Below are positions 1-64,000 of a stretch of DNA of 64,000 nucleotides, piece after piece; within the stretch, counting starts at the first letter, position 1, and every line of letters begins with the position of its first letter. The stretch is taken from positions 106,836 to 170,835 of IMG/VR virus record IMGVR_UViG_3300001336_000001. One strand, written 5' to 3'. A program made the position numbers and the translations under genes. The notes below the pieces were generated by a model, which was not told the DNA's origin, did not search any database, and worked only from the letters and a program-made list of their open reading frames with translations. Source of the stretch: a virus. Lineage: Duplodnaviria > Heunggongvirae > Uroviricota > Caudoviricetes.

Positions 1-457
1 TAAGTATATCCTCACCCTCAACCATTTTTAATTGTGATGTGTCAGCTGATTTTAAGTGTCCAATAAGGTCTTCTATTTCATAATCTTTGATATCTTTTAT
101 ATCACTACCTAAATAATTTAGAAGTTTATTAATTTTAAATAATCTTTCTTTAGTATTACCATTAATATCAGTATAACCTAGAGTGATTAATTTTTCATTT
201 TTTTTATCATAATCAACATAATCAACATTAGCATCATCTTTAATTTTATCACTATTTAAAAATGCTAACAATTTTTTAGATAAAGGTGTGTCAATGTTGT
301 TTAATTTTTTAGTTAAATTATCACTAACCTTTATTTCTTTTTCCAACATTAAAAATAACTTATTTAAATTAATAATTTTTCGCCTTTCAATTATTAATTC
401 ATTTTTTTTCGTTTTTTTTAACTGCTCTCTCAATAATTTTTTAATAGTATTGTTCAT
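1..457 (-). CDS. Hypothetical protein, C-terminus truncated by window edge (absent from ORF track)
   Basis: Manual translation from ATG at 457: MNNTIKKLLREQLKKTKKNELIIE...LKMVEGEDIL, open to base 1; TATTTATA motif at 461-468 just upstream. Confidence 0.85.
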   Translation of the reverse strand, partial: MNNTIKKLLREQLKKTKKNELIIERRKIINLNKLFLMLEKEIKVSDNLTKKLNNIDTPLSKKLLAFLNSDKIKDDANVDYVDYDKKNEKLITLGYTDINGNTKERLFKINKLLNYLGSDIKDIKDYEIEDLIGHLKSADTSQLKMVEGEDIL

Positions 458-460
458 ACA

Positions 461-468
461 TATAAATA
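461..468 (-). promoter_or_regulatory. Putative late promoter TATTTATA
   Basis: Same 8-mer recurs a few to about 15 nt upstream of several putative virion genes. Confidence 0.55.
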
Positions 469-526
469 TTTACGTATATAGTTAAATATTTTTTTTTCTA
501 TATTTTCTTTTAATGTTCTGAATACT

Positions 527-554
527 AAAAAATCCCTAAATTTTAGGGATTTTT
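527..554 (-). terminator. Intrinsic terminator
   Basis: AAAAAATCCCTAAA TTTTAGGGATTTTT inverted repeat with A/T tracts just after the 562..1074 stop. Confidence 0.75.
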
Positions 555-561
555 GTTTAGT

Positions 562-1074
562 CTATTTATTTAATTTTAAGGCTTTACCTAATCTAATCAC
601 CCTTTTTCTAAAAGTTTCATAATCTTGGTTATTATCAATGATAATATCAGCGCAACTTATATCTATGTTGAATGAACTTCTAGGTTCTTCTGGTAGTCTT
701 TTTGAAGCATCGACCCATATTATTAAGTCAAATATACCTTGATTAATACATTCAGTTATTTCCCTATGGTCACGCATACCTACGTAACATTGGGTTCTCT
801 TTAGGATATCTTTAGCCAATCTGGCTTTATCCTCAAGGTTATATTGGCATATTAACTCGTACCATTCTGAACGTCTATTCATTCTATCTTCAAAACACTC
901 TTCTGGTGTTTTATAACCATATTTATCCTTTAGTTCATCATAAATGAAAATGTCAGCGGCGGCTTGTGACGATGATTGATATGTTAACCCAAAATTTTTA
1001 TTTAATATCTCAGCAAAGGTGTCCTTACCCCATCGCATATGTGATATAACCAATAATTTAGTCTCCTTACTCAT
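562..1074 (-). CDS. P-loop nucleotide kinase-like protein (phage dNMP kinase-like)
   Basis: N-terminal LLVISHMRWGKDTFAEIL (variant Walker A), GMRD and IIWVDAS segments typical of phage dNMP kinase-like proteins. Confidence 0.55.
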   Translation of the reverse strand: MSKETKLLVISHMRWGKDTFAEILNKNFGLTYQSSSQAAADIFIYDELKDKYGYKTPEECFEDRMNRRSEWYELICQYNLEDKARLAKDILKRTQCYVGMRDHREITECINQGIFDLIIWVDASKRLPEEPRSSFNIDISCADIIIDNNQDYETFRKRVIRLGKALKLNK

Positions 1075-1289
1075 TTATTATTTTTTTGGTATTCTTTAAT
1101 TACGATAAAAACCCCATGGTTTTCTTCAATATTGTGTATAACATTTAAAACAATGAAGTAATCTTCAAATTTCTTAATGTAAACCAATTCACCACTTCTA
1201 GGTATATGTTTTAAACTAAGTGATGGTATTATCATATCCCAATCCTCATTTAACACAGATACCGTGTGATTCCTAAATATTTTAAACAT
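1071..1289 (-). CDS. Hypothetical protein
   Basis: 72-aa ORF overlapping the next gene by 4 nt. Confidence 0.65.
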   Translation of the reverse strand: MFKIFRNHTVSVLNEDWDMIIPSLSLKHIPRSGELVYIKKFEDYFIVLNVIHNIEENHGVFIVIKEYQKNNK

Positions 1290-1370
1290 TTATTAAATTT
1301 AATATTTATTATTAAACTATTTTTATTATATTTATTATTATAAAATAACAAATAAAAAAAAACAATTATT

Positions 1371-1451
1371 ATGTTAGAATTAAATTATAGAGGTTGTGGT
1401 TGTGGTAAACCAAAACCAAAACCAAGACCTGGTATTAGACCAAATAAATAG
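1371..1451 (+). CDS. 26-aa Cys/Lys/Pro/Arg-rich micropeptide MLELNYRGCGCGKPKPKPRPGIRPNK
   Basis: Manual translation ATG..TAG; the only GC-richer stretch in an A/T spacer; followed by a terminator hairpin; TATTTATT motif at 1329-1336 upstream. Confidence 0.6.
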   Translation: MLELNYRGCGCGKPKPKPRPGIRPNK

Positions 1452-1459
1452 TTGTTAAG

Positions 1460-1487
1460 AAAAAAAAGACACTATGATAGTGTCTTT
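1460..1487. terminator. Terminator hairpin between convergent genes
   Basis: AAAGACACTA-TGA-TAGTGTCTTT stem with flanking A tract. Confidence 0.7.
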
Positions 1488-1509
1488 AATTATTCTATTT
1501 AACCATTGG

Positions 1510-1932
1510 TTAGTTAATTTCAACAACCTCGATTTCAAAGTTTAATACTTTACCAGAAAATGGGTGGTTACCATCTAAAATAACCGTATCCTCCTTTACT
1601 TCTTTAACAACCACATTAACTGGCCCCTCAGGTGTTTCGGCTGTTAACATTTGACCGCTTTGTACGCCTTCTGGTACCATTTCTTTTGGTATTTCTTGAA
1701 GATTTTCTTCATTAATGGGCCCATAAGCCTCTTCTGGTTGTAGTGTTATTGTTTTACTTTCACCGATACTCATGCCCATTACGGCACTTTCAAAACCTGG
1801 GATTACTTGGTTACTACCAACTGTAAAACCAATTGGTTCATTTCGTTCAACTGATGAATCAAAAACTTCACCATTTTCAAAAGTACCAGTATAATGTACT
1901 TTAACTGTGTTTCCACTCTCTACTTTACTCAT
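1510..1932 (-). CDS. FKBP-type peptidyl-prolyl cis-trans isomerase (SlyD/SlpA-like, no His-rich tail)
   Basis: VKVHYTGTFENGEVFDSS, VIPGFESAVMGM, LDGNHPFSGKVLNFEIEVV. Confidence 0.95.
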   Translation of the reverse strand: MSKVESGNTVKVHYTGTFENGEVFDSSVERNEPIGFTVGSNQVIPGFESAVMGMSIGESKTITLQPEEAYGPINEENLQEIPKEMVPEGVQSGQMLTAETPEGPVNVVVKEVKEDTVILDGNHPFSGKVLNFEIEVVEIN

Positions 1933-1964
1933 AATTTATATTTATTTGTTTATTATTACAAAAT

Positions 1965-1997
1965 AAAAAACCCCAGTATGCGATTAATACTGGGGTT
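1965..1997 (-). terminator. Intrinsic terminator downstream of tmRNA
   Basis: 11-bp stem AACCCCAGTAT/ATACTGGGGTT followed by a U tract on the minus strand. Confidence 0.8.
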
Positions 1998-2065
1998 AGT
2001 ATTAATTCTTGGTTATGTGTATTCTTGTTAAACCAAGAAGCATATAGCATTTTACTTAATTTTTG

Positions 2066-2443
2066 TGGAGGTGGAGGGTTTCGAACCCTCGTCCAAACTC
2101 AAATCTAGATATTTTCTACATGTTTAGGTTGTAATTTAATCTAATTACCCAAAATCTTTACAATTCCCTTATTATACGGTTCGGTTTACTGAAAACTAAT
2201 CTTCCGCTATCTATATTTATACTCCAGTAAGTTGGAGTTTTGGTGGATTACCACCATCACATTATGTTAGGCAAATGCTACCTCTCCTGAAACAACTTCT
2301 ACTGAAGTGTTTGCTAGGAAATTTTCGGAAATATCTAAAATATCGCCATTTAAAAAGCTTGTGTTGTGTTTTTTAACTGCTCACCCACTTTGCAGTACAT
2401 GCTTGTATTTTCAATATTAAGCTGTCAAATCCAAGTCACCCCC
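2066..2443 (-). ncRNA. ssrA: tmRNA (transfer-messenger RNA)
   Basis: 5' GGGGGTGACTTGGATTTGAC; 3' GGACGAGGGTTCGAAACCCTCCACCTCCA; acceptor stem GGGGGUG/CACCUCC with G3:U; internal tag ORF 2347..2267 ending AFA-TAA; CCA end not fully encoded. Confidence 0.95.
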
Positions 2444-2468
2444 ATTATTTTAAAGAACTATTATATTA

Positions 2469-2499
2469 CAAATATACTAAGTAATATTATAAATATCAA
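2469..2499 (-). promoter_or_regulatory. Bacteroidota-type promoter TTG-N20-TATATTTG upstream of tmRNA
   Basis: CAAATATA at 2469-2476 and CAA at 2497-2499 on the + strand. Confidence 0.7.
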
Positions 2500-2561
2500 C
2501 TTTTTTGTAAAAAAAAATGGGGAATTAATTTCCCCATTAAATTGTGATACCATTTTTTTAT

Positions 2562-2939
2562 TTAATCGTTTAAGATTTGTTTTTCTGTTTTAGGTATTAA
2601 TCCATCAGATTTTAAATTTGTTTTTTCGTCTAATTTATCGCACCTTAAATCAAGTAATCTGCGTAATTCATCTAATTCCCTATGGTAATTATTATCATAG
2701 ATATTAATTGTTCCATGTATTTGGTCTATTAGTTTTTCAAATTTATTATCGATGTGTTTACTATTATCATCTATTTTTCTTTCCGTTTGTTCTATTAACC
2801 TATGTAAGTCGTTAATAGTGTCTTTTTGTTCGTTAACACCAACCTTATCCCTTAACTTAATGAACGCAACCACAATACTAATTATTACTGCAACAACACC
2901 CAATGTTGATAAAACTGATACTAAAATTATTGTCTCCAT
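2562..2939 (-). CDS. Membrane-anchored coiled-coil hypothetical protein
   Basis: N-terminal hydrophobic helix IILVSVLSTLGVVAVIISIVVAFI followed by a charged heptad-like region. Confidence 0.75.
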   Translation of the reverse strand: METIILVSVLSTLGVVAVIISIVVAFIKLRDKVGVNEQKDTINDLHRLIEQTERKIDDNSKHIDNKFEKLIDQIHGTINIYDNNYHRELDELRRLLDLRCDKLDEKTNLKSDGLIPKTEKQILND

Positions 2940-2944
2940 ATTAT

Positions 2945-3661
2945 TTATTTTTTACTTTTAACAATCCCATCAATTATACCGTATGATAATGCTTCTTCAG
3001 CATTTAACCAATTATCCCTATTACAGTCAGATAAAACTTGCTCTTTATCCTTACCGCAATATTCAGCAAGCATGGTAAATAACTTATCGTTATACTTTAT
3101 AGCTTCAGCTAAACTAATTTTGATGTCTTCAACATGACCAGAGGCTCCTGAGCTAACTTGATGCAACATGACCTTACTATTAGGTAGGGAATACCTGAAA
3201 CCCTTTGTACCAGCACCTAAAAGTATTGAACCCATCGATGCTGCCATACCCGTGTTAATTGTTGATATTGGTGAGCCCACATAATTCATAACATCAACCA
3301 TACTTAGACCGCTCTTGACACTCCCGCCTGGGGTATCAATATGCATGGTAATTAACTCAGACCCTACATTATCTAAGAACATTAACTGCGCTTGTACAAC
3401 GGTACTCATAGCATCGTTAACTGGTCCAGCAACCCATAGTATACGGTCCATCATTAATCTATCAAAAACTGACATTTGAGTCACCCTTAACTCCCTCTCC
3501 TCTAATACCATGGGTGTCATACTACTCAAAACTTGACTATTTCTATAAATGTTGTCTTGTAATTTTTCCCAATAATGTAACTGCATACCAGAAATACCCA
3601 TGTGGTTTATTGCGTAGTTTTTAAATTCACTATAAAAATCTAATTTCATAAAACTATCCAT
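2945..3661 (-). CDS. clpP: ATP-dependent Clp protease proteolytic subunit
   Basis: DRLMMDRILW, HIDTPGGSV, TGMAASMGS (Ser), VMLHQVS (His), RDNWLNAEEALSYGIID (Asp); start moved to ATG 3661. Confidence 0.95.
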   Translation of the reverse strand: MDSFMKLDFYSEFKNYAINHMGISGMQLHYWEKLQDNIYRNSQVLSSMTPMVLEERELRVTQMSVFDRLMMDRILWVAGPVNDAMSTVVQAQLMFLDNVGSELITMHIDTPGGSVKSGLSMVDVMNYVGSPISTINTGMAASMGSILLGAGTKGFRYSLPNSKVMLHQVSSGASGHVEDIKISLAEAIKYNDKLFTMLAEYCGKDKEQVLSDCNRDNWLNAEEALSYGIIDGIVKSKK

Positions 3662-3665
3662 ATGG

Positions 3666-3881
3666 TTAAAATAATATTTCTTTATATTTAGACAGAACAT
3701 CTAATTTATCTTCAGCATCAACTAATTTACTTAAGGCTTCGTCAGCATTATTGTAAAAATCACCAGTTGAATGGTCTCCAATACCAGCTGGGTGATTGGT
3801 CAACAGTTTTAATGTGACAATAGCTTCACGTTTTTGAGCTTCAGCTCGACTAACCAACATGTTTAAAATTTCTTCTTTCAT
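3666..3881 (-). CDS. Hypothetical protein
   Basis: MKEEILNMLV...; start moved to ATG 3881 to avoid overlap with the upstream gene. Confidence 0.75.
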   Translation of the reverse strand: MKEEILNMLVSRAEAQKREAIVTLKLLTNHPAGIGDHSTGDFYNNADEALSKLVDAEDKLDVLSKYKEILF

Positions 3882-3894
3882 TATTCTTTTTTTT

Positions 3895-4146
3895 TTAAGT
3901 ATGATTTTCAACAAAAATCGGTGTAAATTCACCCATCCAAGCACCTAAAATGTTGAAATTATAATATTCTAAGGCTTCTTCATAAGTCATACCGTCTTTA
4001 CATAAAATATCCAATATTTTTTCAACATCATAAGCAACGACTGGACCTAAATTTATTCTCTGAGCTATACCAATTATAGCATCATCAAAACCATCCAGAA
4101 GGAGTGCTTCTGGATTGGTTTCTCCGATAAAATCAATTATATCCAT
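3895..4146 (-). CDS. Hypothetical phage protein
   Basis: 83-aa ORF in operon spacing; LLLDGFDDAIIG...VAYD pattern. Confidence 0.75.
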   Translation of the reverse strand: MDIIDFIGETNPEALLLDGFDDAIIGIAQRINLGPVVAYDVEKILDILCKDGMTYEEALEYYNFNILGAWMGEFTPIFVENHT

Positions 4147-4150
4147 ATAT

Positions 4151-4573
4151 TTAAGCGTTAGCTTCCTCGGTGTTTCGTTCTTGTGAGTAAATTAATTTAA
4201 TTAACTCGTTCAATTCTAAGTATTGTTTTTCACCATACTTTTTAAGCAAACCACTAAATGTTGATACATCTGGTTTGGTTATTGTTAATTTTTCCTTTTC
4301 TGAATCATAATGAATACCAGCTAATGATTCATCAGCAACAATAACTTTCTGTTCATCACTTAATTGGTCAAATACCATCTCGTTAATCACTAGGAAAACG
4401 TCAATATTCGTTTTATACTTAGTCAAATCATTCGTTTTAAAAAGTTTATAAATCTCTTTCTGTCTGTTATTAACTAACACTTCAATATTAACAGATTGGT
4501 TTAAATCAGCCATTGTGATTAAGCCGTTAAATAAATCCTTAGTGTCTTCAAATGGTTCTTCAAATTTAGCCAT
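4151..4573 (-). CDS. Hypothetical protein, weak likeness to putative phage metallopeptidase fold without HExxH
   Basis: DVFLVINEMVFDQLSDEQKVIVADESLAGI pattern; start moved to ATG 4573 because the TTG start overlaps the promoter. Confidence 0.45.
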   Translation of the reverse strand: MAKFEEPFEDTKDLFNGLITMADLNQSVNIEVLVNNRQKEIYKLFKTNDLTKYKTNIDVFLVINEMVFDQLSDEQKVIVADESLAGIHYDSEKEKLTITKPDVSTFSGLLKKYGEKQYLELNELIKLIYSQERNTEEANA

Positions 4574-4609
4574 ACTTTTAATTTTAATTTTATTTATTAT
4601 TAATGAATA

Positions 4610-4640
4610 CAAAATTACTCAATTATTTAGTACAAATCAA
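4610..4640 (-). promoter_or_regulatory. Bacteroidota-type promoter TTG-N20-TAATTTTG
   Basis: CAAAATTA 4610-4617 and CAA 4638-4640 on the + strand. Confidence 0.6.
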
Positions 4641-4700
4641 CTAATATCAATTTATTTTATTAAAAAAATAATTATATTATAATAGAAATAAGTTTTAAAT

Positions 4701-5360
4701 ATGTATAGAACAATATTAGTTAAAAACGGTGAATATAAAAAAACACTACATAGGTGTAAAACGAGAGAGTATGCATTTATTAATTTTAGGAGAATTGTTG
4801 ATGAAAATGAGTTAGTTTTATTCCCTAGACAATTTATAAATTATAATGGTATAAAAAGTGTTGAATATAAGATATATGTGGTTAAGGATACTGAGGAGTC
4901 GGACGAATTTAGATTGGTTAAAGATAGATATGGTAAATTTAAAAAAGAAGAACCTATTTTTGGTATTTGGACAGTATTGGATGATTCACCTTATAACATT
5001 GAAGAAACGTTTTGGTTATTTGGTAGAAACCCAAAAAACGATAGAGTAACAATACATGATATTGTTAAATTAATAATGGTTGGTGCTTATAAGAAGAAAA
5101 TGACTAAACAGGTTATCGTTGTTCATAATAAATTAGTGATATATAATGAAGAACAATTTGACATGGTAATATGTAAATGTATTGAGGATGCGCAAAGGTT
5201 ACACCATGCGCTGGCTAAAGCAATATCTAAAAATAAAATTAAAAGTATATTATTTATGGGTACTGCTACTCAGGCAACAATTAGTAGGATGTATGATATC
5301 ATTAAGGATGGTACTGGGTGGCCCATGTCAAAAATATGGAGAACCACCACTAGACCATAA
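4701..5360 (+). CDS. Hypothetical protein
   Basis: 219-aa ORF filling the gap between divergent/convergent neighbours. Confidence 0.85.
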   Translation: MYRTILVKNGEYKKTLHRCKTREYAFINFRRIVDENELVLFPRQFINYNGIKSVEYKIYVVKDTEESDEFRLVKDRYGKFKKEEPIFGIWTVLDDSPYNIEETFWLFGRNPKNDRVTIHDIVKLIMVGAYKKKMTKQVIVVHNKLVIYNEEQFDMVICKCIEDAQRLHHALAKAISKNKIKSILFMGTATQATISRMYDIIKDGTGWPMSKIWRTTTRP

Positions 5361-5364
5361 ATGA

Positions 5365-5676
5365 TTAATCAAGTTCTACTTCGTTAGCTTCGTCATTTAT
5401 CCCTTCATCAGCACCTTGACCAATGTCAAAATTCTTTTTTAAATCATCAATCATGTTGTAGATTTTAGTCATATCTGGTTCACTTAACTGAACTGGGTTT
5501 ATACAATCGATTTTTTCCTCACCGTCTGTTGGGACAATGAATGCCATAGCATTAGCATCTCTAGCGGCGATAGTATCATTTACTGAATTTACAAAAAGAT
5601 TAGCGATATTTGGTTCGCTTAGTGTTTCACGGTTAACGTAAAAAACTAATATTAGTGGGTATTGTTTATTCTCCAT
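5365..5676 (-). CDS. Hypothetical protein
   Basis: 103-aa ORF with acidic C-terminus. Confidence 0.75.
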   Translation of the reverse strand: MENKQYPLILVFYVNRETLSEPNIANLFVNSVNDTIAARDANAMAFIVPTDGEEKIDCINPVQLSEPDMTKIYNMIDDLKKNFDIGQGADEGINDEANEVELD

Positions 5677-5678
5677 GT

Positions 5679-5891
5679 TTATTGATTTAAGTATGTAGTA
5701 TGATTTACTCTTATTATATTTTCAATCTTGAATTCGTCTTTAGTTGTCATCACAACACTATCTAGGTTATTGCTTTTAACTAATTCACATTTAATAGGTC
5801 TACCAGTTATGTCCATAACATAAAATAGAAACATTTGTGTTTCTGGGTTAATTTCTTTGATTACTATATCCATATTTTTTATTTTAAACAA
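5679..5891 (-). CDS. Hypothetical protein
   Basis: 70-aa ORF in tandem with 5365..5676. Confidence 0.6.
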   Translation of the reverse strand: MFKIKNMDIVIKEINPETQMFLFYVMDITGRPIKCELVKSNNLDSVVMTTKDEFKIENIIRVNHTTYLNQ

Positions 5892-5926
5892 AAATACACA
5901 TTTTAACTATAACAGTAAATAGTTAT

Positions 5927-5960
5927 CAAAAAAAAAACCGAACATTTCTGCTCGGTTTTG
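5927..5960 (-). terminator. Intrinsic terminator closing the DUF2828 + RNA unit
   Basis: Minus strand AAAACCGAGC-AGAAAT-GTTCGGTTTT followed by a long U tract. Confidence 0.8.
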
Positions 5961-5971
5961 GTTGTCTCTAT

Positions 5972-6130
5972 CAGAATACTGGGGCTATAAACCTAACTCT
6001 GTTCGGTTTTGTTAACTTTATATTTTAAACCGAGTCACCAACGGTCTGGTTAATCAGACTATTTTGGTAGTCTGACTAACTCTACTTTAATTATTAATTG
6101 TTTTTGATAATAATTGCAGTATGTATTCTT
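5972..6130 (-). ncRNA. Putative structured ncRNA (Y-RNA-like candidate) downstream of DUF2828 gene
   Basis: Closing bulged helix GAAUAC(AUAC)UG / CAGUAUUC enclosing hairpins AATTATTA/TAATAATT, 13-bp GTTAGTCAGACTA/TAGTCTGATTAAC and TCGGTTT/AAACCGA; no plausible ORF. Confidence 0.6.
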
Positions 6131-6144
6131 TAAGAGTTATTTAA

Positions 6145-7575
6145 TTATACTGTTACAGATTCATATCTTTCAGTGTTAACAATTTCCAACATCATCGAAA
6201 TTGGACTTAAATCTTTACCCGATAAAAGGTTGGTTAATAAACTAGGTGAGAACCCACTAACCAATGCAGCACCATCATCGTTAAATTTAACTGGGAAATT
6301 GTCATTTCTGGATTGTATATTCCAGTAGACAATCTTAGGCATTTTGTAACCAGCATCAGCATATTTAGATTCGAAAATCTCTTGCGCAGTTTTATTCCAG
6401 TTACCTCTGGTACCTTGGTTGAATTCCATATCTGATAAAATCAGAATCATTGATGGCATTTCACTTTCTGGAACATTATTTCTAACTGCTGACTCAAGTA
6501 TTGTTGTGAATACTCTTTCAATGTTTGTACTCATATCCCAGTCAGCTCTAGCTAATTGTGAGAATCTTTCAGATAATGAACCTTTAAGTACTTGTAATTG
6601 TGGTCTATCTGAGAAAGTCATGAAGGTATCTTTGAAAGCACCTTCATTTCTTTCTGAAATGTATAACCCTAATGATATTGCAACATCCAAACACGTCACA
6701 TTTGGATTATTTCCTGCCGCACAACCCATGGACCCAGATACGTCAACTACTGGTAAGAATTGTTCATTATTGTTTTCCAAAAAGTTTGGAAGTGCGTTCC
6801 ATTGTGCATCTGCACCACTAGAACTACCGTATCTTAAATTCTTTACGATATCGTAAGGATATACAGCACCAGCATTGATTTTAACATCACCATTCTTTAC
6901 AGATTCAATGAATGTTGTAAATCTAGCACCATCTCTCTTACCGAACGCTCTCATGTAATCTGACATCGCTCTAGATGGTACGTGTGAATAGTTAATCTTA
7001 CCAAACTCGTTAGCACACATTAATTGTTCAACAGTGTTTGACAATTCAGCTAACATTTTTCTGTAAGCGCTAGGAGTTAACCCTAAGTACTTTCTCAAAG
7101 CTGAAGCTTGTCTTTTCTTTTCTCTGTTGTTAACATTTGGTCTTGGCATCCATTTAGCTGCTAATTTATTACCACTTTTAAGTGCGTCACTAATTAAACC
7201 TAAAGCTTCACTTTCTAATGGTGTGCCAACAAATGTTAATAAATCATCCCATCTACCAAATTCTGAGATTAACGATAGGTTTTTTCTCATAGATTCAGTT
7301 CGGTTATTGGCTAAATATTTAGCTACTGTTCTAAAAATACTTCGTTCACCAGCACCACCTCTAACATCACGTGACCAGAATAAGATTTTCATCGCAACTA
7401 ACGCATCCTCTTCGTAAGCTTTAACAAACGTATTGATTAATCTATCCTCATCTTGACCCCTCATAGCCCCAATTTGAAAGAATAAGTTAACACAATCGTT
7501 CATTGACGATGAATTAGTAACCATACCATTTTCGGTTGTTGTGTTCTTAGTTTGTAAAGCTTCTACTAGTCTCAT
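6145..7575 (-). CDS. DUF2828-family protein (TROVE/Ro60-related helical domain + vWA domain)
   Basis: TTTENG N-terminus, ILFWSRDVRGGAGER, FGRWDDL, AAKWMPR, AGAVYPYD, MIDAS motif VVDVSGSM, ILSDMEF, LVSGFSP. Confidence 0.85.
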   Translation of the reverse strand: MRLVEALQTKNTTTENGMVTNSSSMNDCVNLFFQIGAMRGQDEDRLINTFVKAYEEDALVAMKILFWSRDVRGGAGERSIFRTVAKYLANNRTESMRKNLSLISEFGRWDDLLTFVGTPLESEALGLISDALKSGNKLAAKWMPRPNVNNREKKRQASALRKYLGLTPSAYRKMLAELSNTVEQLMCANEFGKINYSHVPSRAMSDYMRAFGKRDGARFTTFIESVKNGDVKINAGAVYPYDIVKNLRYGSSSGADAQWNALPNFLENNNEQFLPVVDVSGSMGCAAGNNPNVTCLDVAISLGLYISERNEGAFKDTFMTFSDRPQLQVLKGSLSERFSQLARADWDMSTNIERVFTTILESAVRNNVPESEMPSMILILSDMEFNQGTRGNWNKTAQEIFESKYADAGYKMPKIVYWNIQSRNDNFPVKFNDDGAALVSGFSPSLLTNLLSGKDLSPISMMLEIVNTERYESVTV

Positions 7576-7612
7576 AATAATTAAAGTTTATGTGTTTTAT
7601 TAATTTGAATTG

Positions 7613-7643
7613 CAATTATATGCATATTTTTTAATATCGTCAA
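7613..7643 (-). promoter_or_regulatory. Promoter TTGACG-N17-TATAAT(TG), readable as both sigma70 and Bacteroidota type
   Basis: Minus strand TTGACG ATATTAAAAAATATGCA TATAATTG upstream of the DUF2828 gene. Confidence 0.75.
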
Positions 7644-7669
7644 GTTTTTTTTGAAAAAAATAGTTTTTT

Positions 7670-8161
7670 TTATTCAACCATATCAAACCAAGCTCTAATT
7701 GTGCTTGTGTTATTTTGTAAATCATTAAATTCGATATTACTCATTAACCCATCTTCTGATGCGTACTGACTAATTTGACCCGAATAATTACTACCACCAA
7801 ATGGGACAAACCAGTTTAATGTTAAACTTCGGTTATTTGAACCCGTTATTGATGTTAATGTGTATGGTCTTTGGGTGTTTTGGTTGAGTACGTATCTATT
7901 ATTTGAAACAAAAGTTATTGTGTCGTTTGGGTAATTCGTGGAAAATGCGGAAACAACTTTAACAAGTACCCATTTTGTTCCATTTAATTGGTTATTGGTT
8001 GATGTGCCGTTCCCTGATATCGTACCACCATCACTGTAATTATCTTGCCATGGTGTATTAACTGGGGTATCTTCTTCGACAACTTGGTAATTACCATATT
8101 CTATCTTTTTACAAGACACTAATAACATTACTGTTAATGCGATATAAAATAATTTAATCAT
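7670..8161 (-). CDS. Lipoprotein (signal peptidase II type)
   Basis: MIKLFYIALTVMLLVSC lipobox; LNGTKWVL lipocalin/META-like start of mature domain. Confidence 0.75.
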   Translation of the reverse strand: MIKLFYIALTVMLLVSCKKIEYGNYQVVEEDTPVNTPWQDNYSDGGTISGNGTSTNNQLNGTKWVLVKVVSAFSTNYPNDTITFVSNNRYVLNQNTQRPYTLTSITGSNNRSLTLNWFVPFGGSNYSGQISQYASEDGLMSNIEFNDLQNNTSTIRAWFDMVE

Positions 8162-8184
8162 AACTTATTTTTTAATCTTTAAAA

Positions 8185-8215
8185 CAAAGATAATACAATT
8201 TTTTCAATTATCCAA
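8185..8215 (-). promoter_or_regulatory. Bacteroidota-type promoter TTG-N20-TATCTTTG
   Basis: CAAAGATA 8185-8192 and CAA 8213-8215 on the + strand. Confidence 0.7.
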
Positions 8216-8217
8216 AT

Positions 8218-8448
8218 TTATAACTTATTTTTTTTAACAAATCTTATAATTACATCATTAACTTCAACATCAACAATATCTCTATGTGTAAAATCATTTG
8301 CACCTGGATTTGATTTGTAGTATAGGTGTTCATCCATTTTTTTGTGATTCAATTCGTCTAATTCATAGACCATTATTAAACCACTCTTATATATTTTATC
8401 ATTGTTAACTATCTCTGAGATAGTCTCTAATAAATCGTTGTAATCCAT
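8218..8448 (-). CDS. Hypothetical protein
   Basis: 76-aa ORF in operon spacing. Confidence 0.7.
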   Translation of the reverse strand: MDYNDLLETISEIVNNDKIYKSGLIMVYELDELNHKKMDEHLYYKSNPGANDFTHRDIVDVEVNDVIIRFVKKNKL

Positions 8449-8449
8449 A

Positions 8450-8758
8450 TTAAAATTTTGTGAAAATATTTTTTATCCAAGTCTTAAATTTTTGATACCA
8501 AGGTTTTTTGATTATCCTAATATCATTCGGCCTTTCTTTAATTGTTTGGCCAAGACCACTTTTTATATCATTAATAAATCTACTTTTGTTTAATTCAGTT
8601 TGATTTTTAGTTGCTTTAATATCGTTAACTATAGAATCAATAGTTTCAACCCTTTCATTATTTTCCTCTAATTTTAAATTTTTTATAAATTCCTTCGTTT
8701 GTTTATTAGCTTTACTTAACAACAAATCTATATCATCAACTTTTTTACTACTATCCAT
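8450..8758 (-). CDS. Hypothetical coiled-coil protein
   Basis: 102-aa ORF; TATATTTG at 8763-8770 lies 4 nt upstream of the ATG. Confidence 0.7.
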   Translation of the reverse strand: MDSSKKVDDIDLLLSKANKQTKEFIKNLKLEENNERVETIDSIVNDIKATKNQTELNKSRFINDIKSGLGQTIKERPNDIRIIKKPWYQKFKTWIKNIFTKF

Positions 8759-8840
8759 GTTACAAATATATAAAAAAAATATTATATCGTAAAGATTTAC
8801 TTATATTAAATATCATTTATTTTTAATTAAAAACAAAATT

Positions 8841-9173
8841 ATGACACTATTTACGTTTATATTATTATCTTACGGTGTAACCAATATCGCTGTATTTGGT
8901 TCAATATTTAATGGTTGGAGGGTATTTTGGTCTAAAAAATCACCCAAATTTTTTGGTAAACTATTTACCTGCCCAATGTGCTTATCTATGTGGGTTGGTA
9001 TGGTTTTATCTTTCATGTTTATTAATTATGGTTGGGTTACACCGATGTCTAGTTATGGATTAGACATTACTTACATCACTATTTTCCTAGATGGTTGTTT
9101 AGTCTCTGGTGGTGTTTGGATTTTGCACACAATTCAAGAGTTTTTTGAAAGAGCCTTTGTTTCTGAAGAATAA
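8841..9173 (+). CDS. Membrane protein with CPMC motif (DUF1360-like)
   Basis: Three hydrophobic segments and KLFTCPMCLSMWVG. Confidence 0.65.
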   Translation: MTLFTFILLSYGVTNIAVFGSIFNGWRVFWSKKSPKFFGKLFTCPMCLSMWVGMVLSFMFINYGWVTPMSSYGLDITYITIFLDGCLVSGGVWILHTIQEFFERAFVSEE

Positions 9174-9200
9174 AAAAACCAACATTGTGTTGGTTTTTTT
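9172..9200. terminator. Bidirectional terminator
   Basis: AAAAAAACCAACA-TTG-TGTTGGTTTTTTT between convergent genes. Confidence 0.85.
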
Positions 9201-9201
9201 A

Positions 9202-9858
9202 TTACATATCTTTATTTTCAATGCAGATTGGACAAACATCGTCTGGGCCACACTTGCATACCACTTCTGGTTCATCAAAAACCTCAACTTCAATTTTTTC
9301 ACCTTTTGGGGGTAAATCAATATCATTAAATTTAGGTGTTTCTTTATTTTGGGATTTGACTGGTTTATAGATTTCGGACTCACTGACAACCCTTTGTTCT
9401 TCTTTTTCAATAATCACTTCTTCAGTAAATGTTTCATCAGAATAATCTAACATATCTCCCTCATCAAAATCATCTATATCACTTAATGATGGAACTAAAT
9501 TTGGTTCATCAAATGAAAGTTTTAGTTTTGTTAATTTGTTTAAATTATTGTTTTTAAATAAAACCTTTAACTCATCAACCTTCTCTTTTAACAATTTATG
9601 TTTCGCCTCACGTTCTAAATTGTGGTTTATAACTTCTTGGACGTAGTTTAATAAATCATCAATATCGATAGCTTCATCATCACTAAAAAACATATAGTAG
9701 TTTGGTACATCATCAGCTGGTTCAACCCTTATTATCTCAGATGATGGTATTTTCCACCCTTCTTTCAATATAGCGTCAACCAATTGTATACCTTGTAAAT
9801 ATCTAATACCAACCACATATGGTCTTAATGAATTTAATCTTTCTTGTATTTTTGACAT
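9202..9858 (-). CDS. Hypothetical protein with C-terminal Cys cluster
   Basis: 218-aa ORF ending CKCGPDDVCPICIENKDM. Confidence 0.8.
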   Translation of the reverse strand: MSKIQERLNSLRPYVVGIRYLQGIQLVDAILKEGWKIPSSEIIRVEPADDVPNYYMFFSDDEAIDIDDLLNYVQEVINHNLEREAKHKLLKEKVDELKVLFKNNNLNKLTKLKLSFDEPNLVPSLSDIDDFDEGDMLDYSDETFTEEVIIEKEEQRVVSESEIYKPVKSQNKETPKFNDIDLPPKGEKIEVEVFDEPEVVCKCGPDDVCPICIENKDM

Positions 9859-9867
9859 AATTTAAAT

Positions 9868-10080
9868 TTAAATATAAACCCCAGAAAAAATTGCTACTAG
9901 GGTGTATCCTATGGATAATGATAATAACCATAGTGAGTTGTTATTTAGTAAATATTTTTGAGGGGTTTCGGTATCTGATTTAACCCAAGCTTGGATAAAG
10001 TAATAAAAATGTCTAATAATATTTAAAATAGACATGAAACACAACATCAACATCACTTTGTTTATAAAAATTTCTAACAT
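9868..10080 (-). CDS. Small two-helix membrane protein
   Basis: Two hydrophobic stretches in 70 aa. Confidence 0.65.
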   Translation of the reverse strand: MLEIFINKVMLMLCFMSILNIIRHFYYFIQAWVKSDTETPQKYLLNNNSLWLLSLSIGYTLVAIFSGVYI

Positions 10081-10082
10081 AT

Positions 10083-10265
10083 TTATTTTTTTCTTTCTTT
10101 TTTTATCCTTAGAACTTCCCCCCTTAAAATATTAGCTTGCTGTTTAACTGCCCTCATACCTAAAGTAACCCTAGTACCAGCGCTACTATTACCCTTGTTT
10201 AAAAATTTTAGTAAGTCTTTTTCTAAAGAGTCAATTAATTCTTTCAGTTTAATATATTCTTCCAT
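10083..10265 (-). CDS. Hc1-like (histone H1-like) small basic DNA-binding protein
   Basis: KGNSSAGTRVTLGM resembles the GNKAAGTRARK motif of Chlamydia/Bacteroidota Hc1 proteins; start moved to ATG 10265. Confidence 0.6.
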   Translation of the reverse strand: MEEYIKLKELIDSLEKDLLKFLNKGNSSAGTRVTLGMRAVKQQANILRGEVLRIKKERKK

Positions 10266-10275
10266 TTTATCGTTT

Positions 10276-10485
10276 TTACTTATTATTATCATTTGAGGTA
10301 TAATTCTTCCACTTATCAATCATTAATTCGGTTTGAACTATTTTACCTAAATTTGTTTTTATTTTACTAATTTTAGTATTAATATCTTCCTTACTATTAA
10401 TAGCTAATTCCATTTCTTCCTCGTATTTTAATATATCTGAGGCTAATTCGGTTATTATAATTGATACTATTCTATTCATAAACAT
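10276..10485 (-). CDS. Hypothetical protein
   Basis: 69-aa helical ORF in operon spacing. Confidence 0.6.
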   Translation of the reverse strand: MFMNRIVSIIITELASDILKYEEEMELAINSKEDINTKISKIKTNLGKIVQTELMIDKWKNYTSNDNNK

Positions 10486-10509
10486 ATAATAGTGCTAAAA
10501 TTATTAAAA

Positions 10510-11004
10510 TCAAGTCAAATCACTTTTTTTAGTACCTTTTTCTAAACTTTTATCAAAAATATTATATATCTCTATAAAACTATCGATATCAGCTCTACTT
10601 TTAATTGTTTTGTGGTTAAAGATATATTTCCACAAATTTAATATATTCTCATAGATGTATGGGTTATCTTCTTTATCATTTAATTTATAGAATACTTCAC
10701 TAACAAAATCACTAAAATAATCTAACAATTCATCATTTCTTGAAAAATTGATGTTTTCTTTTTTGAAGTTTTCAACGTTTTTACTCCAACACCACTTAAA
10801 GTGTTTTTCTTTAAGTTTTTCATCTGTTATATCATCACCTAGGTATGTGTCAAATATAAGCATCAATAATGAGGTTGTGAAGTCTAAATATAGATTAACC
10901 CTATCAAAATTAACATTGTTATTCTGATAAATTATATTAATCGTGTCCTCATTCACAGGTTTGGTTATGTATTTAACAAATTCTATATTATTTAACCCTT
11001 TCAA
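10510..11004 (-). CDS. Hypothetical protein
   Basis: 164-aa ORF; start codon uncertain. Confidence 0.75.
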   Translation of the reverse strand: MKGLNNIEFVKYITKPVNEDTINIIYQNNNVNFDRVNLYLDFTTSLLMLIFDTYLGDDITDEKLKEKHFKWCWSKNVENFKKENINFSRNDELLDYFSDFVSEVFYKLNDKEDNPYIYENILNLWKYIFNHKTIKSRADIDSFIEIYNIFDKSLEKGTKKSDLT

Positions 11005-11056
11005 AATACTAAATTTATCAAAAATATAAACTATCTTAAAAAAAAATCAATAATAT

Positions 11057-11087
11057 TTGGATATTTAAAATAAAAGTGTTACATTTG
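11057..11087 (+). promoter_or_regulatory. Bacteroidota-type promoter TTG-N20-TACATTTG
   Basis: TTG 11057-11059, TACATTTG 11080-11087, upstream of 11104..11535. Confidence 0.7.
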
Positions 11088-11103
11088 TATAAATTAAAAA
11101 AAT

Positions 11104-11535
11104 ATGGTAACGAAAATTAAAGTTAATATTGATACGGATTTGTCAACACTTTTTGATATTTCATATGATTTCCAGGAAATGACCAATTTAGATATTTTAG
11201 ACCATATGTTGGTTGAGGTTACTGAATGTGGTAATTTTGAATATTTATACTTATTTATGGATGTTCAATTATCAACAACATTTATAAACCTTTTATTGGA
11301 TTATGGTATTGCGGTGTATGAAAAATCTAATTATTATGATGAATTTAAACAAATGATTAAATCAAACACTATTGATAGTTTTAAAAATAGATTATCAGAT
11401 TTAATTAGTTATGATACAATCATAGATAATTTTTATAAGGACTTTATTGTGGTTGATGATGTTTTAGATAAAATAAATCTATGTGGTTCAGACTCACTTA
11501 ATCATTTAGATTATATGACACTAAGTGAACAATAA
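11104..11535 (+). CDS. Hypothetical protein
   Basis: 143-aa acidic ORF with its own promoter and terminator. Confidence 0.75.
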   Translation: MVTKIKVNIDTDLSTLFDISYDFQEMTNLDILDHMLVEVTECGNFEYLYLFMDVQLSTTFINLLLDYGIAVYEKSNYYDEFKQMIKSNTIDSFKNRLSDLISYDTIIDNFYKDFIVVDDVLDKINLCGSDSLNHLDYMTLSEQ

Positions 11536-11561
11536 AAAAAGGGGTTTAAAACCCCTTTTTT
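11534..11561. terminator. Bidirectional terminator
   Basis: AAAAAAAGGGGT-TTAAA-ACCCCTTTTTT between convergent genes. Confidence 0.85.
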
Positions 11562-11573
11562 ATAGTATTTTTT

Positions 11574-13361
11574 TTAAGACTGTTTACCTCTAAATTTACC
11601 ACCGTAAATCATTCTTCTTATTTCATTAAAGAAACTAGTTCTGGTACCACTTTCTAAATCTTTATCTTTAGCGTATGCTTTAGCTTTGTTCATCAACCCA
11701 ACAAACCCTTTATCTTTTTCATCACCCTTTGGTAAGTTTTTAACTCGCTCAAATTCTTCTTTATTTTCTCTCTTGAATATTGATTCATGGCTTCTTAAGA
11801 AGTCACCGAATGCTTCTTCTAACTCGCTATAACCTCTATCACCTTCATAAACACGCATACGGTAATCTTTTTTAGACATCACCATATTTAATGGTATATT
11901 ATAACCACTTGGGTCGATAACATAGCTCCCAATCTTTTCATCATATTCAATTTCCAACCATTCAGAAGTTTCTGGGTTATCGGAACCAGATGAATCCCTA
12001 ACTTTAGCAGTATCACCACTATCACTAAACATGACTTCATAACCACCATGGTTGGATACTGTATAGTGTCCATGTGGTATGAATTCTTCATCTTCTTCAT
12101 CATACCCATCGAAAATTTCATCAAACCTATCATTTTCCATTACTGTTTTATCTCCACACTCATTACATGCTTCAGATTCATTTGTTGTTGATGTATCGTT
12201 TTTTTGTGATATGACATCATTCATATGTCCAATTAATTTTTCACTAAATGTTTTAAATTTACCAATATCTTGTTTTCCTGGTAATGCTAAGTAATCACCT
12301 AATAAGTTAACAAAATCCTCAAATGTTTTTCTTTCGGCTGGGTTCATGTCTTGAAGTTTGTTAACCATATCGGTTGATTTAAGACCCTTTCTAATCTCAC
12401 TAGCTGATGTTGTTGTGTCACTAACCTCATTCATGTTTAACCCTAATTCATTAGTATCAATATCCTCATCATTTTCAGTTAATAAAGATTTTGTTTTATC
12501 CCATATAGTTTTAAATGATTTATCTTCATTAATTCTTTCTTTACCTTTAAGGGTTCCAAGTGTTTCATTTGATTTATAACCCATAAGGTGTTTCATTTTT
12601 TGAACATCTTCAGAAACTAATGTAGCACTAGATGCTTGTAAAATTACCGCTGAACCTTCATTTAATGAACCCTCCCATCTAATTTTGTAACTCTCATCAC
12701 CATCAGTTATTTCGAAAACTTTATTATCAACTTTATAAGTTTCTGGTATTAAATTCAAGGCATTATGTACTCCATTGAATGGTTTTTTAAATTTTAATCT
12801 TTTCATAGTTTCTTTTTTATTTTCAGACTCCATAGCATAATTTTTTTCAAAAGGTCTAGCTTCATAAGGGAAATCACCAAAAAATTTATGTGATTGTGTT
12901 TCTTCTTTTCTTTTTTTCTCGGAAGCTTTAATATCGTTAACTAAATTTTTACCAAAATCTGGTCCAGTAAACCCTGGTTGTTCTGGTATTACATTTGCCC
13001 ATTCTGGATTATTACCCATTTTAGATGAACCAGCAATTGCTTCTTCAGCTCTATCAGCGAATGTTTTATTTACAGTTCTATCATACTCAATCATTTCTTG
13101 ACCATTCATGATTTCCATTTGAGCGTGGTAGTCTTCTTCGTCTTTACCTTCATAATTTTGCTTAACTGGTTCGATAGCATCTTTAACTTCTTTTTTTGAA
13201 GCTTTATCATACTCACCCATTTTGTTAGCAACATCTTTGTAGTAAGTTTTACTATCTTTACCACTATCAGTTTGTGCGTTTTTAGTTACAGTAACACCTG
13301 GAACTTTATCTTCACTGATAAATGTTTTAGATAGCATCTGTTTAATATTGTTTTTGTCCAT
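11574..13361 (-). CDS. Modular acidic protein, putative head/internal virion protein
   Basis: 595-aa ORF; TATTTATA motif at 13376-13383; many hydrophobic-x-Glu sites between modules. Confidence 0.55.
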   Translation of the reverse strand: MDKNNIKQMLSKTFISEDKVPGVTVTKNAQTDSGKDSKTYYKDVANKMGEYDKASKKEVKDAIEPVKQNYEGKDEEDYHAQMEIMNGQEMIEYDRTVNKTFADRAEEAIAGSSKMGNNPEWANVIPEQPGFTGPDFGKNLVNDIKASEKKRKEETQSHKFFGDFPYEARPFEKNYAMESENKKETMKRLKFKKPFNGVHNALNLIPETYKVDNKVFEITDGDESYKIRWEGSLNEGSAVILQASSATLVSEDVQKMKHLMGYKSNETLGTLKGKERINEDKSFKTIWDKTKSLLTENDEDIDTNELGLNMNEVSDTTTSASEIRKGLKSTDMVNKLQDMNPAERKTFEDFVNLLGDYLALPGKQDIGKFKTFSEKLIGHMNDVISQKNDTSTTNESEACNECGDKTVMENDRFDEIFDGYDEEDEEFIPHGHYTVSNHGGYEVMFSDSGDTAKVRDSSGSDNPETSEWLEIEYDEKIGSYVIDPSGYNIPLNMVMSKKDYRMRVYEGDRGYSELEEAFGDFLRSHESIFKRENKEEFERVKNLPKGDEKDKGFVGLMNKAKAYAKDKDLESGTRTSFFNEIRRMIYGGKFRGKQS

Positions 13362-13375
13362 TTTAAACCTTTTCT

Positions 13376-13383
13376 TATAAATA
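13376..13383 (-). promoter_or_regulatory. Putative late promoter TATTTATA
   Basis: 14 nt upstream of ATG 13361. Confidence 0.55.
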
Positions 13384-13408
13384 TATTGTAATTCGTAAAA
13401 AACTATTT

Positions 13409-15088
13409 TTATCTGGGAATGCAGAGTATATTTTGTATTTTCCTCAATGTCGTATTTAGTATATCTAAATCATTACCTAATTTGGTTTGACTATACATAG
13501 CATTTTTTAATAAATCACTTATTTCACCTTTTAAATCTATTGGTATATTCACCTTATCTAATAATTCAGTTATTTCTTGAACATTACTAGCTGTAGATAT
13601 ATTACATATGGTCTTTTCAGTAGTTTCAGTTATTTTTTTTTTTAGCTTGACAACATTATCAACAGCACCAACTGAACATTTACCTTTTTGCGCTTCTTTA
13701 TTATTATTTAATTTAGTACAATCATCAAAACCAACAAACGCACCATCTGGATATGTTAATTCATTTTCCGACACAAATTTGCCATTTGGAAACATCGTTC
13801 TTTTATGTGTCACACCTTTATTAACTGGTGCTTTACCTTTTTCACCTTTGTTTCCAAAAAACTCTGAGGATGCAAAAGCAGGTGTTGCATATTGTGAATT
13901 ACCAGTACTAACTGTTGTTGTTGCTTCATCAACTAAACCTTCTAATTCATCTGGAACATTAGTTGTAAATCTATTTTGTTCACCCATTTTACCCTCAAAT
14001 GAACCTGATGATGTAGCAAATGTTGCTTCCTTCATGTCATCATATTCATCCAGACCACTAGTTCTACCAGCAGACCTTTCACTATCCACCCATGATTGCA
14101 CACCTCTGTCGTGTATTCCCTTGGACTCTAAATATTTTGGGTTAATTATTTGAATTTTATCATACCAATCAGCCTCTGGGGTTATTTTAAAAATAGGCTC
14201 CTCACCAAATTTTTGTTTAAAATCTTGTATATAACCATTAAATTTATGAACCATTTTTGGACCATTAACTTCTCTATATGTGAAATCATCTTTAGCAATG
14301 ATTTGGGTTAATCCGTTTGAATCAATACTTGGTAAGTATACCTTACCCCAACCTGGTACTCCTCTTTGCCAATCAGCACCTTTTCTAGTATCTGGTAATT
14401 GATTAAATGGGAAGTGATTTAAAATATCTAACCCGACTATCCCCTCTTCCTCAACCTCATTCAATTCACCTCTTTCTTTTCTTCTTGATAATTCTTCACT
14501 TCTTTTTTGTTGTATTTTCTTTAATAAATCATCTTCTGAAAATTCTTTATTTGGTTTTTTTGATAGTTGTTGTTTGAATGAGTTAACCATGTCTGTGTAT
14601 GATTTTTCCATTTCTTCCATGGCTTGATAAACACTAGCACCTTCTTTTAATCTATAGACACCAGTTAGGATAACATCCTTGGCTAATTCCTTATTGTCTT
14701 TGAAAACACTCTTTTTTATTTTCCTATTTTCCAAATAACCATTAACTTCCATCAATTTGATTAATTTTTCATACTTGTTTTCACCAGACTCAGTTAACCC
14801 ATACAGTTCATTAACGAATTCAGACCAAATTTTATCACCAGATTCCATTATACCCTTTATCTTAGTTTCTGAATCACGATTTTTAATAAATTGGTTTTTG
14901 GAATTATTGTCTGGTAATTTTTTAGTAAAATCTTTAGTCATACTATGGTTCGCACTTTCGGTATTGACACCAACCATATCTTTAATTCTATCAAACTGTT
15001 CTTTAGTAACCTTCATAACTTTTTTGTTATTAAGGTTCAAATTTTCAAGTATAACAGCTTGTTCTTTAGTTATTTTAAGTTTTCTCAT
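13409..15088 (-). CDS. Modular protein, putative head/internal virion protein
   Basis: 559-aa ORF; repeated KITKEQ/KVTKEQ and EATFATSSG/EATTTVSTG segments. Confidence 0.55.
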   Translation of the reverse strand: MRKLKITKEQAVILENLNLNNKKVMKVTKEQFDRIKDMVGVNTESANHSMTKDFTKKLPDNNSKNQFIKNRDSETKIKGIMESGDKIWSEFVNELYGLTESGENKYEKLIKLMEVNGYLENRKIKKSVFKDNKELAKDVILTGVYRLKEGASVYQAMEEMEKSYTDMVNSFKQQLSKKPNKEFSEDDLLKKIQQKRSEELSRRKERGELNEVEEEGIVGLDILNHFPFNQLPDTRKGADWQRGVPGWGKVYLPSIDSNGLTQIIAKDDFTYREVNGPKMVHKFNGYIQDFKQKFGEEPIFKITPEADWYDKIQIINPKYLESKGIHDRGVQSWVDSERSAGRTSGLDEYDDMKEATFATSSGSFEGKMGEQNRFTTNVPDELEGLVDEATTTVSTGNSQYATPAFASSEFFGNKGEKGKAPVNKGVTHKRTMFPNGKFVSENELTYPDGAFVGFDDCTKLNNNKEAQKGKCSVGAVDNVVKLKKKITETTEKTICNISTASNVQEITELLDKVNIPIDLKGEISDLLKNAMYSQTKLGNDLDILNTTLRKIQNILCIPR

Positions 15089-15089
15089 A

Positions 15090-15347
15090 TTAAGACGCTT
15101 TATTTTTTAGTTGACTTCTCCAAAACCCTCTTTTGGTCCATAGGGTTTTATATAATTGAGTTATAACATTAGTTGTGATTTCAACTACCTTATCTTCCAA
15201 TTCTTTTTCGTTCTTTATACGGTCCTTTACTATTTTCTCCACTTTACCTTTAAAACTAGTACTATCAATAAAAGTGTTAATATTTTTATCAAAATCACCT
15301 TTAGTAAACTCTTCGTTTAAACGTTTTTTTATAATATCTTTCATCAT
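15090..15347 (-). CDS. Small hypothetical protein (MMKDIIKKRLNEEF...)
   Basis: Start moved to ATG 15347; TATTTATA at 15358-15365. Confidence 0.75.
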   Translation of the reverse strand: MMKDIIKKRLNEEFTKGDFDKNINTFIDSTSFKGKVEKIVKDRIKNEKELEDKVVEITTNVITQLYKTLWTKRGFWRSQLKNKAS

Positions 15348-15382
15348 AATATTTGTATATAAATAAATATAATGAATACCAC

Positions 15383-15407
15383 AAAAAAAACCCCTAATGG
15401 GGTTTTT
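15383..15407 (-). terminator. Intrinsic terminator
   Basis: AAAAAAAACCCC-TAAT-GGGGTTTTT after the spanin-like gene. Confidence 0.75.
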
Positions 15408-16257
15408 ATTTTTTACCATCCCATTGTATTATATTATAAGACACACCCACACCTAATTGCAATCCATGACCTAAATCACCATTTGTTGGGTTTAGGTTTA
15501 TACCATAACCACCATAGATTCCCACACCCCACCTTTTAGGTGGAAAGTATTTTTTGATAACTTTTGATTCTCTTGGGTCTATTAATGTACCCTCTATGTT
15601 TGTTGGTTTAAACCCAGGGTAATCAGATGTTATGAATATTTCAACCAAACCATCTTTATTCTCGGTTAACCCAGTTGTTAGACTAAGATTTAGTTTATCT
15701 TCAGAAATTATAAAGTTTTTAATAGATGTAGTAGTATTCGTATCCATTTTAACCATAAATTCACCACTAAGTGTCCTACTATTACCATTTGAATATGTTG
15801 TATCATAAGACCACTTGAATGGTAATAGTGCATAACTAGAGTCTGATGACCAACTCATATTTTCGTAGTCTGGATAAACTGGCACACCGAATGGTATATG
15901 CTCAACTATTGTTTTATATTTAACAATAACTATAGGGTTGTCTTTAAGTTTTTTTATCTCTTCTTCTAATTCCTTACTATAACCACCTAAATCATTAATT
16001 TTACTTATTAGTGCATATTTCTCATATACTAATTCACCATTTTTAGTTTTATATGAACGCATTGTGTCGTTTAATGCGGAAATATTTTGCTTGTAAGTAT
16101 TTGTAATAATATCTGAGTTATTACCACCACAACCTCTTAATAATAACAATAATATTATAACAACACCCATAACAACTATTATAGTGTTTTTAGTGTCCAA
16201 TTTTTTTATATTTAGGACAAAGCAACTTATTACTCTATCTAACAAAATATTATGCAT
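15406..16257 (-). CDS. Membrane protein, spanin-like candidate
   Basis: N-terminal TM ending LLLLRGC, coiled coil, C-terminal KRWGVGIYGGYG...LGVGVSYNI amphipathic beta strands. Confidence 0.45.
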   Translation of the reverse strand: MHNILLDRVISCFVLNIKKLDTKNTIIVVMGVVIILLLLLRGCGGNNSDIITNTYKQNISALNDTMRSYKTKNGELVYEKYALISKINDLGGYSKELEEEIKKLKDNPIVIVKYKTIVEHIPFGVPVYPDYENMSWSSDSSYALLPFKWSYDTTYSNGNSRTLSGEFMVKMDTNTTTSIKNFIISEDKLNLSLTTGLTENKDGLVEIFITSDYPGFKPTNIEGTLIDPRESKVIKKYFPPKRWGVGIYGGYGINLNPTNGDLGHGLQLGVGVSYNIIQWDGKK

Positions 16258-16744
16258 TACCAAAATTTTCTTCATTTAATTTAATGGCCCACTCTTTCTG
16301 CCAATTTTCAAAATAACCCATTAATTTTCTCAACGTTTCCATTGCGTCATTTGTTAGTTTGACATCAATTGGTGTCTTAATTCTTAACCCTAAATCATCT
16401 TCTTTATTCATGGTAAATTCTATGCCTAAAGCATTAAGTTTACCACTCATCATCACATCACCTGGTGTAGTACCTTCTCTGGGTGTTATTACGTAGTTAT
16501 AAAAAGTAACATCTGGGATTCTAGACATAAATTCTTTACTATCATCATTAAAATAATTTAATAAACCATCATTTTCCTTTTTACCATCTTTAACCACATA
16601 AATTTCTTTACCAGAATCATCACTAATTGGTTCTGGTGTTACTGGTGGTTGGTCCATTTGTACTTCTTGATTTTCAGTTATTATTGCGACACGATTTCTC
16701 ATCGTGTCTAACATTTTTTTTGTTACATCATGCTCATTTATCAT
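16250..16744 (-). CDS. Hypothetical protein
   Basis: 164-aa ORF translationally coupled on both sides. Confidence 0.8.
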   Translation of the reverse strand: MINEHDVTKKMLDTMRNRVAIITENQEVQMDQPPVTPEPISDDSGKEIYVVKDGKKENDGLLNYFNDDSKEFMSRIPDVTFYNYVITPREGTTPGDVMMSGKLNALGIEFTMNKEDDLGLRIKTPIDVKLTNDAMETLRKLMGYFENWQKEWAIKLNEENFGNA

Positions 16745-17351
16745 AATCTATTAATTTATCTTTAAAATTTATAAAATCCCAACATGGATTTAAGTCAGTG
16801 TATTTTCCATCAATATTACTTCGATATAAAACACCATATTGGTCTACTTCCCCGTTTATTTTAATATTCGTTATCGGTACATCCCCACTAATATTGTTAA
16901 CCAACATTAAGTGTTTAATTAAATGCACACTTGAATTAAATTGTTGTTCACTATATGGAGCCCAAAATAATTTATTTCTCCACTTTTTTTGACAAACAGT
17001 ATCAATTCTATTATAAATATTACCAACATAGTTAATGTAACTATTTTCGATGTTTAAATCTTTAATTAACCAACCTTCATTTTCTAGTACAACATATATT
17101 GTGTCGTTATCAAATAATGTCTCACCTAATAATTCAGTTGTAAATTTAAAGTTTATATGTTCATATATTAACCCATCTAATGATATTGTATAATGTGCGG
17201 TTTTTTTATACCTACCATTGTTTCTAGTTAACCAACCAACATAGTGATTCATATTAACAGAAAAAGAATTGCACATAACAATTCTTTTTTTATCTGTAAT
17301 ATTTAAGTTGTAATTAGTATTTGGTAATTTGTATGTTTTATCGTCTATCAT
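16734..17351 (-). CDS. Amidase_2 (N-acetylmuramoyl-L-alanine amidase)-like protein with altered Zn ligands
   Basis: KRIVMCNS, AHYTISLDGLIYE, VVLENEG, YSEQQFNS, TDLNPCWDF follow the Amidase_2/AmpD layout, but the expected His ligands read Cys and Arg. Confidence 0.6.
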   Translation of the reverse strand: MIDDKTYKLPNTNYNLNITDKKRIVMCNSFSVNMNHYVGWLTRNNGRYKKTAHYTISLDGLIYEHINFKFTTELLGETLFDNDTIYVVLENEGWLIKDLNIENSYINYVGNIYNRIDTVCQKKWRNKLFWAPYSEQQFNSSVHLIKHLMLVNNISGDVPITNIKINGEVDQYGVLYRSNIDGKYTDLNPCWDFINFKDKLIDYDK

Positions 17352-18513
17352 TTTTTTTAAAAAAAACTTTATTAATTTCTTCTGACCTAACGTCTTTGTT
17401 TGAGTCTATTCTATTTATTTGTTGTTTATTCAATTTTTCTGGATTTGGAACCTCAACACTAAACCCTCTATTTTTTTTTTCTGGAATATCGTTAATAGTT
17501 ATTGGTTTTCTATTTTTTTTACTATCATTGGATAAATTAACTGCCTTTTCTAAAACTTCTATTTTATTTTCTTCGATGTTTTTCACGACCTCATCAACAC
17601 TTTGTTTTGGTGATTCCGAAACCACTTCTTTTACAATAAGATTTGAGTCGTCAGACTCGTTCGAAGAATCTAACCCATAGTCTCTATTGTTGGTAATTTG
17701 TGATTTACCCTTTTTTGGTTGGTTATTGATAATTTTAGTGAAAATTATTATCAATAATACAGCCATGGGGTCACCAATAATAATTAATAACAATATAAAC
17801 CATTTAATAACCGAATCCATATCTGAATTGGTTATTTCAGACAAGTACATTAGTGGACCCAATTCAGAACTAAGTTCATTATTTGAGTTCATCTCTAATA
17901 TACTCATATCTAGCTTTATTATTGAGTCATTAATCACTGATATCTCAGTATATAATTTATTTATATCACCCTCAATAACCTTTAAATCGTCATTTGTTTC
18001 ACTAATTATACTTTGTACAGTCCTTGCGTTACGTATTTGATTTCTATTATAAAGTGAATCCAACCTATTTTCTTGCTGCGTTCTTAATTCTATTAATTTA
18101 CTACCCTGATTGCTTTTAAAGTCTATCTGTTCCTGTATTTTACCAACACTATTAATTAATAATGTTTTTTTATTTTCAACTAAATTGACCTCTGATTTAG
18201 ATAATACTAGTTTATTTTCGGTGTTTTTATAATTTGAACTTAGGAATCCATAAACCCCTATCGATGTTATAACCATTGCGATACCAACACAAACTATTAA
18301 CATACTTTTGTATATTATATTTAGTTTGTCACCGTAAGTGTGTAATGTTGATGTGGCGACAATTTTTGATATTTCTATTGTTGTGAAAAAAATTAAACCA
18401 AGAATACCAACACCACTAAATATTAATAATAACCCCTTTATTGAAACATAAGCCACCGTACCAGCAAGTAATAGTGCCATTAATAATATGAAATATAATA
18501 ATACTCTCCTCAT
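17338..18513 (-). CDS. Multi-pass membrane protein with large coiled coil
   Basis: Three N-terminal TM segments, long coiled coil, ELGPLMYL then a further TM segment. Confidence 0.75.
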   Translation of the reverse strand: MRRVLLYFILLMALLLAGTVAYVSIKGLLLIFSGVGILGLIFFTTIEISKIVATSTLHTYGDKLNIIYKSMLIVCVGIAMVITSIGVYGFLSSNYKNTENKLVLSKSEVNLVENKKTLLINSVGKIQEQIDFKSNQGSKLIELRTQQENRLDSLYNRNQIRNARTVQSIISETNDDLKVIEGDINKLYTEISVINDSIIKLDMSILEMNSNNELSSELGPLMYLSEITNSDMDSVIKWFILLLIIIGDPMAVLLIIIFTKIINNQPKKGKSQITNNRDYGLDSSNESDDSNLIVKEVVSESPKQSVDEVVKNIEENKIEVLEKAVNLSNDSKKNRKPITINDIPEKKNRGFSVEVPNPEKLNKQQINRIDSNKDVRSEEINKVFFKKNDRR

Positions 18514-18527
18514 GTATGATAAATATG

Positions 18528-19340
18528 TTAATTGTTTAATATTTCGTATAAATTTTCTGAATTAAACCGTAATTTACGTATAGCCCTTTCTTTTATTTGC
18601 CTAATACGCTCCTTGGTTAACCCAAACTTATAACCAATATCTTCAAGTGTTAATGGTTCTTTATTATCATTTAAACCATAGTATAACTCAATAATTTCTC
18701 GTTCACGTTCCGTTAGTGTTGATAGAGTCTTATCTAACTCATTTTTAATAACATCGTTAACATCGTAAAATGATTCACCCTCTAAATCTTGATTTAAGAC
18801 ATCTATTAATTCGGACCCGTCTTCATTTATGTAGTAATTTAATGATTTACAAGATGGTACCTCGGTTTTAATGTCTTTATTAACTTCCAAATCAAAATCA
18901 TATAATCCACTTAATTTTAATTTTTCTAATTCTTTTTTATCCGATGATAATTTATTAAAAACGTTAGATGGTAATCTAATAGTTCTTGAATTGTCATTTA
19001 AACTTTGGATAATCGATTGTTTAACCCACCAAACAGCGTAAGATATAAATCTAAACCCCTTTGTGTGGTCGAACTTTGATGCGGCCTTAATTAACCCGTA
19101 ATTACCCTCATTTATTAAATCACTTAATGATATACCATTACCCTGGTATTCCTTGGCTATTGAGACGACAAATTTTAAATTTGATGATATTAATTTTTCC
19201 TCAGCCAATTTATCACCAGATTTTATTTTTATCGCTAACTCAATCTCTTCATCTTTAGTTAAGACATCGTTATTTTTAATTTCTTTAAAATATTTACTTA
19301 CACATTCGTCATTTATTAAATTTATAAATTTACTACTCAT
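18528..19340 (-). CDS. rpoD: Sigma70-family RNA polymerase sigma factor lacking region 1.1 (Bacteroidota primary-sigma-like)
   Basis: NLKFVVSIAKEY, DLINEGNYGLIKAASKFD, FRFISYAVWWVKQSI, TLEDIG...LTKERIRQIKERAIRKLR. Confidence 0.9.
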   Translation of the reverse strand: MSSKFINLINDECVSKYFKEIKNNDVLTKDEEIELAIKIKSGDKLAEEKLISSNLKFVVSIAKEYQGNGISLSDLINEGNYGLIKAASKFDHTKGFRFISYAVWWVKQSIIQSLNDNSRTIRLPSNVFNKLSSDKKELEKLKLSGLYDFDLEVNKDIKTEVPSCKSLNYYINEDGSELIDVLNQDLEGESFYDVNDVIKNELDKTLSTLTEREREIIELYYGLNDNKEPLTLEDIGYKFGLTKERIRQIKERAIRKLRFNSENLYEILNN

Positions 19341-19387
19341 TAATCATCATATATACCAATCATTATGTTGCCCTAACAACGTGTTTT

Positions 19388-19981
19388 TTAATTTTTAAAA
19401 TTCGATATTTTTTCTAAAATATCTTTATCTAAGTCAGTTAAATTATCTACCCCCTTATCTATTATCGAATTAACTAAATCATTTATTTGTTCCTTTGATA
19501 GTGCTTCTAAATTAATATTAACGTACTCATTTTGGTTAATATTGTTATTCATAATACTTGAAGCACAACCAGAACTAACTATATTTTCACCCCCATCGTG
19601 TAACCAACTAGGTTCTGTCTCTTTGGTTGTGTTATCAATAAAATTTGATTTAACTAAGTCGTCTAATAAATAATTAGTGTAGTTTTCAAATTCTGAATAA
19701 TCATTATTATCACTAATGAATCCAAAAAACTCACTTTCTTTTTGTTTATCAGTCAAATTAAACCCAGATGACGACTTGTCCAAATCAAATAATAGAAAAT
19801 TTCTATGATTTTCAGTTAAATAACTAGTGATTGACTCAATGTCAATAGTACTTGAGAATGTTAACATACTTATACCTTTACCTTTCATAATCCTAGGTGT
19901 TGATATAGATATATCTAATATTTCATCAGTACAACCATCAATAGGTATAAAAAAGACTACACAAAAATTTTTAACAATCAT
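19388..19981 (-). CDS. Hypothetical protein
   Basis: 197-aa ORF; its C-terminal LVNSIIDKGVDNLTDLD resembles the end of 11104..11535 (VLDKINLCGSDSLNHLD). Confidence 0.75.
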   Translation of the reverse strand: MIVKNFCVVFFIPIDGCTDEILDISISTPRIMKGKGISMLTFSSTIDIESITSYLTENHRNFLLFDLDKSSSGFNLTDKQKESEFFGFISDNNDYSEFENYTNYLLDDLVKSNFIDNTTKETEPSWLHDGGENIVSSGCASSIMNNNINQNEYVNINLEALSKEQINDLVNSIIDKGVDNLTDLDKDILEKISNFKN

Positions 19982-20001
19982 TTATTATTTTTTTTATTAT
20001 A

Positions 20002-20032
20002 CAAATATACTAAAACTTAATAAATATTTCAA
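20002..20032 (-). promoter_or_regulatory. Bacteroidota-type promoter TTG-N20-TATATTTG ahead of the sigma-factor operon
   Basis: CAAATATA 20002-20009 and CAA 20030-20032 on the + strand. Confidence 0.7.
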
Positions 20033-22393
20033 CTAACTCTTAATTTTGGAGATATTATTTTCCTTAAGTACCGTTACAATATTATCAGCCCAATCTTTAA
20101 CCACCTCATTTTGAGTTATAAAATATATATTTTCATACATATCTTTTAATTTATCAAATAATAATTTCATCCTTTCAACATTAATCGGTGCAACCCTACC
20201 TAGGACTTCATCAAGTGTTATAAAGTTAGGCATTGATAGTTTAGTCATTTTACCCAAAACACATCTTAGAGCTAAACTAGCTGCGGTTCTTTCAAACCCA
20301 CTACCAGATTTTAATTGTTTTTCAACTTCATCCTTTATTAATAAATATCTAACTTCATTTTTTTCATCGATAGTTATTTCTATATCGAAATCAGTAACCT
20401 CCTCTAGTAATTGTTGTAATTCTGAATTTATGATTGGTAGTACTGACCTCAAGACCAATTTGCTTATACCTTTTTTACCAACCATATCGATGTAAGTTTT
20501 GTATATTTTTTCAATAGTGGTCTCTTTAGTGATTTTATCGATGATATTGGTTTTATTAACTATTTCACCGTTATTTCTATCAATGTCAATAATTACACGT
20601 TGTAACTTATTGTTTAATTCGGTTTTGGTGCGTTCTTCAACTTTTATGTTAGTGTCAACTAAACTAACCTTAATATCAACCTTTTTATTAGCTTCAATAG
20701 CATCTAAATTTTGTTTGTATAATTTTAAATCGTTCTTCTTTGATTTTATATCATTTCTCAAGCCAGATATCTCAACTTCTAACTTAGATTTTTCTAATTC
20801 TAATTTAGACAAATTATCTACAATTTTTTTTGTTTCATTTAACTTTATTAATTCACTATTGTATTTACCCAACTTATCTTTTAAACTTGTAACTTCTTTT
20901 TGTATTACACCAATAGTATTATTATGTTCATTAATGTGCTGACTATTGTCTACATCATCTAATTTTCTATTACAAGCGCTACAAATACCACCAGCTATTA
21001 AATCTTCAACAACCTTAGTTAATCTTTGAGATTCGGCATTTTTTAGTGCAACATCAGTATTTATTTTATTAACTAACTTCGTTAATTCATCATGTCTGTC
21101 TTCATCAAATTTTATTGAGCCAATCTCATCGATTTTTTTTGTTAACTCTTTGACTTCCCCACTTAATTTAATACCTTTGTTAGTTAAGGTTTCGACATCA
21201 CTCTCAATCTTAGATGGGTTCATTGATAAGATTTCAACATCAATACTTATTTTAGTCCCCAATAAACCCATTTTTTCTTTATTGAGTTCGATTAGTTTGT
21301 CTGATGATGTTTTAATATCTACCTCCACCTGAGTTTTGTCATTTGATAATTCAACTATCTTTAATTTATGTTGTTCAACTTCCTCTAATAACGTTGAGCT
21401 ATTGTATTGGTTAGATTTCATCGTTTTAGCAAATTCATTATACATTTTTCTAACGATACTTTCCTTTGCTTCAATAACTTCAAGACCAATAAATCTAGTT
21501 AGTAATTTACCACTCTCACTAGATGTGAAATCGATTAAATCATCTAGATTTCTAGCAGTAGCTAATACAATTAATTCAAAATCTTTTTCAGTACCAACAA
21601 CTTCCTTAATTTTTTCAGTTGTCTTTATTGCATGCTCCTCATTTAATATTTCTTCACTACCATCTGGAAGAATTCGATAATAGTTCAAAGTGTTTTTAAC
21701 ATTCCAACCTGCACTTCTCTTCTTTGAGCGTTTCATGGTTCGTTCTATCACTATATCACCCTCACCTTCAATCTCCAACAACCCCTTTATAACCATTTCA
21801 TCACCATCACTGTACTGATTAAAAATTTCTTCATTTTTATCAGTTTTAGTTGTTTTACCAAACAATAAATATTTTATTGAATCCACAACTAGTGTTGATT
21901 TTCCACCCTGATTTTCTGGTAATGAGTTTATAACTGTTAACCCCTTTAGATTATCAACATTAAATGTGTTGCCCTCACCAAATGATAAAAAGTTATCTAA
22001 TGTAATCCATTTAATCTTCCATTTTTTATTTATGGATTCGTTTTTGAATTCATCACCTAATTCAGTATTGACTTTGTTGTCTAGACCCACTAATCTTTCA
22101 AAGTCAACATCTCGACCTTCCCTGACTAACCATTCTTTAAATAATTCTCTTTGGTGGTTAATGTCTAATATATTATCAATACTAGCACCGTCTATTTTAA
22201 TTAATTCACCAGACGCATTCTTTTTAATGGGTCTGTATTCAACCCTAATATTTTTTTTATCAACATTATATTTGTTCGCAAAATGATTTTGTATTCTTTT
22301 TTTCTCATCTCGACTATAATTTTCTGGACTATCTTCCCAATAAACAATAATTTTAGATTTACTTGGTATTTGTATTGTTACACTATTCTCCAT
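20033..22393 (-). CDS. sbcC: SbcC/Rad50/T4 gp46-like SMC ATPase
   Basis: WITLDNFLSFG, Walker A NQGGKST, zinc hook CSAC in coiled coil, signature SGSGFE, Walker B ITLDEVL, FITQN. Confidence 0.92.
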   Translation of the reverse strand: MENSVTIQIPSKSKIIVYWEDSPENYSRDEKKRIQNHFANKYNVDKKNIRVEYRPIKKNASGELIKIDGASIDNILDINHQRELFKEWLVREGRDVDFERLVGLDNKVNTELGDEFKNESINKKWKIKWITLDNFLSFGEGNTFNVDNLKGLTVINSLPENQGGKSTLVVDSIKYLLFGKTTKTDKNEEIFNQYSDGDEMVIKGLLEIEGEGDIVIERTMKRSKKRSAGWNVKNTLNYYRILPDGSEEILNEEHAIKTTEKIKEVVGTEKDFELIVLATARNLDDLIDFTSSESGKLLTRFIGLEVIEAKESIVRKMYNEFAKTMKSNQYNSSTLLEEVEQHKLKIVELSNDKTQVEVDIKTSSDKLIELNKEKMGLLGTKISIDVEILSMNPSKIESDVETLTNKGIKLSGEVKELTKKIDEIGSIKFDEDRHDELTKLVNKINTDVALKNAESQRLTKVVEDLIAGGICSACNRKLDDVDNSQHINEHNNTIGVIQKEVTSLKDKLGKYNSELIKLNETKKIVDNLSKLELEKSKLEVEISGLRNDIKSKKNDLKLYKQNLDAIEANKKVDIKVSLVDTNIKVEERTKTELNNKLQRVIIDIDRNNGEIVNKTNIIDKITKETTIEKIYKTYIDMVGKKGISKLVLRSVLPIINSELQQLLEEVTDFDIEITIDEKNEVRYLLIKDEVEKQLKSGSGFERTAASLALRCVLGKMTKLSMPNFITLDEVLGRVAPINVERMKLLFDKLKDMYENIYFITQNEVVKDWADNIVTVLKENNISKIKS

Positions 22394-22706
22394 ATATATC
22401 TTTTTTTCTTTTGATTTCAATTAATTCATTATTCAATTTATTTATCTCATCATTAAGTCTACTGTTTTCCTTTAAAACTTCATTTAGTTTTTCGTCATCA
22501 CTAACTTTAATAATTTTTTCAACTGGAACTTCAACTATTTTTTCAATAACCTTTGGTTCAAAATTTGGTTGTGTGGGTCTTGAGCCGTATTTTTCTACAG
22601 TTAAACCTTGTTTTACCATTTTTAGGGTGAACGTACTAACATCTTCTATTTTATTAATGTTACAGTACTCTAATATTTCACTTTGTAAATCATTTGGAAT
22701 CTCCAT
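22383..22706 (-). CDS. Hypothetical protein
   Basis: 107-aa ORF with EKIVEVPVEKII repeat-like segment. Confidence 0.75.
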   Translation of the reverse strand: MEIPNDLQSEILEYCNINKIEDVSTFTLKMVKQGLTVEKYGSRPTQPNFEPKVIEKIVEVPVEKIIKVSDDEKLNEVLKENSRLNDEINKLNNELIEIKRKKDIYGE

Positions 22707-22929
22707 TGTTAATTTCTTTAAGTATGTTATCTATTTCTTCTCTACTCTGGTGTAATAATACAAATTCTTTAGTTTCTTCATCAATCCTGATTTCAATTAT
22801 TGGTTTATCAACCCTAGCGTAATATTCATCGTCTATTTTTAATACCTCACCATTGACCATTGAAAATTCACCCATAGTCTCAGGTAAGCGTTCTAGAAAG
22901 ACTTTTAATTCGTTAATAGTTATACCCAT
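22690..22929 (-). CDS. Hypothetical protein
   Basis: 79-aa ORF overlapping both neighbours. Confidence 0.7.
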   Translation of the reverse strand: MGITINELKVFLERLPETMGEFSMVNGEVLKIDDEYYARVDKPIIEIRIDEETKEFVLLHQSREEIDNILKEINNGDSK

Positions 22930-23747
22930 TATATATTAATTAATTTTTCTTTATTATTATCTAAATCATCTATAGATGATATTTTAAATTTATAAAATTT
23001 ATAATCGTTATTAACCTCGTGGGGTTCAAACGTTTTGTTTTCAATATCCCAAACTAAGAAACCATGACCACTTATATTTTCACCAATATTTTGTTGTATT
23101 AATGACCCTGCATAGGCTATAATTGTACCCTTATGATTCCAGTGTTGGTGTAAATGTATATCACCCAACATAACCATGTCACAACCTTCAAAATCCTCCA
23201 TGGTTGCACCATGGTCAAATTCATAACCTAAATCTGTTTTAGCCCCTAACACTGGTGCATGAAATAATCCAATATATTTTTTATCATTACCATGTTCTAC
23301 CCTTGCAGACTCAATATCAGGTCGCTTGTTTTCATCAAAAATTGAATAGACGCACCAAACAACGTTGTCATCTAAATAACAAGCACTATCACCAACATAA
23401 TATCTGATATCCAAGTCTGGTAATAGTTTTACCATGGGTGTGATGGAGTCTAATCTATCTTTATTATTTTCAAGTAAATCATGATTACCAGCAATAACCA
23501 CCACTGGTGCAATAGCTTCTAATTTTCTTAGAAACCAAGTTCCTAGTAATAATAACTCGTTTGATATTGTAATTTTCTGATGAACATAATCACCAGATAT
23601 CACTACCCTAACTTCATCTCTACTGTAACCCTTACTTAATTCTTTAATGTCTTTTAGTGTTTGTTGAAACACCTCAAGGTATTCTTTGTGCATTTTATAC
23701 GTTCTAATATGTATATCACTAAGATGAAAAACTTTTTTTATTGCCAT
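22929..23747 (-). CDS. sbcD: SbcD/Mre11/T4 gp47-like metallophosphoesterase nuclease
   Basis: HLSDIH, ISGDYVH, AGNHD, LFHAPV, MLGDIH, YAGSLIQ. Confidence 0.9.
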   Translation of the reverse strand: MAIKKVFHLSDIHIRTYKMHKEYLEVFQQTLKDIKELSKGYSRDEVRVVISGDYVHQKITISNELLLLGTWFLRKLEAIAPVVVIAGNHDLLENNKDRLDSITPMVKLLPDLDIRYYVGDSACYLDDNVVWCVYSIFDENKRPDIESARVEHGNDKKYIGLFHAPVLGAKTDLGYEFDHGATMEDFEGCDMVMLGDIHLHQHWNHKGTIIAYAGSLIQQNIGENISGHGFLVWDIENKTFEPHEVNNDYKFYKFKISSIDDLDNNKEKLINI

Positions 23748-23753
23748 ATTTTT

Positions 23754-25697
23754 TTATTTTTTTAATGCTTCAGATAATAATTTTAATCGATTATCTTCAT
23801 TTATTTCATATCTTTTCTTATTTTCCATAACCCTATCTATCCTGATTAGTGGGTCCATGGTTAAAACCGTATTTATAAAATCCTTGGGTATTCTATACTC
23901 TTTGAATGTTCCTATATCTAATAGATGAACGATTATACACCCAAATAATTTAATATCCTCATATTTTGTCCCCTTCAACATATCAAGTAATAACCTACCA
24001 TATAATGGTAGTTGTATCATGTAGTGAGTTAATGCTGTATCCATATATGAGTCAAATGGTTGTAACATTGGTTTGGTGTAGGGTTGGACTTCCATATTTT
24101 TAGGTTTATTCGTATTGTGTGTGACTAATAAGTTATAGCCACATAAAAAAGTATTAGATGGACTATTCACTTCAATACATTTTGTTGGTACTGATTCTAC
24201 TTCTTCAACTGAAACTATATTTCTGTAAGTTCTTCTATCTTTTTTACATATCACACGTAAATCTTGATTTCTACTTAAAAACGGATTAAACTCTGTAGTG
24301 ATAAATGAACCTCGATAACATTCAATTTCCTTACCATTAAACCTCTTGATAAATTTACTTTTAGTAACCTTAAGTCCTAATGATGATGCTAACACGTTAA
24401 AATAATCAACTTGATTTTCTCTAGTACTTTCCATAACAAACCTATTTCTAGATTTATTATAAGTACCATCACTATCCATTAAACCCCTTAATAAAGTTAA
24501 TCTTTGTTCATATGATGATAATAAATATATTTCTGGTATATGTTTATTTTTTAATAAATTATTTTCTCTTAATTTACTCTGTAAACCAAATATTGTTCTA
24601 GTAGTGGCTTTACCACTACCACTTTGTGATAAATCATCACCTATTTCGTAACCCCTTTTTTTAATCTCTCCCCAAACTTTTTCATTAGCTTGGGTTATTT
24701 TAGCATCAATACTATGACCATCACCTAACCAAACACCTAAAACGTATGGGTCGATTGGTAATTCGATTTCTAAATTGTTTAACGGTTTCGGGTTATCAAT
24801 TTTTAATATCTTATGTGAATACTTCTTACCTAATGAATCATTATAATCTTTAATTTCTTGGGTTGTCATTACTCGATGTTCTTTAATACCATTTTTTATG
24901 GTGTAAACTAACCACCTGTGTTCGAAGTCTGAAACTATTTCATCACCATTATCAAAAACCATTTTAAGACATTTCTTATTTTTAACTTCAGATATGTTCA
25001 TTATACCAACTAGATTACCGTCTTTATCATAAACCTTATCACCTTTAGTTAAAGTACCCATATTTTTCCAACCACTATTTGTTAGTATTGGTGTGTCTAA
25101 TGGTAACCCTTTCCAATCAGTTATTATTAACCCAATCTCACCATTATCATTTTCAACCAACCAAACCTTATCTGGTTGGCCAGTATACTTCAAGTAGGGG
25201 CTACCCAAAACCATTTCAGTGTCCAATAAAACAGCTTTACGTCTATGCATTAATTGGATGAACTTGTGTCCAGCATCAACCATTAGATTACTTATTTGTG
25301 TCTGCTCTAAGTCGCAATCAAATATTGGTTTTCTAACATCCTTGTATGACCCATATAGTTTTAGTAAATCTTTTTCTAATAAATAGTGAGTTCTAGACCC
25401 AATACTATTGGCATAATCAGCTGTTGAACGCCATTGTTTCAATAGTTCATCTTGCGAAATTATATCCCCATCACACATTTGTAATGATTTATCGTGCTCT
25501 GGAAATTCTTCATAGAATTGTTTAATTACTGTAGATACACTTGGGAACTTTGTTGTTATTTCACCATCTAAATTTTTTATATAATAAGTGTGTGTATCTT
25601 CAACAAACGATAATTCATATTTAATCTGCTTTTCAGATATAACATTTCTGATGTCTTCAGCGATTTCTAATAATTTTTTGTTGTTAGTTAAACTCAT
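23754..25697 (-). CDS. PD-(D/E)XK (RecB/Cas4-like) nuclease precursor containing an intein
   Basis: PSVSTVI, GSRTHYLLE, GQPDKVW, ITDWK|TNK split by the intein, YMIQLPLY; start moved to ATG 25697. Confidence 0.85.
   Translation of the reverse strand: MSLTNNKKLLEIAEDIRNVISEKQIKYELSFVEDTHTYYIKNLDGEITTKFPSVSTVIKQFYEEFPEHDKSLQMCDGDIISQDELLKQWRSTADYANSIGSRTHYLLEKDLLKLYGSYKDVRKPIFDCDLEQTQISNLMVDAGHKFIQLMHRRKAVLLDTEMVLGSPYLKYTGQPDKVWLVENDNGEIGLIITDWKGLPLDTPILTNSGWKNMGTLTKGDKVYDKDGNLVGIMNISEVKNKKCLKMVFDNGDEIVSDFEHRWLVYTIKNGIKEHRVMTTQEIKDYNDSLGKKYSHKILKIDNPKPLNNLEIELPIDPYVLGVWLGDGHSIDAKITQANEKVWGEIKKRGYEIGDDLSQSGSGKATTRTIFGLQSKLRENNLLKNKHIPEIYLLSSYEQRLTLLRGLMDSDGTYNKSRNRFVMESTRENQVDYFNVLASSLGLKVTKSKFIKRFNGKEIECYRGSFITTEFNPFLSRNQDLRVICKKDRRTYRNIVSVEEVESVPTKCIEVNSPSNTFLCGYNLLVTHNTNKPKNMEVQPYTKPMLQPFDSYMDTALTHYMIQLPLYGRLLLDMLKGTKYEDIKLFGCIIVHLLDIGTFKEYRIPKDFINTVLTMDPLIRIDRVMENKKRYEINEDNRLKLLSEALKK
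24114..25109 (-). mobile_element. Class 3 intein (332 aa) with LAGLIDADG homing endonuclease, N-terminal Gly
   Basis: Block A GLPLDTPI..SGWKNMG; block B SDFEHRW (Trp); LAGLIDADG motifs LGVWLGDG and LRGLMDSDG; block F TKCIEV (Cys); block G VTHN followed by Thr+1. Confidence 0.9.
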
Positions 25698-25703
25698 ATC
25701 TTG

Positions 25704-25734
25704 CAAATATACTAAGTTTTATCTATTATTTCAA
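25704..25734 (-). promoter_or_regulatory. Bacteroidota-type promoter TTG-N20-TATATTTG
   Basis: CAAATATA 25704-25711 and CAA 25732-25734; ATG only 6 nt downstream. Confidence 0.7.
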
Positions 25735-25735
25735 A

Positions 25736-25743
25736 TATTTATA
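25736..25743 (+). promoter_or_regulatory. Putative late promoter TATTTATA
   Basis: 10 nt upstream of the + strand ATG at 25754; motif flips orientation with the gene. Confidence 0.6.
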
Positions 25744-25753
25744 AATAAAAAAA

Positions 25754-26365
25754 ATGTCAAAATATAGAAATAACATAACTAATCGTTTGAAAGAGTGTTT
25801 AATAAATCTTTTAAATGAGTCTGATAATAATAAAATAACTGCTTACCATGGTAGTGGTGATATTATTAATAAATTCAAATTTGTTAGTAGGGATAAGGCA
25901 AATAACCAGGAAGGTCCTGGTATGTATTTCACAATTAATTATGATGATGCTAAAAAATATGCTGGAGATAATGGTTATGTTTACACTGTTGAATTCACGC
26001 CGAATCGTTTACTTACTGATAAACCGATAAATACTGTGGATAAAAAAGAGTTAAGGTCTAATGTTTTAAAGTTAATTAAAATGAGTCCCAATTGGAAGCG
26101 TGTGGCTATTAATTATGGTGACGATTTAGAAGAGGGGTTGGATGGTATGTTGTATAAATATATTGATTTATCTAGGACGGAAAGATTAGTATATATATCG
26201 ATATATGAGGACTTGTATATAAATAAACCTGAGCTATTCGTTAAGGGTATGGTTAAACTTGGTTACGATGGTGCTCATCTGTCATCTAAAGATGGTTCAA
26301 GAGATAATTATGCTGTTTATAACAAATCTAAACTTAAAATAACTAATAAAGAACAAATTATTTAA
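25754..26365 (+). CDS. ADP-ribosyltransferase-like protein (ART-PolyVal-like)
   Basis: TAYHGS, GPGMYFT...DAKKYA, VYTVEF, KLGYDGAHL, YAVYN pattern. Confidence 0.6.
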   Translation: MSKYRNNITNRLKECLINLLNESDNNKITAYHGSGDIINKFKFVSRDKANNQEGPGMYFTINYDDAKKYAGDNGYVYTVEFTPNRLLTDKPINTVDKKELRSNVLKLIKMSPNWKRVAINYGDDLEEGLDGMLYKYIDLSRTERLVYISIYEDLYINKPELFVKGMVKLGYDGAHLSSKDGSRDNYAVYNKSKLKITNKEQII

Positions 26366-26371
26366 TTAAGG

Positions 26372-27316
26372 TTATTTTTTGAACATTTTAGCTGATTTTA
26401 ATAATTTAATAACACCTATACTACCTAATCTTTGAAATATTGAGGAGGAATCGTGTCCCTCTGGTGGTATACATAGTTTTATTCTACCGTGTAATCTACC
26501 AAAATTTAACTCATTGTATATCTCAATAGAATTTTCGAAAGCGTCTGGGTCTAAAACTATTACTATATCAGCATTTGATTTTTCCAATAATAAATTCTTT
26601 ATCTTTCTAGGGAGTGTTTTACCTAGTAAACATAAGGAGTTTGGTGTAACTATATGGTCAAATGGACCCTCCACTAAATATATTGTGGCATCAAAATTAA
26701 TTCGATTTTCATTGAAAACAATGTTTTGTTTTTCAACATCTGGGTTTAAATATTTTGGTTTAACCCATTTTGTGAATGTCCTAGACACAAAAAAGTTTAA
26801 GTCACCATATTCATCATAAGATGGGATTATAATTCTGTTCTTATATTTACCCTCGTAAGCATACCCAATGTTGTATTCTTTAATGATTTCATCAGTAATA
26901 CCCCTGTCTTTTAAGTATTGTTTTGCGTAATTGTAATATTGTTTTGTTGAATTGTTTTTACTTAATGGTATAAACTCAATGGGTAATGATATTTGTATAT
27001 TTTCATCACTAACTATATTTGTTTCATAGTTATTTTCTGGTTTTACTAACTCATAATCACGTAGTATATTTTTATTACCATGCCTCTTTATGAGTTTTTC
27101 TATTGGGCCATGCATATTGTTTGTATCGGCGCAGACCCAACACTTAAATACACCTTTTTTGTAATTTATTTCTAATTTGCCTTTTCCATCACCTTCTGGC
27201 ATGTATTTATCAGCACTACAAGCTGGGCAGTCAAAGGATACTTGTGACCTGTTTTCGTTATGTTTTTTGTGTGAACCTAAAAAACGCTCTAATATATTTA
27301 CAATGTGACTACTCAT
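26372..27316 (-). CDS. DNA primase (zinc finger + TOPRIM)
   Basis: CPAC and CWVC Zn ligands, YLKDRGI, RIIIPSYD, KYLNP, YLVEGPFD, VLDPDA. Confidence 0.88.
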   Translation of the reverse strand: MSSHIVNILERFLGSHKKHNENRSQVSFDCPACSADKYMPEGDGKGKLEINYKKGVFKCWVCADTNNMHGPIEKLIKRHGNKNILRDYELVKPENNYETNIVSDENIQISLPIEFIPLSKNNSTKQYYNYAKQYLKDRGITDEIIKEYNIGYAYEGKYKNRIIIPSYDEYGDLNFFVSRTFTKWVKPKYLNPDVEKQNIVFNENRINFDATIYLVEGPFDHIVTPNSLCLLGKTLPRKIKNLLLEKSNADIVIVLDPDAFENSIEIYNELNFGRLHGRIKLCIPPEGHDSSSIFQRLGSIGVIKLLKSAKMFKK

Positions 27317-27321
27317 ATTTG

Positions 27322-27352
27322 CAAATATACTAAATTAATTTAAATATTCCAA
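27322..27352 (-). promoter_or_regulatory. Bacteroidota-type promoter TTG-N20-TATATTTG
   Basis: CAAATATA 27322-27329 and CAA 27350-27352; ATG only 5 nt downstream. Confidence 0.7.
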
Positions 27353-27619
27353 ATGTCATCTCTATTCATTACTGCTCTAATACGAATGTACGTGTCAGTC
27401 AGGCTTTTTTTAATTCATAAGGGTATTTTCTCATATTTTTCTATAAAATATTTACCTATTAATCAGTTAACTTTAGGTGGTGAGATTATAATGAACTGGC
27501 CTAATATATCAGAAATAGCATTACATTTTGGATTATCTAAAAACTGTTATAAGTCAATATATAATGCATGTCGAAAACAAAGTGTTTATAAACAATATAA
27601 GTGGGTGTGGGTTATTTAG
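27353..27619 (+). pseudogene. NUMOD1-like DNA-binding domain remnant (decayed homing endonuclease?)
   Basis: PINQLTLGGEIIMNWPNISEIALHFGL..SIYNACRK..YKQYKWVW follows the NUMOD1 pattern; no nuclease domain. Confidence 0.5.
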
Positions 27620-28262
27620 AGTACCATTTACCTATTTTATTCATATACCCAAGGCAACATGTATACGAGTCACACATGTCGAAATTTTCTTTTTTAAGTT
27701 TACCTTTTTTATCGAATAACCACACTATTTGTGGTTCTGTTTCAGAAACTTTTTCCCATATCACCATTTTTTTATCGACTTCTGTGTCGTATGCACCGAA
27801 TAAAACTGGTTTTGATTTTTCTAATTGTTTTAGTGGGTATGGTTCGCCACGTCTATTGTGTGTCCTAACGGACATTAATTCTGGATAAGCATATTTTCTA
27901 GAATCATAAGACGATATGTATTCTGGTATAACACCTAAAACATCGTAAACTGAGCGACTAATGATACCATTAAATCTTAATAGTGTCCCCACGGTGTTAA
28001 CATTATTTGAGCGAAGTAGTGGTTCTTCGATTATTACCCTAGTAATACCAAAATCTTTATATTTCATTAAGAATTCCTCTTCAAATATTTTGGTTTTTTC
28101 AAATAGTTCTTGCATTTTATTTTCTGGTTTAGGTTTAACCACTGGCGTTACGTGGTGTAATAATCTTAATATACCATTATCTCCTAAATCTTCAAATAAG
28201 GCAATACCAATTGTTTTTGTTGAGACATCTAAACCTAATATATAATTTTTTTCACTACTCAT
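27612..28262 (-). CDS. ruvC: RuvC-like Holliday junction resolvase
   Basis: ILGLDVSTKTIGIALF, VIIEEPL, FDMCDSYTC. Confidence 0.8.
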   Translation of the reverse strand: MSSEKNYILGLDVSTKTIGIALFEDLGDNGILRLLHHVTPVVKPKPENKMQELFEKTKIFEEEFLMKYKDFGITRVIIEEPLLRSNNVNTVGTLLRFNGIISRSVYDVLGVIPEYISSYDSRKYAYPELMSVRTHNRRGEPYPLKQLEKSKPVLFGAYDTEVDKKMVIWEKVSETEPQIVWLFDKKGKLKKENFDMCDSYTCCLGYMNKIGKWYSK

Positions 28263-28321
28263 ATAATATTTTAATTTATAGTTAATAATATAACTAATTT
28301 TAAAATAATATAAATACTAAA

Positions 28322-29524
28322 TTAATATTCTATAGATAAATTAAACACTACTAAATCGTCAGATGGTTTATAATACGTTCTATTTGTCTTAGCAATAGCG
28401 ATTAAATCACCAGTAGAATCTAATAAACCAATTTCTGTAATTCTAGGTACAGTACCACTACTGAATGTGTTGTTATCACTAATTGTAAATTCATTCCTAT
28501 CAGCAATACATGTCACTTTTTGTGAAACTGAATTAACGTAACTATTAAAAGTTATTGTTATTGCAGTTGATGATGGGTCCATTAAATCGAAATTATTAAC
28601 AATATCTGGCTCGGTAATAACAATGAATCCTTTATCTAAGTACGCAATACCAACGGACTTGTCAACAATTGAATTGGTATTTGGGTTAGTTCTAAAGTTG
28701 TATAGACGTTTATTGTTAGATGAAAATGGTCTTTGAGTGGCGTAACCAGTTGCCCAACTTCTACTTATATCGTTATTTGGTCTTCTTATGTCATCACTAA
28801 ACAATAGTGCTCTATTTGGACCTAGGTGTATTAAATTTCTAGATGTATCAGTTGGTCTACCATCTTCTTGCGCTAATGTATTATTTTTATTTTCATAAGT
28901 ACTATAAATAGTGTAAGATTTTAATGGTGTTGTTATGTCAACACGTAAACTCTTACCATCTAATAGTTCACCATAAACCGCAGTATTTAAACCTATAACT
29001 AAAATATTTTCAGATGATAAACCACTTAACGCTGTGTCGGAAAAACCACCATTTTGTGACGTAACTGAGGTGTATTTTAACGCTTCGCTGTTATTAATTG
29101 GTAAATTAAAGGATTTGAAAAGGTTAACATATCTATCCGTGTTAATATTGTTTCTATTAACAATTAATTGTGTGATGGCACCGCTACCATATGTGACTGT
29201 TGAATACCCAATTGGTTTAGCAACCGATGTTATTGTACTTGAAACACTTTGTACTGGTTTTTCAGAAACACCCCCTCTATAAATTAGTCTACTAGTTAAT
29301 TGGTAACCCGAACCACCATTGTTTATGGACAAACCGAAATTATCACCAGAAATATCTGGTACTTCACCAAACGACAACCCCTCAAACACATTGTAATTGG
29401 CATCAGAATCACCAAGTATGAAGTTAGTAATAGTCAACCCTCTTCCGTTTGCTAGTTTTTGTCTACCAGATGGAGTTAATTTACCCTTTATTTCTACACT
29501 TGTACCACTATCTATAAATCCCAT
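28322..29524 (-). CDS. Virion structural protein with split DUF3751/P2 gpH-N-like termini
   Basis: N-terminal KLTPSGRQKLA..ITNFILGDSD; C-terminal RITEIGLLDSTGDLIAIAK. Confidence 0.55.
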   Translation of the reverse strand: MGFIDSGTSVEIKGKLTPSGRQKLANGRGLTITNFILGDSDANYNVFEGLSFGEVPDISGDNFGLSINNGGSGYQLTSRLIYRGGVSEKPVQSVSSTITSVAKPIGYSTVTYGSGAITQLIVNRNNINTDRYVNLFKSFNLPINNSEALKYTSVTSQNGGFSDTALSGLSSENILVIGLNTAVYGELLDGKSLRVDITTPLKSYTIYSTYENKNNTLAQEDGRPTDTSRNLIHLGPNRALLFSDDIRRPNNDISRSWATGYATQRPFSSNNKRLYNFRTNPNTNSIVDKSVGIAYLDKGFIVITEPDIVNNFDLMDPSSTAITITFNSYVNSVSQKVTCIADRNEFTISDNNTFSSGTVPRITEIGLLDSTGDLIAIAKTNRTYYKPSDDLVVFNLSIEY

Positions 29525-29548
29525 TTTATTTTGTTTTTATCTTAATTA

Positions 29549-31696
29549 TTAAAAGTCCATTGAAAATTCTAGTAGGACTGAATTACCAGGTATCAATTTA
29601 ACTGGTCTGGAGAATTTACCAATCATTACTAAATCACCAGTATTATCATATACCCCACACTCAGTTATTTTTAAGTTTGGTGGGTTTGTAGTTAAATCTG
29701 TATCCCTAGTAGGGTTTGTTGTAAATTTAAATAAATCCGCTGATATATTTAGACTGAATATTGTTTTATAAATAGATGCACCAATATATGTGTCTATGTT
29801 ACCATAGAAAAACCTTTCGTCACCAAATTGTAATAGGTTAGGATTTGAGTTTGTTGGCATATTAAGTGTATCCATTATACTAAATATAGTATCACCTAAT
29901 GTAGTTGGTATATCCAATATAAACCCTAGTGAATTTGGGTTTTGATTTTCTAATATTTCTGGGTCAATAGTTTCACCTAAGTTTAATGTTAACCCACTAG
30001 TTGTATAATTATGTTCTAACCAACCATCTGATGTTGGTCTTTCGTTATTAGGTAATATTTGATATAAAACCTTAAAGTCTGTAGCGTAAAACCCTAGACC
30101 ATCATAGTTTGGTGATTCTATTTTTCTCATGTATGGTAATAAGTCAACATCAGAAATTTTGAATTGAACGTCTTTTGCTCCAGATGTGTTATTAGCCATT
30201 ATTGTGTAGTATTGGCAAGGTAAACTACTAGTTAACCCAGACATGTTATTATTCTCTAACACATAAGTTAACCACATCACCTCATTTGGTTGTAGAACAC
30301 CAGATGATAAACCACCAGATGGTGCCGATAAATTAGCAGTTAATGGTGGTAATGTCCAGTTTCTGTTAGACTTGTATGATATTGCAGCAATAATTTCATC
30401 ATCATCAAAAACAACAATTTTTAATTGTGGAAATACTTTACCAACAACTTTAGGTGTACCATTAACTAATTGTGGGTCCTCTATTAAATCAACATATTCA
30501 ATATCTGTCCCACTAATTGTTTTAATTTCACCACTACTAATAAAAACCATACCCATTGTCGTACCACTACTAGTGTTAACCCCCCTTCTGTGATACATTA
30601 TTGTTGGTATTATAACTGTTAAATTTTTATTACTTGTACTATCTATAAATAGAAATTCACCATAATAATTAGAAATTGTGTTATTGGTATAGTGCAATAT
30701 TGATATTGATTTTCTAACTGAATCAACAATTGATTGACCTGGTACATCACAAACATCAATTTCAACATCAATAGCCTCTGAACAACTATAATTCAAAAAT
30801 GGATATTTTTGACCCAAATAAGACCATGAACCGAATTTTTCATAACTTTCATTAGGTGTTGATGCTACGTTATTAATACCAGTACCCGTCATACCTATTA
30901 TGTTTTCACACCAAACATTATTCATATTCCACACTGGTACATCACCACAAGATGTATAACAACAATTATCAAATGATAACGTATTAGTGTTCCAGTATGG
31001 CATTGTTGATGTTTCACCAAATGCTTCATACACTTCACCTTGTGGGTAAATAATATAACAAGTATCACCACTAAAATTAGATAGGTTTGGTAATAACCTG
31101 TCTAATTCAACACTAGTTGTGCCAGATGTTTGTATTTTGTACCAAATATTTGGTATTGCTAAATCGTTGTTATTTACTGGTATATTTCCAGAGCTACTAT
31201 TAGTTGGTTTTAATAATATAAAATCACCCTCATTATACGTTACACCAGTTGTTCCAAAGTCTAATGTTGTACCACCAGTTATATTTATATTGGATACACA
31301 ACCAGATGTTACAATATATTCTTCACTCATTAATGTTTCATATGTTGTACCAGTTGTTCCACTGAAAAACCCCCTTTCTATCGCTTTGTTATTAACAATA
31401 GCCTTTATTGTTTGTATCTGACTAGGGTTTAATGGATTTGTTGGTGTGGCCCCATCTGTTGTTACGAAAGATGATATGTTCGGTTGCATATCAACAGGTC
31501 TTAATACTTTACTATAACCCGATAATTGTGGGTCACTTTGGTAATCATCAACAATTTCTTCTCTATTATAATTTATTTCTGAATCACCAATACCCCAAGC
31601 GGTAAAATTCAATCTACCCTCAGCTAATTTTCTTCGACCTGTATCTGTTAGTTTTAGGTTTATAAACCCACCTGTATTATTAATTATGTAGCTCAT
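29549..31696 (-). CDS. Virion structural protein, paralog of 28322..29524
   Basis: N-terminal KLTDTGRRKLA..FTAWGIGDSE; C-terminal KITECGVYDNTGDLVMIGK; TATTTATA at 31701-31708. Confidence 0.55.
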   Translation of the reverse strand: MSYIINNTGGFINLKLTDTGRRKLAEGRLNFTAWGIGDSEINYNREEIVDDYQSDPQLSGYSKVLRPVDMQPNISSFVTTDGATPTNPLNPSQIQTIKAIVNNKAIERGFFSGTTGTTYETLMSEEYIVTSGCVSNINITGGTTLDFGTTGVTYNEGDFILLKPTNSSSGNIPVNNNDLAIPNIWYKIQTSGTTSVELDRLLPNLSNFSGDTCYIIYPQGEVYEAFGETSTMPYWNTNTLSFDNCCYTSCGDVPVWNMNNVWCENIIGMTGTGINNVASTPNESYEKFGSWSYLGQKYPFLNYSCSEAIDVEIDVCDVPGQSIVDSVRKSISILHYTNNTISNYYGEFLFIDSTSNKNLTVIIPTIMYHRRGVNTSSGTTMGMVFISSGEIKTISGTDIEYVDLIEDPQLVNGTPKVVGKVFPQLKIVVFDDDEIIAAISYKSNRNWTLPPLTANLSAPSGGLSSGVLQPNEVMWLTYVLENNNMSGLTSSLPCQYYTIMANNTSGAKDVQFKISDVDLLPYMRKIESPNYDGLGFYATDFKVLYQILPNNERPTSDGWLEHNYTTSGLTLNLGETIDPEILENQNPNSLGFILDIPTTLGDTIFSIMDTLNMPTNSNPNLLQFGDERFFYGNIDTYIGASIYKTIFSLNISADLFKFTTNPTRDTDLTTNPPNLKITECGVYDNTGDLVMIGKFSRPVKLIPGNSVLLEFSMDF

Positions 31697-31753
31697 ATTT
31701 TATAAATATCTTTATTCTATTATTTTTAACTATAAATATTCAAAAGTAAATAA

Positions 31754-33190
31754 TTAGTACCTATTTACAGAATTTGTTTTTAATTTTATTTTAGTCGTAT
31801 CACTATATGTGGTGCTAGTTAAAATTTGACCACACAATGTTTCGTAATTTTTATCATTTCTAACCCTATAATACAACACATCATTATAACTAGCGTTAAG
31901 ATTTACTGGTAAAAAATAAGAATTTTGACCAATAACGTATGGTATTGTATCCAATTTTATAATATTGTTAAAGTTAATATCAGATGCTATTTCTAAAGTG
32001 AAAGAACCATTATTCACTAAAAATGGTGTCTCAACACTCCATGCGAATATTGGTGTGTCGGTTAGTATTTCATCAACTATATTCGTAAATGAATTATAAT
32101 AAACGTTAATTATGTCCCCCTCAATTATATCACCCTCTAATATGATTCGTTTAGGTTTAGATGAGGATTGGTAATAATCAATATTATTTGCTAATACAGC
32201 ACCATTAATCGTGACAATTATATCATTTTGAGTTAATGGGTCACTATCTATGTATATTTCATATTTACCAGTTGTTGAGTTTAAATAATAATCATTAACA
32301 CCCTGACCACCTTGTGGTCCAGATGGGATTTTAGTATCAACATTAATCGTTTTGGTTATTAACGTATTATTACCACCAGTTGATATATATGATATTGTTA
32401 ATATATCACCTAAAACACCAGGTGAAACCAATTCAATAAGGTATGTTGTTACTGAACCGTTTGTTATTGTGGATACTGTGTAATCAAAATATTCAGCTAA
32501 AACCAACCCATTTAATGCAACAATATAACCACTTTGACTTTCTGGTACTTGTATTTGTGTTTGGTTATTAACTAAATCATATGAAACACTTCTTAGTGTG
32601 TTAATCGTTATTGGTGTGTTTGTGCCAACACCTAATGTTGGTTTTTCTGGTTTAGATATAACTATAAAATAATAATCCCTATCGTCTTGGTAATAACCGT
32701 ATTCATCACCACTGACAAATAAAGATGTGTCATATGTAGTATTTAAATATGACATAAATTCAGTGGAAAAAGTATTAGTAAAATTACCCTTAATAATATA
32801 TTCACCATCAACATTTAACTCATTAATAGGTACAGTGGTGTTGATTGTTGTTGTACCACTAATTTGTGACCAATCAAATTGTTCTGAATTATATATCGGT
32901 ACTCGGTTAAACCCATTAATATTTGGGTTGTACCTGTGTATTGAGTATCTAAATTTTGATTGGTTTTCATTAAAAAATGATGAATTATCCCCATTAAAAA
33001 TTATATTTAATGGTATTTCTGTTTCATTTGAAACTGAATAAACACCAGTATCACCAATGGTTATATCAGTTATACTACAATTTATTTTTGTGGCACCAGA
33101 AACCTCAAATTTGGGTCTAACAAATTCATTAAAGTCAGAACTTAAACCGAACATAACACCTACACTATTTCTATTTAAGCAATTACTCAT
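31754..33190 (-). CDS. Putative virion structural protein
   Basis: 478 aa, beta-rich; two VALNGLVL/VTINGAVL..IDY repeats typical of baseplate/tail beta modules. Confidence 0.55.
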   Translation of the reverse strand: MSNCLNRNSVGVMFGLSSDFNEFVRPKFEVSGATKINCSITDITIGDTGVYSVSNETEIPLNIIFNGDNSSFFNENQSKFRYSIHRYNPNINGFNRVPIYNSEQFDWSQISGTTTINTTVPINELNVDGEYIIKGNFTNTFSTEFMSYLNTTYDTSLFVSGDEYGYYQDDRDYYFIVISKPEKPTLGVGTNTPITINTLRSVSYDLVNNQTQIQVPESQSGYIVALNGLVLAEYFDYTVSTITNGSVTTYLIELVSPGVLGDILTISYISTGGNNTLITKTINVDTKIPSGPQGGQGVNDYYLNSTTGKYEIYIDSDPLTQNDIIVTINGAVLANNIDYYQSSSKPKRIILEGDIIEGDIINVYYNSFTNIVDEILTDTPIFAWSVETPFLVNNGSFTLEIASDINFNNIIKLDTIPYVIGQNSYFLPVNLNASYNDVLYYRVRNDKNYETLCGQILTSTTYSDTTKIKLKTNSVNRY

Positions 33191-33434
33191 TGTAAGATAT
33201 ATTTAATTCAGTAAAATTTTTATTATTATTTATAGATAACCCCATGTTATTATTAGTTTCAACCACCTCACTATTTATAACTTGTTTTAAGTTTAAAACA
33301 AAACCCTCAAACCCAAAAGTTGATATATGGTTACATATTGTTTCGTGAACGGTAAATGTAATATTAGTATTAGTACTTATTGTTGTACCAATCGGTTCTA
33401 ACACCTCAAACGATATGTTATTTATTAATTGCAT
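33183..33434 (-). CDS. Hypothetical protein
   Basis: 83-aa ORF coupled to both neighbours. Confidence 0.6.
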   Translation of the reverse strand: MQLINNISFEVLEPIGTTISTNTNITFTVHETICNHISTFGFEGFVLNLKQVINSEVVETNNNMGLSINNNKNFTELNISYNE

Positions 33435-34648
33435 TATCTTTTAGGTTTAATCAACATATTTGCTTCAATCACACCAATAGGATTTATATCACTTATAACT
33501 ACAGGTTTAACTAATCTTATAAACTTACCTTTACTAACAAACACGTTAGTTATTTCACAACCGTCTTCAGTTTTGATATTAATGATGGGTTTAACATCCC
33601 AAATATCTGAATGTCCAAATAACCCTGTGTTATTGTGTACCTGGTTTGTGTAATAACCAACACAATTGGTTTGAATAGGTTCTGGTGCTGAAATTGGTAT
33701 TAACCAATCTATTCTAAGTGTGTTGGTGTCTAATTTGGTGACTTCAAATGTTATACCGAAAGTATTAACACCATATGGTTTTGCTGAATAATTTAATTCT
33801 ATTGAAATAGGTATATTTGATGTGTCAGTAACTTTAACTATTTGACTATAAATTCTATTTGTTAAGTCCCAAGTTTCATTAGCAACATTACAATCAGTAG
33901 CTTTGGATTGGGTGATTAAAATATTAGTGTCGGTTATTACACCACTATCCTCACAATTGATAGTGTTTTCTGGTTCCACATTAATTTCCAATATTCTACC
34001 AATAAACTCTGAATTACAATAATTGGTCATTGTCCAAACACAGTCACAATATTGGTTTGTTGGGCAACTAAAGAAATTCAAGTTATCAAATGGTGTTGAA
34101 TCCTCATCTGGTGTAACTGATGAGGGTAGTGAGACCTTTATGACTTCTGTTTCACAATCCTTACTTAATGCTGAAAATGGGAAATAATCAGATGGGTCAT
34201 CACATAACCATAGTGTATTACTTTTGTAGGCATATTTTGGTGTATCAAAAATGGTATTTCTGTATACATATGTCGACCCCCATATCGTTGTTGCTGGTAT
34301 AAATTGTTCAATCAAATCAACCCAATACGTTCCTATGGATTGTGTTAATAAATCCATTGAATCGTAATTAAACCCATTAGATTGATTCACACAATTGTCA
34401 TTAGTTAGGTACCTTTCATAGATTAACCTTAGTGTTGGATATGCAGTAATCGATTGTCTATTTTTAACATCTATCAATTCAGAGTAAAGCAATGTGTTGA
34501 ATTCTTGTAGTGTATTTAATTCTGTAATATCTTTAGATAATTTAACACCTAAATCAATAGCAATATCACCACAACCATTATTTTTGATTGTGAACGAATT
34601 ATTGATTAATGTAACACTACTTGATATGTTTAAACAATTATTACTCAT
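33434..34648 (-). CDS. Putative baseplate/virion protein
   Basis: 404 aa; YWVDLIEQFIPATT segment; within tail operon. Confidence 0.5.
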   Translation of the reverse strand: MSNNCLNISSSVTLINNSFTIKNNGCGDIAIDLGVKLSKDITELNTLQEFNTLLYSELIDVKNRQSITAYPTLRLIYERYLTNDNCVNQSNGFNYDSMDLLTQSIGTYWVDLIEQFIPATTIWGSTYVYRNTIFDTPKYAYKSNTLWLCDDPSDYFPFSALSKDCETEVIKVSLPSSVTPDEDSTPFDNLNFFSCPTNQYCDCVWTMTNYCNSEFIGRILEINVEPENTINCEDSGVITDTNILITQSKATDCNVANETWDLTNRIYSQIVKVTDTSNIPISIELNYSAKPYGVNTFGITFEVTKLDTNTLRIDWLIPISAPEPIQTNCVGYYTNQVHNNTGLFGHSDIWDVKPIINIKTEDGCEITNVFVSKGKFIRLVKPVVISDINPIGVIEANMLIKPKR

Positions 34649-34662
34649 AAAATATTATACTA

Positions 34663-35511
34663 TTAAAAACTTGTACCACTAACTCTTAACCAACCACTAT
34701 CGGTTTTCCAATAAAAATATTCATCATCCCAAGTAATTGAACCTGCTTCACCAATAGTGTCTGTAGTGGCTGACGGTATTGTGTTGGTTTTTTTAATAAC
34801 TGGATTTACCACATAAGCTGTATTACTTTCTCTTGCGGTTACCCCTTCCCCCCCTATTATTGCAGAGTTAGATATACCACTCAATATTATTGAGTTTTTT
34901 GACGAAATAATTGTTGGTCTAGTATTTCTAAATTGATTTGTTTGTTGCGTATCATTATTATTGTTACCTATTAGTATATCAGAATTTATACCTGAACCTA
35001 TGTTAGCAATTGAGTCAGCAACCATGTTAAGGTAATTCAAACCTTTTATCTCGTTATTTATTGCGATAAGTCTTGAAAAATCAACACCCGCTTGGTAAAA
35101 GTTTTCACCATACCCAAATAAAACTCCAGGGTTAGGACTGGAAGGATTAGTTAAAGAGCCGCTCATTGATAAATATGCTTCATTAAAACTTCCACCATCA
35201 CTTGTAATCTGTAAATAGTAATCTTCAGTTATATTATGTTCTCTAGAAAAATCAAACGTTAAATCTGTATTGGCAAAATTCGTATCTGTAAGCCCTGTTA
35301 CGGTCACAGACTCACCATCATTCCTATCTAGTGTTAACCCATCTATTGAGTAATTTCCTCCTGTTACATATGTATCACTTGAGTCCCCAGATACTACCAC
35401 CCCATTTGAGTCTATACCTAAGGTATTAATTGAGGTACCTGTACCTAATAACCCAATCAATAACGTACCATTTGTTATTTCTAGATTATTTTTAAATTTT
35501 GTATTAGCCAT
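34663..35511 (-). CDS. Short tail-fibre-like protein
   Basis: G/S/N/T-rich; C-terminal GEAGSITWDDEYFYWKTDSGWLRV fibre-tip-like motif. Confidence 0.5.
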   Translation of the reverse strand: MANTKFKNNLEITNGTLLIGLLGTGTSINTLGIDSNGVVVSGDSSDTYVTGGNYSIDGLTLDRNDGESVTVTGLTDTNFANTDLTFDFSREHNITEDYYLQITSDGGSFNEAYLSMSGSLTNPSSPNPGVLFGYGENFYQAGVDFSRLIAINNEIKGLNYLNMVADSIANIGSGINSDILIGNNNNDTQQTNQFRNTRPTIISSKNSIILSGISNSAIIGGEGVTARESNTAYVVNPVIKKTNTIPSATTDTIGEAGSITWDDEYFYWKTDSGWLRVSGTSF

Positions 35512-35845
35512 TACTTTTTTGTTTTAATATTAAATTTATTAATTCACTAATTTTATCTTTATCATTATTAGTTAAGGTTAAAAAATCCACACTAACTTGA
35601 TTAACTATACAATCTTCAAAAGGTTTGATTATGTTTATTTCTGTAAATCCATGCGAGAAGTTAGTATTGTAAAATACAGTTAAAATATTTTTATTTAAAA
35701 TATCTATTAAGTCATTTACTATTTTATTTTCTTCTTCACTAAACTCATCCATATTAATGTAAAAATGTTCTGAGTCAAATTCACCCATAATTATATTAGT
35801 GGTTTGAGGTAAAGCAGAATTAAGTGTTATATTTATATTTTCCAT
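35504..35845 (-). CDS. Hypothetical protein (possible fibre chaperone)
   Basis: 113-aa ORF between two fibre-like genes. Confidence 0.45.
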   Translation of the reverse strand: MENINITLNSALPQTTNIIMGEFDSEHFYINMDEFSEEENKIVNDLIDILNKNILTVFYNTNFSHGFTEINIIKPFEDCIVNQVSVDFLTLTNNDKDKISELINLILKQKSNG

Positions 35846-35848
35846 ATT

Positions 35849-37594
35849 TTAAAAGAATTTAGGTGTTATTATGTTAGGATTTTCCGTTAGATTTATAAGA
35901 TAACTTGTTGCAATACTATTATCATAACTTCTATTAGTTGCTACATTATTTAAACCAATAGTTGGTATTGTGGTATTAACGTTTAAAAAAGTTCCTACGT
36001 CACTAATTGTATTTACTCGAATTTGAGCATCATTATTACCACTAATAATAGTTAATATATCCCCAATACTGTACCCCGTACCACCATCAGATATTGTAGT
36101 ACCTGTTACTACACCATTTATGTCGGCTTCAATATCAATTAATAAACCATTACCTGTACCACCAGTTACAGTAACATTATCATCTGTTGTGTACCCCGTA
36201 CCACCATTAGTAAGATTTATAGTCCAAACCTCCCCAATAGGCGGGGTAAACCCTTCCGCAGTAAAGTTTGTTAAATACAATTTAGCATTACTGTTATTAA
36301 TATTAATTAAATCACCATAAAATGCAGAATAATATAAAGTATTGTTGACAAAAACCTCAGAATTATCTCCTATACTAAAAGGTGGTGCGAATGTGTCCGT
36401 TTCTCTTAAAATAACACTATTATTTATCATTAGTTTATTTGACCCACCGCTTGAGATGCAAGTTCCATTAGCACTAATATTACCATTTAAAACCATTTTT
36501 CCAGCACCATTTGATAACACAACTCCTGATATTGAATTACTAACAATATCACCGTTTACTTTAAGGGTGGTGTTTGGTGATTCCCAAAATCTAACAACTG
36601 AACTAATACCACCATAATTAATAATATCTGTACACACAAGGTTACCATTTATCACAACTTCACCAGTGCTTAATGGACTATCTAAATAGATGACTTGTTT
36701 AAAGTTACCACCATAAATATTACCAGAAATTAAAAATATATTAGGACAATTAATTGTAGTTTTTCCATTATAAAATCTAAACCTAAGTGTTTGGTGGATA
36801 GACTCTATTTTTTCTGATATATTTAACATCACATTCGCCTCACGTCTAATAGTTATACCAAAACCATAACCAAGTGTGTTAGTGGAAATACTATTCCCTT
36901 TAATTCTAATATTATTATTAGTACTTGTAATATCAATAAAAATAGCAGCGGCGTTTGAGATAATTGAATCAAATTCAAAATAAATAAATGAACCCCCGTT
37001 TATGGTAAAAGGTACTGTACTACCAATAGAATTAATTTTTAATTTACCATAAATATTTGAATTTACTGATACATTGTTATCAGTAATTCGAACTATACCT
37101 GTAAACACAACACCTGGTTCACAATACACGTCAACATTATTTTGTAAAAATAAAACTGGGTCAACGTAATTACCTCGCCTAATATAAACTAAAGCTCTAT
37201 TATCTGATGATAAACCAGATAAAGCAGTTGCCAACGATACCCCTTGAGCAACAGTTGAGGCTGGTTTAGTAAAGTCGTTTATTTCGGCTGTCGCATCACT
37301 ACCGTTAACAACATCCACAAAAACCACATTTGCATAATTAACATTAGTTTCTAATCCGCTTAAATCAACTGAAAAAGGTGTAAATAATGATGTACCGCTA
37401 AAATCTATAGATTCTGTTAATGTGTTGTAAACCCCTTCTGTTACACGTGGACTCAATGATAATATTTGAGCTAAATTAGTTTTATATGATGACCCACTTG
37501 GGTTTTGTGTTGTATCATCAGTGTTAACAACATGTATGACACTATTATTTAGTGTTACACCAGTTGCTTGAGTTCTATCTGTTAATTTTCCCAT
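35849..37594 (-). CDS. Tail spike/receptor-binding protein candidate with beta-helix (pectin lyase-like) body
   Basis: VVFVDVVNGSDAT...FTKPASTVAQGV and VYIRRGNY beta-helix start; Asn/Ile/Ser-rich repeats; GGTGYT/GGTGYS repeat pair. Confidence 0.6.
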   Translation of the reverse strand: MGKLTDRTQATGVTLNNSVIHVVNTDDTTQNPSGSSYKTNLAQILSLSPRVTEGVYNTLTESIDFSGTSLFTPFSVDLSGLETNVNYANVVFVDVVNGSDATAEINDFTKPASTVAQGVSLATALSGLSSDNRALVYIRRGNYVDPVLFLQNNVDVYCEPGVVFTGIVRITDNNVSVNSNIYGKLKINSIGSTVPFTINGGSFIYFEFDSIISNAAAIFIDITSTNNNIRIKGNSISTNTLGYGFGITIRREANVMLNISEKIESIHQTLRFRFYNGKTTINCPNIFLISGNIYGGNFKQVIYLDSPLSTGEVVINGNLVCTDIINYGGISSVVRFWESPNTTLKVNGDIVSNSISGVVLSNGAGKMVLNGNISANGTCISSGGSNKLMINNSVILRETDTFAPPFSIGDNSEVFVNNTLYYSAFYGDLININNSNAKLYLTNFTAEGFTPPIGEVWTINLTNGGTGYTTDDNVTVTGGTGNGLLIDIEADINGVVTGTTISDGGTGYSIGDILTIISGNNDAQIRVNTISDVGTFLNVNTTIPTIGLNNVATNRSYDNSIATSYLINLTENPNIITPKFF

Positions 37595-37606
37595 TTATAT
37601 TATAAT

Positions 37607-39784
37607 TTAATTATCTTCGAAATAAAATGGTTCACCATCTTCAAATGTAAAACATTCATTATCTTCGAACAATTTATACTCACATGTTGTTATGTCTAAT
37701 GTTAAATCTAATTTAAATGAAGAGTTTAAATAATTTAGACTATCACAATCATATATATTAGTAAATATACCCTCATCACCATTTATTGTAAATAATAACC
37801 CCAATTCATTAGATATATTTATTAATTCGTTAGTATACCCAGATAATGGGGGTGTTGGATTTTCAGTTTCACCACTATAAAATATGTTATTATATACCAT
37901 ATCATTATCGATGAAGACATTAACACCCCACATAACGTTTATCTCACAAGTGGTAAAACCTGATGGTATTTGTGAATTTAAAATACCATCAAAATCAATA
38001 TTTAGACTTTGTGATATACTCGTTGAACCAGTTGTACATTCTAAAGCACAATCGTTTTCAAGTAAGTAATTGAACACATCATTTTCTATGGCTCTTGCTG
38101 GGTCAACATTTAAGTCAATTTCTTTAGTGTTTATAACTAATTTATGGTGGTTAACACTATACGATGTGTCTCTTAAATCAAATATAAATTGACGATTTTC
38201 AAATTCTTCTATTGATACCCAAGATTTTTTATTATCAACTATTTTTGTTAAATCAAATTTTGGTTTGTTGGTAATCTTAGTTAATGTTGTTGTTGTTGTG
38301 TCACAATTTTTTATTATACTAACATTATCAAGTAGGATACCGAAATCAAAACAACAATTATTTATTTTTAAACTTATTCTAATTTTCCTATTAGCAATTT
38401 GTTCTATAATTTCTTGATTTGCTATTAACGTATTAAAATTTAACCACGATGAATTGTACCAACCACCCATAAGTGTTAATAACTCTTCATTTTCTAATGA
38501 ATTTTCGGGTTCACCAAATTCTGGTAAATATTGTGTTAAATATAATTCTTTAATAAATGCGTCACGATATGATTTACAAATTTCATTAAAATCACAATCA
38601 TCACTTATAAATTCTGGTAGTGTTTGACCATCAGATGATATTTGTATACCAGTATTACCTAAAGAATCAACTATATACTGCATTAAGTTGTCCTCACCGA
38701 TATTAAAAAATTCTTCTTCGTATATCGTCTCATATAATGATGGTGTTTCAGTTTCAGCATCTAATGTTAATGTAACCCCAAACCTTTCTATATTTTTTAT
38801 TGGGTCCTCACATAATACACTATCTAATTCTTCTAATTGTGATTCTAAATCAGCAATCTCTTCCTCTAACTCTTCAATTCTAGATAAACAGTCTTCATAT
38901 TCTTTACAAGCATTTATTTTATTTTCATATGCTAATTGTTTATCACATAAACCATTGTCAGTTTCTAAAAAATATGGGTTTATATTAGTACCAGAAGTCA
39001 ATGCCAACTCCATTCCCTCATTATATAGTTCTAAAACTTGTTTGTTGGTGTATATTGTTGTATCACACCCATTTTTTTCTAACCATAAATCATATTTAAT
39101 ATCACCAAGTATTGACTCCCACCTTTCTAACCCAACTTCAGTTAAACAACAAATAGTCTTATAATTTGATGGTAGTTTATCAACACTATCAACACTTAAT
39201 GTTTTAGCTTCTTGGTATTCAATATAAGAATCTATAATGTTAAATGTGCTAATTTCTATCGGATAACACATGTTTTCATATATTTCTGTATATTCCTCAC
39301 ATAAACCACTCAATGAACTGCAATCAATTGATTCTAATTCTTCTGTTAACTCATTTATTTGGTCTATTATTGTTTGTGCTTCAATATTTATAGTTTCAGA
39401 ACCGTTTAATACTGAACAATCAAATTTGAATATGTAATCAAATGAAATATCTAATGAACAAATTTGATTTAGATTATCCTCATCAACATTAAATACAACA
39501 CCATCATTATTTTCTGGGTTTATTACAATTTTTTTCTCACAAGTATCACAACGAACTGGTTCGGTCCATAAACATTTTTGATTTTCTATGTCAAAAATGT
39601 AACCAAGAAACTCACAACAAGTTTTAGTATTAATATCAGTATATGGGGTTAACGTTTCACCATCATTAACCCAAACTGATACTGTACCATCATTTAATTG
39701 TTGTATTTGACCACCACCATCTATTATCGTGTTTGCGTCTAAACATGGATTATTTATTGATGGTTGACATTTTTGTGATATCAT
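37607..39784 (-). CDS. Cys-rich acidic putative virion protein
   Basis: 725 aa; many CC/CxxC pairs and a central coiled coil; TATTTATA at 39798-39805. Confidence 0.55.
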   Translation of the reverse strand: MISQKCQPSINNPCLDANTIIDGGGQIQQLNDGTVSVWVNDGETLTPYTDINTKTCCEFLGYIFDIENQKCLWTEPVRCDTCEKKIVINPENNDGVVFNVDEDNLNQICSLDISFDYIFKFDCSVLNGSETINIEAQTIIDQINELTEELESIDCSSLSGLCEEYTEIYENMCYPIEISTFNIIDSYIEYQEAKTLSVDSVDKLPSNYKTICCLTEVGLERWESILGDIKYDLWLEKNGCDTTIYTNKQVLELYNEGMELALTSGTNINPYFLETDNGLCDKQLAYENKINACKEYEDCLSRIEELEEEIADLESQLEELDSVLCEDPIKNIERFGVTLTLDAETETPSLYETIYEEEFFNIGEDNLMQYIVDSLGNTGIQISSDGQTLPEFISDDCDFNEICKSYRDAFIKELYLTQYLPEFGEPENSLENEELLTLMGGWYNSSWLNFNTLIANQEIIEQIANRKIRISLKINNCCFDFGILLDNVSIIKNCDTTTTTLTKITNKPKFDLTKIVDNKKSWVSIEEFENRQFIFDLRDTSYSVNHHKLVINTKEIDLNVDPARAIENDVFNYLLENDCALECTTGSTSISQSLNIDFDGILNSQIPSGFTTCEINVMWGVNVFIDNDMVYNNIFYSGETENPTPPLSGYTNELINISNELGLLFTINGDEGIFTNIYDCDSLNYLNSSFKLDLTLDITTCEYKLFEDNECFTFEDGEPFYFEDN

Positions 39785-39835
39785 AAGTTATTTTATTTAT
39801 AAATATTATATGTTAAAAATTTTAATATAAAAATG

Positions 39836-42800
39836 TTAACCATAAGCAAATTCCTCAAACGTTGCTTGTGTTCTGCACCCCGAAGAATCACTGACAGTTA
39901 CCCTTATTACAATTTTATTAATTGAATCACCATCACTAGATGGACCAGAAACATCTTTACATATTATTGGTGTGGGTGATGTGGCATCATTAATTAAGTA
40001 ATTGTAAAATATACCAGTTTGTTCTAATATTTCCCAAAAATAAATATATGGTCCTGAACTGTTTTGTATATTTAAGGGGGTCATTTGGTAACAATTATTT
40101 TCTTTTATAGTATATGGTGTATCTTTAAATGAAACACTAATTAAACATCCTTTAGGTGTTATTTCTGAATTACACGGTATTTCACCTATTGATTTTTTGT
40201 AGAATAGTTGATACAAGTCACTATTTATCGTACCATTAGTTTCATTAACACCATCATTAACTAGTTGGGTATTACCCAGTTTAGTTATTCGACACCCGTA
40301 ACCTTCTTTATTTGTGTATGGGTCCAATACTTTAACTGGTCTTGTATATTCTAAAGGACAAAAACACGAATCTGATTCACTTGTTATTCTATATTCTGGT
40401 TCACCGATTTCACCCCAGTTGTTTTTGGGAGTTACAAATTTTAAATAAACAAAATCACCAATTATTTCCATATCACCAAGTCTAGGGCCAGCTAATCGCC
40501 ATTTACATGATGTGTAACAACCACACCCACTTTTACCTGGGTCATTGTACAGTAGTTTGGTGTCAGAATATTCAATACCAATTAATTGTGGTGGTTTACA
40601 ACAAACATAACCTGAATTTTTAAAAATAGCATCACCAGTTGCTTCCGATATTTGATATTCTTCATGGTAATAAGATTCACCGTTAACTAATATTTTACAA
40701 CAGTCTGGGGATATAAATGTTGATTGGTTAACAACACTGCTAGTTGTACCATCAATATTGTACATCAAATAATTCCAAAGATATACTTGTGGTTTATCAT
40801 TAAATTCACTATTTTCACTATTCACAAAAGTATAACCACTTAAATTAATATCACAATCTTTAACCCTATCATCCCTAATCACATTAATATGTATAGCTAA
40901 ATCATCGGTTGGTATCTCACAACCACATTCTGTTAAATCATTTTCTGGAAATGGGTCTTGTACAATTTCAGCTTCATATACAAAACAATCGTCTAATGAC
41001 ACACCATTTATCGTTTCAACACCTATAAACGTATCACCACTATAACTATCCACAATACCATTATTGTAATTAGTAAATAGCTGTTCGGATTTTGTTGTAG
41101 TCGTTTCATTGGTTATTACTCTAGGTTCAAAATCTGGTATTAAATTTCTAAAATTATTTATATATTCAGCACCACCATCATATGGTCCAATATGTGGGTT
41201 ATTACCTTCAGATGTTAACACTGAGGCATTTTGACCACCAGTTTCTCTATACCATAAACCACCCTTTTGGAAATACATAGATGGATTGTCTGGTTTTGTT
41301 GTTGGAAAACCATCAAAATCAAAATAATAATCATCAATGTTATTGCTTAGGTCTAATTCAGTAACCAAATCAAAAAAGTCATCAGTGTTAATTTTGTTTT
41401 TAGCAACATAGACATGTTCATTAAGATTTATCAATTCATTTGGTGCCCCAATAAATCTAAATAAAAATTCAACTGCTTTTCTAGTGCCTTTAGATTTCCA
41501 TAACCAAGCTGAATTTAATATTAACCTTCGCCATAATTCAATTTCTGCCTCATATGGGGTCAACCCTCTACTCTGTCCACTATAAGTGGATTCTGAGGTA
41601 TCTAAATATGATTTAATTAAGTCGTTTTCTAAAATTGAACTCGTTAATTCCCAACCTAGAACCCTAGCTAAATATTTTAGTACTTGGTCTGGGGTATTAT
41701 TTTTTCTATCGTAGGTAACTGTGTTTGCAAATGATATACCATCTATATATTTTTTAATTTCATCGAAATTTCTACCATATATTTTAAGGGTTTTATTCAT
41801 TTTTTGACCAGCCGTTTCTTCTTCGAAAACATCGTCACATCTAGGTACAGTATCAAAGTTAGATATCGCTTCAGCTGTTAAAAACCTAACCATTAGGTTA
41901 GACTTTGTTTCATCTTTACTATTAGTTACTGATAATAGTTCAGTGATAAATGAAATATATTCATTTGTATTAAAGTCAATATTGTAACCATCCGTTGTTG
42001 GCCAAGTTAGTTTTTTTTCAGTTTCATATAAAATACCAGTGCTTGTTGTTACACTATATTTAAATGTTGATGTATATTTTGGTGTTGTTAACCTATTTAA
42101 TAAATTATTTTCGAATGGTTCTAATGTTGTAAAAAACTTTTCAATTTCAACACTATTTGGTTTTATATGTAGTGTTCTAAATAAATCTTGTGATGTTGCG
42201 TTTGGAAATATTTCACCATTTACTGTTACAATTATAAAACTATCACGTAATGTTTCTGATGGTGTTAGTTCTATAATACCAAATTCATTTTCATTATATA
42301 ATATATTGTAACTTTTATAGTTTGTTGTTAAATTTCTAATTTCATTCGAAAAGTTTGATAATAAAACCCCAGATGAATCATAGATTATATCATAGTTGTT
42401 TATAAAACCATTTGTTAAGATTTTAAACGTTGATGTGTTGGTTATTGGACTATAAGTGTAATCTTGGATGTTTAATAATTGTGACCCAGTTTCGGTGTCA
42501 ATAGGTCTACAGTATATGGATGCTGGCCATTTGCTAATTATTGATTCTAACGAAACTCTTATGAATTCAGTTGCTGACCCAAAATAAGCAAAATTACATA
42601 AGTCACTATTATCAGTGTTTAATGTGATTTTTTGTTGTGTGATAATACCATACTGAGTTTGATTACCATTGATACTAGTTGAATTATTGTCTAATGAAAA
42701 GGAATCATTATCAATTATGTCATTTAATGTGTAAAATGGTGAAAATGGTCTTTCTGGAAATACAAATACGGGTCTAGGTTCTGTGTTTGTTGTGATAACG

Positions 42801-42955
42801 AAATTACCAAATGTAAACAATGATGAGTTACCGTCATCACCAACTGTAAGTTGGTTTCCAACCAAATCTGGTGAAAAATTTCTATACTCAATATTATCAT
42901 TGAAGAAAACCCTTTTTGCGTATCCAGGTACTGCAATGTTATCCCTTTTTGCCAT
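39836..42955 (-). CDS. Baseplate wedge protein (P2 gpI/T4 gp7-like segment) with Cys-rich C-terminal half
   Basis: VLKYLARVLGWEL and WKSKGTRKAVEFLFRFIG patterns. Confidence 0.6.
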   Translation of the reverse strand: MAKRDNIAVPGYAKRVFFNDNIEYRNFSPDLVGNQLTVGDDGNSSLFTFGNFVITTNTEPRPVFVFPERPFSPFYTLNDIIDNDSFSLDNNSTSINGNQTQYGIITQQKITLNTDNSDLCNFAYFGSATEFIRVSLESIISKWPASIYCRPIDTETGSQLLNIQDYTYSPITNTSTFKILTNGFINNYDIIYDSSGVLLSNFSNEIRNLTTNYKSYNILYNENEFGIIELTPSETLRDSFIIVTVNGEIFPNATSQDLFRTLHIKPNSVEIEKFFTTLEPFENNLLNRLTTPKYTSTFKYSVTTSTGILYETEKKLTWPTTDGYNIDFNTNEYISFITELLSVTNSKDETKSNLMVRFLTAEAISNFDTVPRCDDVFEEETAGQKMNKTLKIYGRNFDEIKKYIDGISFANTVTYDRKNNTPDQVLKYLARVLGWELTSSILENDLIKSYLDTSESTYSGQSRGLTPYEAEIELWRRLILNSAWLWKSKGTRKAVEFLFRFIGAPNELINLNEHVYVAKNKINTDDFFDLVTELDLSNNIDDYYFDFDGFPTTKPDNPSMYFQKGGLWYRETGGQNASVLTSEGNNPHIGPYDGGAEYINNFRNLIPDFEPRVITNETTTTKSEQLFTNYNNGIVDSYSGDTFIGVETINGVSLDDCFVYEAEIVQDPFPENDLTECGCEIPTDDLAIHINVIRDDRVKDCDINLSGYTFVNSENSEFNDKPQVYLWNYLMYNIDGTTSSVVNQSTFISPDCCKILVNGESYYHEEYQISEATGDAIFKNSGYVCCKPPQLIGIEYSDTKLLYNDPGKSGCGCYTSCKWRLAGPRLGDMEIIGDFVYLKFVTPKNNWGEIGEPEYRITSESDSCFCPLEYTRPVKVLDPYTNKEGYGCRITKLGNTQLVNDGVNETNGTINSDLYQLFYKKSIGEIPCNSEITPKGCLISVSFKDTPYTIKENNCYQMTPLNIQNSSGPYIYFWEILEQTGIFYNYLINDATSPTPIICKDVSGPSSDGDSINKIVIRVTVSDSSGCRTQATFEEFAYG

Positions 42956-42960
42956 TATAC

Positions 42961-43872
42961 TTATATGTTGCTTATGTCATTAAAATCTTTATTAAAGTCG
43001 ATGTTTTCTCTTTCTTCTTTAACCTCAAATAATGGTTTACCAGTAAACCTATCTTTAATTTCAAATAGGTTGTATTGTTTATAGATATCATTATTAAAGT
43101 TGTATATAGTGTATATACCATCATCAAGTGATTTAGTTTGATTACCAAATAAGGCGATAGCCAACGTTTCAATATCATGGTCTACAATTTCAACCTCTAA
43201 AACTACTGGGTTAAAGTATGTGTTAGTTATTATAATCTCTTGGTTGGGTTGACCAATGTAAGGGAAAACGTTAGGTGTTACGTTTGATTCAGAACTAGGT
43301 GATAATGTACAAAAAACTAAAGTAGAATTATCATTAAATCTATATCGTATCGATTTTTGATTACTATTACTTAGATTTTGATTAACTGGTTCGGCTCTAT
43401 TGTTTGAAGTTATAACCCTAAATAAATTTCTTAGTTTGGCATCAGATGATGCTGGGTTTGGTGATAAATATTCAATTCGATACCCAACCAAACCATTATT
43501 TTCAAATTTATCTATAAAATCAGAAATATTTGGGTCCGAACCATCTAGAATTATACCTTTAATATCTGGTGAAGAAGATAGTACACCACAGTCTACAATT
43601 TTAGTTCTTATTTCAACTGGTTTAATAACTATTGTGTAAATACCCCTAGCTGAAAATTCATTAATTGGTAATTTCAATGTGTATAACCCACCAAATAATT
43701 CAAAACCCGAAACAGTACTGTTGGGGTTTTCATTTTGTATTAAATTACTTGAGTCTAACGTGAAAACTCTAGTGTTACTAACACTTCTATCTTGTGCGTA
43801 AAAGACAGTTATTTGAACGTCACTAGGTGCAACGTCAGCTGGTCTAACAATACCATATACTCCAGTACTCAT
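42961..43872 (-). CDS. Putative virion structural protein
   Basis: 303-aa ORF within tail operon. Confidence 0.5.
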   Translation of the reverse strand: MSTGVYGIVRPADVAPSDVQITVFYAQDRSVSNTRVFTLDSSNLIQNENPNSTVSGFELFGGLYTLKLPINEFSARGIYTIVIKPVEIRTKIVDCGVLSSSPDIKGIILDGSDPNISDFIDKFENNGLVGYRIEYLSPNPASSDAKLRNLFRVITSNNRAEPVNQNLSNSNQKSIRYRFNDNSTLVFCTLSPSSESNVTPNVFPYIGQPNQEIIITNTYFNPVVLEVEIVDHDIETLAIALFGNQTKSLDDGIYTIYNFNNDIYKQYNLFEIKDRFTGKPLFEVKEERENIDFNKDFNDISNI

Positions 43873-43885
43873 TTATTTTCTTTTT

Positions 43886-44761
43886 TTATCTTATAATATT
43901 ATAATAACCATTACCGTAATTAACCAATTGCTCAAGAGATGAAATTTCACCCATTTGCAAATGGTTTTGTAATACATTGGTTATACCTCTATCAATAAAT
44001 ATGTCACTATCAACTTTTGGTGATTCAGTTATATGTAATAAATATTCTTCAATTGTCAATGCAGATAGTGAGCTATTTGTATTGTTTAAACTTTGGCCTT
44101 GATACGTGATTTCGGTTATTGGTATAACACCTGTACCTAATTCTGGGTCGTTAACATCCCTACTTTCACCAGTGTATGTTTTAAGTAAGAAGCCATCTGA
44201 CTGTAATAAAGTACCAATATTAGGGTCGTTAATGTTTGCATCTTCAACATATATTACTGGGTTAAAGTTATTTAAATTGGTTATTTCAGTTGTTGAATTA
44301 ATAAGTTGACCTAAATAGTTAGTGTATTGTTCTTTATTATTATTAAAGTTTGATACATACTTGTTGTTATCATTATACCCATAACTACTAACCAATTCTA
44401 ACCTATCTTCAGTTAACCCAGTTACTATTATACCATTAGTATGGTAATCATCTAAAATTTTTTTCCTATACCTAATATCTTTAGTATTTTTAATTGAATC
44501 AAAATTACTAGATGGGTTTGATATAAAATTAAAATTACCATTGTTGTTAATAACTTTTTGTTTTAATGGTTCGTAACTCAATAGTTGGTGTTGTTTATCA
44601 TATTCAATATAATCTATGATGTTAAACATACCCATATCTTTAATATCTTGTGTCAACAATACATTAATATTTATAGTGTTAGCAGTTGTAGCTCCATATG
44701 TTGAACCTCTTTTTCTGCTTATATATTTTTCTAATAATATTTTGTGTTTTATAATATCCAT
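43886..44761 (-). CDS. Putative virion structural protein
   Basis: 291-aa ORF within tail operon. Confidence 0.5.
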   Translation of the reverse strand: MDIIKHKILLEKYISRKRGSTYGATTANTININVLLTQDIKDMGMFNIIDYIEYDKQHQLLSYEPLKQKVINNNGNFNFISNPSSNFDSIKNTKDIRYRKKILDDYHTNGIIVTGLTEDRLELVSSYGYNDNNKYVSNFNNNKEQYTNYLGQLINSTTEITNLNNFNPVIYVEDANINDPNIGTLLQSDGFLLKTYTGESRDVNDPELGTGVIPITEITYQGQSLNNTNSSLSALTIEEYLLHITESPKVDSDIFIDRGITNVLQNHLQMGEISSLEQLVNYGNGYYNIIR

Positions 44762-45603
44762 TATACAGCTGATATTTGGTAAAGATTTATTATATAATTA
44801 TCATTTAAAATATTAACATTTGTTGAATAATTTTGGTCTATCTCATAATAATAACCATCATCATTTTTAATTAAAATATATTTTGTGTAAACATTATTAG
44901 ATGTGTTTGTACCAGCTGTTGATTTAATCAATGTGTCAATTGTATTATTAGGTACATTTGTTGACATTAACCTAGTTGTAACACCAGTTCTAGCATTATT
45001 AAAATCACCTCTCATAAAAATTTCTTTAGGTAAATTTTCTAATATTTCATCTTTAAAGTGATATATAAAAAACCCTTCACCACTTTCTAGACTATTAATT
45101 AATGAGTTACCAACTGTAAATGATGTTGCTAACATATTGGCTGGTGTTGTATCATTTAAATTACTATTAAATAACCTATTTAAGTCTGGATAAATTGTTG
45201 AAAATGATAGTAATCTTTGTGATGTTTGTATGTCCGAATCATAAAAACTGAGTCTAAGAAATGATTGGGTAAATGCCTTTTTTCTAAACTTTATATCAGT
45301 ATTATTAAACCCTATTTCACTATAGAATGATGTAGGGTTATATTGATTTGATTGGTTAAGAAAATGTATATTATAAGTTATATTGAAAACTGGTTGTAAT
45401 AATTGGTTATTCGTTATTGCTGGTATTAACCTTACTTTTTCATAATCAATTATTTCATTTATCTCATTTTCAATTTCTTTTTTAACAAATTTAGTTTCTA
45501 TAATATCAGCTTGGTCAACTAATTGATAACCCATATTTATAGGTAGATTTAACGTTGCCTCACCGTTATTTTTAAAATTATTTATATTTATCTTAACATT
45601 CAT
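44761..45603 (-). CDS. Putative virion structural protein
   Basis: Start moved to MNVKIN at 45603, overlapping the upstream stop. Confidence 0.5.
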   Translation of the reverse strand: MNVKININNFKNNGEATLNLPINMGYQLVDQADIIETKFVKKEIENEINEIIDYEKVRLIPAITNNQLLQPVFNITYNIHFLNQSNQYNPTSFYSEIGFNNTDIKFRKKAFTQSFLRLSFYDSDIQTSQRLLSFSTIYPDLNRLFNSNLNDTTPANMLATSFTVGNSLINSLESGEGFFIYHFKDEILENLPKEIFMRGDFNNARTGVTTRLMSTNVPNNTIDTLIKSTAGTNTSNNVYTKYILIKNDDGYYYEIDQNYSTNVNILNDNYIINLYQISAV

Positions 45604-47359
45604 CACCAGAACTTTTAATTGTAAATGCGTCACTAAGACCATCACCAGATATATCTCTTGGAAATTTTTTAGTGTATAATAAATTAAAATTACCAAATGG
45701 GTCTTGTCGCCTTGTTGTTATACATAGATTTTTATAAATGTAATGACAACCATTTAAAAATGGGTAATCTAGTGTTTCTTCTTGCCCATCATTGAACCCT
45801 AACGATAATAAGTCTCTCCATAAATATCTGTTGTCACCTAAATCTTCAGCATAATCTGGTATACCAGCTGTTGATTCGTCACCTTGTTCGATATAAGCTG
45901 AAAATTCTCTAATTTTTATTAGGTGGTGTGGTTTATATAAATAACCCTCATTTCTAAGACCATCAACACTACTAATACTTATCGGTCTAACTGTTGTTGT
46001 TTCTCTATCCATTGTGTTGAATCTATGGGTCACATCTAGTAAAACTGTTTCTTTAGCTTCATATTTACTGTATTCACATATGTCACCGTAAAATTCACTA
46101 TTATTTATTGTAACATCATTCTCTAGAGGTGTGTGACTTTCAAATTCAGCTAATGGTAATGATGCTGAGTGTATTTTCCTAATATTCGATAAGCTTCGAC
46201 CATCAATAGTATTTGTTATTGTGTTACCAATTGTATTTTTTAAATCAAAACCAGATTTAACTTTAGTAAAAAAATTATCACCATTGGTTTTTAACATCGT
46301 TAAGTATAATTCACTTAATGGTCGACCTAAGTTATCAGTTAAACCATCAACATCAATATCATCATTGAATATTAATTCATATATTTGGTCGCTATATATT
46401 GTTTTAGAAAATGATAATGGGTATGATTCGTAATCATTTACACCTAATTCTTCTTGTGAATTAAACCCCTTTATTTTTTTAAATTTCCGTAAGTAATATT
46501 CAACCTCATAACCAAAATATAATCGTTTCATTCTACCGAATGAAAATTGGCTACCCAATATTGCATTATTCGGGTTTATATTGATAACAAAGTGTGTGTC
46601 ATTATCATCACCATTCTCAAAACCTAAAGCTAAAACTGTGAAATCACCATTCATACTTTGGGTTGGCATATTGGTTAACCTAACTGTGTCACCAACATTT
46701 AAATTATGGGGGGCTGCGGAACCTAATATAACCATTGGTATGCCACCTAAAATTCTTTGTTGTGCGGTTGTAATTAATAAACCACCATTAACTGTATAAT
46801 GTGTATTATCACTATTGTATGGGTAAGTTATAGTAAATTCCCAATTTTTTATTGGTAAATAACTAGACATTTCGAATCTTTCTCGTCTTGGTTCTAAATC
46901 ATAGAATTTACAAATTGAAGATTTAGTAACATCTGGGTCATAAAAACCAAACCACCCATCAATTTCTGTCAAATGTTTTGTTACTGACTGTTCGTAGTTT
47001 ATATTAGGACTACCACCAAAGTCGTTACCTGGTATATTATCAAATTGGTCTGTCTTGAATTTTTCACCATCAAATGTTTCATAACCATAACTAGATGTAT
47101 TATCTATTTGATTTTTTTCACCACTCAAATTAAATAAAACATTACTAAATAATGGACGTAATGTTGTTATAATTCGATACCTTTTTGATTCTTCACGTTC
47201 TTTGTCAAATTGTTCACCTAAATTAACAACCCTATTTATATTACCAGGTGGTAAATTTTTTGATTCAGATTTTAAATTAATATTAAAATAACCATCCCTA
47301 TTTTCTAATTGTGGGGATTGTGACTTTCTTAACTTATATGTTATTCTACCTAAATTCAT
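45593..47359 (-). CDS. Putative baseplate/virion structural protein
   Basis: 588-aa ORF within tail operon. Confidence 0.5.
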   Translation of the reverse strand: MNLGRITYKLRKSQSPQLENRDGYFNINLKSESKNLPPGNINRVVNLGEQFDKEREESKRYRIITTLRPLFSNVLFNLSGEKNQIDNTSSYGYETFDGEKFKTDQFDNIPGNDFGGSPNINYEQSVTKHLTEIDGWFGFYDPDVTKSSICKFYDLEPRRERFEMSSYLPIKNWEFTITYPYNSDNTHYTVNGGLLITTAQQRILGGIPMVILGSAAPHNLNVGDTVRLTNMPTQSMNGDFTVLALGFENGDDNDTHFVININPNNAILGSQFSFGRMKRLYFGYEVEYYLRKFKKIKGFNSQEELGVNDYESYPLSFSKTIYSDQIYELIFNDDIDVDGLTDNLGRPLSELYLTMLKTNGDNFFTKVKSGFDLKNTIGNTITNTIDGRSLSNIRKIHSASLPLAEFESHTPLENDVTINNSEFYGDICEYSKYEAKETVLLDVTHRFNTMDRETTTVRPISISSVDGLRNEGYLYKPHHLIKIREFSAYIEQGDESTAGIPDYAEDLGDNRYLWRDLLSLGFNDGQEETLDYPFLNGCHYIYKNLCITTRRQDPFGNFNLLYTKKFPRDISGDGLSDAFTIKSSGDEC

Positions 47360-47363
47360 TATA

Positions 47364-50300
47364 TTATGGTTGTGTTATATTTATACCTTGCGGATTAACC
47401 CCAGATACTGGTGTGTTATTCTCATTTCTGTAAGAATAACAACCTCTTGGTGGTGTTGTACCTCTAAGTGAGTCTTGTGAACCAACATAATCACCATCAA
47501 CATCAATTTCAAATATACCTTTAAATAATGCATAAACCTCTTGTTGATTATTATCCGTTAAAACATAATCAAAAATTAACGGTTGGTTAGTTTGTGGGGT
47601 TGATGGTGGTGTGAATTGGAATTCATATAGTGGTTCACCATTTGGTGCGTTAATTGTTGACCTATATATTTGATAGTTAGGTACTAGTGTTGTACTACTT
47701 ATTTGTTGTAGTGTTGGGGATGGTGTACCTATTAATGTGATAAATGGTGAACCATCAATTTTAAAATGATAACCAACACCGTGTCCACCCCTAAATCTGA
47801 TAACAATTCTATTTGTGGAACCATTTACCACTGATAATAGTGATGTTACATATAAAGTATCACCATCAATATTTGATGGGAATGGTAGTATAACACTATG
47901 TTCTTTTTGACAACCAAATGAATCAATAATATTAAAGGTATAACTACCAGCGTTGATAGGTCCAATTTCAACTAACCCACTTTGTTGTGATGTTGTAGTT
48001 GTAAATGATGGACCAGAAGTGGTTAATATATCATAAGGTGGTGTACCACCATTAATATTTAAAGTTATAAACCCTGATGTACTATAATAACAACCTGGTT
48101 TTAATAAACTATCACTAGTTATAATTATATCATCTGGTTCCCCAATATTAATATTGGTTGTTGTTAAGTTGCCACCTAAATCTAGTGCTGAAACTAAATA
48201 ATTACCAGATGGTAGGTTTTGTGGTGCTATATTAGTTGATATTACACTATTGATAAAGTTTGTGTTATTTGGGTTTTGTGTTGATAATAATTCCCAAGTA
48301 AATTCATATGGTGGGACCCCACCATTTATTGATATTACACCCGAACCATTACCATTATAACAGTTAGCATCAGTAACATCAACAATTAAATTTAATTGTT
48401 GTGGTTGTGTTATTAAAAATGTTTTTGAACATTGTGTCGATATTGTTGTTGGAGTACCATTTATGTTAGCAGTGAAACCAGTATCTTCTACTGTTACTAA
48501 ATATTCACCCTCTGGTAGCTGATTCGATGAACAACTACCGTAGCAAACCGTTTGTAATGGTGATACTATTGTATCATTAAAAGCGCTATTTGATATACCT
48601 TGTATTGTTATGGTATATGGTGGTACACCATTGTTTATGTTTATTATTACCTGACCACTATTACTTGTGTTAACTGGTGATGGTTGTACATCACAAGTGA
48701 TAGGGGTTATACCGCCAACATTAACTGTCGTTGTTACTAACTCACCACTTGAGTCCGTAACGACTAACGTATAACTACCTGGTAGTAAATTATCCAACAT
48801 AAATTCACCGCCGTCTGGGTCACCACATGGTGAATTGTTTTGGGATGGGCATTCATATTGAATCCCATCATACGTTGGACCAACCCATTTGTATGTGTAT
48901 GGGCCAACACCACCTTCAACTTCAAAAGTTATAGAACCATTACCAAATGAACCAGTGTTATCATCTTGAACATCTGTGATTATAACCTTTAATTCATTTT
49001 CAATAGCTCTAACACATGGTGGGAAATATTTATCTATCATTTTATTTAACGCTGTTTCACCACCGATTAACCCAAAATAAAAGTATAATGATTTTTTAAA
49101 TTGCCAGACAGGTTTACTTGTTATTTGATTATCATCGTAACCCCTAAATTCACGGTAATTAACATCACTATAATTATTTATTGTTGATGACACATATACT
49201 AGTGGTATTTGATTTAATGATTGACTATTAACATATATAAAAGCACCCCTAACGAAAGGGTTTTCGATATCAGCATTTGTTATTAACCCGTCAGCGGGTG
49301 TGCCAACATCGTCCCTCCTGTCTTCATCTAAACCCGTGCCTATCTCACAAAGCCTTTTAATGTTATTCACTTGGTTGCTATTAGTTCTTAACCCGATACA
49401 ACTGACGTTTAATATTAGGTTTTGTGAGGAGCTACTGGTGTACCAACCTGATTCTTCAACTTCATTGGGGTATTCTTGGTCGTCACTATCGTAAAATGAG
49501 GTTTGAATTTCTGGTAAATTTGATGATGTTTCTGTTAAATACTGGTATATTTTAGGTACACCCTGCCAATCACAATCAGTTATAGAACCTAAATTTATTA
49601 TATCAGTAGCAAATAATTTATAACCACTTTTACTTATTGAGGCATAATATAATTCATCATTTTCTTTGTCTTTTTTGATTAACCCCTCTAGTATTTCAAC
49701 ACTTTTGAATGTTGCGGCTACATTGGTATTGTTGGTATATACACTATCGTTCTGAGGTGAGGCATTCGTCCCAGTATCAACTATAAATTTCTTAAAACAC
49801 CTGTTATCTGCTACACCGTTATTGTCGTTATCAGCACCAATTTCTGGGTCATCACAACCATAGTCACAAAAACGTTCTTTACCTGTACCTCTTTTTTTTA
49901 CTTTGTATTTTAAAAGAAATGCATATAATCCTCCGTTTACCCAGTCGTTATAAAAATTAAATCTAACTAAGTTTAATGCGTCAACTAATTGTAGTGTTTG
50001 ACAATTTCTCCATCTTTCATTTGTTTCATCTATAATTTCACCATCATTTGGTAATCCTATATCACCCGCTCTACAATTAATACAATAATCATCATCACTA
50101 CAACCAATTAATATGTATTTAATTGGTGAAATATTTATCCCTGGCACACTATTTACAGCATTGATTATATTGTTTATTAATCTTATTACACCATTTATTG
50201 CACCAATAATAAACGACAATATAGTCAAAATTATACATATGATATTGAATAATGGGTTTGACCTTGTTGATATTTTATTAAATGGGTGTGGTGATTTACC

Positions 50301-51623
50301 TCCTTCATCATTAACTTCTTTAATACCAGTATAGTTCCTATTATTAGGACAAAGTGAATTATTTGGACACCTTCTGTTTATCCTAGCGATATAATTACTA
50401 ACTGAATAAATTTTGTTCCAATAAAAATCAGCAAAACTAGAATCTTTAGTTGTCTCGTCAAAACTATAATCAACATCCGAAACAGTTTCTGGATTATTAG
50501 GTACTAAATATTTAGCCCTAGTTCTAACCCTACCTTCGGAGCCAGTTGAAAACATACCTAATCTAAATCTAACTCTAGCTCTAGTTGGTAAACCTCTATT
50601 AATGTCTTCAGTAGGTACTAGGTTACCAAACTCATCAGTAATAACGTAATCTAAGTTCATTGGTATTTGGTATGCCCAAACACCATTTTCATCTATAACC
50701 ATCCCCCCTTCAACATCAAAACTTTCGATTTCACCAGACCTATTCTTTCTAATCATTTCTACTCGACCTGGACCAGTAGTCATTTCTGACAGTTTACCCA
50801 TTTTAGCTCTAGGTCTACATCTTTTATTGATTGAGTTTTTTTCATTATCACCAAAAACACTGCCCATGAATATAGCGTGTGGAACAACATTAGTTGCTAA
50901 ATCAACATCACTTCTAGTTATACCAACTTGACATTGTTCTATGTCCCCCCAAAATGGTTGAACATTAACACTTATAGGTGACCTTGACTTTAATTGACTT
51001 AATGTAGTTAAATTATTTGATGATTTATATTTACTGGTTGATTCAAATAATTTTTCACCAGCACCTTCTCGTATAAAATCATAAGGATATTGTGATATTA
51101 GACCAATATCAGATATATCAGCATCGACATGCATTTCGTAAGTACCAACTGGGACACCAAAAAACATAAAGTCACCAGCCGTGTTTGTTGTGGTTGTAAA
51201 TTTGTAATATTTACAATAAACTTCTAAAGCAACGTCATTATCTTGAATCTCCCTCTTATTTAAAAATGAACCAATTGGTGTAAAACAATTATTGTTTGTT
51301 TCGTTTTTTTTTGGTAGTAAATTATATCTTAAACCATCTGAATTTTTATCTTGTACTTGTTCATATGGATATAGTCCAAATAATTCTGAATCTTCAATAT
51401 CCAAATCATCGATTGGTATGAATATCGAAACTTTAGCATTTGGCACACCAAATCCGTTATTAACTGTTATACGACCAACAACAACACCATAATCTGAACA
51501 GAATTTTCTGTAGACATCTTCTTGTGTTAATTTTAATGATAAAATTTCAATAAAATCAAACTTTTGTTCTAAATTAACCTTTAAATATGATTCACTATCA
51601 CCTGGTGTTGTTCTAATTCTCAT
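47364..51623 (-). CDS. Large virion protein: N-terminal carboxypeptidase-regulatory-like beta domain, internal hydrophobic helix, C-terminal SprB-like repeats
   Basis: GRITVNNGFGVPNAKVSIF; LFNIICIILTILSFIIGAINGVI; repeats such as VTDANCYNGNGSGVISINGGVPPYEFTW and ITLNINGGTPPYDI. Confidence 0.6.
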   Translation of the reverse strand: MRIRTTPGDSESYLKVNLEQKFDFIEILSLKLTQEDVYRKFCSDYGVVVGRITVNNGFGVPNAKVSIFIPIDDLDIEDSELFGLYPYEQVQDKNSDGLRYNLLPKKNETNNNCFTPIGSFLNKREIQDNDVALEVYCKYYKFTTTTNTAGDFMFFGVPVGTYEMHVDADISDIGLISQYPYDFIREGAGEKLFESTSKYKSSNNLTTLSQLKSRSPISVNVQPFWGDIEQCQVGITRSDVDLATNVVPHAIFMGSVFGDNEKNSINKRCRPRAKMGKLSEMTTGPGRVEMIRKNRSGEIESFDVEGGMVIDENGVWAYQIPMNLDYVITDEFGNLVPTEDINRGLPTRARVRFRLGMFSTGSEGRVRTRAKYLVPNNPETVSDVDYSFDETTKDSSFADFYWNKIYSVSNYIARINRRCPNNSLCPNNRNYTGIKEVNDEGGKSPHPFNKISTRSNPLFNIICIILTILSFIIGAINGVIRLINNIINAVNSVPGINISPIKYILIGCSDDDYCINCRAGDIGLPNDGEIIDETNERWRNCQTLQLVDALNLVRFNFYNDWVNGGLYAFLLKYKVKKRGTGKERFCDYGCDDPEIGADNDNNGVADNRCFKKFIVDTGTNASPQNDSVYTNNTNVAATFKSVEILEGLIKKDKENDELYYASISKSGYKLFATDIINLGSITDCDWQGVPKIYQYLTETSSNLPEIQTSFYDSDDQEYPNEVEESGWYTSSSSQNLILNVSCIGLRTNSNQVNNIKRLCEIGTGLDEDRRDDVGTPADGLITNADIENPFVRGAFIYVNSQSLNQIPLVYVSSTINNYSDVNYREFRGYDDNQITSKPVWQFKKSLYFYFGLIGGETALNKMIDKYFPPCVRAIENELKVIITDVQDDNTGSFGNGSITFEVEGGVGPYTYKWVGPTYDGIQYECPSQNNSPCGDPDGGEFMLDNLLPGSYTLVVTDSSGELVTTTVNVGGITPITCDVQPSPVNTSNSGQVIININNGVPPYTITIQGISNSAFNDTIVSPLQTVCYGSCSSNQLPEGEYLVTVEDTGFTANINGTPTTISTQCSKTFLITQPQQLNLIVDVTDANCYNGNGSGVISINGGVPPYEFTWELLSTQNPNNTNFINSVISTNIAPQNLPSGNYLVSALDLGGNLTTTNINIGEPDDIIITSDSLLKPGCYYSTSGFITLNINGGTPPYDILTTSGPSFTTTTSQQSGLVEIGPINAGSYTFNIIDSFGCQKEHSVILPFPSNIDGDTLYVTSLLSVVNGSTNRIVIRFRGGHGVGYHFKIDGSPFITLIGTPSPTLQQISSTTLVPNYQIYRSTINAPNGEPLYEFQFTPPSTPQTNQPLIFDYVLTDNNQQEVYALFKGIFEIDVDGDYVGSQDSLRGTTPPRGCYSYRNENNTPVSGVNPQGINITQP

Positions 51624-51958
51624 TTTTGTTTTTTTGTATTAACATAATCAAAATCTGTTAGCTCGTATTCTAACTCTTCTTCATTATATTCTTCTTCGGT
51701 CTCATAATCCTCATCCTCTTTAGTTAATGTGTTTTTACCTATCTTAACCAACATACTCATTACATTTATTTTATTATCACCTAAAACAATGGATTTGAAC
51801 ATAATGTATATAGTTGCGGGAATAATAACCGCCAACATTAAAGGTAAAATTAATAAAAAAGTTATAAAATTTAACAAAATGTTAAAATTATTTTTTTTCT
51901 CTTCTAAATTAATTTCTAGGTTAGTATCTAACCCTGAATTTTTACAGTTACAACTCAT
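51620..51958 (-). CDS. Small membrane protein with MSCNCK N-terminus and acidic tail
   Basis: Hydrophobic ILLNFITFLLILPLMLAVIIPATIYIMF segment. Confidence 0.7.
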   Translation of the reverse strand: MSCNCKNSGLDTNLEINLEEKKNNFNILLNFITFLLILPLMLAVIIPATIYIMFKSIVLGDNKINVMSMLVKIGKNTLTKEDEDYETEEEYNEEELEYELTDFDYVNTKKQK

Positions 51959-52001
51959 ATGTTTTTTTAAATAATTTAATGATAATTACCTTAAAAGTAA
52001 A

Positions 52002-53822
52002 TTATTTCAATCTAATTCGAATATCTACTTCTGGTTTTTTAATTTCAAACATAACACCTGGTTGACCAAATAATTTATTTTCACCTAATAAATCTATTTG
52101 TCTAGTTTCTTCATCGATATATGGTTGACTTATTTCATTTAGTGAGTAATCTGACCCACCAACTTTATTATAGACTCTTAACTCTATCACATTTAAAAGG
52201 CCAGCAATTGAATTTATTTGTTCTATCATTCTACCAAGGTATATATCTTGCCCCATTTCCCATTTAGATACATCTAAATAATTTGTTATTGCACTAATTA
52301 CCTCATTAATAACCTCACCTTGAGGTACTTGTTTTTGTGCTAGAATATCAACTTCAAAACCTAAATTAATAATTTTAGCATTACTTACCTCAATATAATC
52401 ATTTATCATTCTATAGTCAGATAAATAAGTTGCTATATTTCTTTGTAACGTTGTGTTTGATTGGTTTGATAATTTATTATTATCATTCAATGACATTGTG
52501 TATATTTTTATTTTATTTTGTTCTTCAACAACATCACACCTAAATGGTGAACCAAACTGACCTGGCATTAGGGCAACTCTAGCTTTATAGTCATTTATTG
52601 TTACAGCCCTATTTTGTGCTGAAAAATTATATCTGACTAAATTTCTTAACTCTTCAATTGAGGCTTCGTCTTTACCACCAATAGCTGGTATTGGATTGTT
52701 AACCCTTATTGAATTTCTGACACTAGTGTTCATTTGTTGTGCTGGCCCATTTATGAATATTTCAGCAGTACCAATCGTATTTATAACATTAGGACCTAGG
52801 TTGCTAGTTACACCACCACCAGTCCTGTATTTAATAAACATAGTTCTACCAGCTGTAGGGGTTACACCTAACGATGTATTGTTTATAAAATCACCAATTT
52901 TACTAACTAAAGTTGAATTAACCCCAAATTCACTTAAAGAGCTAATATCTTGACTTCCACCACCAAATATAATTTTCATAAACCCATTGTCTGTGAATTC
53001 AGTTATAAATCTTTGGTCAACTCTTTTTAATTTACCTGGTTTAACTGATGGGTTGTCACTAACAGCTGAATTATCCGCAATAAATACAATATCATCCGCC
53101 AAAGCGTCAACCTCATACCATCTTAAATCTTCATTTAAAAATTGATTTGTACTGGGTACGCCAACAATGTTGGTACCATCTAAGGTTATGATTGATGATA
53201 TAGATAGAACATCTGTTTCTGGTAACACTATTTCAAAAAATGGTCTAACATCGTTTGGTGTTAAAACACGTTTAAAATATTTCGTAACACCATTTATAAC
53301 CATTTCTCTTTTAGTTAGTGTGTAACTAAGAATATTACCATTATTATCAACATTTGGTTCTATTAATCTATTTGGTATACCACCTACTGTGAATGGGGAT
53401 GAAAAATCAATATCTTCCATAGTTTCAAACACCTTACCTGCACCAGTAACTTGTGAACCTTGTCTTATATTTGGTGCGTATCTAATGTCAAAACTATCAC
53501 CCAATGTTGGTAATACACAAGTAAAATCAACTATTGTTACTGATGGTCTTTTATTAGGTATTTTTAACCCATAAGTCCTAGCTATTGATAATATAGAGCT
53601 TCTTTCTTGCGCAAAATCTAATTGTGTTTCTTGAAACATTCTGTCTGTATGGAATGATAATATATCACCAACAGCAGCGTTTAATTCCAATAACATCATC
53701 CCAACACTACTGTCATTGAAGTCGTTGAAGATGTCTGGATAATACTGTCTAACGAAGTTTATTAAATCAGTTCTAATATCAGCATAGTTTTTTGAATTAT
53801 AAGATATTCCTTTATTTGCCAT
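52002..53822 (-). CDS. Baseplate wedge subunit (T4 gp6/baseplate J-like)
   Basis: SYNSKNYADIRTDLINFV, MLLELNAAVGD, RTMFIKYRTGGG, GGKDEASIEELR..FSAQNRAVTINDY. Confidence 0.85.
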   Translation of the reverse strand: MANKGISYNSKNYADIRTDLINFVRQYYPDIFNDFNDSSVGMMLLELNAAVGDILSFHTDRMFQETQLDFAQERSSILSIARTYGLKIPNKRPSVTIVDFTCVLPTLGDSFDIRYAPNIRQGSQVTGAGKVFETMEDIDFSSPFTVGGIPNRLIEPNVDNNGNILSYTLTKREMVINGVTKYFKRVLTPNDVRPFFEIVLPETDVLSISSIITLDGTNIVGVPSTNQFLNEDLRWYEVDALADDIVFIADNSAVSDNPSVKPGKLKRVDQRFITEFTDNGFMKIIFGGGSQDISSLSEFGVNSTLVSKIGDFINNTSLGVTPTAGRTMFIKYRTGGGVTSNLGPNVINTIGTAEIFINGPAQQMNTSVRNSIRVNNPIPAIGGKDEASIEELRNLVRYNFSAQNRAVTINDYKARVALMPGQFGSPFRCDVVEEQNKIKIYTMSLNDNNKLSNQSNTTLQRNIATYLSDYRMINDYIEVSNAKIINLGFEVDILAQKQVPQGEVINEVISAITNYLDVSKWEMGQDIYLGRMIEQINSIAGLLNVIELRVYNKVGGSDYSLNEISQPYIDEETRQIDLLGENKLFGQPGVMFEIKKPEVDIRIRLK

Positions 53823-53831
53823 TTTATTTCT

Positions 53832-54221
53832 TTATAAGTTTATTATTATAAAATCACTTTCAGTAAATACTTCGTCAGTAATGGTGTATTCAATCCTTAC
53901 AGTAGCTTTATATTCATTATCCATACTAGTTTCAACAATCACATCGTCAACCTTTAGGTTTGGTATGAATTTTTTAACAGTATCTTTTATATCGGTTTTC
54001 ATCTCAGAATGTGTTATTAAATCATTCGGTTCATATAAATACCTCAATAAATTAGTGCCAAAATCTGGGTTGTAAAACCTTTCACCCTTTTTTGTTAATA
54101 TAAGATGCATTAAATCAGCTCTGATTGCATTCGCATCATCCCTATTTAAATCTAAAAAAAACCCCTTATCACTATCACGGAATGGGAAGTTTATATTTAT
54201 ATATCTGTCAGTTTGAGCCAT
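53832..54221 (-). CDS. Baseplate wedge protein gp25-like
   Basis: IRADLMHLILTKKGERFYNPDFGTNLLRYLYEP; TATTTATA at 54236-54243. Confidence 0.9.
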   Translation of the reverse strand: MAQTDRYININFPFRDSDKGFFLDLNRDDANAIRADLMHLILTKKGERFYNPDFGTNLLRYLYEPNDLITHSEMKTDIKDTVKKFIPNLKVDDVIVETSMDNEYKATVRIEYTITDEVFTESDFIIINL

Positions 54222-54272
54222 ATTTTTACTTTTATTATAAATATACAGATTTTAAATTTAAAATAAATAGAT

Positions 54273-54306
54273 AAAAAAAAAGGAGGGGTAAACCCCTCCT
54301 TTTTTT
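54273..54306. terminator. Intrinsic terminator after nrdA
   Basis: AAAAAAAAAGGAGGGGT-AA-ACCCCTCCTTTTTTT. Confidence 0.9.
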
Positions 54307-54320
54307 ATTAATTTTAAATT

Positions 54321-56852
54321 TTAACTACTACAATATTCACAATTGTCTGGATTGTCTAATGAACATGTTAAATTATTCATAGCTTCAATTTCAGCGTCAC
54401 TCATTGCGGTTTCAATTTTTGGTTTTGTTGATTCTTCAACTTTAGGTATTCCAATAAGCGTTGTTTCATCCATACCTAACGATTTTCTAGCTTCTGATTT
54501 AGCATTACTCCTTAAATAATACATACCAGTCTTTAAACCTTTATTCCAACCATAGAATAACGCTTTATTTAATTTAGCAACATTAACATCTCTCATGAAT
54601 AGATTCATTGATTGAGATTGACATATAAACTTACCTCTATCAGCCGCCATATCAATTATGTTGGCAGACTTCATTTCCCAGACAGTTTTATACACTTCTC
54701 TTATATTTTCTGGTATCTCAGTTATCCCTTGAACTGAACCGTTGTTTTTCATAATCTTAATCCTAATTTCATCATTCCATAACCCTAAATCAATTAAATC
54801 TAGAACTAAGTGTTTGTTAACTATAATAAATTCACCAGATAATACGTTTCTCTTATACAAGTTAGATGTATATGGTTCGAAACATTCATTATTACCAAGA
54901 ATTTGAGCGGTTGAGGCTGTTGGCATGGGTGCTAGTAAAAGTGAGTTTTTGACACCATACTTAACAACTTCCTTTCTTAATTTACTCCAATCCCATCTAC
55001 CAGATAATTCTTCAGATTTAACACCCCACATATCGAATTGGAATATACCCTCGGATAATGGTGACCCAATAAACGATGAGTATGCACCAGCAGTGTATTT
55101 AAGGTCTAAACCATCTTCTACTTGTGATTCTTTTTTAAGTTTTTTTAACTCTTCTTTATACTCGTTTTTAGCCATATCTTTCGAAGCTGTCATAGCTGCA
55201 AAATATATAGTTTCGAATATGTCATTGTTTAATTTTTTAGCTAAATCATCTTCAAATGGTAGACCTAACATTGCGAACAAATCAGCTAAACCTTGAACAC
55301 CAATACCTATTGGTCTGTGTTTCATATTTGAATTTCTTGTTTCCTTAGTTGGGTACCAATTAACATCGATAACTCTATTTAAATTAATTGTTGTTTGATA
55401 TGTTACCTCATATAGTTTATCAAAATCAAAACTTCTTAAACTTTTATCTTTAGATTTAGTTTTACCAGAAGGTATTGTAACAAACTTAGGTAACGCTATC
55501 GATGCTAAATTACATACAGCAGTTTCATCTGGAGATGTATATTCTAATATTTCACAGCAGAGATTACTAGATTTTATAGTACCCAAATTCTTTTGGTTTG
55601 ATTTTTTGTTTGCCGCATCTTTATACAAAACATATGGTACACCTGTTTCAATTTGATTTTCTAAGACTTTCATCCAAAGGTCTCTGGCTTTAATTCTTTT
55701 ACCTTTACCCTCGTTTTCATATTGTTCATATAATCTAGTAAATGCTTTATCTTCATCAGAATCATAAGCATCGATTAACCCTGGAACTTCAGCTGGGTCA
55801 AACAATGTCCAGTGTAGGTCATCTTGTACTCTAAGCATAAATAAATCTGGTATCCAAAGAGCTAAAAATAAATCTCTAGCTCTCATTTCTTCTTTACCAT
55901 GATTCTTTTTCAAATCGATAAAGTCATGAATATCAGAGTTCCAAGGTTCTAAGTATACAGCAATAGAACCCTTTCTCTTACCGCCGCCTTGGTCAACATA
56001 TCTAGCTGTTTCGTTAAAAACTTTTAACATTGGTACTATACCATTTGAGTAGCCATTTGTTCCCTTAATATAAGACCCTTTAGCTCTAATTTTATGTATG
56101 TTTAACCCAATACCACCAGCTGATTGTGATATAGCAGCACAGTCTGATAGGGTCTTGTAAATACCTTGGATTGAATCATCATCAATATCAATTAAGAAAC
56201 AAGATGATAATTGAGGTTTCTTAGTCCCAGCGTTGAACAATGTTGGTGTAGCATGAGTAAAATATCCAGTAGACAATAGTTCGTATGTCTTTTGAACTTC
56301 TTTTAGATTGTCACCCCAAATACCAATAGCGACACGCATATACATATGTTGTGGCGTTTCTACTATCTCACCATTAACCTTTAGTAAATAAGCTCTCTCT
56401 AACGTTTTAAATCCAAAATAATCAAAATTAAAATCTCTATCATGTACAATCATACTTTCAATCTTTTCAGAATGTTCTTGTACAACATTATACACTTCAT
56501 CGGATATTAAACTAGCATTCTCACCTGTTTTTTCATTAACATAATGGTATAACTTATTAATCGTTTCTTTAAAACTTTTATTAGTTTCCTTTTTTAATGA
56601 TGTTATAGCTAATCTAGCCGCTAATAATGAATAATCTGGGTGTATTCTAGTTAAAGAGGCTGCTGTTTCCGCAGCTAACCTATCTAACTCTTTAGATGTA
56701 ACACCATCATATAACCCAGCAATGACTTTTTGTGATACTTCTATAGCTTCAACATAATCCCTGTCTAAGTCATATGTTTGTTTCTTGATTCTAGAGGTTA
56801 TTTTGTCAAACCTCACTGGTTCATAGCTACCATTTCTCTTTAATACTCTCAT
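54321..56852 (-). CDS. nrdA: Class Ia ribonucleotide reductase alpha subunit with ATP cone
   Basis: VLKRNG ATP cone, [51 protein letters not shown]. Confidence 0.97.
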
Positions 56853-56871
56853 TTTTTTTTAAATTTTTTTA

Positions 56872-57846
56872 TTAAAAATCACTATCATCACCATCGAATG
56901 ATAGTTTATTATCTGAACTCGAATTACCTACACCTGATTTTGAATAATCACCAACTCTTTTTTCAAAGAAATTTGTTTTATTCTCAAGAGCAATTGTTGC
57001 CATAAAGTCAAACGGGTTCTTAGTATTAAATATAGGTTCACACTTTAAATCGATTAACAATCTATCAGCAACATATTCCAAATATTCACTCATCAACCTG
57101 GAATTCATACCAATAAGGTCTACAGGTAATGATTCTAAAATAAATTCTTTTTCAATTTCTAGTGCTGAAGATATAATTTCTTTAATTCTTTCTTTGGGTA
57201 CTTTATTAATTAAATGTTCATTATGTAAGTGAACAGCAAAATCACAATGTAACCCCTCATCTCTTGAGATTAATTCATTAGAAAAACTCAATCCAGGCAT
57301 TAACCCCCTTTTCTTCAACCAAAAAATTGAGCAGAATGACCCTGAGAAAAATATACCCTCAACAGCAGCAAATGCAATCAATCTTTCAGCAAAACTTTCT
57401 GAATCAACCCATTTTAATGCCCAGTCAGCTTTCTTTTTTACTGCTGGTATAGTTTCTATTGCATTAAACAAATTATTCTGTTCTTCCTTATCTCTAACAT
57501 ATGTATCAATCAGTAATGAATATGTTTCTGAGTGAATATTTTCCATTGCTATTTGAAATCCGTAAAAAAACTTAGCTTCTGGATATTGTACTTCACTAAC
57601 AAAATTTTCAGCTAAATTCTCATTTACAATACCGTCTGATGCAGCAAAAAATGCTAAAACATTTTTTATAAAATATCTTTCATTATCATTTAATACATCA
57701 TTCCAGTGTGTTAAATCAGATTCTAAATCTATTTCTTCAGCTGTCCAAAAACTAGCTTCAGCTTTTTTGTAGTAATCCCAAATATCATGGTATTTTATTG
57801 GGAATATTACGAATCGATTTGGGTTTTCTTTTAAAATTGTTTCCAT
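56872..57846 (-). CDS. nrdB: Class Ia ribonucleotide reductase beta subunit
   Basis: [51 protein letters not shown]. Confidence 0.97.
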
Positions 57847-57859
57847 GTTATTTTTTTTA

Positions 57860-59257
57860 TTAAATTGTTTGTTTATTCATACTTTCTCTTCTTTCCTGTG
57901 CCGCCCTTAATGCAGCGTTAACTCGGTCTTGGGTGTTGTTACTAAGTTCCGTGTTGGTTAATTCCTTAACGGTTCTCTGAGACATATCAATCTGAACTGT
58001 AGCATTATCAAATATAATGTCTTCTAAGACCATACCAGAAGCACCAAATCTTGACTTTAGGATAGCCATATTAGCATAACCATTCTCTTTTTGTTCTAAA
58101 GACTTTGCTATAGAAACTAAAAAATGCCCAATTTGTGCTTTCTTAATTGACCCACCCATTTGGTGTCCTTCAACAACATCAGCATTTATTGATGAACGAT
58201 TACCTTGTGTTGCGGTCCAACCAGCTATATCAAGCTCTTCTAACATTGATTCTAATTCACGCATAACACTACCTTGACCCTCATTAACATCATCGAACCT
58301 TCTCGATGGTAAAACACAATCGATATAATCTATAAAAATTATATCTGGTTTAAACCCCTTAGCTATTTGTTTCTTAATCATTTGTTTTATCTTAGGTACG
58401 GTTGTACTATCACTCCTTAATTTAACTAATTTTAATATACCTTTACTATTCTCAAATGGTTTGAATTTCTCTAAAGCCTCATCACGTCTTGGTGACAATT
58501 CGTTAAGTGGTATCTTTGTTGAACATGAGATGTGTTTTCTCTGAATAACTTTAGCTGAATCTTCAAAGAATATTTGCATAACATTATATCCCATTGATTT
58601 AGCAAAATTAGCCATTTTAGTAATCATGGTTGTTTTACCAACACCCCACGCTGCTAATATTATACCTAGTTCTGTTTTTGCTAAACCACCTTCCATTATA
58701 TCATCTAACCCTTCAATACCAGTTGGTATTGGGTTTCTATAATCATCAGTGAGTACATCCTCTAGCTTATGTAGAATATCCATAACCCCGTCCTCTTGTG
58801 AACCATATTCTAAAGCTTTTTTTAAAATCTCTTCACATTTATCATAATCATCGATAGTCCCAGTAGTTATGATTTCATCCATTTGTTTGATGGCTTTCTT
58901 CAATTCTTGTCTTTTGCAGAATTTTAATGATGTTTCTTGGATATAAAAAGAATCATTTAAGTTGGCCTCGTCAATTCTCCTAAGTTGTCCAAAAAGTAAC
59001 CCCCTTTCGACTTCATCAGTTACATTTTCTAACATTCTACTTTTTAAACTCCCTAGGTCTGGAATAGTATCGTGTTTTTCGTGAGCATTTTTTATAGTAG
59101 CAACAATAATCCTAAGATGAGTGTCTTCAAAATAATTAGGGCTAATAATATCTAGAATTGACTCCCCAAATTTTCTATCAAGTAACATTTGTTTTATTAA
59201 TCGATATTGGAAGTCTAACCCTAAATATGCTAAATTATCTTTATTTATTTTACTCAT
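57860..59257 (-). CDS. dnaB: Replicative DNA helicase (DnaB/T4 gp41 family)
   Basis: IPTGIEGLD, Walker [28 protein letters not shown]. Confidence 0.9.
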
Positions 59258-59312
59258 TAATCTTAAAGTTGTATTATTTATAATATTATTTTTTTAACAA
59301 AAAAATGTTAAT

Positions 59313-59798
59313 TTAGTCATGGATAAAATATTCTTCTCTTGAAAAACACTCGGTTATTTCGTTAATAATATCTGGTATAATTTCTTTAATATTAACCTGA
59401 TATCTAACTGCTGTTGGGAAATAATTACCTGAGAAGATAGATTGGCCAACAATCCTTTTGTTAACCCTTATTTCAAAGGTAAAAAATTCCTCATTTTCAA
59501 AAATATTTCTAGATACATTATCATTTTCAACGTTAAATTCTGAAAATGGGTTATATCTATCCCACAAAAAATCAACTGATTTGCTTTTTAAAAAAGATGG
59601 TATTAAACCACATGAACCAAATTCACCATTGTTCATTCCAGCTAATGAATCCATCAATTTTTTTACCTCATTTGAATTTAAAACATCACTATTATAATTA
59701 TCAATATTAAAATAACGTTGACAAATAATGTGGTTGTTTTTCTTTAATAAAAATTCAAAACTATAGTTCGAATATTTCTTTTTTTGTTTTGTACTCAT
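59313..59798 (-). CDS. Hypothetical protein
   Basis: 161-aa ORF inside the replication cluster. Confidence 0.75.
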   Translation of the reverse strand: MSTKQKKKYSNYSFEFLLKKNNHIICQRYFNIDNYNSDVLNSNEVKKLMDSLAGMNNGEFGSCGLIPSFLKSKSVDFLWDRYNPFSEFNVENDNVSRNIFENEEFFTFEIRVNKRIVGQSIFSGNYFPTAVRYQVNIKEIIPDIINEITECFSREEYFIHD

Positions 59799-59805
59799 AT
59801 TGATT

Positions 59806-60864
59806 TTAATTTAAGATTTTGCTATTTTTTTCTCTATCTACTAACTTTTTAAACGGTAATAAATAATCTTCACTATAATGTTTAATTTCATTGTATATAC
59901 CATCTTCCTTCATTAGTTGATACACATTTTTAATACTTCTATCAGTTGGGTCCAACTCTAGTTCTTTTAGATTTTCTAAATCAGAAATAACACTTTCAGT
60001 TATTAATGGTTTTCTTAGGTTAACTAATAAATCATTTATCTCATATAATTTATCACCTTGTATACCATCAGTAATACCCGAACTAATATTAGTTAATACC
60101 TGCAATGGTTTTTTTTTGTTGGATACCCTATTGTCATTAATCACTTTGGCTTTATTGATAATATCTTCAATACTAACCTTTCTTTCTTTAATCTCTGGGA
60201 AGTGTTCTAAAAGTGTATCTTCACCTAAACGTTTAACACCCTTTATCATATCAGACTTATCACCACAAAGAATTTTAATTAATGCTGAATTACTTAAATG
60301 ATGACCAAAATGTTGGCTATAATTATCCTTGTCAATATATTTTTTCAAATCTATCATATAGATTCTAACACCATCATCTATTAATTGACACATGTCTCTA
60401 TCACTCGTGCAAATTGTTAATAATTCATTCTCTTTTCTGTGATTACAAATATACGCAATTAAGTCATCACTTTCAACAATTTCATCTTCATATTGTCGAA
60501 TAAATAATTCTTCTAGATATTTTTTTATTTGTATTTTTTGGATTAACTCATCCTCATCTACTGGGTGTGTTCCGTTAATATAATCCTTGTTTCTATTGGA
60601 TTTATAATCTTTATAGATATTATACCTCAACTTACCACTAAGTTTACCATCCCAAAATACAAATACTTTGTGATATAAATCATGCTCAATAAGTTTTCTT
60701 AATACTGTTATAAATTGGTACACACCACCTATGTGTTGTCCGTGAATATTGTAAAGGTCTTTGGCTCCGAGAACACTCCTTTTAAAAAGAGCGTTCCCAT
60801 CAACCAATAATATATTTACATTTTTTTCTTTTTTTTCACCGACTCTTGGTGGTCTTCGATTCAT
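59806..60864 (-). CDS. 5'-3' exonuclease / flap endonuclease (T4 RNase H, PolA N-domain-like)
   Basis: LLVDGNALF, VFWDG, ESDDLIA, TSDRDMCQL, ILCGDKSDMIKGVKRLGE. Confidence 0.9.
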   Translation of the reverse strand: MNRRPPRVGEKKEKNVNILLVDGNALFKRSVLGAKDLYNIHGQHIGGVYQFITVLRKLIEHDLYHKVFVFWDGKLSGKLRYNIYKDYKSNRNKDYINGTHPVDEDELIQKIQIKKYLEELFIRQYEDEIVESDDLIAYICNHRKENELLTICTSDRDMCQLIDDGVRIYMIDLKKYIDKDNYSQHFGHHLSNSALIKILCGDKSDMIKGVKRLGEDTLLEHFPEIKERKVSIEDIINKAKVINDNRVSNKKKPLQVLTNISSGITDGIQGDKLYEINDLLVNLRKPLITESVISDLENLKELELDPTDRSIKNVYQLMKEDGIYNEIKHYSEDYLLPFKKLVDREKNSKILN

Positions 60865-60967
60865 TTCTGTTTTTTTAATCGGTTAATACTTTTAATCCAA
60901 CCCTTTAAAACAAATAATTTTTGTCTATTACTACTTTTACTCATTATATTATATTTAATTGTTAATA

Positions 60968-62089
60968 CTACTCCTTTTCGTAACTATCAGTATCAAAATC
61001 TCTTTCGATAACATCGAAATCTTCAAAATTAGTCCCCAACTTTTCGTTTATGAAGTCTTTGTTTTGTTTTACATATTCGTTTTTGTTGTCAGGGTTTAAA
61101 AAACCATGTGGTGTTGAGCAAATAGTACCTTTGTGTTCAATACCATTTACGTGATTTTTTACACATTCAATGTCAGTTCTAACACCAAATTGGTATTTTT
61201 TACCATTGCTAGTTGCGTCTAATTTTTTAGCAGAAGATGTTGATTTACCACCCATGTGAAATATCATCCTAACACCGTATTTGAAACCTTCACCACCATT
61301 ATGCATAATAGTCGCTGGTCCAGCTGGATTTGGTCTCAACCAAATTTTTTGTACCGTTACAAAAGTGTTGATGTATGGTGATGTTTCTCTTCTTGATGCT
61401 GGTATTCTATAATTAAGAATAGACTCAAACGCTCTTTTTAATGCTCCAGCTGTCCATTGATTATTGTTAGTGTTTGAAATTGCACCTTGGTAACAACCAA
61501 TTGAACCGATTGAGTCCCAAGCAAAGGTAATATCATATGGGAATTCACCCCTGTCTTGTTTATCCATTAATTCATTCATGAATCTAGCAATGTCTTCAAC
61601 TACTGGAATAAATCTAAGCGGTTCTTTTTTATTTGTAGCGTTACTATAGTCAAATGTATTATACATCTCTAACAAATCACTACCACCTAAGTATATAAAA
61701 TCATCACCATCATAATCAATAATTTCACCAGTTTCTTCATCAACAACTTCATTAAATTTAAACCCAATCAACTTAGCGTGTTCCCAACTGAAACTACCTT
61801 CAGTATCAAAAATTACGATAAAATCACCTAATTTTTGTGCACCTACAATTGTTTCATAAATCCCTGTTGATTTACCAACATCTGAAAAACCCCTAAATTG
61901 TGTTGTGTAACCCCTTGGTATGCCAGGTAATCCAACCGCATCATGAAATGCTTTTTTAAATGGAATCCAAGCTAATTCCTTTTCTTTAACAACTTGTTTA
62001 CCTAAACCTAATGACTTTTTAAAATCTTTAGTGTTAAATGGTTTTTTTTGAATATTTTTTTTGGGTAAAGTTTTTTTTGTATTACTCAT
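60968..62089 (-). CDS. recA: RecA/UvsX-like recombinase
   Basis: GIPRG, Walker A GFSDVGKST, FDTEG, AWDSIG, GGEGFKY; start moved to ATG 62089. Confidence 0.75.
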   Translation of the reverse strand: MSNTKKTLPKKNIQKKPFNTKDFKKSLGLGKQVVKEKELAWIPFKKAFHDAVGLPGIPRGYTTQFRGFSDVGKSTGIYETIVGAQKLGDFIVIFDTEGSFSWEHAKLIGFKFNEVVDEETGEIIDYDGDDFIYLGGSDLLEMYNTFDYSNATNKKEPLRFIPVVEDIARFMNELMDKQDRGEFPYDITFAWDSIGSIGCYQGAISNTNNNQWTAGALKRAFESILNYRIPASRRETSPYINTFVTVQKIWLRPNPAGPATIMHNGGEGFKYGVRMIFHMGGKSTSSAKKLDATSNGKKYQFGVRTDIECVKNHVNGIEHKGTICSTPHGFLNPDNKNEYVKQNKDFINEKLGTNFEDFDVIERDFDTDSYEKE

Positions 62090-62115
62090 ATTTTGTAAAA
62101 TTAAAATAGTTATAA

Positions 62116-62145
62116 TAAAGGTGGTATATAAAAACACCACCTTTA
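62116..62145 (-). terminator. Hairpin between ssb and recA-like genes
   Basis: TAAAGGTGGT...ACCACCTTTA; U tract weak. Confidence 0.55.
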
Positions 62146-62169
62146 TTTAATTAAACATTAAACATTAAA

Positions 62170-63111
62170 TTAGAATGGTAGGTCGTCATCATCCTCATCA
62201 TCCTCATCATTAGACAATGGTTGTGTTGTAGTTACCGAATTTGATTCTGGTGTTGTTAATGGCTTATCTTTCAAGCCCATTTCCAATTCTTGTTCAAGAA
62301 CATCAGTATCATCATCTTGGTTGTCACTACCTTTTTTAGCTTCAACTTCTAATTTACCAACATACTTTTTACTTTCTTTATCCCAAACTGGAACATCACC
62401 TTTAACTACGATTTTTAGATAATCATAATTTCTAATTGAGTACACGTCTTTCCAAGTTCTAGTGTCTGATGTCCATTCATCAATTTTAGCTTGGTTTGTA
62501 CTTAGTGGGGATTTTTCTAATGGATAAGTAATAGCCTGAATCATAGGTATACCATCTTTTTTGTTTTTAGTAAAATCTCTAGCTATTTCAATGTTTAAAT
62601 CACGTCCATTTTCAACATCAGTAATGTCGTGACCGACAGCTCTAATAACTTTCATAATTTTGTCTAAGGTCCCTTGTTTTCTGTAATCTCTAGGTATTCT
62701 CCAGAATTTAACCCCATCATCTTCATTATCTCTATCGATAACTTTAATGATGTAGTATTCTCTGTCAGAATACTGTTTAGCTAACTCTTTATCACCATCA
62801 TCACCAGATGCTAATAAAGCTTCTCTGGCTTCACAAAATGGACAATCCTCATTTAACTCATGCTTAAGGCATGGTAATGTTTTCCATTGACCATCAATAT
62901 TTTTTTTGTGTGCACGTAGTGTGTCCCAGAATAGTGACTCACCTTCAGCTGGTGGTAGAATTCTAATTCTCTTAGTAGAATCATCAACACCTTTAGGTAA
63001 TGATGTGTTAAAATAGTTTTTTAAATCATACGTTTTTTGAGAACCGTTATCTCGTTTTCCTTCGTGAGTTGCTTCGTAAGCTTTAAGCATCTCGTTAAAT
63101 AAATCACTCAT
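62170..63111 (-). CDS. Single-stranded DNA-binding protein (T4 gp32-like)
   Basis: RIRILPP, CLKHELNEDCPFCE Zn site, acidic C-terminus ending DDDDLPF. Confidence 0.85.
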   Translation of the reverse strand: MSDLFNEMLKAYEATHEGKRDNGSQKTYDLKNYFNTSLPKGVDDSTKRIRILPPAEGESLFWDTLRAHKKNIDGQWKTLPCLKHELNEDCPFCEAREALLASGDDGDKELAKQYSDREYYIIKVIDRDNEDDGVKFWRIPRDYRKQGTLDKIMKVIRAVGHDITDVENGRDLNIEIARDFTKNKKDGIPMIQAITYPLEKSPLSTNQAKIDEWTSDTRTWKDVYSIRNYDYLKIVVKGDVPVWDKESKKYVGKLEVEAKKGSDNQDDDTDVLEQELEMGLKDKPLTTPESNSVTTTQPLSNDEDDEDDDDLPF

Positions 63112-63139
63112 AAATTTTAATTTAAATTATTAATTATTG

Positions 63140-63170
63140 CAAATATACTACATTATATATTTCATTTCAA
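63140..63170 (-). promoter_or_regulatory. Bacteroidota-type promoter TTG-N20-TATATTTG
   Basis: CAAATATA 63140-63147 and CAA 63168-63170 on the + strand. Confidence 0.7.
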
Positions 63171-63236
63171 TCAAACCAATAAAAAAAAAGAGATATTTTT
63201 TTTACCTCTTTTTTTTTATCACACTTTTTTTTATTA

Positions 63237-64000
63237 TTAAATATCTTCGACATCGAAACTATTTCTAATTTCTTTGTCACTATAAGCTTGGTTAACATCA
63301 TCTTGTGTTAACGTATATTCTTCTGGTTTTTGATTTAAATCAGAGCCTGTATCATGTGTATCACTTTTTTCACCCCAAAAGTCTGTTAATTTAATATTGT
63401 ATGGGTAAGAATCTAAAGAACGCATTTCTAACTTTTCTACTGGAGTTGGGTTTCTTCGTTCAATTTCTTTTTCTAACCCATCTATTTTAGAAGTTATTTG
63501 GTCCATAGATGATAATTGTTGCTCTAACTTACTAACCATGTTCATTAATTCAGCAACTTTACTATTTGCAGCATCAGCAGATTCTTTTGCTGCTTCAGAA
63601 CCTTTAACTAATTCAGTAACATCTAACTCAATCTCATCCGATGTATCTTCAATTGGTTCTTCAATACTCATATCACTATCAATAGGTTCGTCACCCATTT
63701 CGTCTTCTGGTTCATCTGGTATGTCTAATGATTCCTCTGAGTCCTCATCACCACCTTCTTCACCATCTAAATCAGAGGTGATATCAGCTATATCTTGTTC
63801 AAAGTCGTCAGTCTCTTCCTCTTCTTCAGAGATAGAACCTAATAAAATATCTTCGTCTCTTGGGTCTTCTGGTCTTTCATGTTCAAAACCAACAATGGGA
63901 AAATTCTCAGAAACAGTTTTGTCGTCTAAATAGTAATCATAACCAGTTAGCATTTTAAAACGTTTTAATTCTTCGTTTAGTAAATCCTTATTTATTTTTT
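63237..64000 (-). CDS. Acidic hypothetical protein, N-terminus beyond the window edge (possible head scaffold-like)
   Basis: Frame stays open upstream of the track start (KINKDLLNEELKRFK-MLTGY); long D/E-rich tract and coiled coil. Confidence 0.75.
   Translation of the reverse strand, partial: KINKDLLNEELKRFKMLTGYDYYLDDKTVSENFPIVGFEHERPEDPRDEDILLGSISEEEEETDDFEQDIADITSDLDGEEGGDEDSEESLDIPDEPEDEMGDEPIDSDMSIEEPIEDTSDEIELDVTELVKGSEAAKESADAANSKVAELMNMVSKLEQQLSSMDQITSKIDGLEKEIERRNPTPVEKLEMRSLDSYPYNIKLTDFWGEKSDTHDTGSDLNQKPEEYTLTQDDVNQAYSDKEIRNSFDVEDI

What the first reader, a model, noticed from the sequence alone, without database searches (positions are those of the whole stretch)
5927..7643. Self-contained unit: DUF2828 (TROVE/vWA-like) gene plus an unannotated structured RNA, a possible phage Ro60/Y-RNA-like system
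Seen: a strong promoter (7613-7643) precedes the 476-aa DUF2828 gene. About 15 nt after its stop, a roughly 160-nt non-coding stretch begins AAGAAUAC-AUAC-UGCAA and ends CAGUAUUCUG. These ends can form a helix with a 4-nt bulge, GAAUAC(AUAC)UG/CAGUAUUC, enclosing three hairpins, one a 13-bp stem. A possible T-loop-like GGUUUAUAGCC sits near the 3' end, followed by an intrinsic terminator. Known: Ro60/Rsr proteins are TROVE+vWA rings that bind the bulged terminal helix of Y RNAs, and bacterial Y RNAs are often encoded beside the Ro gene and can carry a tRNA-like domain. Inference: this is a divergent phage ribonucleoprotein, expressed early from a host-type promoter, that may act in RNA repair/decay or as an anti-defence decoy. 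The RNA lacks the canonical Y-RNA sequence.
Basis: partly seen in the sequence, partly recalled or inferred. Interest (0 to 1): 0.85.

Follow-up and report, generated by a model that had tools for sequence, protein, structure and literature searches.

The report
Phage Ro60-like protein with partner RNA
A giant phage encodes a ring-shaped relative of the RNA-binding protein Ro60 and, right behind the gene, a folded 160-base RNA from a widespread RNA family that I did not find described; it is probably the protein's partner, and its conserved "handle" closely resembles the unexplained Class I RNAs of social amoebae.

Summary
A sigma-70-type promoter (7643-7615), a 476-aa DUF2828/DUF7788 gene (7575-6145), a 161-nt non-coding RNA (6131-5971) and an intrinsic terminator (5959-5928) form one minus-strand unit. 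The AlphaFold model matches only Ro60 proteins over its full length (Thermus phage phiLo Ro60 Z 18.2; human, Xenopus and Deinococcus Z 13.7-14.5).

The RNA belongs to a conserved family. Its members share AAG, a 7-bp closing stem, 4 nt, CWGCAA, a variable body, the 3' stem strand and a following G (mostly UG). The stem covaries. In 34 of 47 testable homologue loci the stem complement is present, against 7-13% in controls.

This phage has three more copies in its tRNA island. KVP40, Cronobacter phage S13 and Bas63 also have copies. Bas63 gp130, reported to counter the ppl defence, is a 44%-identical homologue.

No Rfam Y-RNA or YrlA model matches. Short family members hit Rfam's Dictyostelium Class I RNA model below threshold and share CUUACAGCAA.

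Protein-RNA binding and function are inferred, not shown. A 99%-identical phage has lost the RNA's motif and body.

This scan has reported the same system many times on other DNA. I found no published description of the RNA family.

The parts
7615..7643 (-). Sigma-70-type promoter TTGACG-17-TATAAT, preceded by an A-tract (AAAAACTTGAC). The same promoter class flanks the tRNA/handle-RNA island of this genome.
   Evidence: 11 of 12 positions. (unique in the window; 0.01 expected). (genome sites at 71722, 72490 and 114450).
6145..7575 (-). 476-aa Ro60-like protein: an N-terminal helical-repeat ring part (Pfam DUF2828) and a C-terminal vWA domain (DUF7788) with a complete MIDAS motif (D278-x-S280-x-S282, T350, D382).
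   Evidence: phrog_850 'RNA-binding protein', E 1.5e-156. (invariant residues). (pLDDT 77.6). (Foldseek E 1.7e-9, TM 0.60 to phiLo Ro60). (Z 18.2).
5971..6131 (-). 161-nt non-coding 'handle' RNA, the presumed partner RNA: AAAG, closing stem, AUAC, UGCAA, variable body, closing stem, GA.
6123..6129 (-). 5' strand of the closing stem (AGAAUAC).
   Evidence: RNAalifold predicts this helix independently. Six of 7 pairs show compensatory changes among 21 relatives. Non-circular test.
6114..6122 (-). AUAC + UGCAA: a 4-nt spacer ending in an invariant C, then the family-wide motif WGCAA. This is the presumed protein-contact sequence.
   Evidence: Columns 15 and 17-20 are invariant in 21 large RNAs. 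C-A-G-C-A-A is invariant in 23 short RNAs.
6049..6080 (-). P1, a 13-bp hairpin. Its sequence and length vary among close relatives while pairing is kept.
   Evidence: single fold. (columns 63-68/82-87, with compensatory changes at 5 of 6 pairs).
6027..6047 (-). P2 hairpin (AGACCG/CGGUUU) with a 9-nt loop UUGGUGACU.
   Evidence: 44 of 45 cells paired; C-G to U-A change in L123, with U-G as intermediate in L120.
6011..6016 (-). 3' strand of pseudoknot PK1 (GUUAAC). It pairs with the P2 loop GUGAC (6038-6034).
   Evidence: 41 of 45 cells paired. GUUAC:GUAAC in most relatives, ACCAC:GUGGU in L022, UCAC:GUGA in L121.
5982..6008 (-). 3' module: AACC (6008-6005) pairs with GGUU (5993-5990) inside the loop of hairpin P3 (GAG 5999-5997 / CCC 5984-5982).
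   Evidence: P3 shows GGG/CCC, GAG/CUC and AGG/CCU. The loop-to-upstream pairing shows CUUC:GAAG, CCUC:GAGG, AUUC:GAAU, AGCU:GGCU and AACC:GGUU. In this window one P3 pair is an A-C mismatch.
5973..5979 (-). 3' strand of the closing stem (GUAUUCU), followed by the invariant G5972.
   Evidence: column 224 is G in 21 of 21.
5928..5959 (-). Intrinsic terminator: an 11-pair stem and a T run that end the gene-RNA transcription unit.
   Evidence: Conserved with compensatory changes in 9 relatives (columns 186-211).

Best explanation
The unit encodes a phage ribonucleoprotein of the Ro60/Y-RNA kind.

The 476-aa protein is a Ro60-shaped ring: helical repeats closed by a vWA/MIDAS domain.

The 161-nt RNA behind the gene is one of at least four 'handle' RNAs of this phage. 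The other three lie among the tRNA genes about 40 kb away.

The shared handle is A-A-G, a 7-bp closing stem, 4 nt ending in C, WGCAA, and on the 3' side the stem complement followed by G. I take it to be the protein-binding module, as the closing stem of a Y RNA is for Ro60.

The variable body here is hairpin P1, hairpin P2 with a loop pseudoknot, and a pseudoknotted 3' hairpin P3. It would present a second surface that tethers, gates or decoys a host RNA enzyme.

The RNA is made by read-through from the gene's sigma-70-type promoter. It is ended by the terminator and presumably trimmed to the AAAG and CUGA ends.

Shown here:
- the fold class of the protein;
- the conservation, covariation, strand bias and gene linkage of the RNA family.

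Inferred:
- binding and processing;
- the biological role, most likely counter-defence or control of host RNA decay, by analogy with Bas63 gp130 and with phiLo Ro60-Yrl-PNPase.
For: Protein:
- Foldseek and VIA-align rank only Ro60 proteins at the top, over nearly the whole chain. phiLo Ro60 9kop gives E 1.7e-9, TM 0.60, Z 18.2 with 403 residues aligned. Human and Xenopus Ro60 give Z 14.2-14.5, and Rsr gives Z 13.7. The next matches are vWA-only at Z about 10.
- The MIDAS residues are invariant in 22 homologues.

RNA family, linkage to the gene:
- The same ends appear downstream of homologues that were found by protein similarity alone.
- Among 62 non-redundant loci, 47 have WGCAA within 170 nt of the stop codon. 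In 34 of those the 7-mer 4 nt upstream has a perfect complement followed by G. The control rates are 13.4% for foreign helices and 7.1% for shuffled helices.
- RNAalifold finds the helix on its own, with compensatory changes at 6 of 7 pairs.
- A covariance model of 23 short members gives 36 hits at E<=0.01 in 392 kb searched on both strands. All are on the gene's strand and downstream of the gene, and 13 are not training sequences.

Other copies and named phages:
- Own genome: two short RNAs (49.9 and 46.3 bits) and a 222-nt RNA lie in the tRNA island, flanked by tRNA genes.
- KVP40, S13 and Bas63 have both the protein and the RNAs. T5-like Bas27 has neither.

Body structure and regulation:
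- The body structure of this RNA is kept by compensatory changes in 9 close relatives.
- The gene and the tRNA/handle island carry the same A-tract promoter type.

Function pointers from the literature:
- Bas63 gp130, 44% identical with E 6e-112, is reported to counter the ppl defence (PMC11482910).
- phiLo Ro60 binds phage Y-like RNAs and host PNPase (PMC12135203).
Against: - No experiment or RNA data show that this RNA accumulates or binds the protein.
- The handle is unlike the known Ro60-binding helix of Y RNAs. There is no conserved CGAA/GNCGAA motif and no Rfam Y_RNA or YrlA match.
- Sequence-level kinship of the protein to TROVE is marginal: no Pfam TROVE hit, and profile E 0.023 over the MIDAS region only.
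- A phage with a 99%-identical protein, seen in assemblies from at least two different samples and in the contigs of a third run, has replaced the 125-nt body and the CUGCAA motif by 21 nt that make a plain 25-bp hairpin. The gene-proximal RNA is therefore dispensable, at least when other copies exist.
- Three of the four copies in this genome sit in the tRNA island, not by the gene. Linkage to tRNA arrays is an alternative reading of the association.
Confidence: 0.7

Rival explanations
1. The element is a cis-acting 3' UTR of the DUF2828 mRNA: a stabiliser, a processing site or an autoregulatory operator. It is not a separate trans-acting RNA.
For: - It lies 13 nt after the stop codon, with no conserved promoter of its own. 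The CTGAAA-18-TATAAT site at 6173-6144 is absent in relatives.
- It shares the gene's terminator.
- The natural variant keeps the closing stem as a long hairpin before the terminator.
Against: - Family members stand alone among tRNA genes 40 kb from the gene in this genome.
- In KVP40 and S13 they lie 3-10 kb upstream of the gene.
- Some loci have tandem arrays of two or three units, with promoter-like spacers.
- A purely cis element would not be expected in those places.
Confidence: 0.1
2. The handle RNAs are a tRNA-array-associated RNA family whose partner is not the DUF2828 protein but a host factor or another phage protein. The adjacency to DUF2828 would then reflect shared early or tRNA-type expression.
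For: - Three of four copies here, and the copies in Bas63, KVP40 and S13, lie in or beside tRNA clusters.
- The look-alike Dictyostelium Class I RNA DdR-21 binds an RRM protein, Rnp1A/CIBP, directly (PMC7919456).
Against: - In more than 30 metagenomic loci the RNA directly follows the DUF2828 gene, and the only neighbours called in the loci with gene lists are protein genes. I did not scan those loci for tRNA genes.
- All covariance-model hits are on the gene's strand.
- The tRNA-rich T5-like phage Bas27 lacks both the protein and the RNA. This is one genome only.
- Ro60-family proteins are known to take gene-adjacent structured RNAs as partners (PMC4201824).
Confidence: 0.15
3. The similarity among loci is a repeated or mobile sequence, or chance stem-loops in AT-rich intergenic DNA, with no RNA function.
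For: The genome is AT-rich, and loose pattern scans give many chance hits.
Against: - The helix sequence changes while pairing is kept; 17 different stem sequences were seen.
- Invariant single-stranded motifs flank the helix.
- There is a strict strand bias.
- The fold has z -6.5.
- Internal helices covary.
Confidence: 0.03

Closest known systems
Ro60 (Rsr) with Y RNAs: bacterial and mycobacteriophage YrlA/YrlB (Chen et al. 2014, PMC4201824) and Thermus phage phiLo Ro60 with Yrl1/Yrl2 and host PNPase (PMC12135203)
   Same: - A ring-shaped helical-repeat plus vWA/MIDAS protein; phiLo Ro60 is the best structural match.
- One or more structured RNAs are encoded next to the gene on the same strand.
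- The RNA ends pair into a conserved closing stem beside a conserved unpaired motif.
- The body is variable and modular.
- Several RNAs occur per genome.
   Different: - The protein is Pfam DUF2828/DUF7788, not TROVE, and is related to Ro60 at the level of fold only.
- The RNA motif is CWGCAA after a 4-nt spacer, not CGAA/GNCGAA.
- No Rfam Y_RNA or YrlA match.
- The body here is pseudoknotted, not a recognisable tRNA-like domain.
- Binding has not been tested.
Bas63 (Escherichia phage JohannRWettstein) gp130, PhageMaP preprint PMC11482910
   Same: - Same protein family: 44% identity, E 6e-112.
- The gene sits directly before the tRNA array, whose spacers hold handle RNAs.
- The authors noted the Ro60-like fold and guessed that nearby 'tRNAs' might be Y RNAs.
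   Different: - The preprint did not define the RNAs.
- The anti-ppl phenotype is for the Felix O1-type phage, not this one.
- In the present phage one RNA is fused to the gene's transcription unit.
Class I RNAs of dictyostelid social amoebae (Rfam RF01414; Kjellin et al. 2021, PMC7919456)
   Same: - Start AAG; short closing stem kept by compensatory changes; an adjacent unpaired motif (C)CUUACAGCAA; a variable A/U-rich interior; end CUG(U).
- Short phage members carry the identical CUUACAGCAA and hit RF01414 at 25-30.7 bits.
   Different: - All hits are below Rfam's gathering score of 41.5.
- The window's own RNA is 161 nt with AUACUGCAA, and does not hit the model.
- Class I RNAs are eukaryotic, have their own DUSE promoter, and are reported as unique to Dictyostelia.
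- Their known direct binder is an RRM protein.
- Whether Dictyostelium has a DUF2828 protein could not be checked here.

Membership tests
Pfam DUF2828 + DUF7788 (PHROG 850) | Scores above the curated cut-offs of both Pfam models | tested here: met
   DUF2828 123.1 bits (cut-off 29) and DUF7788 166.4 bits (cut-off 27.1); phrog_850, E 1.5e-156.
Ro60 / Rsr (TROVE + vWA) proteins | Closed ring of helical repeats joined to a C-terminal vWA domain | tested here: met
   In some searches the ten best matches are all Ro60 entries, aligned over about residues 23-473 (Z 12.7-18.2, 379-407 residues). The model has pLDDT 77.6, and residues 1-40 are poorly predicted.
Ro60 / Rsr (TROVE + vWA) proteins | Sequence match to the TROVE domain (Pfam PF05731) | tested here: not met
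   no TROVE hit at E<=1; phmmer against PDB finds no Ro60; the profile reaches phiLo TROVE protein only at E 0.023, over 43 residues of the MIDAS region.
Ro60 / Rsr (TROVE + vWA) proteins | MIDAS motif DxSxS...T...D in the vWA domain | tested here: met
   D278, S280, S282, T350 and D382 are invariant in 22 homologues. The sequence is DVSGSM.
Ro60 / Rsr (TROVE + vWA) proteins | Binds Y RNA on the outer surface and misfolded RNA ends in the central hole | not testable with these tools
   No protein-RNA predictor or experiment is available here.
Y RNA / YrlA (Rfam RF00019, RF02553) | Match to the Rfam covariance models | tested here: not met
   no Y_RNA or YrlA row at E<=10 over 5600-6400; none in ten related loci.
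Y RNA / YrlA (Rfam RF00019, RF02553) | Encoded near the Ro60 gene on the same strand, with 5' and 3' ends paired in a conserved stem | tested here: met
Y RNA / YrlA (Rfam RF00019, RF02553) | Conserved GNCGAA(N)G / CGAA motif at the Ro-binding site | tested here: not met
   The conserved motif is C-W-G-C-A-A. A CCGAAC in this RNA is not preceded by G-N and is not conserved in the 9 close relatives.
Y RNA / YrlA (Rfam RF00019, RF02553) | tRNA-like domain (T and D arms) | tested here: inconclusive
   ARAGORN and the Rfam tRNA model find nothing in the RNA. The P3 loop begins UUCGA/UUAGA in other subfamilies. Some relatives (L081, L090) carry a true T-arm-like GGUUCAAAUC hairpin.
Dictyostelid Class I RNA (Rfam RF01414) | AAG start, 6-7-bp covarying closing stem, adjacent CCUUACAGCAA-type motif, CUGU end | tested here: met
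   Met for the short family members, including two in this genome. The window's RNA has AAAG, a 7-bp stem, AUACUGCAA and CUGA.
Dictyostelid Class I RNA (Rfam RF01414) | Score at or above Rfam's gathering threshold (41.5 bits) | tested here: not met
   The best related locus scores 30.7 bits and the best own-genome hit 25 bits. The window's 161-nt RNA gives no hit.
Dictyostelid Class I RNA (Rfam RF01414) | Length 42-65 nt; eukaryotic gene with an upstream DUSE element | tested here: not met
   The window RNA is 161 nt and is co-transcribed from a bacterial-type promoter. Short members are 54-68 nt.

The most novel reading that the evidence does not exclude
The phage handle RNAs and the Class I RNAs of Dictyostelium are the same kind of RNA: partner RNAs of DUF2828-type Ro60-like proteins, a family that Pfam also records in eukaryotes. 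Class I RNAs would then not be an amoeba-only invention tied to multicellularity. They would be the Y-RNA equivalents of a second, overlooked branch of the Ro60 superfamily shared by phages and eukaryotes. One testable lead: the protein of unknown function DDB_G0281243, pulled down with Class I RNA DdR-21 (bioRxiv 10.1101/2020.04.05.026054), could be that partner.
Probability: 0.25. Interest if true: 0.9.

Novelty: new variant of a known kind. Interest (0 to 1): 0.7.

Why it matters
Ro60/Y-RNA particles are known from animals, some bacteria and a few phages, and their function is still debated.

This finding gives a second, much more common phage branch of that system a defined RNA partner family with a simple, mutable handle:
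- homologues of the protein are in 710 of 50,697 phage records;
- more than 500 stretches in IMG/VR encode a relative.

That makes the counter-defence phenotype of Bas63 gp130 mechanistically testable. It also explains many 'structured spacers' and odd tRNA-like genes in phage tRNA islands.

It offers a concrete candidate protein class for the orphan Class I RNAs of Dictyostelium, which have lacked an explanation since 2004.

Tried and rejected
- Megablast of the locus against the phage collection gave no match.
- phmmer of the protein against PDB sequences gave nothing meaningful.
- Rfam at E<=10 on the RNA returned only terminator-driven chance hits (Leu_leader, SdsR).
- ARAGORN found no tRNA in the window.
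- The search for longer (fused or eukaryotic) homologues gave none, which the tool itself calls weak evidence.
- The ESM Atlas returned only viral DUF2828 clusters.
- Sequencing runs: the one metatranscriptome (X20) held only contigs of diverged relatives over parts of the coding region and nothing over the RNA. There is therefore no expression evidence either way.
- I could not establish what DDB_G0281243 is. The identifier occurs in one preprint only. The proteome files in the paper's supplement are truncated and lack it. Avesson et al. 2011 is not held.
- Own promoter for the RNA (CTGAAA-18-TATAAT, 6173-6144): not conserved in relatives.
- A helix CUGC (6119-6116) / GUAG (6085-6082) is predicted in the close subfamily. 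It has one compensatory and one disruptive change and is absent from the short RNAs, so I left it open.
- A local hairpin GGCU/AGCC as an alternative to the P3 pseudoknot: 38 of 45 cells pair, but it is broken in L120 and impossible in the other subfamilies.
- The 13 stops in the L019 homologue are frameshifts, not a changed genetic code.
- The mini-RNA model R1 matches only the 5' part of the window RNA (23.3 bits), because it was built for 60-nt members.
- A text search for UUACAGCAA/TTACAGCAA found no relevant paper.
Full report
**What is there.** On the minus strand the window holds one compact unit.
- A promoter TTGACG-17-TATAAT lies at 7643-7615, matching 11 of 12 consensus positions.
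- A 476-aa ORF lies at 7575-6145.
- A 161-nt stretch without any ORF lies at 6131-5971.
- An intrinsic terminator lies at 5959-5928.

The stretch begins AAAG, 13 nt after the stop codon. AGAAUAC (6129-6123) pairs with GUAUUCU (5979-5973). AUAC and UGCAA follow the 5' strand, and GA follows the 3' strand. Alone, the core folds at -42.1 kcal/mol, z -6.5 against shuffles, and includes a 13-bp hairpin.

**The protein.** Pfam assigns DUF2828 (N-terminal part) and DUF7788 (C-terminal part). PHROGs assigns phrog_850 'RNA-binding protein'.

Sequence searches do not reach Ro60. There is no Pfam TROVE hit. phmmer against PDB finds nothing. A 22-sequence profile reaches the Thermus phage phiLo TROVE protein only at E 0.023, over the MIDAS region.

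The fold does reach Ro60. I built an AlphaFold model from 22 homologues (pLDDT 77.6; residues 1-40 poor).
- Foldseek ranks phiLo Ro60 first (9kop and 9l5y; E 1.7e-9, TM 0.60). D. radiodurans Rsr, Xenopus Ro and human Ro60 follow, each aligned over about 500 columns.
- VIA-align gives Z 18.2 (403 residues, rmsd 4.4 A) for phiLo Ro60 and Z 13.7-14.5 for the cellular Ro60s. The best non-Ro60 matches are vWA domains alone, at Z about 10.
- The MIDAS residues D278, S280, S282, T350 and D382 are invariant.

The protein is thus a Ro60-shaped ring plus vWA domain that belongs to a separate sequence family.

**Distribution of the protein.**
- Homologues occur in 710 of 50,697 phage records. Hosts include Escherichia, Mycobacterium, Salmonella, Vibrio, Listeria, Staphylococcus and Campylobacter.
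- At least 517 IMG/VR stretches encode a relative.
- Essentially all 8000 scored candidates of the large protein collection are homologues.

**The RNA is a member of a conserved family.** I took loci found only by protein similarity and read what follows the gene. The same ends recur: A-A-G, a 7-nt stem strand, 4 nt ending in C, W-G-C-A-A, then 40-350 variable nucleotides, the complementary strand and G.

My first candidate list required perfect pairing, so I made a non-circular test.
- Of 62 non-redundant loci, 47 have WGCAA within 170 nt of the stop.
- In 34 of those, the 7-mer 4 nt upstream has a perfect complement followed by G within 400 nt.
- The control rates are 13.4% when helices from other loci are used and 7.1% for shuffled helices.
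- Seventeen different stem sequences were seen.

On a MAFFT alignment of 21 large members, RNAalifold predicts exactly this helix and nothing else. Compensatory changes occur at 6 of 7 pairs. The flanking positions were not part of any selection by pairing, and they are invariant: A before the stem, C-x-G-C-A-A, C two nucleotides before the 3' strand, and G after it.

I built a covariance model from 23 short (54-68 nt) members. It gives 36 hits at E<=0.01 in 392 kb searched on both strands. All lie on the gene's strand and downstream of the gene, and thirteen are not training sequences.

**Structure of this RNA's body.** Nine close relatives, whose proteins are 75-86% identical, align well. 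Pairing is kept by compensatory changes in the following elements.
- Hairpin P1 (6080-6049).
- Hairpin P2 (6047-6027).
- A pairing between the P2 loop and a downstream segment. It reads GUUAC:GUAAC in most relatives, ACCAC:GUGGU in L022 and UCAC:GUGA in L121.
- A 3' hairpin P3 (GGG/CCC, GAG/CUC) whose loop pairs with an upstream tetramer. Here the pairing is AACC:GGUU. Elsewhere it is AGCU:GGCU, CUUC:GAAG, CCUC:GAGG or AUUC:GAAU.

In other subfamilies the P3 loop begins UUCGA or UUAGA, but I cannot show a T-loop.

The AU-rich first hairpin of the single-sequence fold is not conserved. Neither is the UG/CA extension of the closing helix.

**More copies, and named phages.** The window lies in a 287,855-bp phage genome with terminal repeats. 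Its tRNA island, about 40 kb away and outside the window, holds three more family members.
- A 222-nt RNA lies at G000:C1:72289-72068.
- Two short RNAs lie at 72046-71993 and 71826-71769. They score 46.3 and 49.9 bits with my model.
- One short RNA starts right after tRNA-Met and the other ends 8 nt before tRNA-Gln. tRNA processing would therefore free them close to the AAAG and CUG ends.

The island and the Ro60-like gene share an A-tract/CTTGNN promoter type that occurs only about seven times in the genome.

Named phages:
- KVP40 has a 253-nt member next to tRNA-Ser and a short one 7 kb upstream of its gene.
- Cronobacter phage S13 has one 750 nt downstream of its gene and four more 8-10 kb upstream.
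- Bas63 has three in the tRNA array directly after bas63_0130.
- The T5-like phage Bas27, which is tRNA-rich, has neither the protein nor the RNA.

**What is known, and how this compares.** Bacterial and mycobacteriophage Ro60 (TROVE) genes are accompanied by YrlA-type Y RNAs with a GNCGAA motif and a tRNA-like domain (PMC4201824). Thermus phage phiLo Ro60 binds two phage Y-like RNAs with a CGAA motif and recruits host PNPase (PMC12135203).

The present RNA works like these in anatomy. It is gene-adjacent, on the same strand, has a closing stem plus an unpaired conserved motif, has a modular body, and occurs in several copies per genome. It is not a member of those families: no Rfam Y_RNA or YrlA match and no CGAA motif.

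For the protein family, the PhageMaP preprint reports that deleting Bas63 g130 cripples plaque formation on a host with the ppl defence and that complementation restores it. It notes the Ro60-like fold and guesses that nearby tRNA genes might be Y RNAs (PMC11482910). I confirmed that gp130 is a 44%-identical homologue (E 6e-112). I found no paper that defines the RNA family.

**The amoeba likeness.** Four short family members in different loci, and one in this genome, hit Rfam's Dictyostelium Class I RNA model (RF01414). The scores are 25-30.7 bits, below the gathering score of 41.5.

The alignment shows a stem, then CUUACAGCAA, an A/U-rich interior, the stem complement and CUG. Kjellin et al. 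describe Class I RNAs as starting AAG and ending CUGU, with a 6-bp covarying stem and an 11-nt motif. They report them as unique to Dictyostelia (PMC7919456).

Their pull-down of DdR-21 recovered Rnp1A/CIBP, GuaB, NdkC and DDB_G0281243, a protein of unknown function. I could not find out what family that protein belongs to, nor whether Dictyostelium has a DUF2828 protein. The likeness is therefore a strong lead, not a demonstrated homology.

**Evidence that tempers the reading.** Binding, processing and function are untested.

Contigs from other samples carry a phage with a 99%-identical protein in which 125 nt, namely the CUGCAA motif and the whole body, are replaced by 21 nt. The result is a plain 25-bp hairpin before the terminator. 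This form is seen in a Logan assembly and an NCBI metagenome assembly, and in the contigs of run X2. The gene-proximal RNA can therefore be lost.

Most copies in complete genomes lie in tRNA islands. Linkage to tRNA arrays rather than to the protein therefore remains a rival, although the many loci where the RNA directly follows the gene argue against it.

I rate it a new variant of a known kind: a Ro60-type ribonucleoprotein with a different protein sequence family and an RNA family for which I found no published description.

This scan has already reported the same system on many other genomes. What this window adds:
- a member fused to the gene's own transcription unit;
- a covariation-supported pseudoknotted body;
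- a natural loss variant;
- the DDB_G0281243 lead.

Noticed in passing
outside the window: G000:C1:71769-72289 (-), = L101:1275-1801 (-): The phage's tRNA island holds three further handle RNAs: one of 222 nt and two short ones of 54 and 58 nt. They are interleaved with tRNA-Gln and tRNA-Met. The body of the 222-nt RNA resembles the bodies seen in L071 and L100 and matches no Rfam family.
   Followed up: partly
L124:2117-2310 and L125:2117-2310 (versus window 5997-6123): A phage with a 99%-identical Ro60-like protein has the RNA's CUGCAA motif and 125-nt body replaced by 21 nt that are the inverted copy of the adjoining 3' segment. This leaves a perfect 25-bp hairpin. The same form is seen in assemblies from different samples.
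   Followed up: yes
window 7615-7649 (-); genome sites 71722, 72490, 75819, 96539, 114450 (-): A small promoter class, A-tract + CTTG(A/C)N + 17 nt + TAnnnT, precedes both the Ro60-like gene and the tRNA/handle-RNA island. This suggests co-regulation.
   Followed up: partly
L108:5360-5602 (Cronobacter phage S13, NC_028773.1 132703-132945): Two annotated 'tRNA' genes of abnormal length (121 and 113 nt: tRNA-Ser and tRNA-OTHER) lie just after the Ro60-like gene. They share a roughly 40-nt insert (ACGCAAACUGAYAAGUUUGUAUUCAGCA) in the anticodon region. A 141-nt handle RNA follows them.
   Followed up: no
L081:3427-3781, L090:3426-3779, L093, L099, L085: These loci hold tandem arrays of three handle RNAs behind the gene, with a promoter-like TTGACT...TATA spacer between units 1 and 2. 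Unit 1 carries a true T-arm-like hairpin (GGUUCAAAUC). Three ordinary tRNA genes follow in L081.
   Followed up: partly
L019:3001-4410: This homologue has 13 in-frame stops caused by frameshifts (a pseudogene or assembly errors), yet the downstream handle RNA is intact.
   Followed up: partly
L004, L005, L007, L013, L037, L041 (20-40 nt after the terminator): A conserved motif (G)TTTACACTTT follows the terminator of the gene-RNA unit in many relatives, and may be a phage-specific promoter for the next gene. The window has a weaker TATTTACTGTT at about 5913-5923.
   Followed up: no
L072:3963-4017: This is a near-threshold Rfam hit to cyanobacterial NsiR1 (37.7 bits; gathering score 39). It covers the 3' end of a handle RNA plus its terminator and is probably terminator-driven.
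   Followed up: no
L123:1-150: A neighbouring gene in a close relative carries a Por_Secre_tail (type IX secretion) domain. This is a hint that the hosts of this phage group are Bacteroidota.
   Followed up: no
A4 columns 2-5/174-177 (L119-L123, L021-L023): In close relatives a further 4-bp helix (GUGU/ACAC) extends the closing stem outside the AAAG and CUGA ends, and could be a precursor-processing stem. It is weak in the window itself (UCUU/AUAG).
   Followed up: partly
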